A DNA stretch of 32,000 bases, taken from NCBI RefSeq assembly GCF_035285525.1, contig NZ_JAYKGW010000176.1, positions 21,702 to 53,701 of the forward strand, written 5' to 3'. The DNA is from Okeania sp. (GTDB lineage Bacteria; Cyanobacteriota; Cyanobacteriia; Cyanobacteriales; Microcoleaceae). Position numbers and translations under genes: made by a program. Under the pieces are notes generated by a model that searched no databases, had not been told where the DNA came from, and saw only the letters and a list, made by a program, of their open reading frames with translations. Below, one piece after another: positions 1 through 32,000 of this stretch (the first letter of the stretch is position 1; every line of letters begins with the position of its first letter).

Positions 1-25
1 AAGTCCTGTAAAATTAAGATCACAA

Positions 26-120
26 TAGACATCTCCAAAAATAAAAAATTAAATCAATTATCGGACAGAAATCATCTATTCTTTTCCCCTACTTCCTACT
101 CCCTCTTTTCTGGAGATGGC
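26..120 (+). mobile_element. MITE-like element, family A, copy 1. Terminal inverted repeats are TAGACATCTCCAAAAA ... TTTTCTGGAGATGNC.
   Basis: About 95 bp bounded by imperfect inverted repeats (tagacatctcc / ggagatggc). The same element recurs at 4483-4583, 15744-15854, 20161-20250 (inverted) and 28973-29050 (inverted, truncated). Its interior carries heptamer-like CCCT-rich repeats. Confidence 0.6.
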
Positions 121-345
121 AATGAGAGAAAACCTTCTTTCTACCTCCTGTATCAGTGCCGTTTCTTCTGACTCCTGACTCTAAAATCTAACTTGTAAAT
201 ATTTAATTCCATTAAGATTTTAACCAGAGGTAATTATCAATTATCCATTAATAAACTTCTTCCCACTTCCGGTATAGTTATATATGAATTATTAAATTAT
301 TCGGTAGATTGCCGTTAAAAGCCCTTAAAGGAAAATATCTATAAA

Positions 346-1845
346 ATGCTCAATGGTCTCATATTAATTCCACTTATAGGTGCAACCATTATTAGTTTTT
401 GGCCAAGCACCCTTTCACCAAAATTAGCCCGTCAATTAGCCCTAATAGTGGCCATAATTACTTTAATATGGTCTGTCGTCCTACTTGTCCAATTTAATCC
501 CCAAGATTCCCATCAACAATTCGTTTTTATACTTCCCTGGATAGACTCTCTGGGTTTAAGCTACTCCCTCGGAATAGACGGTTTATCCTTACCATTAGTA
601 GTATTAAATGCTCTACTAACGGCTATTGCCATTTACGCTACAGATAAATCAATTAACAGACCTCGTTTTTATTACTCCCTCATTCTATTATTATCACTGA
701 GCGTATTTGGAGCCTTTCTGGCTCAAGACCTACTACTATTTTTCATCTTCTACGAACTAGAATTAATTCCCTTATACCTATTAATAGCCATCTGGGGAGG
801 ACCAAGACGAGGTTACGCATCGACAAAATTTCTGATCTATACAGCCATTTCGGGAGTTTTAGTCTTAGCTGGATTTTTGGGAGTAGTCTGGTTCAGCGGT
901 TCGTCCAATTTTGCCTACGACCAAGCAGTTGCTAATACCCTACCTTTAGGAACTCAACTATTATTATTAGGGGCAATAGTCATCGGGTTTGGCATTAAAA
1001 TTCCTTTAGTTCCTTTCCACACATGGTTGCCGGATGCTCACGTTGAAGCTTCTACACCAATTTCTGTACTTTTAGCAGGAGTTCTGTTAAAATTGGGAAC
1101 TTATGGTTTGCTGAGATTTGGATTAAATATGCTTCCGGAAGCTTGGGGTTATATTTCTCCTTGGTTAGCAATATGGGCGGTAGTTAGTGTGCTGTATGCT
1201 TCATTAATTGCTATTGCCCAAAAAGACATGAAAAAAATGGTCGCCTATAGTTCAGTTGGTCACATGGGTTACATTTTATTAGCTAGTGCTGCAGGAACTC
1301 CCCTCAGTATTTTAGGTACAGTATTCCAAATGGTAAGCCACGGTCTCATTTCTGCTTTACTATTTTTATTAGTGGGAGTAGTCTACAAAAAAGCTGGTAC
1401 TAGAGATATAGATGTCTTGCGTGGTTTATTAAATCCAGAACAAGGTTTACCAATGATTGGTAGTTTGATGATTTTGGGAGTAATGGCAAGTGCTGGTATT
1501 CCGGGAATGGCTGGATTTATTTCCGAATTTTTAGTATTTAGAGGCAGTTTCAATGTTTTTACAGTTCCGACGCTTCTTTGTATGATTGGAACAGGATTAA
1601 CATCGGCGTATTTCTTGCTTTTAGCTAACCGAGTATTTTTTGGCAGGTTATCTCCAGTAGTTATTAATTTACCTTCTGTGCAATGGTCTGATAGAATACC
1701 AGCAATTATTTTAGCAGTTTTGATTGTGATTTTAGGACTACAACCTAATTGGGTGGTGCGTTGGACTGAAACTGAAGCTAATAGCATGAGTATTGTCTCG
1801 CAGGTTGTTGAGAGGTCAGCGATCGCCTCAATAATTGATAATTAG
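346..1845 (+). CDS. ndhD4: NAD(P)H-quinone oxidoreductase (NDH-1) subunit 4, D4-type (CO2-uptake NDH-1MS' complex)
   Basis: A 499-aa polytopic membrane ORF with complex-I chain 4/M motifs (FYELELIPLYLLI, WLPDAHVEA, KKMVAYSSVGHMG). The D4 subtype is inferred from the downstream short ChpX/CupB-type gene. Confidence 0.8.
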   Translation: MLNGLILIPLIGATIISFWPSTLSPKLARQLALIVAIITLIWSVVLLVQFNPQDSHQQFVFILPWIDSLGLSYSLGIDGLSLPLVVLNALLTAIAIYATDKSINRPRFYYSLILLLSLSVFGAFLAQDLLLFFIFYELELIPLYLLIAIWGGPRRGYASTKFLIYTAISGVLVLAGFLGVVWFSGSSNFAYDQAVANTLPLGTQLLLLGAIVIGFGIKIPLVPFHTWLPDAHVEASTPISVLLAGVLLKLGTYGLLRFGLNMLPEAWGYISPWLAIWAVVSVLYASLIAIAQKDMKKMVAYSSVGHMGYILLASAAGTPLSILGTVFQMVSHGLISALLFLLVGVVYKKAGTRDIDVLRGLLNPEQGLPMIGSLMILGVMASAGIPGMAGFISEFLVFRGSFNVFTVPTLLCMIGTGLTSAYFLLLANRVFFGRLSPVVINLPSVQWSDRIPAIILAVLIVILGLQPNWVVRWTETEANSMSIVSQVVERSAIASIIDN

Positions 1846-2233
1846 GGTTTTCTGATTAAATCAGGACTTAGGCAAATTAGTAGAGGGCGAATACCATTCG
1901 CCCCTACAGATTATGTATATTTTCTTGTTGCTTAAATCCTAATAAATACCGCGATATTATACAGCAGATTTCATATCAGTGAAGCAAACATAAGACAGCC
2001 TAGAAGGCTGTGTTACAAAAGATGCAGAAATATGGAAAAAATTAGCTAGTTCTTGAATTTGATTTTCTGACAGTTAAGATTTGCCATTCAATACTTCATA
2101 ATAGGATAAATTAATTGCCTAAAAAAGGAACTGAATCTTGAAGAAAAAGTAGAGATTCTTCTTATAAAGCTTTCAGAAATTCGACACCACAAATATTAGG
2201 AATTAGTTCCTATTTTTATTCATAGTTTATAAA

Positions 2234-2338
2234 CTATAGCAATACTAAATAGGTTGCGATAATAAATCAAAAAGTCAATAAAACAACTGATTTATCGGGA
2301 ACCGTAACTTTTACCTATTTCCTGTTCCCTATTCCCTA
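2234..2338 (-). mobile_element. MITE-like element, family B, truncated copy with one terminus only
   Basis: It starts with ctatagcaatactaaataggttgcga, the reverse complement of the cgcaacctatt.agaattgctata terminus seen at 23009, 24560, 29226 and 29350. It then runs through the aaaaagt.aataaaa segment and GGGAA(C/T)AG heptamers. The second terminus is absent. Confidence 0.5.
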
Positions 2339-2358
2339 GCGCGTAGCGCCATAAAAAA

Positions 2359-2639
2359 ATGAGTGTTAATGTGAAATTTCCAGAATAATTGTTGATTGCT
2401 TGTCGTGAAGAAAAAGAAGTTTTTCAGCGACGAGTAATGGTTTTAACTTTGGGTAAACTTTATGAGGAAGGAAAAATTTCATCAGGAGTTGGTTCGGAGA
2501 TTTTGGGATGCGATCGCGCTCGAGTTTTATCGTCTAATTAGCGAACCAGGTTTTGGTGTTATTAACTAGAGCTTCTGCTGAGTTTGAGGAAGAAGCAAAG
2601 ACGAGTCGGGATTTAGGTGAGAAATTGTCTGGTCTATGA
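2359..2639 (+). pseudogene. Decayed UPF0175-family antitoxin remnant
   Basis: Pieces in three reading frames reconstruct an antitoxin-like sequence: MSVNVKFPE*, ..VLTLGKLYEEGKISSGVGSEILGCDRAR.., ..FYRLISEPGFGVIN*, ..ASAEFEEEAKTSRDLGEKLSGL*. Its stop overlaps the next gene's ATG in an ATGA motif at 2636-2639, which is typical of TA pairs. Confidence 0.6.
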
Positions 2640-3108
2640 AAGTTGTTGTTAATGCTATCTAATTGCTTTGGCTATCTTACAACGTTTGGAACTTTTGCCC
2701 CAGTTATTTCAGGAAGTTTTTGTCCCTCCTATTGTTTTTCAAGAAGTGGCCATTCAGGGTGCTAATAGACCAGGTAGGGGGAATATTGCTAGTCAGACAC
2801 AGATGATTATCCAAGCTCCCGAAGCTAATTCAACTATCGAACCTCTGCTTCTAGGATTAGATGCTGGAAAATTTCAGGTCATTTTGTGAGGCCGTGAACT
2901 CGAAGCTGATTGGGTATTAATTGATGAGCGTTTGGGAAGGCGTGTTGCTCTAAATTTAGGTTTGCCAGTGAAGGGAACTTTGGGAGTTTTGCTGGTAGCT
3001 TTTCATGCAGGTATGATTTCTAAGATAGAAGCAAAAGAATCAGTACAGGAATTAGTTAGAAATGGGCTTCGTCTTAGTTCCCAACTAATAGAAATGTTTG
3101 CATCATAG
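2636..3108 (+). pseudogene. Decayed DUF3368 / PIN-like toxin remnant
   Basis: MKVVVNAI* lies in frame 2. The sequence then continues in frame 1 as ..LIALAILQRLELLPQLFQEVFVPPIVFQEV...LLGLDAGKFQVIL. An in-frame TGA at 2887-2889 is followed by GRELEADWVLIDERLGRRVALNLGLPVKGTLGVLLVAFHAGMI... up to the TAG at 3106-3108. That makes one frameshift plus one nonsense codon. Confidence 0.65.
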
Positions 3109-3286
3109 TTGGACAAATTTTAGAAGAGGCGTTCATTAATTGATATATGATTATGTTATAATAAGGCGCTACAAATTTATGATGTAGAAGTTCCTAATAA
3201 TCTCGACTCAGCTATATTTTAATTTTACTAAATATGAGTCTTATTTTATAAACAGATAATAACCAACTAATTTAGGGAAAAACAGT

Positions 3287-4417
3287 ATGACAAACACAAT
3301 TTTAAAATCTCAAAAACATCCACTTTCAGAATATATTAATCGCTTAAAATCTGGTCAAGCTCTATTAAAAGATAGCCCAGAAAATGTCTTAGAAGTTGTG
3401 GGAATTTTGAAAAGTTATGGCATTGTTTTAGATGCTTATTCTAAAAATCTTAATTACATTGCCGAATATCAATTTTTAGAAATGTTTCCCTTCTTTAAAT
3501 ACTTTAATGGGGAAATTTCAGTAGATAAATATTTCAAGTTTATGTGGCATGACAGAATTAATTTTGAATATGCAGAATATTGCATGAAAGGAATGTTATG
3601 GCATGGAGGTGGAGGTCTAGATAAATATTTAGATTCAGACCAATTTAAACAATTAGCAAAAGCAGCAATAGATGCCAAAGCTATAGGGAATTTAGTCTTA
3701 ATGCCACTTAATAAATTATTTCCAGATTTTTTACCAGATTTGGTACGTCAACAAGCTTACTATAGTGGTTTAGGTCAATTTTGGCGGGTAATGAGTGATA
3801 TTTTTATGACCTTATCTGATAAATATGACCAAGGTAGAATGACATCTATTCCTCAAGTAGTAGAGCATATTTTATCAGGGTTAGTTGCAGCAGCAAATTT
3901 ACCAATTACTTTTGCTGTAAATATTAAAGGTAAACATTATGAAATAATTCCTAAATCAGTAGGTTTAACATTTTTAATGGATACAGCAGTTCCTTATGTT
4001 GAAGCAATTTTTTTCCGAGGAACTCCATTTTTAGGAACAGTTTCTTATAATGCTCAAGCTCAACAAATCAACCCCGATCAAAGTCAATTTACTTATGGTG
4101 CTTTATATGCCGATCCTTTACCTATTGGTGGTGCTGGTATTCCACCTACATTATTAATGCAAGATATGCGACATTTTTTACCAGATTATCTTCTAGAAGT
4201 TTATTACAAAACTAACCGAGGTACAGATAATTTACGAGTGAAAATTTGTGAGACTTTTCAAAAGTCAATGTTCTGTGTCACAACCGCAGCAGTTTTGGGT
4301 TTAGCACCTCATCCTTTAGATACAGAAAACCCAGAGGAACAAGCAGCAAATCAAAGTTATTTAGAATATTGGATGGATAGATTTTTAACATCAAGATTAC
4401 AAGTTGTGAATAGTTAG
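3287..4417 (+). CDS. chpX: CO2 hydration protein, ChpX/CupB type
   Basis: A 376-aa ORF with ChpXY-family motifs as I recall them (MWHDRINFEYAEYCMKGMLWHGGGGLD). Its length fits the shorter ChpX/CupB type, and it lies downstream of an ndhD gene. Confidence 0.78.
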   Translation: MTNTILKSQKHPLSEYINRLKSGQALLKDSPENVLEVVGILKSYGIVLDAYSKNLNYIAEYQFLEMFPFFKYFNGEISVDKYFKFMWHDRINFEYAEYCMKGMLWHGGGGLDKYLDSDQFKQLAKAAIDAKAIGNLVLMPLNKLFPDFLPDLVRQQAYYSGLGQFWRVMSDIFMTLSDKYDQGRMTSIPQVVEHILSGLVAAANLPITFAVNIKGKHYEIIPKSVGLTFLMDTAVPYVEAIFFRGTPFLGTVSYNAQAQQINPDQSQFTYGALYADPLPIGGAGIPPTLLMQDMRHFLPDYLLEVYYKTNRGTDNLRVKICETFQKSMFCVTTAAVLGLAPHPLDTENPEEQAANQSYLEYWMDRFLTSRLQVVNS

Positions 4418-4437
4418 TTATTAGAACTTACGCAAAT

Positions 4438-4466
4438 AAACCCGGTTTATAGGAGAAACCGGGTTT
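4438..4466 (+). terminator. Stem-loop downstream of chpX, a possible intrinsic terminator
   Basis: AAACCCGGTTT-ataggag-AAACCGGGTTT forms an 11-bp perfect stem followed by a T-rich tail, ctagttt. The same CCGGTTT motif recurs in other intergenic repeats, so it may equally be a repeat-family hairpin. Confidence 0.4.
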
Positions 4467-4482
4467 CTAGTTTCCCCTAGCG

Positions 4483-4583
4483 AAGTCCTGTTATTAGACA
4501 TCTCCAAAAATTAAAAAGATCATCAATTATTATCTGGAAATAATTAATTACTCCCCCTGTTTCCTCTTTTATGGAGATGTCTA
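4483..4583 (+). mobile_element. MITE-like element, family A, copy 2
   Basis: aagtcctgt..tagacatctccaaaaa ... ttttatggagatgtcta. It is collinear with copy 1. Confidence 0.6.
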
Positions 4584-4678
4584 TTTGATAATTTCTAACA
4601 ATTATAACTACTTTAGCAATCCTATTTCAAAGGAAGAAGAAAGAAGAAGGAAAAAACCTTTAATAACAAGGAATAAAT

Positions 4679-4765
4679 AATAGAGATAACTATCTAAAAT
4701 TAATGAGAGCAGCTATCTTTTAAAAATTTATGATCGACATCTACCTTTTGTAGCATTCTTTTTTC
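4679..4765 (+). repeat. Dispersed repeat, family E, copy 1
   Basis: atagagataactatctaaaattaatgagagcagctatctttta...catctac is matched by atagagatcattatctaaaattaattggagtagctattttta...catctaac at 24964-25050. Confidence 0.5.
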
Positions 4766-4938
4766 AAAATGGTATTATGGAGAAACCGAGTTTATGAACT
4801 ATTTTTTTTGGTTTTAACCAAAATATCACGGCAATAAACCCGGTTTCAGTCAAATTAACCATTATCAAAATTCTCACAAATAATTTAGAATTGCTATTCT
4901 ATATTTGTCTACCATTCTATTCATAAATAATCAGAAGA

Positions 4939-5970
4939 ATGAATAAGTTAGTCCATTACTTTGAAAGAAATGCTAAATTCATAATAGTCCTGATATTATT
5001 TCTCTTTTCAGTTGCTTTAATATTCCTTCCTAAACCACCTAAAAATCTAAATGACTGGATATTAATTTTGAATAATATTGGATTTAACCTCTTAGGTGCT
5101 GTAATCGCCTTTTTGGTTTTTCAAGTAATTGTTGAAGGAATAAATAAATTAGGTGAACAACGTGGGGTTAAAATTGATGCTCTAAACAAAGATGATTTTA
5201 TTAAAAAAGTAATCAAGTCTAAGAATACGGTGAGAATTATGGAAACCTGGACTGATTTACTTAGTTCTAATCAATTTTTAACGACTTTTAGTGATGCTAT
5301 AGAAGCATCAGTCAGGAACAATAATACTATATTTGAAATTTTATTACTAAATCCAGAAGATACTTATTTAGTGAAAAGACGTCAAGAAGATTTATCCAAT
5401 AATGAAGATGTTGAAATAAACATTTATCGAAGCATAAGTACAATTCAAAAAATACTCCAAAACTTGGGGAATATGGGTAAAAATTTTCAAGTCAAACTGT
5501 ACAGTAGAAATCCATCTCTAGCTATTTACATGAATGACGACGATCTCTTTTTAACTTTTTTTAGAGCTAATCTTAACACTTCTCAGGGAGAGCAGTTAAA
5601 GCTTCCTAGAAACTCAACTATTGGAACGTTTATTATTGAGGAGATGTTTTATGAAATATGGGAAGATACAAAGAATACGAAAGACCTTAACAATATAGTT
5701 TTTTACTGTATTAATATTAACAATAAACTCTATGATGTAAAATATATTTTTCAAGAAAATGTTTTCTATATTCAGAGTTCAGATTTAACAACTGATAGTA
5801 TCAACAACAATATTTTCCAGGACACTATTATTGAGGTAGATGATCAACAATACAAATTAACACCAGAAGCAAAAAGGAAAGAAGATTTACCTCTTAGGGT
5901 TCAAGAACTTTTTGATAATAAATATCCGACAACAGAAGATATTTTCTTTGAATTAATTAAGTTGAGATAG
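4939..5970 (+). CDS. Hypothetical membrane protein: N-terminal 2-TM hairpin plus a roughly 280-aa soluble region with no recognised family
   Basis: A 343-aa ORF with two hydrophobic helices (FIIVLILFLFSVALIFL and IGFNLLGAVIAFLVFQVIV). GC was about 28% in a 100-nt hand count, against about 39% in ndhD. The soluble part alternates beta-alpha segments (VRIMETWTDLL, FEILLLNPEDT, FQVKLYSRNPSLAIYMNDDDLFLTFF). This faintly resembles non-catalytic PLD-like or DUF5919-type domains, with low confidence. Confidence 0.6.
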   Translation: MNKLVHYFERNAKFIIVLILFLFSVALIFLPKPPKNLNDWILILNNIGFNLLGAVIAFLVFQVIVEGINKLGEQRGVKIDALNKDDFIKKVIKSKNTVRIMETWTDLLSSNQFLTTFSDAIEASVRNNNTIFEILLLNPEDTYLVKRRQEDLSNNEDVEINIYRSISTIQKILQNLGNMGKNFQVKLYSRNPSLAIYMNDDDLFLTFFRANLNTSQGEQLKLPRNSTIGTFIIEEMFYEIWEDTKNTKDLNNIVFYCININNKLYDVKYIFQENVFYIQSSDLTTDSINNNIFQDTIIEVDDQQYKLTPEAKRKEDLPLRVQELFDNKYPTTEDIFFELIKLR

Positions 5971-5977
5971 ATGAACT

Positions 5978-7285
5978 TCAGCTATCAAGTTCAATTTTTG
6001 AAATATTAATCATCCTTCTAAAATTATCATAGGATTTACCTGAATTAATCAGATAATTTACCTTAGATATACATTCTTGAATCTGTTCTATCAAGTCTTT
6101 TTCTTTTAGTAAAAAAGCATTATTTGCTACAAGTATAGATGCTGCATTGGCAAGAATAAAATCTCTTTTACCTTGGATTTCATAAGTATTTTCATTGGTT
6201 AAAATTCTATAAAATAAATCCCTTTCAGTTTCAATTTCTTTCTGTTCCTCTATTTGGTTTATTGGTACTCTTTTAAGCGAGATATCTTCAGGAGAAAATT
6301 CCAGTATTTTGATGCTATCTAAATCAATTTTAATCAATAGGTTATTTGGTCTTTCTTCTTGAACATCTCGATAAGCATTTGATATCTCATCTATTCCTTC
6401 GTATGAGTGAACAATTATGCCTGTACTTCCTAGTTCTAAATATATGCCAATCACATAAGGCAGCATCCCTATATGAGATATACCAGTTGTATGGTTAACT
6501 GGATTTAATAACTGTGCATTTGGAGCTATAATTTTAAATATATCTATTGAAATAGGCAAATCTAAATTTCTCACAGTTGAATGCCAATTATTTTGCTGAT
6601 TCTGATAATTATATTCTAAAGTTTTTAAGTTTTCTTCCCATAATTCTATTCTGGCTTGCTTAAGATTATTGGAGTAAGGAAAACCAAGCTCGCTTAAAGT
6701 AATATATGCAAAATTATACTTTTCTAAACTTTCATTTATAGCCTTGATATCTATCCCTTTTTCATTATACCCAAATGCTTTAATTGCTTGATAGCTTCCA
6801 TGCAAAGAAGTAACATTACCTGTACCAGTTTTACAAATTCTGATTAAAGGTGAAACTATAATTGAAGCCATAGTTGTTGCATGAATTGTTTTGATTAAAT
6901 CTCCTCCACTTCCAAAAGCATGATCGTGTAGTAACAACTTGAGATTATTATTGTTTTTATGAATATGACTTAAGGTCTTATTTCTAACATAATTAGTCAA
7001 AAAGTTTACTTGTCTGAAGCCAACCTTACCATTGCCTGGTGCTATTTCCAAAAGAGTATTTTTTATGCTTTCTACTTCTTCATTTGGATTGATACATTTC
7101 TCAAAATAATTAATCAGCTTTTTGTCACTTATCGGACTAATTATTGCTTCATTTTCTAAGAATTTCCTAAAAACATCTGCTATTGAACCAAGTTTATTTA
7201 TGACTTCATTATTTTTAAGGTTTAATTGCTGAGAATAAAGTAAACGAAAATCTTCTTTTTTTATTGTAATAGTCCGAGGTGTCAT
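5978..7285 (-). CDS. Highly divergent TrpD-fold protein (glycosyltransferase family 3: anthranilate phosphoribosyltransferase / nucleoside phosphorylase superfamily)
   Basis: A 435-aa ORF. By eye, FGSGGDLIKTIHATTMASIIV..ICKTGTGNVTSLHGSYQAIKAFGY aligns with the TrpD pattern GTGGDG.NTFNISTAAA.V..VAKHGNR.VSSKSGSADVLEALG. IFKIIAPNAQLLNPV aligns with TIFNLLGPLTNP, and IIVHSYEGIDEIS aligns with VVHG.DGLDE.S. The C-terminal RDFILANAASILV...INSGKS aligns with RD.VLLNAA.AL...IDSGKA. GC was about 24% in a 100-nt hand count. Confidence 0.65.
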   Translation of the reverse strand: MTPRTITIKKEDFRLLYSQQLNLKNNEVINKLGSIADVFRKFLENEAIISPISDKKLINYFEKCINPNEEVESIKNTLLEIAPGNGKVGFRQVNFLTNYVRNKTLSHIHKNNNNLKLLLHDHAFGSGGDLIKTIHATTMASIIVSPLIRICKTGTGNVTSLHGSYQAIKAFGYNEKGIDIKAINESLEKYNFAYITLSELGFPYSNNLKQARIELWEENLKTLEYNYQNQQNNWHSTVRNLDLPISIDIFKIIAPNAQLLNPVNHTTGISHIGMLPYVIGIYLELGSTGIIVHSYEGIDEISNAYRDVQEERPNNLLIKIDLDSIKILEFSPEDISLKRVPINQIEEQKEIETERDLFYRILTNENTYEIQGKRDFILANAASILVANNAFLLKEKDLIEQIQECISKVNYLINSGKSYDNFRRMINISKIELDS

Positions 7286-7651
7286 ATCAACAAATTAAGT
7301 TTAAAGTATTTGATGAAATCTTTATTAAGAGCCACTACAGTGGGAGCATCTTCCTCCAGCACTAGATATTTCTTGTTTCCTGTATACCATTAAGTATGAA
7401 AGTATAATTAACAGAACTTGCCCAAAATATTAAATCACCAAAAAATTAGGGTATGTGCTTCCCCTTTTAAGGAGATGAAAAAAATATTTAACTTCAGCAT
7501 TTTCAACCTCCGAGTTTAGTCGGAGGTTCCCTCTCTACTGATAACTGATAACTGAAATAACACACTACTTGTAAAAGTTAACAGTCGTTAACCCCTGCTA
7601 GATATGCTTGTTTTAGGTCAGTCCTGGTTAATTTTATATACAGCTATTTCA

Positions 7652-7755
7652 GACTAATGATGTACAAGTTTAAAAAGTGAAATTATTGTAGCATAGGCAT
7701 CTTGCCTGTTAGCTGTGTACCTAATAGCAACGGGAAATACTCTAATTATTTAGGG
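7652..7755 (+). repeat. Dispersed repeat, family D, copy 1
   Basis: gactaatgatgtacaagtttaaaaagtgaaattattgtagca...agctgtgtacc...caacggg is matched at 12057-12160. A related core, ggcatcttgcc..gtgtacct, occurs at about 18975-19010. Confidence 0.5.
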
Positions 7756-8030
7756 ACGGACAAAAAATTATTTAAATATATCTGGAATAACTAACCACCA
7801 TTTAGAAAAATATGTGATAATATGTGCCTCTAGTTATACTCATCATTATAAAAGTGGCCATTAGGATGTATAAATATAATGGTTATAGGTTAGTAATATT
7901 CTATTCACCAATAACCACACAGGGTACATAGATATATCTGTCTTAATTTAGAGGATTCAATTAAAGTGTTAGGGTTGATATGAAAAATATATATTCAGAA
8001 AATCGTTTGTTCTTTCTCAAAGGTACCCAA

Positions 8031-10094
8031 ATGGGAAAAAATCTTATGTTGCGTTGGTTACTACCCAGTATACTCAGCGTTTTTGTCTTAGGAGTTCCTT
8101 CTGAAGCAACAACTCTAGAATCTTGGCGCTTTGAACAGGATCGGAACCAATTGTCCTTTACCACACAAGGTGGTGTTCAGCCAAAAGCCCAATTAGTTAA
8201 TAACCCAACTCGATTAATTATAGACTTGCCAGGAACAACTTTAGGTGGTGTCCAGACTTCCCAAGTTGTCGGTGGGGCAATTAAAGCAATTAGAGTAGGA
8301 CAATTTAATCCGGAAACAGCTCGAATAGTAGTAGAACTAAATAATGGTTATACTATTGACCCAAAAGAAGTAGAATTTCAGGGGATTTCTTCTAGCAGAT
8401 GGAATGTACAAATACCAACACCTAAACTAATTACTTCCACTACAAATATTGATATTGCACCTCAGTCTTCTCCCTCACCATCTCAAAATTCCCAACCTTT
8501 ACGTCGTCCACCATCTCAAAATTCCCAATCTTCAATTCTACTGCCTCCACGTTCACCCTCTCCTCCTCGCAGAATAGAAAGGTCAATCAATCAAAATAGA
8601 CCAAAACCTAATAATACTCTTTCCTCCAATTCAACTGCTACTAATGGGACATCTACTCTTGTACAAGATATCGAAGTAACAAAAGAGGGAATAGTTCTCA
8701 AAACAAGTGGTAAATTACCAGAAATTGAGCTGAAGCAGAGCAAAGACCGCAACTGGATGACCATTGATGTTCTTAATGCTACTTTAACTATCAAAAATTT
8801 CCAGCAAAATCAAAAGTTTGATGAGTTTGGATTAACAATTACTCGACTAACTCAACATTCAACTTCACCAGCAGTAGTTCGTTTAACAATAAAGTTCCCA
8901 GATAAAAAGACTAAATGGCAAGCTCGTGCTTATATGGGAGGAATAGCATTATGGCCTGAAGGAGAAGCACCACCGACAATTAATCAAGGTACTGGTTTTG
9001 CTCTAATTAACTCTCTGGAATTAAAAAATGGTAATGAATTAGTTATTACTGGAGATAAACCCCTAAATTATACCACTGGTTGGGATTCTGAAACAGATGC
9101 TTATGGAATTACTATATACAATGCTAAGGTAGATAGGCGATTTAGATTACCACCCCAAGAAGTTGGCAGTCCTTTAGTCTGGACAAAAATACGTCAGGAA
9201 GGTCCAGAAACAGTTTCAATTCTGGTTAAACCTGCTACTAACGTTAAAATTGCAGAAGTAACTCAGATTACTCCAGAAAAGTTATCTCTGGCAATGGGTT
9301 GGGGTAGTATCGGGAATGCACCTCCGGGTTGGAAGCCAAATCCTAGACCAGAATCTTCTAATACGAGACCTTCACCATTTCCCAGGAGAGAAAATTCACC
9401 GCCTCAAAATTCTCGTGGAAACACTACTACAACGAGAAGATGGCCTTTCCCTCCCCCTCGTCGCAATACTCAACAGCCTAATACTAATAATAGTAGTTCT
9501 AATTCTCGTTTTGCCTTGCCTAATCAACTACCTCGACGTAATGGACGATTATTGATAGTGATAGACCCCGGACATGGGGGACCGACTGATTTGGGTGGGG
9601 TTGGTTTTAATGGTATACGGGAAAAGGATATTGTGTTGCCTATTTCATTAGAGGTAGCTAAAATTCTGGAGCAGAATAATATACAGGTGCTTCTGACTCG
9701 GGAGACAGACCGGGATTTGGATTTGCCACCACGAGCAGAATTTGCTAATCGGGTAGGAGCAGATTTATTTGTGAGTATTCATGCTAATGCTATTAGTATG
9801 AGTCGTCCTGATGTAAATGGTTTAGAGACTTTTTATTATGAAAGTGGACTTGTTTTAGCACAGTATATTCAGAATAGTATGTTGCAAGCTTTTCCGACTA
9901 TGAATAATCGTGGTGTGAAGCAAGCCCGTTTTTATGTATTAAGAAAGACTGAGATGACTGCTGCTTTGGTAGAGGTCGGTTTTGTTACTGGTAATTATGA
10001 TTGGAGGATACTTGCAGATCCTGCTCAACGTAGTCGGATGGCGCAGGCGATCGCTCGTGGCATATTAGAATATGTTAAAGCTTATTCTCGATAA
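8031..10094 (+). CDS. amiC: N-acetylmuramoyl-L-alanine amidase, AmiC type (AMIN domains, Pro-rich linkers, Amidase_3 domain)
   Basis: The ORF is open from 7980. The ATG at 8031 gives a signal-peptide-like N-terminus (MGKNLMLRWLLPSILSVFVLGVPSEA). AMIN-like modules are present (..NPTRLIIDLPGT..IRVGQFNPETARIVVEL..). Two P/S/Q/N/R-rich linkers are present. The C-terminal amidase_3 domain reads LIVIDPGHGG...KDIVL...LLTRETD...DLFVSIHANA. Confidence 0.85.
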   Translation: MGKNLMLRWLLPSILSVFVLGVPSEATTLESWRFEQDRNQLSFTTQGGVQPKAQLVNNPTRLIIDLPGTTLGGVQTSQVVGGAIKAIRVGQFNPETARIVVELNNGYTIDPKEVEFQGISSSRWNVQIPTPKLITSTTNIDIAPQSSPSPSQNSQPLRRPPSQNSQSSILLPPRSPSPPRRIERSINQNRPKPNNTLSSNSTATNGTSTLVQDIEVTKEGIVLKTSGKLPEIELKQSKDRNWMTIDVLNATLTIKNFQQNQKFDEFGLTITRLTQHSTSPAVVRLTIKFPDKKTKWQARAYMGGIALWPEGEAPPTINQGTGFALINSLELKNGNELVITGDKPLNYTTGWDSETDAYGITIYNAKVDRRFRLPPQEVGSPLVWTKIRQEGPETVSILVKPATNVKIAEVTQITPEKLSLAMGWGSIGNAPPGWKPNPRPESSNTRPSPFPRRENSPPQNSRGNTTTTRRWPFPPPRRNTQQPNTNNSSSNSRFALPNQLPRRNGRLLIVIDPGHGGPTDLGGVGFNGIREKDIVLPISLEVAKILEQNNIQVLLTRETDRDLDLPPRAEFANRVGADLFVSIHANAISMSRPDVNGLETFYYESGLVLAQYIQNSMLQAFPTMNNRGVKQARFYVLRKTEMTAALVEVGFVTGNYDWRILADPAQRSRMAQAIARGILEYVKAYSR

Positions 10095-10098
10095 TTTA

Positions 10099-10125
10099 GG
10101 GAGTAGGGAGTAGGGAGTAGGGAGT
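10099..10125 (+). repeat. Tandem heptamer array (GGGAGTA), about 3.9 units, STRR type
   Basis: gggagtagggagtagggagtagggagt lies immediately after the amiC stop. Confidence 0.85.
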
Positions 10126-10146
10126 TCAGTAGTAGACTGACACACC

Positions 10147-10226
10147 TAGAATGGTGCATGAGGGTAGGGGCTGGTTTGAGCAGAAATTTTCATGGCGAAT
10201 CTAAGATTTAGATAAACCTGCCCCCG
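10147..10226 (+). mobile_element. Hairpin MITE-like element, family C (GGGGC.GGTTT ... AAACC.GCCCC arms)
   Basis: tagaatggtgcatgagggtaggggctggtttgag..attttcatg..tctaagatttagataaacctgccccc. Related copies occur at 20929-21422 (a cluster) and 31907-32000. Confidence 0.55.
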
Positions 10227-10372
10227 TTATATCAAATTCGCTGGTTTTGGAAAATAAGGTTCTACCATCAGAAAAGAGCTAAAACTCTTAGTTTGTAGAG
10301 GGTACGGTTCCCGAAAAATTGGAGACCAAACCCCTACGGTCTTAAATTCTACCGATACTACCAGATTTGATG

Positions 10373-11296
10373 TTACTCAGTCAAAGAACCTACTTTTTTC
10401 AAAGCTGCTCTGAGATTACCTTGGCATTCAGATAAGATATGATCTCCTTCTTCTTTTTCTAAGTTGCTCCAGTGCATAAAAAGTGCTAGTTTAACTGAAT
10501 CACCACTTTTATTTAATAATTCTCCTGCTTCATCCCGACTTAACTCTGTTAAATCCCCAATAATTCGTAAAGCTCTATCCCTTAACTTACTATTTTTTAC
10601 GGCTACGTCAATCATACGATTGCCATAGACTTTGCCTAACCTTACCATTACTCCGGTTGATAAGACATTCAATGCCATTTTGGTCACGGTTCCGGCCTTT
10701 AAACGGGTTGAACCTGCCAATAATTCTGGGCCAACCAATAACCGAATATCTACATCTACCTTGACTTCAAACTGTTCTACAGGGACACAAGTAATAAAAA
10801 TAGTTTTTGCTCCCCGTTGCTTTCCTGCATCCAAAGCACCATGAACATAAGGAGTTGTACCACCAGCAGTAATGCCAACTACCACATCTAGATTTGTGAT
10901 GTGACGGGAAGCGATCGCTTGACCACCATCTTCCCAACTATCCTCTAGATCTTCGGAACTGCGGACTAAAGCAGCAGCACCTCCTGCTATAATTCCTTGT
11001 ACTAATTCTGGAGGCGTACAAAATGTGGGTGGACATTCAGCCGCGTCCAATACTCCCAAACGACCACTTGTACCAGCTCCCACATAGAACAATCTACCAC
11101 CTTGGTTTAAAGCTTCGGCAATTATATCCACTGCTTGAGCTAATTGTAAACGGGATGAGGCGATCGCTTCTAAAGTCCGGTTATCTTCTTGATTAAACAA
11201 GTCTACTAATTCTAAAGAGGTTAATTGATCGAGATTATGGCTATTAGGATTAACCTGTTCAGTTAACAAATGACCTCTTTCTTGTAAATTTTTCAT
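10373..11296 (-). CDS. murQ: N-acetylmuramic acid 6-phosphate etherase
   Basis: A 307-aa ORF with a SIS domain and MurQ-type motifs (ERGHLLTEQVNPNS.NLDQL, FYVGAGTSGRLGVLDAAECPPTF). Confidence 0.88.
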   Translation of the reverse strand: MKNLQERGHLLTEQVNPNSHNLDQLTSLELVDLFNQEDNRTLEAIASSRLQLAQAVDIIAEALNQGGRLFYVGAGTSGRLGVLDAAECPPTFCTPPELVQGIIAGGAAALVRSSEDLEDSWEDGGQAIASRHITNLDVVVGITAGGTTPYVHGALDAGKQRGAKTIFITCVPVEQFEVKVDVDIRLLVGPELLAGSTRLKAGTVTKMALNVLSTGVMVRLGKVYGNRMIDVAVKNSKLRDRALRIIGDLTELSRDEAGELLNKSGDSVKLALFMHWSNLEKEEGDHILSECQGNLRAALKKVGSLTE

Positions 11297-11342
11297 AACT
11301 TTATCTTGACAAATTATGTAAATAATATGACGCTATGGGCTA

Positions 11343-11370
11343 GGGAACAGGGAACAGGGAACAGGGAACA
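11343..11370 (+). repeat. Tandem heptamer array (GGGAACA) x4, STRR type
   Basis: gggaacagggaacagggaacagggaaca. The same heptamer or its complement also occurs at 14451-14473, 15806-15838 and 22933-22947. Confidence 0.85.
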
Positions 11371-11631
11371 GTCAAAGAGTTTTTCGTATAGGGAAATGCT
11401 CCGGAAACAGGATTTATAAATGTCCGCGCCCTTTGGTTCAACTGCTATGTTACCTAAAAAGTAAAAAAAAGATATTATCTCTATGTAAAAGTAAAAAGCA
11501 TCCATAAAATAAATAAGCTTCAGTATTTTTAGCCTATAGCTTAGAGAGTTGGTTACTGTTTAGTTAAGGGACTGGAAAAATGTAGTTATCACCCAGAAAA
11601 CCCACTGATAACTGAGCGGATGCCTTTTGAG

Positions 11632-11994
11632 TTACAAAAGACCTTCCAATTGACGCTTAATTTTATCTAGCTCCGTTTCCTTATTTTCAGAAGCTTGGTC
11701 TGCATCTTCTTGCCAATCAGTTTCTTCTACATTATGCTCTGGAGGAATCTCCAACTTACCTGCTGGTACAACTTGCCAATCATAATCTACATTCCTACAA
11801 AATTCCATAACTTCTTCCTGGTCGATTTCTTCAACTGTGGGAGTAGGAAAATCTTGAGCTTCTAACAATACACCAAAGCGAGTCGCATCATCTTCTGATT
11901 GAAACATTAATACCTTATTGCGATCGCCGATTTGAATCGTATGTATTCCCTCATTTTCAGTTCTAGCATTAAACAGTAAAACAAATACTCGCAT
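11632..11994 (-). CDS. DUF3110-family protein, conserved in cyanobacteria
   Basis: MRVFVLLFNARTENEGIHTIQIGDRNKVLMFQSEDDATRFGVLLEAQDFP... matches my recollection of DUF3110. I chose the internal ATG at 11994. The 36-codon extension to 12102 runs into dispersed repeat D (12057-12160) and is Ile/Tyr-rich junk. Confidence 0.7.
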   Translation of the reverse strand: MRVFVLLFNARTENEGIHTIQIGDRNKVLMFQSEDDATRFGVLLEAQDFPTPTVEEIDQEEVMEFCRNVDYDWQVVPAGKLEIPPEHNVEETDWQEDADQASENKETELDKIKRQLEGLL

Positions 11995-12056
11995 AACTTT
12001 TCTCAACTTCAAATAGAAATAGACTATAATTTTGTGTCTATATACAGAATATTTAT

Positions 12057-12160
12057 GACTAATGATGTACAAGTTAAATAGTAAAATTATTGCAGTAATC
12101 ACAGGTATTTTACTTCTTAGCTATGTACTTCACGGGCAACAGAAATTGCTATATAATTTA
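12057..12160 (+). repeat. Dispersed repeat, family D, copy 2
   Basis: gactaatgatgtacaagttaaatagtaaaattattgcagta...agctatgtac..cacgggcaac is collinear with 7652-7755. Confidence 0.5.
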
Positions 12161-12291
12161 TAGACACAAAAAGAATAAATACACAATATACAAAAACCTG
12201 TTAAATGAGACAATTCCTGAAAACAAGCTTGTACATAGTATAGTATTAATGATACAATAATATGTAAAAATTAAGAAAGTTTTTTTTAGTT

Positions 12292-12828
12292 ATGAGTTTA
12301 TCTCAAGAAGTTCAAAACTCTATTTCTCAGCTTGATATTTCTTTGGAAAGAGATGTGTTTATGCGAACTTTAATTCGGGAACTATCCGGAACATTACAAG
12401 AAATTGTCGGATTAGAAGAAGCTTCAGGTTTTATTAGTGTTGTAGGTCAAGTTATGGGAGACCAAATCAACAACTCTTATAAGTCTGCACTACAAGTATC
12501 TAATCTATCTAGGGAACAAGTTGCTCAAGTATTAGTAGACCTGAAAAAAAGAATACAAGGTGATTTTTATATCATTGAAGAGGATGATGAAAAGATTGTT
12601 TTAGGGAATCGAGTTTGTCCCTTTGGTGAAAAAGTAATAGGTCGTCCTTCTATGTGTATGATGACTTCTAATGTATTTGGTTCTATTACAGCTAGTAATT
12701 TAGGATATTCTAAGGTTGAACTGCAAGAAACAATTGCCCAAGGTGCTTCGGGATGTCGGGTTGTGGTTTATTTGAAACTAACGGAAGATGCTGAAGAAGC
12801 AGATGGAAGAGAATACTTTAAGTCATAA
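12292..12828 (+). CDS. Stand-alone MOD1-like (methanogen output domain 1) protein with a Cys motif
   Basis: A 178-aa ORF containing ..[17 protein letters not shown]...[25 protein letters not shown]...GCRVVVYL. The family assignment is from memory. It lies 8 nt upstream of a histidine kinase gene. Confidence 0.55.
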
Positions 12829-12836
12829 ATTACAAC

Positions 12837-14147
12837 ATGATTCCTGAACAATTTATTGAACTAGCTAGAGTTTTACCTGAACCATCTTTACTTCTTACGC
12901 AAGCAGGAGAAATTTTAGCTTTAAATAAGCCAGTTTCTTTGTTATTTGGCTGGAAAATTAGTGAACTTAAAGGAGAACTACTATGTAAGTTTGTAACTGA
13001 ATCTGAGGAAGCTTTGATGAAATATTTACAAGCTTGTTCAAAGAGTCGAAAAATGGTTTTTGGTTCTTTAACAATTTGTACATCTGATGGAGAGAGTATT
13101 ATTTGTCGTTCTCAAGGAGCAGTTATTCAACCAGCTTTGGGTGGATTACCTGCTCAAATTTTTTTACGTTTAGAAAAAAGGAATATAGCTAACCAAAATT
13201 TTTTGGGACTCAATGAAAAAATTGATGAGTTAAAGACAGAAGTTGAGCATCGTCGTCAAGCAGAAATTAAATTAAATCAACGCTTATCTGAACTAAAAAA
13301 AGCTCAAATGCAATTAATCCACCAAGAGAAACTTTCTAGTTTAGGGCAAATTGCAGCGGGAGTAGCTCACGAAATTAATAATCCAGTAACTTTTATTCAT
13401 GGGAATTTGATTCCAGCTCAAGAATATGCGAAAGATTTATTTAGATTAATTAAATTATATCAACAATATTATCCCAATCCAGTTCCAGAAATTCAAGCAG
13501 AAATTGAGGAGATTGATTTAGATTTTTTAATTCCAGATATGATTAAATTACTGCAATCAATGAGTGTCGGAACAACACGAATCCGTCAAATTGTGGAATC
13601 AATGCGCAGTTTTTCCCGTCTAGATGAGGCAAAAATTAAGAAAGTAGATATTCATCAAGGTTTAGATAGTACATTAATGATTCTTCAGCATCGTTTAAAA
13701 GCTACACCTAATTTTCCAGAGATAAAGGTTATTAAAAGTTACGGAAAATTGCCTCAAGTAGAATGTCATTCTGGGCAACTTAATCAAGTTTTTATGAACA
13801 TTCTTACCAATGCAATTGATGCTTTACATGAACGTTATGAAGTAGGAAATATTGTAGAACCTGAAGTTAATTTATCTGAGATTAAAGTTAAAACTGAAAT
13901 ATTAGATAGTGATTGGGTTGCTATTCAGATTTCCGATAATGGTTTGGGGATAAGTGAGCAAGTATTTACGAAAATATTTGACCCTTTTTTTACTACTAAA
14001 AAAACCGGAAAAGGAGCAGGATTAGGTTTATCAATTAGTCATAAAATTATTACAGAAATACATGGTGGAAAACTATTATGTGATTCAAAATTAGGAGAGG
14101 GAACAAGATTTTTAATTAAAATTCCAGTTAAACTAAAAATTTCTTAA
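12837..14147 (+). CDS. Soluble sensor histidine kinase (PAS-like N-terminus, coiled coil, HisKA, HATPase_c)
   Basis: H-box GVAHEINNP, N-box NILTNAIDA, G1 DNGLGI, G2 GKGAGLGLS. No TM segment is visible. Confidence 0.85.
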   Translation: MIPEQFIELARVLPEPSLLLTQAGEILALNKPVSLLFGWKISELKGELLCKFVTESEEALMKYLQACSKSRKMVFGSLTICTSDGESIICRSQGAVIQPALGGLPAQIFLRLEKRNIANQNFLGLNEKIDELKTEVEHRRQAEIKLNQRLSELKKAQMQLIHQEKLSSLGQIAAGVAHEINNPVTFIHGNLIPAQEYAKDLFRLIKLYQQYYPNPVPEIQAEIEEIDLDFLIPDMIKLLQSMSVGTTRIRQIVESMRSFSRLDEAKIKKVDIHQGLDSTLMILQHRLKATPNFPEIKVIKSYGKLPQVECHSGQLNQVFMNILTNAIDALHERYEVGNIVEPEVNLSEIKVKTEILDSDWVAIQISDNGLGISEQVFTKIFDPFFTTKKTGKGAGLGLSISHKIITEIHGGKLLCDSKLGEGTRFLIKIPVKLKIS

Positions 14148-14597
14148 GCATTTAGCAGTCAGCATTCAGCTATTAGCTTTTTGTGATTAACTTCTGTAGC
14201 ACAACCTTCCAGGTTGTTACAGCCTAGAAGGCTGTGTTACAGATATATGAATACTTTTATATTTAATCAGCAACCCCTAATTAGGGCTGGCGTATGGAAA
14301 CATGAAAGCATTATTGACAGACAAACTTTTTAGCAATTTTATGTCTGGAAAAAGTATCAGCTTTTAGGTCAAAGAGGTGAAAAAGTTAACAGAAAAAGTT
14401 TTGTTCTTGAGAAAAATGATGAATCAAAGACCACGGAAACACTTGAACAACTGTTCCCTGTTCCCTGTTCCCTAGAAAAATTAAGAGATAATTTTTCTAG
14501 CTAATTCCTTTATAACTGCTATTCTTCCTGGATTCTGGATTCTGGCTCCTCCCCGCTACTAAAAGACTTTTACGTTTCCCGATGAATCAGCAAACCC

Positions 14598-14639
14598 TAA
14601 TTATTAATTATTAATTATTAATTATTAATTATTAATTAA
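14598..14639 (+). repeat. Tandem heptamer array (TAATTAT) x6
   Basis: taattattaattattaattattaattattaattattaattat ends 1 nt from the znuB stop codon at 14641-14643. Confidence 0.85.
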
Positions 14640-14640
14640 T

Positions 14641-15489
14641 TTAATACCTTCCTTGACCAGAAAATACTACTATTAAAAACCCCAATAATTGCACCAAAAC
14701 AATACTAGGACCTGAAGGCAAATTAAAAGTTCCAGATAATATCATTCCTATCACTCCACTCATAGCACCAATAATTGCAGAAACTCCTAAAAATGACAAA
14801 AACTCATTACAAATTAACTTAGCTGTAGCTGCTGGAATTACTAAAAAAGCATTCACTAATAAAATACCAACTGCTCTAATAGTAAGAGCGATCGCTAATG
14901 ACAAAATAATCATAAATATATATTGATATCTCTGTACAGGAATCCCTTGAATTTGTGCTAATTCGGAATTAAAAGTTAACAATATTTGTTTTGGTAAAGT
15001 TAATCCTAACCAACTTAAAGAGACAACCAATAAAATTAGGATAAAAACTAAATCTAAATTACTAATTGCCAGAATATCACCAAACAATATAGACAATAAA
15101 TTACCACGATATCCAGGTACTAAATTAAATCCAATTGTTCCTAATGCAACTGAACCTGCAATTACAATACTTAAAATCGTATCTCCACCTAAATTAGTTT
15201 TTTCAATTAAATAATTTATCCCTAATCCAAATAATACCAAAAATCCAATTAAAGCTATCATTATAGGCAACTGCAATAAAGCACCTATAACTACAGCTAA
15301 AAAAGCAGTATGACCTAAAGCATTTCCAAACAAAGATAACTGGCGTAAAATTACAAATCCACCGAGAATACCTCCTAAAATTCCTAACAGGATACCGCCC
15401 ATAATTGCCCGTTGCATAAAAGGCAGACTAAATAAATCTATTAATTCTGAAAAATTCATGTTAATAAAAAGAAAGATTGTATATAGCAT
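14641..15489 (-). CDS. znuB: Metal (zinc-type) ABC transporter permease, ABC-3 family
   Basis: A 282-aa polytopic ORF with ABC-3 features (FMQRA..GG.L.G...G..G.F..LR...). It shares a strand with the ATPase and a His-rich SBP. The real start may be the internal ATG at 15459 (MNFSELIDLF). Confidence 0.8.
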   Translation of the reverse strand: MLYTIFLFINMNFSELIDLFSLPFMQRAIMGGILLGILGGILGGFVILRQLSLFGNALGHTAFLAVVIGALLQLPIMIALIGFLVLFGLGINYLIEKTNLGGDTILSIVIAGSVALGTIGFNLVPGYRGNLLSILFGDILAISNLDLVFILILLVVSLSWLGLTLPKQILLTFNSELAQIQGIPVQRYQYIFMIILSLAIALTIRAVGILLVNAFLVIPAATAKLICNEFLSFLGVSAIIGAMSGVIGMILSGTFNLPSGPSIVLVQLLGFLIVVFSGQGRY

Positions 15490-15519
15490 TTCCCATCTTT
15501 TGTGAGATACACTGCTGCA

Positions 15520-15729
15520 GATCCCCCCCTAACCCCCTTGATAAGGGGGGGACTTCCAGTTCCCCTTAAAAAGGCATTGCTCATTCTTTGTCGGAGCGAG
15601 AATATTTACAACCCTATATTTTTCGAGTCTTGTACTCCCCACCCTCCTCATCCTCCCCACCCTCCTTTTCTTTTTTCTCTCGTGACAATAAATTAGCCCT
15701 GCCTTAAAAAGGGGGATTTAGGGGGATCG
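15520..15729. mobile_element. MITE-like element, family H (termini GATCCCCCCCTAACCCCCTT.. / ..AAGGGGGATTTAGGGGGATC)
   Basis: About 210 bp with long imperfect terminal inverted repeats, each including ccccttaaaaagg. It occupies half of the znuB-znuC spacer. The 64-aa ORF at 15502-15696 lies inside it. Confidence 0.55.
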
Positions 15730-15743
15730 TTGATGTACCTCAA

Positions 15744-15854
15744 TAGACATCTCCAAAAATAAAAAACAGAATCAATTATTATCCATAAATCATCAATTAC
15801 TCCCCCCTATTCCCTGTTCCCTATTCCCTGTTCCCTCTTTTTCGGAGAGGTCTA
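15744..15854 (+). mobile_element. MITE-like element, family A, copy 3
   Basis: tagacatctccaaaaataaaaaacagaatcaattatt ... ctttttcggagaggtcta, with an internal TTCCCT(G/A) heptamer run. Confidence 0.6.
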
Positions 15855-15915
15855 ATAAAGCTTTTATCTCAGACTAAAATAAATAGCTCACCGCTCTTTG
15901 CTAACTCCTTAATGG

Positions 15916-16716
15916 TTACACATTCTTTTTGCAAGAATGAAAATATCTAGTAAAACCTTCTCCATAAATTTTAATCAAATTATTCTCATTCAAAGTAATA
16001 CTAGGTTGACCATGACATAATATACGACGATTAATGCAAATAACTTGGTCACAATAACGACTAACTATATCTAAATCATGGGAAACCTGAAGAATAGAAA
16101 AGCCATTTTCTGTCTGTAAATTTCCTAATAATTCGGCAAATTCTACTTCTCCAGTTGGGTCTACCCCAGCCAATACTTCATCTAATATTAATAACTGTCG
16201 AGGTTGCACTAAACAATATGCTAATAAAACCCGTTTTAACTCCCCTCCACTTAAACTTCCTATTCTTTGTTTTCGGTGATTTTGTAAGTTAACTTGTAGT
16301 AAAGCTTTTTCCACGGACATAAGTTTTTCTCGTGACTTCATCAAACCACTTTGAGGTAAACCCAAACTAACTAATTCAGCTACAGTTAATGGAAAACTGC
16401 GGTCAAAAAGTAACTTCTGGGGAATATAACCAACTTTATGCCAATACTTTCCTAAATATTTTATCTGTCTACCAAGAATTTCTATATAACCAGACTCATA
16501 AGGAATTAAACCTAATATTGCTTGAATTAAGGTACTTTTTCCGGCTCCATTAGGTCCGATTATTGCTGTGTTACTGCCAGGAAAAATTTTAAATGAGACA
16601 GATTCTACTGCTTGATATTTTCCTCTTACTATTGTCAAGTTTTCTACATTAACTACAGGGAATTTTTTTTTAATTTCTACTACTTTCACGGACAAACTTC
16701 CTCCATACTTTTTCAA
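15916..16716 (-). CDS. znuC: Metal (zinc-type) ABC transporter ATP-binding protein
   Basis: Walker A GPNGAGKST, signature LSGGELKR, Walker B LLILDE. 266 aa. Confidence 0.85.
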   Translation of the reverse strand: MKKYGGSLSVKVVEIKKKFPVVNVENLTIVRGKYQAVESVSFKIFPGSNTAIIGPNGAGKSTLIQAILGLIPYESGYIEILGRQIKYLGKYWHKVGYIPQKLLFDRSFPLTVAELVSLGLPQSGLMKSREKLMSVEKALLQVNLQNHRKQRIGSLSGGELKRVLLAYCLVQPRQLLILDEVLAGVDPTGEVEFAELLGNLQTENGFSILQVSHDLDIVSRYCDQVICINRRILCHGQPSITLNENNLIKIYGEGFTRYFHSCKKNV

Positions 16717-17002
16717 TTATTTCTCATTTTAATTAAATATTGTTTTGGGTCTAATAGCTCGGTGTTTCTCAAATTTAATCAGGACTTATATAGAACCCAT
16801 TTGAGAACTCTAAAATTAGGTGGGGAGATCGGAAGAGAGTGAATATGGGGCGATTTTTCTACTTTTTTCCTTATTCTCTTTCTCTGACTCCTGACTCCTG
16901 AGGACTGTTTGCGGAGCATGACAAACGGAACTCTTGTCTCCTTTATCAAAAATCCTCACTGCGTGCAAAGATACCAAATGACTTCTTGCCGATTGAAAAG
17001 TT

Positions 17003-17079
17003 GTCATTGCGACGATAGGAAGCAATCTCAGGAAAACCCCTAAGATTGATTCCTTCCACTCCGTTCCATTCGCAATGAC
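17003..17079. mobile_element. Small hairpin repeat (GTCATTGCGA ... TCGCAATGAC)
   Basis: 10-bp perfect terminal inverted repeats flank about 57 bp in the znuC-znuA spacer. It lies next to a (GACTCCT) heptamer doublet at 16884-16902. Confidence 0.45.
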
Positions 17080-17164
17080 TTGGGTATAGCAATTCCTCCA
17101 ATTTTATATTACCCAGGTGAACCCAGAAACCGGGTTTCCTTGCGTAAGTGTTGATAATATTACT

Positions 17165-18094
17165 TTACTGGCAAATTTCTTCTAAGGTTTTTAAATTATT
17201 TCTCATCGCAGTAAAATAATGTTCTGGGTCTAGGGAACCACTATTTATTGGGTCTAATTTTTTTATTTTTAACCCATTATCTTTAGCAATTTGCTGCATT
17301 CTATTATCATCAAATCCAATTTCCGCGAGTAAATTTTTGACTTGATATTTTTTAGCTGTATTTATTACTCTTTGAATATCTTGAGGCGTAATACTATCCT
17401 GTGGCAATTCTACTATTGCTGTTTGTTGTAAATTATAGCGTTTTGCCAGATAGGGATAGGCATCGTGAAAGGCAATAAATTTACATCCTTGGAAAGGAGC
17501 TAAACGAGTTTGAAATTCTTGGTCAAGTTTCTGTAATTTTTGTAGATAAATATTAGCATTTGATTGATAATTAGCTGTATTATTAGGATTAGCTTTAACT
17601 AAACCATCCCGAATATTTTTGACTTGTTGTTGTGCTAAAAATGGGTCTAACCAAACATGAGGATTTCTCTCTTTGTGACCGTGGTTATGTTCATGTTTAT
17701 GGTCGTGATATTCATCTTCTTCTATAGGTTTAATATTTTGACTAGCATCAATTTCTTGTAGTTGAGAGTTACCAGTAGCATCGACTAATTTCTCTAAAAA
17801 TTCTTCTAACCCCAACCCATTTTTGACTAATACATCTGCTTGTGCAATAGTACGAGCATTTTCCGGTGTTGCTTGATATTCGTGGGGATCGGTTCCGGGA
17901 GGAATTAAAAGTTCTACTTTTCCAGTTTCTCTGGTGATTCCTTTGGTAAACATATATATAGGCAAGAAAGTGGCGACTATTTTAGTTTCATTTCTATTTT
18001 GAGCAAGGCTGCTAATATTTCCCAGAGAAGCAGTTGTGATAAGCGCTGCTACTCCTAGTAATGAACCACCCATCCATTGAAGTTTACTCAACAT
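17165..18094 (-). CDS. znuA: Zinc ABC transporter substrate-binding protein (TroA/ZnuA family with a His-rich loop)
   Basis: A 309-aa ORF with a signal-like N-terminus. An acidic, His-rich loop (EEDEYHDHKHEHNHGHKERNPH) is typical of ZnuA. A conserved HVWLDP motif is also present. Confidence 0.85.
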   Translation of the reverse strand: MLSKLQWMGGSLLGVAALITTASLGNISSLAQNRNETKIVATFLPIYMFTKGITRETGKVELLIPPGTDPHEYQATPENARTIAQADVLVKNGLGLEEFLEKLVDATGNSQLQEIDASQNIKPIEEDEYHDHKHEHNHGHKERNPHVWLDPFLAQQQVKNIRDGLVKANPNNTANYQSNANIYLQKLQKLDQEFQTRLAPFQGCKFIAFHDAYPYLAKRYNLQQTAIVELPQDSITPQDIQRVINTAKKYQVKNLLAEIGFDDNRMQQIAKDNGLKIKKLDPINSGSLDPEHYFTAMRNNLKTLEEICQ

Positions 18095-18111
18095 ATTATT
18101 TCCTAATTTTG

Positions 18112-18128
18112 AGAATGATTATCATTCT
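18112..18128. promoter_or_regulatory. Perfect 8-1-8 palindrome AGAATGATTATCATTCT, a Fur-family (Zur-type) operator candidate
   Basis: It lies 18-34 nt upstream of the znuA ATG. On the coding strand it overlaps a -10-like TAGAAT. The AT-rich ATGATAATCAT core matches Fur/Zur box architecture. Confidence 0.65.
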
Positions 18129-18295
18129 AGTCTAGAAAATAATAAAAAACAACCCCCTGGTAAGGGAATTTGGGAAATGTGGGAGCTGTGGGAAGTTTGG
18201 GGAGGGTGGCAGGAAAGTCCGTTTTTATTAATAGGCCAGGACTTAAGCTTATCGACCAAGAGAAATAAATTTTTTCCTTTTATAAGATTGCTATA

Positions 18296-18889
18296 TCAAT
18301 CAGGATAATAATATTCCCACCAATTACCATATATTTTGACTATTTCATCTGATCGGTGATTGTGTATATATAAACAATTTTCTTTACCAAGAGGCACATA
18401 AGCAATACCAAATTGATCAAAAATAAAAGTATCAGTTGTAAAGAAAGTACATTTTTCGTCTTGGTAAATGGACTCAACATAAAACCATCCAATTCTGGTA
18501 TTGTATTGACATAAATTAGGATTATTTACACAATTCATTAAAGCAGATTCAGATAATTTTAATCTAATTGTATCTGTATAAGCTGCTAATAAAATTTATA
18601 AAACAATTAATAATGGTACTCCTATGGCTTTAATTAAAGTTTTTACCAGAGAATATTTCAGCTTATTTTTTTTGAGAAAATATATTAATATTCTCACAAG
18701 TTCTATGAGCCAATAAATGCCGATAATCAAACCAAAAATCAGAGCAATTATCAGAGCAATTAAATATACTGAAAATTCCAGGAAAGACCTAAAAATTAAT
18801 ATAATTTGCCAGCCTTGAGCTAGAGGTACAATTAAACAAAGAAAAAGTACAATTATTTCCCAATAATTTTTGATTAGTTTAAACTTCAA
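18296..18889 (-). pseudogene. Paralogue (copy 1) of the 197-aa membrane protein at 20248-20841, interrupted by one in-frame TAA
   Basis: It has the same 594-nt length and is collinear with copy 2 with no indels. A TTG start is preceded by GGGAGG. A single in-frame stop at 18596-18598 (TAA where copy 2 has TAT, Tyr) splits it into the tracked ORFs of 97 aa and 80 aa. Confidence 0.7.
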
Positions 18890-19040
18890 ATTGTATCTAC
18901 CTCCCTATTCCATAAAAATATAGCATTTCCCAAGAAGCGTGAAATACAGATAATTATAATTAATATTACCAGGGCGGGCATCTTGCCCGCGTGGGTGTAC
19001 CTGACGCCTGGTGAAATCCGCTATACTTTTTCAGTAAATC

Positions 19041-19571
19041 CTAAATATCTATATCTATAACAATGTAACCTTGATTATTTAATACAATATTATCCTTTCT
19101 TTCAAAAACAGTTTGAATAAACAACGGACAATTTCGGTAACAAAAAACTACTTCTTTTTTACCTAAAATACTGACGCTATTAAAATACAAAGGTAATTCT
19201 GCTAATAGATATTTAACCGCAATTTCTAACCGATAATTACTAATATCTGTTTGAGTTTCTACTACCTGCCTAGAAGTTTCAAGACAGTTGTTTCTAAATT
19301 CAATATCATTAGCATATTTATCTTCATAAAATTTTAGTGTTGAGAGATAATTTATGTTTTTATTCAAATACTGGGAATCTATAATTAGTGCTTCAGCTTC
19401 ATTCATTGACAAGTCTAATCCTACTAATGCTCTCAAACATTTATTTTTCAAATAATTAGCTTGCCTTTTAGCTTTTTTTGTAGCTTTAACTTGATCATAT
19501 TCTAAAGCCATTAGTGTATAAACATAAGCTTCGTCCGGAATAACAAGATTAAAACTCTTAAAATTATTCAT
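19041..19571 (-). CDS. Hypothetical protein, 176 aa, no recognised family
   Basis: An intact ATG-initiated ORF in a low-GC setting between the two paralogue copies. It looks mostly helical in the centre, with beta-like N- and C-termini. I recognised no motif. Confidence 0.5.
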   Translation of the reverse strand: MNNFKSFNLVIPDEAYVYTLMALEYDQVKATKKAKRQANYLKNKCLRALVGLDLSMNEAEALIIDSQYLNKNINYLSTLKFYEDKYANDIEFRNNCLETSRQVVETQTDISNYRLEIAVKYLLAELPLYFNSVSILGKKEVVFCYRNCPLFIQTVFERKDNIVLNNQGYIVIDIDI

Positions 19572-19748
19572 CGCCCACTTTGATCAAATAGCTATATTTT
19601 TTTCAGAAAAAAAGCTATTAAATTGACTAATACCTAAAACTGAATATTCTCCTCTTTCGTATAATATTTAGCAATTACTCCTAATCAGATATACCTTACT
19701 TATTGGTTATGATTCTGTCATATTAAGATACATTTTTTTCTCTTTTCC

Positions 19749-20141
19749 CTATTCCCTATTCCCTAATTTAGCAATATAATAATTATTGAAAATATCTTCT
19801 AGAATTTGTTTAATATCCACATTTATAAACCCTGCCTCATTTAACATTTTCACTGCTTTTTGTTCTCCCCATATTGCACCAAGTCCTACCCCATTTTGTC
19901 CCAAGAAAACGGTCATGCAATGCATACAAAATGTTGTGTATAACCACGGCGCTAAAGGATGATCCAGGTTTTTATGTAGATTACTTGATACTCCCAAGTC
20001 AACCATCAAGAAAGTTCCATCAGGTTTCAGAGAATCAGCTATGTTTATTAGTTACTTTGTGTAAGTCCTCCTAGTAATAGACTACAATAATTTTGAAAAT
20101 AGAAACTGATTTTGTAGTAAATGCCCCACCATACCAATATC
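19749..20141 (-). pseudogene. Remnant of a class I SAM-dependent methyltransferase
   Basis: The C-terminal part is intact (..ADSLKPDGTFLMVDLGVSS...DHPLAPWLYTTFCMHCMTV.L..NGVGLGAIWGEQKA..L.EAGF). Upstream, a motif-I-like IDIGMVGHLL is followed by stops and an apparent internal deletion. The N-terminal half is absent. Confidence 0.55.
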
Positions 20142-20160
20142 TATAGCAATATAAAATCGT

Positions 20161-20250
20161 TAGACATCTTCAGAAAAGAGGAAATCGGCGGAAAGAATAG
20201 ATGATTTGTGTCTGATAATTGATTTAATTTTTTATTTCTGGAGATGCCTA
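20161..20250 (-). mobile_element. MITE-like element, family A, copy 4, inverted
   Basis: The reverse complement reads taggcatctccagaaataaaaaattaaatcaattatcagaca...cctcttttctgaagatgtcta, nearly identical to copy 1. Its last 3 nt (cta, 20248-20250) form the TAG stop of the adjacent CDS. Confidence 0.65.
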
Positions 20251-20841
20251 ATCAGGATAATAATATTCCCACCAATTACCATATATTTTTACTATTCTAT
20301 CTGATTGGTGATTGCGTATATATAAACAATTTTCTTTACCAAGAGGCACATAAGCAATACCAAATTCATCAAAAATCCAGGTATCAGTTGTAAAGAAAGT
20401 ACATCCTTCATACTGCCTAATAAACTCAACATAAAACCATCCAATTCTGGTATTGTCTTGGCAGAAATTAGAAGCATTTACACAATTAATTAAAGCAGAT
20501 TCAGATAATTTTAATCTAATTATATCTGTATAAGTTACTAATAAAATGTATAAAAGAAACAATACTGGTACTCCTATAGTTTTGATTAAAGTTTTTATCT
20601 GAGAATATTTCAGTTTGTTTTTTTTGACAAAATGTATGAATATTCTCACAACTTCTATGAGCCAATAAATGCCGATAATAAAACAAAAAATCGGAGGCAT
20701 TATCAGAGAAATTAAAAATAATGAAAATTCAAGGAAAGACCTAGAAATTAATATGATTTGCCAGGCTTCAGCTAGAGTTACAATTAAACAAAGAAAAAGT
20801 ACAATTATTTCCCAATAATTTTTGATTAGTTTAAACTTCAA
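20248..20841 (-). CDS. Hypothetical membrane protein (copy 2, intact): 3 TM segments plus a 4-Cys C-terminal domain
   Basis: 197 aa. A TTG start lies 7 nt after a strong AGGAGG. The hydrophobic N-terminal half is followed by NCVNASNFCQDNTRIGWFYVEF..GCTFFTTDTWIFDEFGIAYVPLGKENCLYIRNH..IYGNWWEYYYPD. It is about 80% identical at the protein level to copy 1. Confidence 0.6.
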   Translation of the reverse strand: MKFKLIKNYWEIIVLFLCLIVTLAEAWQIILISRSFLEFSLFLISLIMPPIFCFIIGIYWLIEVVRIFIHFVKKNKLKYSQIKTLIKTIGVPVLFLLYILLVTYTDIIRLKLSESALINCVNASNFCQDNTRIGWFYVEFIRQYEGCTFFTTDTWIFDEFGIAYVPLGKENCLYIRNHQSDRIVKIYGNWWEYYYPD

Positions 20842-20928
20842 AGGAAAACCTCCTAATTATCATACACTTTTTTATCAAATAAGCCGAAGGGTAGGTCATA
20901 TTTTTAGAGAGTAGTTGACTGTTTCACC

Positions 20929-21422
20929 CAAAATAGTGCATGGGGTAAGGGCGGGTTTTAGCTAGAATTTTCATGCTTATTCTAAGATTTATAGGACTTA
21001 CGCATTAACTCTATTGGCACTGGAATGTTTCATCTAAAATGGTGCAATAGGTAGGGGCGGGTTTCTCAGGAAATTTTCATGCTTACTCTAGGATTTACAT
21101 AAACCCGCCCCTGAGAGGCGGCTCAGATGATATGGGGCGGGTTTATCTGATCAACCCATGAAAACTCCTTAACTCACTTGTAAAACCTGCCCCTACGGTG
21201 TCTTCTCTAATACACAGTTTTAGCTGAAACATTTCAGTAGGGTGTGTACGCGACATGTAAAGCGCACTTCCTAACGCACCAGCACTCCAGTAAGTCCTGA
21301 TTTATATAAACCCGCCCCTCGAACGGTAACTTATATCATTAGGGGGCGGGTTGATCTGAGAAACCCATTAAAACTCCTTAACTTAACGGTGATTTTTCGG
21401 GAACCGTAACCCGCCCCTACGG
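20929..21422. repeat. Cluster of at least 4 family C hairpin elements (GGGGCGGGTTT / AAACCCGCCCC arms)
   Basis: Copies lie at about 20929-20992, 21034-21112, 21132-21196 and 21308-21422. They fill the spacer downstream of fumC. Two sub-types share either the ..attttcatgctta.tctaagattta.. interior or the ..acccat.aaaactccttaact.. interior. Confidence 0.6.
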
Positions 21423-21476
21423 AGTCTAATTCCCTAATGCAAACAATTAGTTGTTTTATTTCATTATTGAACTGTA

Positions 21477-22883
21477 CTAACTCCCTGGATGAGTCATATT
21501 TTTCGGAACCACAATTTCCTCAAATTCCTCTGCCGAAATATAATCCAATTCCAAACAAGCTTCTTTCAAAGTTAAATCTTTCTCATGGGCAAAATGGGCA
21601 ACTTCGGCAGCTTTATCATACCCAATTTTCGGAGTCAAAGCTGTTACTAACATCAAAGATTGTTCCAAATAAAAATCAATTTTTTTCTGATTTGCCTTCA
21701 AATCAACTAATAGAAAATCAGTAAAATTATTACAACTATCAGCAATTAAATTAATCGACTGCATCAAATTAAAAATCATCATCGGTTTATAAGTATTTAA
21801 CTCAAAACTTCCCTGAGCGCCAGCAAAAGCGATCGCTGCATCATACCCCATCACCTGAGTCGCTACCATTGTCATTGCTTCACACTGAGTAGGATTAATT
21901 TTTCCTGGCATAATAGAAGAACCTGGTTCATTTGCAGGCAAAATTAACTCCCCAAAACCGCATCGCGGTCCGCTTCCCAACCACCGAATATCATTAGCAA
22001 TTTTCAGTAACGAACCAGCTAATGTTTTCAAAGCACCACTCGCCATGACTACCCCATCGTGAGCAGCTAAAGCAGCAAATTTATTCGGTGCTGACACAAA
22101 AGGCAACCCAGTTATTTCGCTAATATATTTGGCAGCAAGTTCAGCAAAACCATTCATTGTATTTAACCCTGTTCCTACCGCAGTACCACCAATAGCTAAT
22201 TCATATAAATCTAATAATGTATGAGTAATACGATGTAAATTTGCATCCAGTTGCGCCACATATCCGGAAAATTCTTGCCTCAAAGTCAGAGGAACTGCAT
22301 CTTGTAGGTGAGTGCGCCCTATTTTGACAATTTCCGAAAATTCTTCTGACTTTTCTTGCAGTGCATCCCGCATTTTTTTCACTTTTGGCAGCAACTTTTC
22401 ATGTAATGCTACCGCTGCAGCAATGTGCATAGCAGTAGGGAATGTATCGTTAGATGACTGAGACATATTAACGTGATCGTTAGGATGTATTGGGTTTTTG
22501 CTTCCCATTTCTCCACCATAAATTTCGATCGCCCGGTTAGCAATGACTTCGTTGACATTCATATTGCATTGAGTACCACTTCCTGTCATCCAAACTCGTA
22601 GAGGGAAATTTCCATCTAGTTTTCCGGCAATAATTTCTTCTGCTGCTTGAACAATTAATTTTGCTTTATCTTCTGGAAGTTTACCGAGTTCCTGGTTAGT
22701 TTGGGCGACTGCTTTCTTGAGGATAGCAAATGCTCTAATAACTTCTGGTGGAATATAATCTTGTCCAATAGAGAAATAGATGAGCGATCGCTGAGTTTGA
22801 GCGCCCCAATAACGGTGTGCTGGTACTTCAATATTTCCCATACTATCACTTTCGGTTCGCATTGTTGTTTTTGGTTTTGTCAT
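21477..22883 (-). CDS. fumC: Class II fumarate hydratase
   Basis: 468 aa with the signature [16 protein letters not shown] and an N-terminal [22 protein letters not shown]. An alternative start at 22862 (MRTESDS..) is possible. Confidence 0.92.
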
Positions 22884-22886
22884 TGG

Positions 22887-23009
22887 TATAGCAATCCTAT
22901 TTTATTTATGTATAAAAATTTTACCGCTTTTAGGGAACAGGGAACAGGTAGAAGTTTCAGATTTTTTATTTACTTTTTAATTTGTCGCAACCTATTGAGA
23001 ATTGCTATA
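22887..23009 (+). mobile_element. MITE-like element, family B, full copy
   Basis: TATAGCAATCCTATTT ... GGGAACAGGGAACAGG .. agtttcagattttttatttactttttaatttgtCGCAACCTATTGAGAATTGCTATA. The termini are inverted repeats. It begins 3 nt upstream of the fumC ATG. Confidence 0.65.
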
Positions 23010-23166
23010 TTTTATTTATCAGTTTATTTTCATAACTTACCCAAAAGGAACCCAGAAAATGAGTTTCTTTGCGTAAGTCCTTGGATAATTAATCATTAAT
23101 AATTACCTCTTATTAAAACCGATAGAATTGAATCAAGTACGGAAATCTTATTTTATTATTATTTAT

Positions 23167-24354
23167 TTATCGTGCCAAAACTAATGATTCTAATGTAATG
23201 TAATTTTTATTATAGTCATGGTTTTTTAATTTTAAGTATTTTTCTACTATGTTTAAAATTCTTTTGCCGTTTGCTGGTTTTCTTAAAAAATCGGTTGCAC
23301 CCGCCATTTGCGCCCTAACCCGATTTATCCAACTATCTTGGGCCGTATAAATAATAATAGGAATTTTTTTATAAGCAGAACTTGTCCGCAAAAAATTACA
23401 GAGTGCCAAACCATCAACATTAGGCATATCTAAATCCATAAATATTAATTCAGGTGGTTTTTTAGCCATTAATCCTATTGCCTCCATTGGGTCAGTAATT
23501 TTATCAATTTTATATCCTTTAGGCATCAAAACTTGCTCTAAATAATTACCTGTTGCTGGTATTGAATCTATACAAGTTATAGGTATTTTAGAGCGATGTA
23601 TAGCAGAATAAATTAAGCGTAATTGCTCTAAAGGAGATGGTAAATCTGGTAATACCTTAATCTCTATTAAACCTTTTTTAATAAAATGATATAAAGTACG
23701 AGTTGTTAAGGCTAAACATTGCTTCTTTTTCACTGCAATATCCCACAAAGTATTTTGACCATCAAGCTGATTACTAAGAGTTTCAAAAGTTGCTGCACAA
23801 AGACGAGTTTCTAGTTTTATAGACTGTTTAACTATGGGAGCTTGTTCTGGCAAAATATTACTAATACCCATTTTTTTCCACCGTGACCACAGCTCTTCTA
23901 CTGCCTCTACAACTTGCTTTAATTCTAATAGAGATAATCCCAAATTAGCAACAATTTCTAATTTTTTATTGTAATGCCAATCTAAATTTAATACTGGTTG
24001 ATTTGCTAAAGAAAATAAGATTTCATAGCTGCTAGTACGAATAATTGATTTCCCTTCTTCTAAAGTAATTTGCTCTTCAATAATACCCTGTTTCAAAAGT
24101 TGATATTCCCATAATTCTTCATGAGATATTAAACTAGCATTAAATTTTAAATTTTGACAACATTGATTAACTGCACGATACCATCTTCTAGTTTGATGTA
24201 GTCCCCCTGTAGCATACAACATTTTTCCTCGATAAAAGTAAATCTGCCATTGTTGTTTACTATTATCTATAATAAGTTCACCTGTTGCTTTTTTTTGGCC
24301 AAGCACAGCCAAGGCGTTCCATATTTTACTACACCCGATATTAGTTACTTGCAT
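23167..24354 (-). CDS. PatA-type response regulator (N-terminal DUF4388/PATAN-like region plus C-terminal CheY-like receiver)
   Basis: 395 aa. The N-terminus reads ATGELII.....WQIYFYRGKMLYATGG. The C-terminal receiver has FMDLDMPNVDGLALCNFLR, IIIYTA and FLRKP (phospho-acceptor Asp, Thr and Lys all present). The first acidic pair reads IDS, as in PatA-like receivers. Confidence 0.75.
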   Translation of the reverse strand: MQVTNIGCSKIWNALAVLGQKKATGELIIDNSKQQWQIYFYRGKMLYATGGLHQTRRWYRAVNQCCQNLKFNASLISHEELWEYQLLKQGIIEEQITLEEGKSIIRTSSYEILFSLANQPVLNLDWHYNKKLEIVANLGLSLLELKQVVEAVEELWSRWKKMGISNILPEQAPIVKQSIKLETRLCAATFETLSNQLDGQNTLWDIAVKKKQCLALTTRTLYHFIKKGLIEIKVLPDLPSPLEQLRLIYSAIHRSKIPITCIDSIPATGNYLEQVLMPKGYKIDKITDPMEAIGLMAKKPPELIFMDLDMPNVDGLALCNFLRTSSAYKKIPIIIYTAQDSWINRVRAQMAGATDFLRKPANGKRILNIVEKYLKLKNHDYNKNYITLESLVLAR

Positions 24355-24424
24355 TTTTTCTTAAGTTAACTATATTTCTTTCTAGTATATAGTTTTCCCT
24401 ATTATTTCCCTAAAATTATAGTTC

Positions 24425-24560
24425 TATAGCAATCCTATTTGAATCCTGTGCAAAATTCAAAAACTTTTAGGGAACACTTAACTGGGAACAGCTAATAGGT
24501 AAGAGTTTCAGTTTTTTTATTTACTTTTTGATTTGTCGCAACCTATTTAGAATTACTATA
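24425..24560 (+). mobile_element. MITE-like element, family B, full copy
   Basis: tatagcaatcctatttg ... gtaagagtttcagtttttttatttactttttgatttgtcgcaacctatttagaattactata. It lies 70 nt upstream of the response-regulator start. Confidence 0.65.
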
Positions 24561-24908
24561 TAGATAAGACTTGACTTTATGAGTTGGATAAATGCTATGG
24601 TATTAATTATTCTTATGTTTAGTTTTCCTCCATTTGCCTTACTCCCTTACTACCTTACTCCCCTCATACCTAATACCAAGGGTGATAAATATTTGTTAAA
24701 AATTGTATAAGTAAGAAGAAAGAAATCTTTAACAAACAGGAATAAACGATAGGTAAGCATTCACCTTTCAAATTTTTAATGAATAAAGCAAGTATTCATT
24801 TAACTTATACTACATTTTTTACTAATTATTGAAAATCTCTCAATTGTTTTTTCCTTCTTTAAACTGTTAACGCAGTTCCTCTGTAGGAAGCTACCTAATA
24901 GCTAAATA

Positions 24909-24960
24909 CTGAATGCTGAATGCTGAATGCTGAATGCTGAATGCTGAATGCTGAATGCTG
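24909..24960 (+). repeat. Tandem heptamer array (CTGAATG), about 7.4 units
   Basis: ctgaatg is repeated 7 times and followed by ctg. The complement ATTCAGC also appears singly at 14166-14178 and 25041-25050. Confidence 0.9.
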
Positions 24961-24963
24961 ACA

Positions 24964-25050
24964 ATGATAGAGATCATTATCTAAAATTAATTGGAGTAGC
25001 TATTTTTAAGTATTTTCGCTTAACATCTAACTTTTTGTTTAAGCATTCAG
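24964..25050 (+). repeat. Dispersed repeat, family E, copy 2
   Basis: Collinear with 4679-4765 (see that entry). Confidence 0.5.
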
Positions 25051-25388
25051 CTATCAGTAATAAGCACTAATAGTAATCTGTTTCTAAGGCGATGCTTTAT
25101 CAACATCTTTTTTCCCTTTTGAAGTTCCACTAAAAACAATAGCTGACTATTTACCGAATAATTAATAGTTAATAATTAATAATTAAAAGTTGATAGTCAA
25201 TAATTATTCATTCAACAATTCACGTCTGGAAGCCTCCCCTTGGATAGGGGATAAATCAAAAATTTTCCTTTGATTCAATCCCCTTCTTTGAAGAAGAGGT
25301 AATTATTAATTGTTCATTGTTCATTATTAATTGCTGAAAACTCTAGTTAATTAGTAAGTAGGTAGACATTAAAATTTATCGTTATATG

Positions 25389-25412
25389 AAGGCAGAAGGC
25401 AGAAGGCAGAAG
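25389..25412 (+). repeat. Tandem heptamer array (GAAGGCA), about 3.4 units
   Basis: gaaggcagaaggcagaaggcagaa lies about 60 nt downstream of the truB stop. Confidence 0.8.
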
Positions 25413-25471
25413 GAAAGAGGTTTAAGAGATACTTTACTTTTTATTACATACTTCCTTTTTTTCATGCCAAC

Positions 25472-26377
25472 TTACTTAACTACAACTTGAGCTGCTAATA
25501 ATAAACTTTCCTCACATTTAATTAATTTCCCAATACCTAAAAATTCACCTTCTAAATTGTATACTCGAAAATTATCTTCAGTTTTTTCAGCTTCTATTTC
25601 CCATCCTTTTTGATAGGGTAAACGTTGACCTTGACACCATCTTTTTCCATCTTCAGCAACTAAAAATATCCCTGGTAAATGTGCTAATGCTATATCCATA
25701 GATAAAAGACTAAATTTATTTTCCTGTAGTTGATTTTCCACTTCAGCAAAAGTGAGACTATTTTCCCTAGAAAAACCACTACTTTTGGTTCTAGTTAAAG
25801 CAGCTAAAGTTCCACCAATATTTAAAATTGCACCTAGATCGCGGGCGATCGCTCGAATATAAGTACCACTACCACAAGCGATCGCCAAATCTACCTCCGG
25901 AAAATCTCCTGGTCTCCAGTCAAGAATTTCTATATTAAACACTTCTACCACCCGAGTGGGAACATCAACTGTTTTTCCCTGACGTGCTAAATCATAAAGT
26001 CGTTTTCCTTGTACTTGTATGGCACTATAACTCGGTGGTACTTGCTCAATTTTACCTAAGAAATTTGGCAGCACTGCTTCAATATCTGATAACATTAATT
26101 TTGGTGCTGGCGCAGATTGAATAATTTCTCCCTCTAAATCATCAGTAGTAGTGATTGTACCAAATCTAACTGTACCATGATAAGCTTTGTCTGAGGGTAA
26201 AAATTGTAATAACCTGGTTGCTTTTCCCACTGCAATAGGTAACACACCAGTTGCAGCAGGGTCGAGAGTGCCTCCATGTCCGACACGTTTGAGACGTAGC
26301 AACTTTCGTACTTTTGCTACACAGTCATGGGAAGTCAGACCAGATGGTTTATTGAGATTGAGAAAACCTTGTATCAT
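25472..26377 (-). CDS. truB: tRNA pseudouridine(55) synthase
   Basis: 301 aa. The N-terminus reads [47 protein letters not shown], with the catalytic Asp in the GTLDP motif. Confidence 0.9.
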
Positions 26378-26535
26378 AAGTTAGAAGGAAGAAGGAAAGA
26401 TCAATTATTATATAATAATACTCAATAGATTGTGATATCAAGTCCGGCAGTATCGGCAGAATTAATACTGTAGGGGTTTGGTCTCCCAACCCTCTACCAA
26501 ATAGGAGTTTGAGCTAATCTGGAGCTGTCTATTTA

Positions 26536-27369
26536 TTAAATAATTGTGAAGTCGAGATCATTTTCGACGACTCCAATGACTATTGCTAGAAAATCTTCAT
26601 CGTTATTTGTCAACCCACTATTACTATCTATGAAAATGACTGTTCCACTTTCCCCACCTACAACCGTTGTTTTAAATCGCAGATCGTTACGACGCAAACC
26701 ATCAACTAATCCTATTCGATCATTTTCAGCAGTATTATAATCACTAATAATATCTGCTTCTGATACACTCAGACCACCTGTATTTGAAGAAATAATAAAT
26801 AAATCTGTTCCGGTTCCTCCTATTAAAGTGTCAGAATCGCGATCACCTGATAGAGTATCATCACCTTCACCTCCATCTAGACAGTCATCACCTTTACCTC
26901 CATATAGACAATCATTTCCTAAATTACCAAAAAGACAATCATTTCCTAAATTACCATAAAGTGTGTCATCATCATCATTACCAAATAGAGAGTCATTATT
27001 TTTACCACCCCACAATGTATCCTCACCATCATCACCTAAAAGTGAATCTTGGTCTTGCCCACCAAATAGGGAATCACCACTGGTTCCTCCCAGAAGTGTA
27101 TCATTACCCCCACCACCAAAAATTATGTCTTTGCCACCTCTACCTTCTATAGAATCTCTACCTGCAAACCCCACAATTGAATCTGCTCTCGCTGTACCAA
27201 GAGTCTCATCATTATTTTCTGTTAACAAAATTTTATTGAATGAACCTCCTGAACTTCCTTTTCCTGTGGTACTTGTGCTGCCACTACTTCCTGCTTCACT
27301 ATTGGGAGGTGGCGTGAAAAGAACAACTGTAGTACCGTTAAAAAGACCATCTTCTGTTGCAGTTATCAT
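26536..27369 (-). CDS. Calcium-binding protein with RTX (haemolysin-type) nonapeptide repeats
   Basis: 277 aa with many GG.G.D-type nonamers ([50 protein letters not shown]). A Ser/Gly-rich N-terminal segment is present. Confidence 0.8.
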
Positions 27370-28012
27370 GACACTTTTAGGAATGACTTCTATTTGTGAC
27401 TATACTAATATATAGCAATTTGCAAAGTTATAAGGTATATTTGTTTTTCTTTTTTTCTATTCGTCTTAAACCTAAAATTTTGTAATTTATGACAACGTTT
27501 TCCGTTGTCGCCATCCAATTTTGTCTAAATTTTTATAATAGTTAATTTGATCCGAATATGATATAATCAATTGCCTATGATTCCTAAACTGCTAAAACAA
27601 GGTAGAACCTAATTTTTCTGTTGGTTGATTGGATGCAGTATATACTCTGTAATTTATCAAAATAATTGGCCAACCCATAAATTTTTCTTAGTTTTCAATT
27701 AAACTTTGGGATCGGCCACAAGTTATAAAATAGTTTACCTTTCACAAAGGCTATCCATATCTAAAATTACAAAAATATGGGAAAAAGTTGTAAAAAAGTA
27801 TACATAGCAAACCACCCCTAAAATTAGAGACTTTAGACTAAATAGGCAATATAAAAGTTAAACTAAGAAAGTAATTTGTTGCTATTTTTGAGACTGGCAA
27901 CTAATTTAAAGAAGTCAATCCTGATATATTGATTATTAATGGCTAACTGCTACGGCTCAAGCTATCAGAGTAATACTAAATATACTTTAAGTGCAAGGAA
28001 ATAATAATAATA

Positions 28013-28972
28013 ATGTTTAATCCAACAGAAATATTAATAGATGCTTTTGTCAAAGAGCTACAAGCAGGATACCATCGTACTTATGGTAATTTTAAACCAG
28101 ATTACCCAGAAATTATTGCCTGGGTAGGAAATATGGCTCTGGAAAATATTGCTAATTGTGATGCACTATATCACAATGTTGAACACACAATGTTGGTTAC
28201 TCTTGTCGGTCAAGAAATTTTACGGGGTAAGCATATTCGTGAAGGTGGAGTTTCTCCTGAAGATTGGTTACATTATATTATTTCCTTATTGTGTCACGAT
28301 ATTGGTTATACCAAAGGGGTCTGCCGAAAAGACCAAGAATTATTAGGTAGGTATGCTAGTGGAATAGGTGGTGAGATGGTTTCTTTGCCAGATGGTGCTA
28401 CTGCGGCTAGTTTGACAGCTTATCATGTTGACCGGGGTAAGTTAGTAATAGATGAACGTTTTGGTGGTCATAAATTAATTGACGCGGATCAAATTAAACG
28501 TAATATTGAATTAACTCGTTTTCCGGTTCCAGCAGCGGAAACTCATCAGGATAGAAATAATTTTTCTGGGTTATCAAGAGCAGCAGATTTAATTGGGCAA
28601 TTAAGTGACCCTAATTATTTGTTGAAAATTAATGCTTTGTTTTATGAATTTGAAGAGGTTGGTACTAATAGAGTTTTAGGTTATAAAACTCCTATGGACC
28701 TCCGACGCAGCTACGCAAAGTTTTATTGGAATGGAGTTTATCCTTATATTCCTGCTGCTCTTAGTTATTTGGAATTAACTCAAAGTGGAAAACAAATTAT
28801 TGCTAATCTCTATGCAAATGTATTTCAGGTAGAACACGCACCTAAAGTAAAAGTTAATGGTACAGGATTAGGACATATTAATGAGAAAGTTGGCAAGAAT
28901 GGAGATTTGAAAACAAAGGAACCAGTTGTTGCACAAAAGAAATTTAGTGAATTTAGTGATTTGAATTTATAA
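28013..28972 (+). CDS. HD-domain metal-dependent phosphohydrolase family protein
   Basis: 319 aa with H...HD metal-site motifs (YHNVEHT, LLCHDIGY). Substrate specificity is unknown. Confidence 0.7.
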   Translation: MFNPTEILIDAFVKELQAGYHRTYGNFKPDYPEIIAWVGNMALENIANCDALYHNVEHTMLVTLVGQEILRGKHIREGGVSPEDWLHYIISLLCHDIGYTKGVCRKDQELLGRYASGIGGEMVSLPDGATAASLTAYHVDRGKLVIDERFGGHKLIDADQIKRNIELTRFPVPAAETHQDRNNFSGLSRAADLIGQLSDPNYLLKINALFYEFEEVGTNRVLGYKTPMDLRRSYAKFYWNGVYPYIPAALSYLELTQSGKQIIANLYANVFQVEHAPKVKVNGTGLGHINEKVGKNGDLKTKEPVVAQKKFSEFSDLNL

Positions 28973-29050
28973 GAAATAGGGAACAGGAAATAAGTAATTA
29001 ATAATTTTATAGATAAAAATTGATTTATTTTTGATTTTTGGAGATGTCTA
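28973..29050 (-). mobile_element. MITE-like element, family A, copy 5, inverted and lacking one terminus
   Basis: The reverse complement reads tagacatctccaaaaatcaaaaataaatcaattt...attaattacttatttcctgttccctatttctt. The element ends at the HD-gene stop codon without the second inverted repeat. Confidence 0.55.
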
Positions 29051-29088
29051 TCCCTTAAAAATTTATGCTTTATAAATATTTTTATTAA

Positions 29089-29226
29089 AATAGCAATCCT
29101 ATATTTATTCTTGTCAAAAATATTACTTATTTTCGGGAATAGGTATGGAGGCAATGGGCAATGGGTAAAAGTTTCAGAATTTATTTATAGCTTTTGGTTG
29201 ATTACAACCTCTTTAGGATTGCTATA
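29089..29226 (+). mobile_element. MITE-like element, family B, full copy
   Basis: aatagcaatcctata ... ggtaaaagtttcagaatttatttatagcttttggttgattacaacctctttaggattgctata. Confidence 0.6.
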
Positions 29227-29243
29227 TCAAATTTTATTATTTT

Positions 29244-29350
29244 AGGTATGGAGGGAATAGGGAATAGGAAACAGGTAAGAGTTACGATTCCCGAAAAATC
29301 AGTTTTTTATCTACTTTTTGATTTTTCGCAACCTATTTAAGATTGCTATA
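29244..29350 (+). mobile_element. MITE-like element, family B, partial copy in tandem with the previous one
   Basis: aggtatggagggaatagggaataggaaacaggtaagagtt...ttttatctactttttgatttttcgcaacctatttaagattgctata. The left terminus is missing. Confidence 0.55.
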
Positions 29351-29672
29351 TTAAAGTTGGAAGAATAAATATATTTAAAAATAGACTTTTTTCTGATTAG
29401 TAACTAACTTGTCATTCATTGGTTGGTATTGTCTAAAATGTAAGGATTTCCTGCGGAATGCTGCGCAAACAGCTATTAGCTTTTGAACGTAATGACTTAC
29501 TAAAGTTATCTGATAACCTTTTTGTTTTGGCGCAAAAAGCAGAAGCAAACATATTTAACTTCTAAGAAAGCAATTCCTCATTCGGTGCAATAATGATCTA
29601 ATAACTCATAGTTGATAGCTGTTAGCTGACCGCTGAATGTTTACTCTAAAAATTGAGGGAAGGAAATAATAA

Positions 29673-31883
<2,211 letters not shown>

Positions 31884-31906
31884 TTTAGCTAGTTATAGTA
31901 ATCCTA

Positions 31907-32000
31907 AGTAGGGGCAGGTTTTAGTCATAATTTTCATGTTTATTTTCAGATTTAGATAAATTTGTCTCCCATGAGTAGGGGCAGGTTTTAGTCATAATTT
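31907..32000 (+). mobile_element. Family C hairpin elements: one complete-looking copy plus one cut by the window end
   Basis: gtaggggcaggttttagtcataattttcatgtttattttcagatttagataaatttgtctccc is followed by a second gtaggggcaggttttagtcataattt at 31973 onward. Confidence 0.5.

Follow-up and report, generated by a model that had tools for sequence, protein, structure and literature searches.

The locus between chpX and amiC in Okeania sp. raises the question of whether two convergent genes, one for a TrpD-like enzyme and one for a small membrane protein, make up a functional unit, and what such a unit might do. Within the window, i.e. the whole stretch of 32,000 nucleotides analysed, orfA (4939-5970, plus strand, 343 aa) encodes a 2-TM membrane protein with a DUF5919-like and a C-terminal domain, and orfB (5978-7285, minus strand, 435 aa) a divergent TrpD-fold (NP-II/Glycos_transf_3) enzyme, assigned from Pfam, alignments and a structure model. 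Both ORFs are intact and lie tail to tail with a 7-nt junction between the stop codons (5971-5977), flanked on the left by chpX (3287-4417; PF10216, E 1e-188) and on the right by amiC (7980-10094; Amidase_3 plus AMIN), precisely at the coordinates given by a first-pass annotation made from the letters of the sequence. That annotation had proposed an accessory or defence-like module, while recognising that convergent genes cannot form one operon. The orientation is confirmed in the window and recurs in all cyanobacterial loci carrying the pair, so that orfA and orfB are not co-transcribed. A terminator scan of the junction gave no terminator-like hairpin, and the RNA fold of 5930-6030 gave no structure signal (z = 0.04 versus shuffles).

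The product of orfB is an intact but divergent enzyme of the TrpD fold (two-domain NP-II), as the annotation had read it. PF00591 is its sole Pfam match (E 1.8e-12), with no PYNP_C domain found, and its AF2 model (pLDDT 88.7) has the M. tuberculosis TrpD 4n5v as top Foldseek match (E 2.8e-13, TMt 0.80, ~405 columns, ~15% identity). The fold is thus common to orfB and TrpD (EC 2.4.2.18; PF00591/PF02885; TIGR01245) over nearly the whole length, although identity to TrpD structures is only 14-16%, the TIGR01245 score of 76.1 bits is far below the equivalog cutoff of 199.05, and orfB, at 435 aa, exceeds M. tuberculosis TrpD (about 345 aa) by ~90 residues. An identity as an NP-II nucleoside phosphorylase was considered and rejected, the top 50 Foldseek matches and all 25 PDB sequence matches being TrpD. 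The annotation had also credited the enzyme with PRPP and Mg2+ motifs, which alignment with solved TrpDs bears out. G125-S-G-G-D129 (6899-6913, minus strand), invariant in 26 family members, corresponds to the PRPP-binding GTGGD loop of TrpD, and D299-E300 (6386-6391, minus strand), likewise invariant, aligns with the Mg2+-binding DE pair (G-x-D-E) of the DGLDE/GMDE motifs. The family-invariant K152-T-G-T155 (6821-6832, minus strand) stands in place of KHGN and aligns with KHGN/KHGA in M. tuberculosis TrpD chains; the phosphate-binding Lys (K152) is kept in all 26 homologues, whereas the acceptor-site residues H136 and N138 of the M. tuberculosis enzyme are replaced by Thr. Additional residues conserved in the family include W216 and W234. 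From these motifs orfB is predicted to be a PRPP-dependent phosphoribosyltransferase that would use a nitrogen acceptor other than anthranilate, e.g. an amine, an enamine/imine or a heterocycle. The family is rare: it makes up 32 clusters in a set of 5.8 billion proteins, and a survey of 185,579 species genomes gave 19 loci.

TrpD2 proteins are not known to have PRPP-dependent activity. The orfB family differs from them in keeping both the PRPP and the Mg2+ motifs, which argues for catalysis. TrpD2/YbiB is likewise a TrpD-fold paralogue recruited outside tryptophan synthesis (PMC10123104). Membership of orfB in the TrpD2 clade was rejected, since no YbiB chain appears among the PDB sequence matches at E<=0.01, and the model of the cyanobacterial TrpD paralogue, NF005635 (PRK07394), matches orfB only at E 0.13.

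The partner, orfA, begins with two hydrophobic helices (roughly aa 8-35 and 40-72; Kyte-Doolittle windows >1.6) that are conserved among relatives, in agreement with the earlier description of two TM helices joined to a soluble domain that could not be assigned. The hairpin (4960-5154, plus strand) carries a conserved N-x-G-x-N-L-L-G at the start of TM2, and N46, L51, G53, V55, A57 and F61 are invariant in the alignment of the close subfamily (A6). The NCBI call of the gene (P0033, 300 aa) begins downstream, with loss of TM1. The hairpin is followed by a DUF5919-like, putatively ligand-binding core (~aa 95-250; 5221-5688, plus strand) delimited by alignments A3, A5 and A6, with conserved E102-T-W104, L135-L-L-N-P139, R148, P192-S193, F237 and W241, and by a beta-rich C-terminal domain (~aa 255-343; 5701-5967, plus strand) that ends in F-x-x-K-Y and was delimited by family alignments. 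In the 25 members of alignment A5, P139, R148, P192 and F237 are invariant, as is K328 in the C-terminal domain. This last domain is present in 2-TM members across the wider family and absent from versions with an HTH or RHH (ribbon-helix-helix) N-terminus. Because Pfam yields no family match above threshold for orfA (only a chance-level DUF5347), the AF2 model is poor (pLDDT 54.5; best in the C-terminal domain, 63-83) and Foldseek returns nothing significant for it, the assignment of a PLD-like sensor domain rests on relatives. An exhaustive search by HMMER with the profile of the family gives 1026 representatives at E<=1e-3, most of them 270-390 aa long and with two TM helices at the N-terminus. 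Half of the relatives compared (30/60) match Pfam DUF5919 (PF19319) at E<=0.01, the best at 7e-10, and two match PLDc_2; one partner protein (locus L013) scores 22.8 bits against DUF5919, just under the cutoff of 23.5. The orfA protein is accordingly read, by homology, as a predicted 2-TM hairpin followed by an HKD-less PLD-like domain of DUF5919 type and the C-terminal domain. Among the weak, non-significant Foldseek matches are the PLD-fold proteins MITD1, Zucchini, PssA and F13.

Cardiolipin synthases of the ClsA type share this layout, with a 2-TM hairpin at the N-terminus and then at least one PLD-like domain. However, the catalytic PLD superfamily has an HKD motif (HxK(x)4D), which was not found in the orfA core, nor was any conserved His/Lys pair in the 25-member alignment, and a role as phosphodiesterase or transphosphatidylase therefore appears unlikely. 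DUF5919-like domains are fused elsewhere to XRE HTH, LuxR HTH, TIR, DUF4062 and TPR, as is typical of sensor domains whose outputs can be exchanged. No function has been described for DUF5919, and a literature search found no paper on it. Compared to the XRE-HTH plus DUF5919 regulators (PF19319), orfA, judged by its relatives, has a core from the same domain family, with the 2-TM hairpin in place of the DNA-binding domain and with the C-terminal domain in addition.

The functional link between the two genes, which the first-pass annotation had rated the weakest part of its proposal, is strongly supported and has become the best-supported part. A DUF5919-like gene adjoins the TrpD-like gene in 13 of ~30 loci, one of these genes being a 61-aa remnant (L002), and in a fourteenth locus (L013) the two are ~2.2 kb apart. 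The paired loci come from cyanobacteria, from Chloroflexota and from MAG or metagenome contigs without an assignment, and the partners' pairwise identities co-vary (r = 0.93, seven loci). Adjacency in many genomes together with this co-variation runs against the two outcomes that would have separated the genes, namely homologues that never co-localise, or a TrpD-like gene that is a common paralogue with a fixed, different neighbourhood; the homologues are neighbours in many genomes and the TrpD-like gene is rare. The partner is usually of the 2-TM form and convergent with the TrpD-like gene, in direct adjacency in the window and in L001, L020, L021, L022-24, L027, L032, L033 and L035, with gaps of -4 to 170 nt in the other genomes. 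In L031 the 2-TM form lies upstream and co-directional, and in L016 and L034 a DNA-binding form does so at gaps of 14 nt and ~97 nt, respectively; the N-terminus is a Pfam-supported XRE HTH in L034, and in L016 it was read by eye as RHH, without a Pfam match. Loss is also seen. Contig L027, syntenic and from a sister lineage, keeps chpX intact, but both islet genes are disrupted there by a nonsense mutation or frameshifts, while the TrpD-like gene is intact beside a frameshifted partner in Dolichospermum, beside a remnant in Dulcicalothrix and with no partner in Fortiea. Solo homologues of orfA occur in L028 and L029, and 11 loci of Ktedonobacteria lack a DUF5919-like neighbour and have a sigma-like gene and an HTH-STAND-WD40 gene instead. 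The genes flanking the pair differ in every genus.

The best explanation, to which we give roughly an even chance of being right, is that orfA and orfB constitute one conserved accessory module, combining a small-molecule enzyme with a cognate ligand-sensing partner that has a membrane output. In this module orfB would use PRPP to phosphoribosylate a nitrogen acceptor that is not anthranilate, and gene adjacency and domain architecture suggest that the DUF5919-like domain of orfA would bind the substrate or product of the reaction. In other lineages, where a DNA-binding N-terminus replaces the hairpin upstream of the TrpD-like gene, the partner may act like a one-component regulator, while in the cyanobacterial form the membrane hairpin would be the output. 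Ligand binding would then change a property of the membrane; in the simplest case it would gate an oligomeric pore or channel, or bring about its assembly. A pair of TrpD-like and DUF5919-like genes recurs in many bacteria, and the logic of an enzyme with a ligand-responsive membrane protein is plausible. As the module is dispensable, patchily distributed and frequently decayed, its role is probably in a conditional response (stress, conflict or metabolite handling) and not in tryptophan synthesis or core metabolism.

A purely metabolic role, rather improbable in our estimate, would have the TrpD-like enzyme N-phosphoribosylate an imported or oxidase-generated nitrogen compound for salvage or transformation, the DUF5919-like protein merely regulating or localising it and the cyanobacterial 2-TM form serving as a sensor or anchor tethered to the membrane, neither lethal nor pore-forming. 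The full conservation of the PRPP and Mg2+ residues in orfB suits this role, and the HTH- or RHH-type DUF5919 genes upstream do resemble one-component regulators. Outside cyanobacteria the neighbours are metabolic and operon-like. An NCS1 permease of the cytosine/purine/thiamine type lies directly downstream of the TrpD-like gene in L005, L006 and L019, a DAO-family FAD oxidase adjoins it in L013 and in Sorangium (L008), a LodA-like oxidase and a LodB-like flavoprotein follow it in L025 and L026, and L015 has both a divergent LysR regulator and, 13 nt downstream of the TrpD-like gene, RidA. A Bac_luciferase monooxygenase is found 9 nt downstream in L034, and an FAD_binding_2 enzyme upstream in L035. 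There is a precedent in the IlvA-TrpD-RidA route, in which TrpD condenses PRPP with the enamine 2-aminocrotonate to phosphoribosylamine and RidA is the antagonist, the condensation being a side activity of canonical TrpD in enterobacteria (PMC4725005). The RidA neighbour in L015 and the imine-generating flavin or quinone oxidases among the neighbours in L008, L013 and L025 recall this route. However, none of these neighbours, RidA and oxidases included, adjoins the cyanobacterial pairs, and since neighbours differ between lineages no single pathway emerges. Moreover, the hairpin has its own conserved polar/glycine motif, exceeding what a passive anchor needs, and the rarity and repeated loss of the module would be unusual for a useful salvage route.

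The proposed membrane output also brings to mind anti-phage defence, the direction in which the first-pass annotation had leaned. Infection would induce the TrpD-like enzyme to make a phosphoribosyl signal, and the 2-TM protein, binding it through the DUF5919-like domain, would oligomerise and permeabilise the membrane in abortive infection, by analogy with CBASS Cap14/Cap15, Pycsar PycTM and type III CRISPR Cam1. The putative layout of orfA, a TM hairpin with a cytoplasmic sensor, is that of Cap14/Cap15, PycTM, Cam1/CARF-TM and SLATT effectors (PMC7159879, PMC13577387), and effectors of nucleotide-signalling defence are, as orfA is with orfB, genetically paired with a small-molecule enzyme. 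Among relatives the sensor-type domain also occurs in fusions with TIR and DUF4062, one of which matches the TIR and SAVED-TIR models of PADLOC, and the L016 pair has a DUF4062/TIR-like gene at a distance of 1.4 kb. The sporadic distribution of the pair, its varying genomic location and its frequent decay are compatible with such a role, as are mobile or conflict-type neighbours at some loci: integrase, Tn3 and patatin in L021, an integrase in L032, TPR-CHAT, CHASE2 and DUF928 in L001, CHAT, DUF1822, sigma and nSTAND-WD40 in L020, and CHAT with DUF1822 in L002. Conflict systems of caspase, ECF sigma and DUF1822 have been described (PMC8195603). Filamentous cyanobacteria are very rich in CHAT and DUF1822 genes, whose adjacency to the pair may therefore be due to chance. 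No specific relationship links the sigma-like neighbours of the TrpD-like gene in one phylum to those in another, which counts against defence.

Direct support for a defence role was not obtained. Neither protein matches any PADLOC-DB v2 family at E<=1, searches of plasmid and viral contigs gave no relatives, and the genes of the window form a housekeeping neighbourhood rather than a defence island. The candidate sensor is of DUF5919/PLD-like type and not SAVED, CARF, cNMP-binding or SLATT (a SLATT identity for orfA was set aside for lack of a Pfam match), and orfB would be a TrpD-fold phosphoribosyltransferase where the signalling systems have a CD-NTase, cyclase or TIR. The class defined by a known synthase and a co-transcribed effector was rejected on account of the TrpD fold of the enzyme and the convergence of the genes in cyanobacteria. 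The non-cyanobacterial homologues, moreover, adjoin the flavin oxidoreductases, RidA, NCS1 permease and LysR genes listed above. Defence is thus retained as a minority reading, and an unlikely one.

It is highly improbable that orfA and orfB are two unrelated orphan genes brought together in a decaying islet. The convergent orientation and the occasional occurrence of either gene alone would allow it, but the adjacency and proximity described above extend over three arrangements, identities co-vary, and both genes are pseudogenised in L027; the conserved neighbourhood largely refutes this view. That orfB serves tryptophan synthesis, as a housekeeping or back-up anthranilate phosphoribosyltransferase, is almost certainly wrong, for although its fold and PRPP motifs match TrpD and its homologues are labelled anthranilate phosphoribosyltransferase at JGI, this is contradicted by the TIGR01245 score, the low identity, the KTGT substitution, the absence of trp genes from the window, the rare and patchy occurrence, the DUF5919-like partner and the pseudogene in the sister lineage.

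The base composition of the islet had been put at about 24-28% GC from hand counts. By computation orfA has 28.4% GC and orfB 29.0%, against a window mean of 34.1%, with single 100-nt windows from 22% to 35%. GC3 (0.24 and 0.19) falls within the window range of 0.15-0.30, and synonymous codon usage correlates at 0.93 with that of the other window genes. The deficit sits at codon positions 1 and 2 because the proteins are rich in N, K, I, Y and F (38-40% of residues). The low GC is amino-acid composition and carries no foreign signature. A region not atypical in GC and codon usage had been named as a third outcome that would speak against the proposal, and within the window this is largely what GC3 and codon usage show. 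The reported absence of HIP1 holds, no site occurring between 2510 and 10047. A sister lineage ~84-88% identical has the islet at the same chpX-amiC locus, and the islet is a long-resident element, not a recent import. Repeat debris had been described on both flanks. It is real on the left (4418-4938, the presumed orfA promoter region), where a MITE-like inverted-repeat element (I9) lies at 4495-4583, with copies or fragments in the window at 26-48, 15744-15806, 20161-20184 and 29028-29050, but the right flank (7286-7979, the presumed orfB promoter region) has only one short match, at 7652-7688. Promoter-like sites, as consensus matches only, lie at 4855-4891 in the left flank and, on the minus strand, at 7712-7685 and 7874-7845 in the right.

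The two genes placed between chpX and amiC, orfA at 4939-5970 (+ strand, 343 aa) and orfB at 5978-7285 (- strand, 435 aa), were recovered exactly where the first-pass annotation had located them, and both are 100% identical to NCBI Okeania entries. They are convergent, their stop codons lying 7 nt apart, with chpX (PF10216, E 1e-188) on one side and amiC (Amidase_3 plus AMIN) on the other, and the remaining window is of housekeeping character (ndhD, a putative murQ-like gene, a histidine kinase, a Zn/Mn ABC transporter, fumarase, truB and ligA). The functional link between the two genes, initially regarded as the weakest part of the claim made for them, has become the strongest result. Direct adjacency of the DUF5919-like family of orfA and the TrpD-like family of orfB was found in 13 of about 30 loci (including L002, where only a remnant of the former persists), and a fourteenth locus has both families nearby; these cases come from cyanobacteria, from Chloroflexota and from MAG or metagenome contigs that are unassigned. 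The two genes are adjacent and convergent, with the DUF5919-like protein in its 2-TM form, in the window, L001 (Waterburya), L020 (Scytonema hofmannii), L021 (Mastigocladopsis), L032 (Nostoc), L033 and L035. The same arrangement is found with a 61-aa C-terminal remnant of the DUF5919-like gene in L002 (Dulcicalothrix), with both genes decayed in the syntenic sister contig L027, and with a frameshifted orfA homologue in Dolichospermum (L022-L024, 8321-9620), where an identical split into 293 plus 129 aa occurs in 3/3 assemblies retrieved and the TrpD-like gene beside it is intact. The enzyme thus evidently outlives its partner in Dolichospermum, whose TrpD-like gene appears in the index of 62 collection blocks; of these, 24 contigs were read. 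Upstream of and co-directional with the TrpD-like gene, the DUF5919-like gene is found in the 2-TM form in L031 and in DNA-binding forms in L016 (Chloroflexota; putative RHH N-terminus with no Pfam match, 14-nt gap) and L034 (XRE HTH, gap of ~97 nt), while in L013, one Ktedonobacteraceae contig, it lies ~2.2 kb away.

Pairwise identities of the orfA and orfB partners are closely correlated (r = 0.93, seven loci), and by these comparisons the two genes are inherited as one unit. The metagenome contig L027 is 84-88% identical to the window and has the same order ndhD-chpX-pair-amiC, which makes the islet older than the split of these lineages. Its chpX is intact, its orfA carries a TGG to TAG change at a conserved Trp plus indels, and its orfB a 4-nt insertion; both islet genes decayed together in this lineage. 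The genes flanking the pair differ in each genus. L021 (4145-11491) and the Nostoc MAG locus L032 (3791-9314) have in common a block consisting of a tyrosine integrase gene, the TrpD-like gene, orfA and a gene for a 416/417-aa protein of unassigned function (78% identical between both); in Nostocales, then, the pair may be carried by an element associated with an integrase. A TrpD-like gene with no DUF5919-like neighbour is present in Fortiea (L003), Sorangium (L008), Polyangiales (L015) and L025, in Calothrix 7103 (L018) it is truncated and the partner is absent, and orfA homologues stand alone in L028 and L029. Overall, the DUF5919-like family is genetically coupled to the TrpD-like enzyme family, whatever output domain it carries.

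In eleven Ktedonobacteria loci the place of the DUF5919-like gene is taken by a conserved sigma70-region-2-like gene upstream and a divergent STAND gene. The arrangement (L004-L007, L009-L014, L017 and L019, ~1100-7300) comprises the STAND gene (HTH-NB-ARC-WD40, ~1200 aa), the sigma-like gene (216-262 aa) and the TrpD-like gene; the next gene frequently encodes a Bcp-type peroxiredoxin or an NCS1 permease. Such an order implies a tight, lineage-specific control of the enzyme. A cross-phylum unit of sigma factor plus TrpD-like enzyme was rejected, as the Ktedonobacterial and cyanobacterial sigma-like proteins are not specifically related.

The recognition of orfB as a TrpD-fold protein with PRPP (GSGGD) and Mg2+ (DE) motifs was borne out by sequence and structural comparisons alike. 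It matches Pfam Glycos_transf_3 (E 1.8e-12), scores 76 bits against TIGR01245 (cutoff 199), and yields a confident AF2 model from an alignment of 26 homologues (pLDDT 88.7, pTM 0.91), for which the best 50 Foldseek matches in the PDB are all TrpD; the top match is M. tuberculosis 4n5v (E 2.8e-13, TMt 0.80, ~405 aligned columns, ~15% identity). A profile search of PDB sequences with the orfB family returned only TrpD, with no YbiB/TrpD2 and no nucleoside phosphorylases, and orfB is a member of neither group; the model had no Foldseek match in BFVD. The family is rare (32 clusters at 90% identity among 5.8 billion proteins; 19 loci among 185,579 species genomes), is found in cyanobacteria, Ktedonobacteria and other Chloroflexota, and Sorangium and Polyangiales, and is sharply conserved, with 57 invariant alignment columns. 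Aligned to solved TrpDs, the PRPP loop GTGGD (orfB G125-S-G-G-D129), the phosphate-binding Lys (K152) and the Mg2+-binding DE pair (D299-E300) are conserved, whereas the TrpD motif KHGN is invariantly replaced by KTGT. In M. tuberculosis TrpD, H136 and N138 of this motif are the residues we take to line the anthranilate site, and an N138A variant occurs among the PDB entries matched by the orfB family. The invariant P203 and R212 (GFPYS..L..AR) are the probable counterparts of the HPA and ARR acceptor-channel elements of TrpD, a match that we infer because HMMER left this stretch unaligned. Although alike in predicted PRPP-dependent N-ribosylation, orfB differs from TrpD in acceptor motif and equivalog score; it is a TrpD relative outside the TrpD equivalog, and in all likelihood an active transferase that uses PRPP and accepts a compound different from anthranilate.

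The partner, orfA, has no match in Pfam or NCBIfam. Its N-terminus consists of two hydrophobic helices, which agrees with its initial description as a 2-TM protein and is kept in most relatives. The public annotation (P0033, 300 aa) begins at an internal Met and so misses the first TM helix, while the alignment of homologues supports the 343-aa reading frame with its predicted start at 4939. Word-indexed searches retrieved three relatives only with orfA, and later one further protein with the orfA alignment, and a metagenome scan with a narrower alignment gave 3 loci; an exhaustive HMMER search with a small orfA profile found 1026 representatives at E<=1e-3 (332 at E<=1e-10), mostly of 270-390 aa and with the same 2-TM N-terminus. 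Among 60 sampled relatives, 30 match DUF5919 (best 7e-10) and two PLDc_2. The conserved core residues are E102-T-W104, L-L-(N/D)-P139, R148, P192-S193, F237 and W241; as the HKD motif is absent, the core is taken to be a non-catalytic PLD-like domain. TM2 starts with a conserved motif of its own (N-x-G-x-N-L-L-G), and a C-terminal domain of ~90 aa, with the last motif F-x-x-K-Y, is present throughout the 2-TM subfamily. Elsewhere, the orfA-type core is fused to XRE HTH, LuxR HTH, TIR_2, DUF4062 or TPR, which replace the TM hairpin. Structural prediction was less informative: the AF2 model from a 4-sequence alignment is poor (pLDDT 54.5) and had no Foldseek match at E<=0.001, the weak matches including several PLD-fold proteins, and a PDB sequence search with the family profile gave compositional TM matches only. 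The protein is neither an HKD PLD enzyme nor a SLATT protein, and its likeness to the sensor-TM effectors found in CBASS, Pycsar and type III CRISPR systems is one of architecture alone, its domain being DUF5919-type. An adaptor domain common to orfA and orfB was rejected (hhalign probability 0.1%).

The sequences establish orfB as a predicted intact TrpD-fold enzyme, its PRPP and Mg2+ machinery kept and its acceptor site altered, and orfA as a predicted 2-TM protein with a soluble core that, judged by its relatives, is of the DUF5919/PLD-like family and is devoid of catalytic residues. The combination of a constant DUF5919-type domain with a swappable 2-TM, HTH or TIR part recalls CARF, SAVED and cNMP-binding domains, and on this analogy we infer a ligand-sensor signature. 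The DUF5919-like domain would then bind the substrate or product of the TrpD-like enzyme; in the DNA-binding form it would control transcription of the enzyme's operon, and in the 2-TM form found in this window ligand occupancy would be turned into an event at the membrane, the simplest form of which would be a gated oligomeric pore or channel. Taken as a whole, this enzyme-sensor reading has in our judgement an even chance of being correct. Cyanobacterial pairs are strictly convergent with gaps of -4 to 170 nt, and the junction in the window lacks a terminator (a bidirectional terminator was rejected there, RNA fold z = 0.04), which suggests that orfA and orfB are transcribed independently, possibly with mutual interference.

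A role of the pair in metabolite handling and regulation is somewhat unlikely, although several neighbourhoods point that way. In non-cyanobacterial loci, an NCS1 nucleobase/thiamine-type permease gene lies immediately downstream (L005, L006, L019), a DAO-type FAD oxidase gene adjoins the TrpD-like gene (L008, L013), or LodA-like plus LodB-like genes are present (L025, L026). Furthermore, in L034 the gene 9 nt downstream encodes a luciferase-like monooxygenase, an FAD enzyme is encoded upstream in L035, and in L015 the RidA gene lies 13 nt downstream and a LysR gene is divergent. Canonical TrpD is known to join PRPP to the enamine 2-aminocrotonate, a type of compound that RidA removes (PMC4725005); by analogy, an oxidase-generated amine or enamine is a concrete possibility for the acceptor of the orfB family.

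An anti-phage or programmed-cell-death role, close to the defence reading of the first-pass annotation, is unlikely and so far unsupported. It would fit the neighbours in L001 (TPR-CHAT, DUF928, CHASE2), L020 (CHAT-CHASE2, DUF1822, a sigma-like gene, CHAT-nSTAND-WD40), L002 and L018 (a sigma-like gene, DUF1822, CHAT), L021 (integrase, Tn3, patatin) and L032 (integrase), and the DUF4062/TIR-like gene near the L016 pair. Conflict-flavoured genes such as CHAT and DUF1822 are very abundant in filamentous cyanobacteria and, the sigma-like neighbours of the two phyla not being specifically related, this context is suggestive only. Systems with caspases, ECF-sigma and DUF1822 have been described as conflict systems (PMC8195603). 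PADLOC, named at the outset as a check, gave no match for either protein, tblastn of plasmids with orfA and orfB and a scan of viral contigs with both family alignments found none, and a plasmid search with the high-GC family member P0048 returned one uninformative Herpetosiphon plasmid gene only. The L016 gene (3583-4731, - strand, 382 aa) lies 1.4 kb from the putative RHH-DUF5919/TrpD-like pair; its product has weak Pfam matches to DUF4062 and nucleoside 2-deoxyribosyltransferase-like domains and a PADLOC 'TIR effector' match (2.4e-7).

It is improbable that the pair is a genuinely new signalling system, in which the TrpD-fold phosphoribosyltransferase would draw on PRPP to produce a messenger of the phosphoribosyl-amine type and DUF5919 would be its dedicated receptor, wired in cyanobacteria to a 2-TM pore-forming output (abortive infection or filament programmed cell death) or alternatively to a DNA-binding one (XRE HTH in L034, putative RHH in L016); if true, it would add a new signal synthase class and a new receptor domain to bacterial immune/stress signalling.

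The literature search yielded no description of the orfB subfamily, of DUF5919 function or of the orfA-orfB pairing, and nothing usable on DUF5919, on TrpD and anti-phage activity or on TrmBL2 and PLD; no TrpD-like component is named in two papers on conflict systems from the Aravind group. The pair is real, conserved and, by that search, undescribed, a new TrpD-fold subfamily with a dedicated putative sensor partner, and a rare, sharply conserved set of TrpD-fold enzymes is now defined. As PRPP chemistry is kept and the acceptor site is rebuilt, a new phosphoribosyl-transfer reaction probably awaits discovery. The coupling also offers a first functional handle on DUF5919, a family of about a thousand 50%-identity clusters for which no paper was found in that search: bound by gene neighbourhood to one enzyme family, with a 2-TM hairpin, HTH or TIR as output, it points to a testable ligand-sensor role. 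If the 2-TM form proves a ligand-gated membrane effector, filamentous cyanobacteria would have a new signalling logic; if not, the pair is a small regulated metabolic module. Either way it is a compact two-gene system fit for experiment, in which both DUF5919 and the probable new phosphoribosyltransferase reaction are directly testable.

The low GC of the islet, put at about 24-28% at first reading, needs correction (orfA 28.4%, orfB 29.0%, against 34.1% for the window and 32-41% for neighbouring genes), and to see the islet as foreign DNA on this account is wrong. GC3 (0.24 and 0.19) falls within the window's range of 0.15-0.30, and synonymous codon usage correlates at 0.93 with that of the pooled other genes, which places orfA and orfB among the most typical genes of the window. 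The deficit lies at the first and second codon positions and results from the high share of N, K, I, Y and F among their residues (38-40%, against 17-30% in most other window genes); the low GC is therefore an amino-acid-composition effect. Low GC as an argument for recent horizontal transfer was rejected in view of the host-like GC3 and synonymous codon usage together with the islet synteny in the sister lineage. Two more small reading frames, at 19041-19571 (-, 176 aa) and 20248-20841 (-, 197 aa), have a similar composition (GC 0.27, N/K/I/Y/F 38-41%).

Repeats had been described in both flanks. On the left a MITE-like element was found at 4495-4583 (~89 bp, 16-nt terminal inverted repeats TAGACATCTCCAAAAA / TTTATGGAGATGTCTA), whereas the right flank has one short repeat match only. 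Copies or fragments of the element, at 26-48, 15744-15806, 20161-20184 and 29028-29050, are scattered over the intergenic regions of the window. A 20-nt direct repeat (ATTCTATTCAnnAATAAnCA, 85% identical) at 4914-4933 and 7898-7917 flanks the islet just inside chpX and amiC. It may be the scar of an old insertion, or the AT-rich DNA may have produced the match by chance; its left copy is poorly conserved in L027. The reported absence of HIP1 holds from 2510 to 10047. Close to the HIP1 site at 2510, between ndhD and chpX, a 73-aa reading frame at 2668-2889 (+; …FVPPIVFQEV…LLLGLDAGKFQVIL) is read as a putative fragment of a PIN/VapC-type toxin gene.

Follow-up and report, generated by a model that had tools for sequence, protein, structure and literature searches.

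Remains of a probable cyclodipeptide synthase cassette between two copies of a fast-changing gene for a putative membrane protein in Okeania sp.

Gene content of the locus

The window (the whole 32,000-nucleotide stretch of Okeania sp. DNA analysed here) includes two copies of a gene that we term P, with an apparently decayed cassette between them and the zinc-uptake gene znuA beyond copy 1. Related genomes carry paralogues A and B of this gene downstream of fumC, and a further paralogue, type C, next to the znu genes. The features are listed below in window coordinates.

18106..18170, minus strand: upstream region of znuA, common to relatives, with a hairpin and a Zur-type palindrome
18169..18295, no strand: junction DNA without a homologue in either ancestral locus
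18296..18889, minus strand: copy 1 of P, B-type, with TAA at codon 98 and otherwise in frame
18890..18921, minus strand: probable terminal segment of the duplicated unit, containing the GGGAGG Shine-Dalgarno sequence of copy 1
18922..19022, no strand: 101-nt repeat element, ~25 genomic copies
19041..19721, minus strand: cyclodipeptide synthase (CDPS) pseudogene, collinear with the intact 224-aa gene of relative G008
19749..20042, minus strand: methyltransferase (MT) remnant, the last 98 codons of a 358-aa gene
20043..20247, no strand: spacer s2, 84% identical to G008 L017 6519-6703, the spacer following paralogue B in relatives
20248..20841, minus strand: copy 2 of P, the sole intact copy, 197 aa, TTG start with AGGAGG 8 nt upstream

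The two copies of P (18296-18889 and 20248-20841), the only ones in the 6.5-Mb assembly, are each 594 nt long and align with no indels on the same strand, as described in an earlier, sequence-only reading of this DNA. They differ at 61 nucleotides, which gives a full-length identity of 89.7%, inside the range of 86-93% estimated by eye from aligned stretches. Forty codons differ (39 replacements and one nonsense change), matching the earlier count of 40 differences in 197 residues, and the nucleotide changes are distributed almost evenly over the three codon positions (23:16:22). The first 63 nt are the same in both copies, as are the last 39 nt preceding the stop codons; the conserved ends noted before are therefore real. 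Flanking DNA beyond both copies is unalignable, in agreement with the claim that the paralogy stops at the CDS boundaries. Both copies have TTG starts behind strong Shine-Dalgarno sequences, but the order had been swapped, GGGAGG belonging to copy 1 and AGGAGG to copy 2.

The description of the pair as two paralogues of a 197-aa protein fails because copy 1 is interrupted, which that description leaves out: at codon 98 (18596-18598) it reads TAA in place of the TAC of copy 2. Copy 1 is 92.5% identical in nucleotides and 85% in amino acids to the gene of Okeania SIO2C9, and its lineage-specific changes are few, so the TAA lesion looks recent.

By their genome copy counts, three segments (20156-20246, 18245-18283 and 18922-19022) are short, non-coding and multicopy, as MITEs are. 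Termini of such elements had been reported to touch both stop codons. Multicopy repeats do lie near both, but neither overlaps a stop codon as claimed. The element thought to supply the TAG of copy 2 is the gene-proximal part of spacer s2 (20156-20246), a MITE-like repeat that occurs over 100 times in the genome and ends 1 nt before the TAG; the element thought to overlap the TGA of copy 1 by 1 nt is located 12 nt away, at 18245-18283. The repeat after copy 2 also occurs downstream of orthologues in relatives and is therefore old. The 101-nt repeat sits between the CDPS 3' flank and the ribosome-binding site of copy 1, at a site that is empty in relatives. The segment that follows it toward copy 1 (18890-18921) is homologous both to the DNA just 5' of paralogue B and to the DNA 3' of the G008 CDPS. 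The junction DNA at 18169-18295, the point of contact between the fumC-side and znuABC loci, holds the 36-39-nt repeat at 18245-18283 (~25 genomic copies) and G-rich heptamer-like repeats.

A CDPS pseudogene and a methyltransferase remnant

Judged by comparison with the genes of relatives, the content between the P copies is what appears to be a dead CDPS together with the tail of an MT. The CDPS pseudogene shares 82% of its amino acids and 89% of its nucleotides with the intact G008 gene. Its frame is broken by TAA at codon 5 (19707-19709), TAA at codon 18 (19668-19670) and TGA at codon 46 (19584-19586), and the N-terminal motif GISPFNS is altered to GISQFNS; an uninterrupted full-length CDPS with this serine motif is thus absent from the window. 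We take the serine of the G-I-S-P-F-N-S motif to be the catalytic residue of AlbC-type CDPSs. A 176-aa ORF at 19041-19571 comprises only the part of the gene beyond the last stop, and its profile match spans positions 44-218 of 220, with scores of 110.9 bits for PF16715 (cut-off 27) and 131.2 bits for TIGR04539 (cut-off 45). As a candidate for an intact orphan gene this ORF was rejected, since it is the tail of the stop-ridden CDPS.

The full-length MT consists of an Rv2258c-like wHTH domain and a class I SAM methyltransferase (PF21320 and PF13847). The window lacks the first 783 nt of this gene together with some of the adjoining spacer, a deletion equivalent to G008 L017 5628-6518, and neither the wHTH domain nor the SAM-binding Rossmann core is retained in the 98 of 358 codons that are left. 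The 86-aa ORF of the remnant has no Pfam or NCBIfam match. The cassette had also been characterized as low in GC, which is correct in direction (26-31%, against 31-41% in the flanks), but the effect is modest.

Published examples of cyanobacterial CDPS clusters include those of Roseofilum MAGs (PMC9967302). The likeness of the locus to CDPS clusters with methyltransferase tailoring lies in the strong CDPS profile match between the P copies, and in relatives the intact 224-aa gene adjoins one to three SAM methyltransferases. The window differs in that its CDPS is a pseudogene, all three nonsense codons falling ahead of residue 51, and its MT is cut down to 98 codons. No product would be expected from this locus.

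Tandem duplication and differential loss

The intact order fumC-A-B-MT-CDPS is found in relatives G008 and G002. The spacer between A and B in G008 consists of 80 nt of an MT 5' end (91% identity) fused to 78 nt of a CDPS 3' end (78%). In alignments with G008 and G007, the last ~12 CDPS codons are followed by ~45 nt and then by the TTG of B, and the sequence upstream of copy 1 matches this CDPS-end/B-start sequence in both genomes. Likewise, the spacer following copy 2 matches the spacer following B. In the tree, copy 1 falls within the B clade, and the group formed by A and B is separated from type C with 100/100 support. Copy 2 takes no resolved place and forms no clean group with clade A, and across its diagnostic sites A-type states are mixed with B-type states as in a mosaic. 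It occupies the position of paralogue A, the first gene after fumC, and its orthology to A rests on that position. Two simpler recombinant origins were rejected: copy 2 is not a two-block A/B chimera, given that A- and B-type sites are interleaved, and copy 1 is not a B/C recombinant within the CDS, given that its 3' end matches type C at 67-73% identity and the B and Okeania sequences at 82-91%. The 125 nt beyond the copy 1 stop match neither the B locus nor the type C locus.

Type C genes lie directly upstream of znuA, in the order P-znuA-znuC-znuB, in G001, G008 and Trichodesmium MO_231. A search of the window genome's assembly revealed no type C copy and no second znuABC, and placed its aldolase-YkuD genes on another contig.

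The comparison indicates that in an ancestor within the Okeania/Trichodesmium/Dapis group fumC was followed by a three-gene unit, P-MT-CDPS, and that this unit was duplicated in tandem, from ~5-10 nt upstream of the P TTG to ~55 nt beyond the CDPS stop. G008 and G002 would later have lost most of cassette 1, leaving the MT-5'/CDPS-3' scar between A and B, and retained cassette 2. The window genome would instead have retained cassette 1, which then decayed through the MT 5' deletion, the three CDPS nonsense codons and a repeat insertion. It would also have dropped everything past the second P copy, with the repeat-rich junction now joining copy 1 to the znuABC promoter region, at the place where relatives carry the type C paralogue. 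The TAA of copy 1 would be a recent acquisition. In this scheme the P copies flank the cassette because the unit was repeated, and the sharp boundaries of the paralogy would stem from the duplication breakpoint on the 5' side, 5-10 nt upstream of the TTG, and from a rearranged or replaced 3' flank of copy 1. Comparison with the relatives shows that the layout probably originated by tandem duplication with differential loss.

The arrangement is ordinary genome decay, and it shows the spot downstream of fumC to be a fast-turnover islet in genomes of the Okeania/Trichodesmium type. The window genome is the only one examined in which the first of the two units survives, which explains the otherwise puzzling A-B spacer of the relatives. 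As in known cases of tandem segmental duplication with differential loss and concerted evolution, a multi-gene unit was repeated head to tail and lineages kept different halves; the deleted half has left scars, and the two copies resemble each other more closely at their ends than in the middle. The difference from concerted evolution of ordinary duplicates is that the silent sites of P are homogenised, yet its amino acid differences are high (dN 0.10-0.20).

A single draft assembly, in 260 contigs, is the basis for all four nonsense codons and for the unique junction between copy 1 and znuA. Misjoining of the fumC-side and znuABC loci at short repeats, with some of the stops being errors, could account for all or part of the arrangement, and the junction at 18169-18295 contains short multicopy repeats and has no counterpart in relatives. 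We regard this as the least probable of the alternatives considered. The copy 2-MT, CDPS-copy 1 and fumC-copy 2 junctions all have counterparts in independent genomes, as homologous junctions or as scars. The repeats at the copy 1-znuA junction measure just 36-39 nt, sequencing errors are an unlikely source of four separate nonsense codons and a deletion inside 2.5 kb, and the genome contains no other P copy, no type C locus and no second znuABC.

Association of P with the CDPS cluster

The sequence-only reading had raised the question of conserved linkage between P and the intervening genes. The linkage turns out to reflect co-duplication and is not obligate: G001 has an intact CDPS immediately after fumC, with both P copies there deleted, and G007, G004 and Okeania SIO2C9 have P, with no CDPS found. 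If P belonged functionally to the cyclodipeptide cluster, for example in self-protection against a methylated diketopiperazine or in its export or sensing, its co-duplication with MT and CDPS would be explained. The three genes do adjoin on one strand in G008, G002 and the window, and they were duplicated as a single unit. We nonetheless consider such a role distinctly improbable. It is at odds with the CDPS that lacks P and the P genes that lack a detected CDPS, with the type C copies, which adjoin znuABC and no CDPS, and with the window itself, where CDPS and MT are dead and copy 2 is still open. Most likely, P is not a CDPS tailoring component.

Evolutionary rates and selection on P

The dN/dS ratio between copies 1 and 2, a check proposed in the sequence-only reading, is 0.89 by NG86 and 0.62 by YN00. 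The surplus of replacement changes that had been suspected is real and extends to the whole family: with a codon model (IQ-TREE), omega is 0.99 for 13 intact P genes, compared with 0.10-0.30 for fumC, a response regulator and znuA/B/C (0.16-0.30 for the znu genes), and it is also near 1 within orthologous P pairs. Decay of copy 1 as a pseudogene was rejected as the cause of this surplus, given the family-wide omega and the smaller number of derived changes in the broken copy 1 (8) than in the intact copy 2 (20).

Diversifying selection, one of the options raised before, is favoured by site models: M2a is preferred over M1a with 2dlnL of 92 (86 without gap-adjacent codons) and a site class with omega ~8, compared with 0 for the response regulator and a modest signal of 14 for znuA, in a test on a single fixed tree that gene conversion or exchange within the family can inflate. 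Divergence at fourfold sites is 0-8% for P and 17-37% for neighbouring genes in the same genome pairs, so that silent-site divergence is 4-10 times below that of the neighbours, and omega would be overestimated if the silent sites of P were themselves constrained. Even paralogues that pre-date a species split differ by only ~7% at fourfold sites, where fumC for that split differs by 28%. Lineages seem to have exchanged or homogenised their P genes. As had been suggested, gene conversion may plausibly have acted at both ends of the copies; the window copies are 93-96% alike there, at or above their identity to orthologues.

Relaxed selection offers another account of the high replacement rate, with P, or at least copy 1, decaying like the cassette. 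Besides the TAA of copy 1, disrupted P genes occur elsewhere (a TGA in the type C gene of G008 and a fragment in G007), the adjoining CDPS and MT are dead, the differences are nearly even over codon positions, and under M2a 66% of codons fall in the omega = 1 class. The lineage is also known for abundant non-coding DNA, which makes up 40% of the genome in Trichodesmium (PMC4649490). This account is unlikely in our view. An omega of ~1 holds in the 13 intact genes and in the orthologous pairs, the broken copy has accumulated fewer derived changes than the intact one, and M2a places 25-29% of codons at omega = 0 and 7-8% at ~8-9. Moreover, ~40 nonsense events would be expected under neutrality and two are observed (~20-fold depletion), all length differences are multiples of three, and there are no frame-shifting indels. 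We infer that P is a genuine coding gene whose reading frame is strictly kept while its amino acids change at least as fast as its silent sites.

Family and predicted topology

P matches no family at E<=1 in Pfam or NCBIfam and nothing under E 0.4 in PADLOC and PHROGs, and a profile search against PDB sequences gave zero matches. Foldseek searches with a structure model reached at best E 0.2 (PDB) and 0.33 (BFVD), with TM <0.27. The protein had been reported as unrecognisable before any database was consulted, and these searches bear that out. The model, computed with AlphaFold2 from an alignment of eight sequences and weak overall (mean pLDDT 63), has three helices and a beta domain. Positive residues (K/R) number three in the N-terminal tail and seven in loop 64-89, and the C-terminal domain, at residues ~105-197, carries a net charge of -4. 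P is therefore predicted to be a membrane protein with three transmembrane helices, its N terminus inside and a beta-rich domain of ~90 aa on the outer face. The K/R counts and the model would also place the four-cysteine domain, whose location the sequence-only reading had marked for checking, on the outer face.

More distant relatives of 170-240 aa share the motifs R..LSE.AL, GLF, GCVxF.T, GLAY.P.G and YG.WW with P. The four cysteines are invariant in the cyanobacterial clade and are not conserved in these relatives. A second, word-indexed search with the alignment of distant relatives returned just one further weak match, and the neighbourhood of one distant relative held nothing informative for family assignment. 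Together, the sequence searches suggest that P belongs to an unannotated family.

Proximity to the zinc uptake genes

The position of the cassette directly upstream of znuA and its Zur-type operator, on the same strand, was correctly described. znuA (17165-18094) lies directly downstream of copy 1, and both a 17-bp Zur-type palindrome (18112-18128) and a terminator-like hairpin (18151-18170) fall between the two genes. Could P be an accessory of zinc uptake or a member of the Zur regulon? Type C precedes znuA-znuC-znuB in three relatives, copy 1 holds that place here, and the four cysteines are invariant among the cyanobacterial proteins. We judge the idea very unlikely. In all four loci inspected (the window and three relatives) the palindrome is found only between P and znuA, that is, 3' of P, and none was found upstream of the P genes; in the window, the hairpin also separates copy 1 from znuA. 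Inspection of operator positions and hairpin gave no sign of Zur control of P. Paralogues A and B sit at the fumC locus, the cysteines are not kept in distant relatives, and an omega of ~1 sets P apart from the znu genes. From its sequence context, P is most likely not a component of zinc uptake.

A possible role for P

Our best guess for P is an accessory protein that is exposed on the envelope and subject to diversifying selection, for instance at an interface with phages or competitors, and this is the weakest step of the argument. Taken jointly, the duplication history and an envelope protein under diversifying selection form the explanation that we consider best and, on the whole, probable. 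A more specific version is tentative and, to us, rather doubtful: P and its distant relatives of ~200 aa would form a new membrane-anchored family with an extracytoplasmic domain, and in marine filamentous cyanobacteria the family would diversify under selection, be repeatedly exchanged or homogenised between lineages, and act at a phage or competitor interface. Such an interface may operate by receptor masking, exclusion or immunity. This version is compatible with replacement divergence several-fold above that of the neighbours, silent divergence several-fold below, and a frame that is strictly kept.

By analogy, P could be likened to bacteriocin immunity and phage-exclusion proteins in its small size, few transmembrane helices, patchy distribution, tandem paralogues, location at a variable repeat-rich spot and omega of at least 1. 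It differs from those families in showing no sequence, profile or fold similarity to them, and from those systems in having no partner toxin or phage gene nearby. The mode of evolution seen in P (omega ~1, some sites well above 1, low silent divergence, frame kept) is rare for a bacterial chromosomal gene and, if confirmed, would suggest that P takes part in an arms race in bloom- and mat-forming cyanobacteria of ecological importance.

Apart from P, the intact CDPS versions in relatives, with up to three methyltransferases nearby, could be mined for methylated diketopiperazine.

Two copies of P and the cassette between them

The window carries two copies of P, a gene for a 197-aa membrane protein, and a search of its own 6.5-Mb assembly (260 contigs, completeness 97%) showed that these are the only ones in the genome. 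The features of the region are as follows.

18296-18889, minus strand: copy 1 of P
12 nt past the stop of copy 1: short repeat of 36-39 nt
18922-19022: inserted repeat of 101 nt, with ~25 genomic copies
19041-19571: 176-aa ORF with a strong cyclodipeptide synthase (CDPS) profile match, from profile position 44 on only
19749-20042: methyltransferase (MT) remnant, the last 98 codons of a 358-aa methyltransferase with a Rv2258c-like wHTH domain
20156-20246: repeat of ~90 nt after the stop of copy 2, from a family of >100 copies
20248-20841, minus strand: copy 2 of P

Positions and common strand agree with the sequence-only reading, and formal alignment bore out its gapless match of two 594-nt genes, at 89.7% identity with 61 nt differences in 40 codons, spread almost evenly over the codon positions (23:16:22). 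The copies do not differ over their first 63 nt, both start with TTG behind Shine-Dalgarno sequences (GGGAGG in copy 1, AGGAGG in copy 2), and the flanks do not align with each other. The shared end before the stops also stands, but is 39 nt long instead of about 45. Of the two 197-aa paralogues previously described, only copy 2 holds: because copy 1 has TAA as codon 98 (18596-18598; TAC in copy 2), it reads as a 97-aa ORF and an 80-aa ORF. Likewise, a repeat does follow the stop of copy 2, as it does after orthologues in relatives, but the one near copy 1 lies beyond its stop and does not touch it. Densely stacked GC-clamped hairpin repeats occupy 20900-21430, between fumC and copy 2; their segments have 50-200 genomic copies apiece, and on the minus strand two of them have terminator-like scores.

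CDPS genes are of a known kind, rarely reported in cyanobacteria (PMC9967302). Homology to CDPS extends upstream of the 176-aa ORF to an ATG at 19721, as aligned with an intact 224-aa gene of the relative G008, and this N-terminal stretch holds in-frame stops at codons 5 (TAA), 18 (TAA) and 46 (TGA), which rules out the ORF as an intact orphan gene. The motif GISPFNS is changed to GISQFNS. The ORF is thus what remains downstream of the stops in a CDPS pseudogene. The methyltransferase has lost its first 783 nt and part of the upstream spacer, and an 86-aa ORF (19749-20009) falls inside its remnant. In G008 an intact cluster (locus L017, G008:C14, 1139-6410) combines CDPS with three methyltransferase genes of 358 aa (wHTH domain), 276 aa and 608 aa (two MT domains), a content that suggests a multiply methylated diketopiperazine as product. 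The 608-aa gene has a 72%-identical homologue elsewhere in the window's genome, on contig C48.

Tandem duplication and decay

Homologues of P were found only in Okeania, Trichodesmium and Dapis genomes, all annotated as hypothetical; 6 of 40 relatives searched had a match (5 of 11 same-genus genomes and one from another genus). They fall into three paralogue types (A, B and C) at two kinds of locus.

Type i locus: PatA-like regulators, fumC, paralogue A, spacer of ~240 nt, paralogue B
Type ii locus: aldolase, YkuD, metallophosphatase, paralogue C, znuA, znuC, znuB
G008 and G002, after fumC: A, B, intact MT, intact CDPS
G001, after fumC: truncated MT and intact CDPS directly, no P
G007, after fumC: A and B; a genome search gave no CDPS
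G004: A and B, on a contig of 3.6 kb that does not show linkage to fumC; no CDPS found genome-wide
Okeania SIO2C9, after fumC: one B-like copy

The spacer between A and B is the scar of a deletion. In G008 it contains 80 nt from the 5' end of MT with the region upstream (91% identity), abutting 78 nt from the 3' end of CDPS (78%), and G007, which is without CDPS, has the same scar. In both genomes (alignment A4) ~45 nt separate the last ~12 CDPS codons from the TTG of B; for the DNA that follows the real G008 CDPS, the match reaches to within 5-10 nt of that TTG. In the window, the end of CDPS and copy 1 are linked by that ~45-nt sequence too, with the 101-nt insert as its sole interruption; at 84%, the spacer that follows copy 2 (20043-20226) matches the one that follows B, and the region upstream of copy 2 matches that upstream of A. 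We conclude that the unit P-MT-CDPS underwent a tandem duplication. The duplication breakpoint is the 5' limit of paralogy, and the CDPS 3' flank supplied the Shine-Dalgarno sequence of B and of copy 1. The first MT-CDPS cassette was deleted in G008 and G002 and retained in decayed form in the window, the sole genome among those examined to do so. The window CDPS ends in VIDIDI (19041-19052), as do the G008 and G007 scars, and the intact G008 CDPS ends in VIDI; this 6-nt difference may mark the source unit of each remnant. The layout is an ordinary remnant of a duplication that then decayed, in a genome lineage rich in repeats (PMC4649490, for Trichodesmium). Next to the P pair of G007 lies a 199-aa ORF (L016, G007:C100, 5757-6356) of which the window's genome has >20 homologues at dispersed sites (27-58% identity); the ORF therefore belongs to a multi-copy gene family.

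In the tree, A and B separate from C (support 100/100) and copy 1 falls beside the B clade as its sister (83/90); the protein of copy 1 is 85% identical to that of the Okeania SIO2C9 gene. Copy 2 sits at the base of A+B without settled placement, and its A- and B-diagnostic sites are interleaved. Near both ends the window copies share 93-96% identity with each other, equal to or above their identity to orthologues there, which is compatible with the earlier suggestion of gene conversion at the ends. As to linkage with the intervening genes, several genomes have only one of CDPS and P, and the linkage is historical, not obligate.

Junction with znuABC

At positions 18168 and below, the sequence aligns with the znuA upstream region of type ii loci, and 18169-18295, which contains short repeats, matches neither locus type. 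Neither a type C copy nor an orthologous metallophosphatase was found in the window's genome, and the aldolase and YkuD genes are on another contig (G000 contig C5, 8400-10800), followed by unrelated genes; these observations indicate that a type i and a type ii locus have probably been joined here, at a junction unique to this draft assembly. Since copy 1 keeps its B-like character through to the stop, recombination inside its coding sequence is unlikely. The window (18112-18128) and three relatives (L005 8572-8588; L018 6050-6066; L020 7315-7331) share a conserved 17-bp palindrome of Zur type, AGAATGATTATCATTCT (<=2 mismatches), immediately upstream of znuA. It always lies between P and znuA, downstream of P, and is preceded by a terminator-like hairpin. 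P is probably a transcription unit of its own.

Selection on P

What is unusual at this locus is how the unannotated P family evolves. As the sequence-only reading had anticipated in proposing relaxed or diversifying selection, dN/dS between the copies is not well below 1 (NG86, 0.89), and across all pairs of family members, intact orthologues included, the values lie between 0.6 and 2.6. Whole-tree omega (IQ-TREE, GY+F3X4) was 0.995 for all 15 P genes, 0.987 for the 13 intact ones, 1.28 for the A+B clade, 1.30 for the transmembrane half and 0.77 for the C-terminal half; the values for fumC, the response regulator, znuA, znuC and znuB were 0.10, 0.23, 0.30, 0.24 and 0.16, respectively. Under site models M0, M1a and M2a (our own implementation, fixed tree), M2a placed 25% of P codons at omega 0, 66% at 1 and 8% at 8.5, and improved on M1a with 2dlnL of 92 (86 without gap-adjacent codons); the two controls, response regulator and znuA, gave 0 and 14, respectively. 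Ten sites had a posterior >0.9 (25, 26, 36, 50, 103, 129, 142, 144, 179 and 182).

Decay of copy 1 is ruled out as the cause of the differences between the copies, since 8 are derived there and 20 in the intact copy 2; a further 31 are polymorphic in A+B. The P reading frame is clearly under selection. Two nonsense events are observed on the tree versus ~40 expected under neutrality, and every length difference is a multiple of three.

For the same genome pairs, divergence at 4-fold sites is 0-8% in P versus 17-37% in fumC, the regulator, znuA and znuB, and the dead CDPS differs from that of G008 by 8.5%, 11.2% and 13.5% at codon positions 1-3; the whole islet therefore looks younger than its flanks. 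Recent lineage exchange, homogenisation or silent-site constraint are possible reasons, and qualify the omega estimates. Across P-MT-CDPS (window ~18290-21000), silent-site and pseudogene-DNA divergence from relatives is only 0-13%.

The protein

Profile, sequence and fold searches gave no family or fold match for P, in line with the first reading, and its function is inferred only. In the structure model (pLDDT 63, with 70-85 for the C-terminal part), residues 9-32, 36-74 and 80-122 form helices and residues 131-194 a beta domain. The N-terminal tail carries 3 K/R, the loop 64-89 has 7 K/R and zero acidic residues, and the C-terminal domain is net -4, a distribution that fits an N-in, C-out topology by the positive-inside rule. 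Cys120, 127, 147 and 172 are invariant across the cyanobacterial clade. A profile search of 1.8 billion representatives returned just 29 matches; the distant ones, membrane proteins of 170-240 aa, keep R109, S113, L117, G134, G161 and W190/W191, but not the cysteines.
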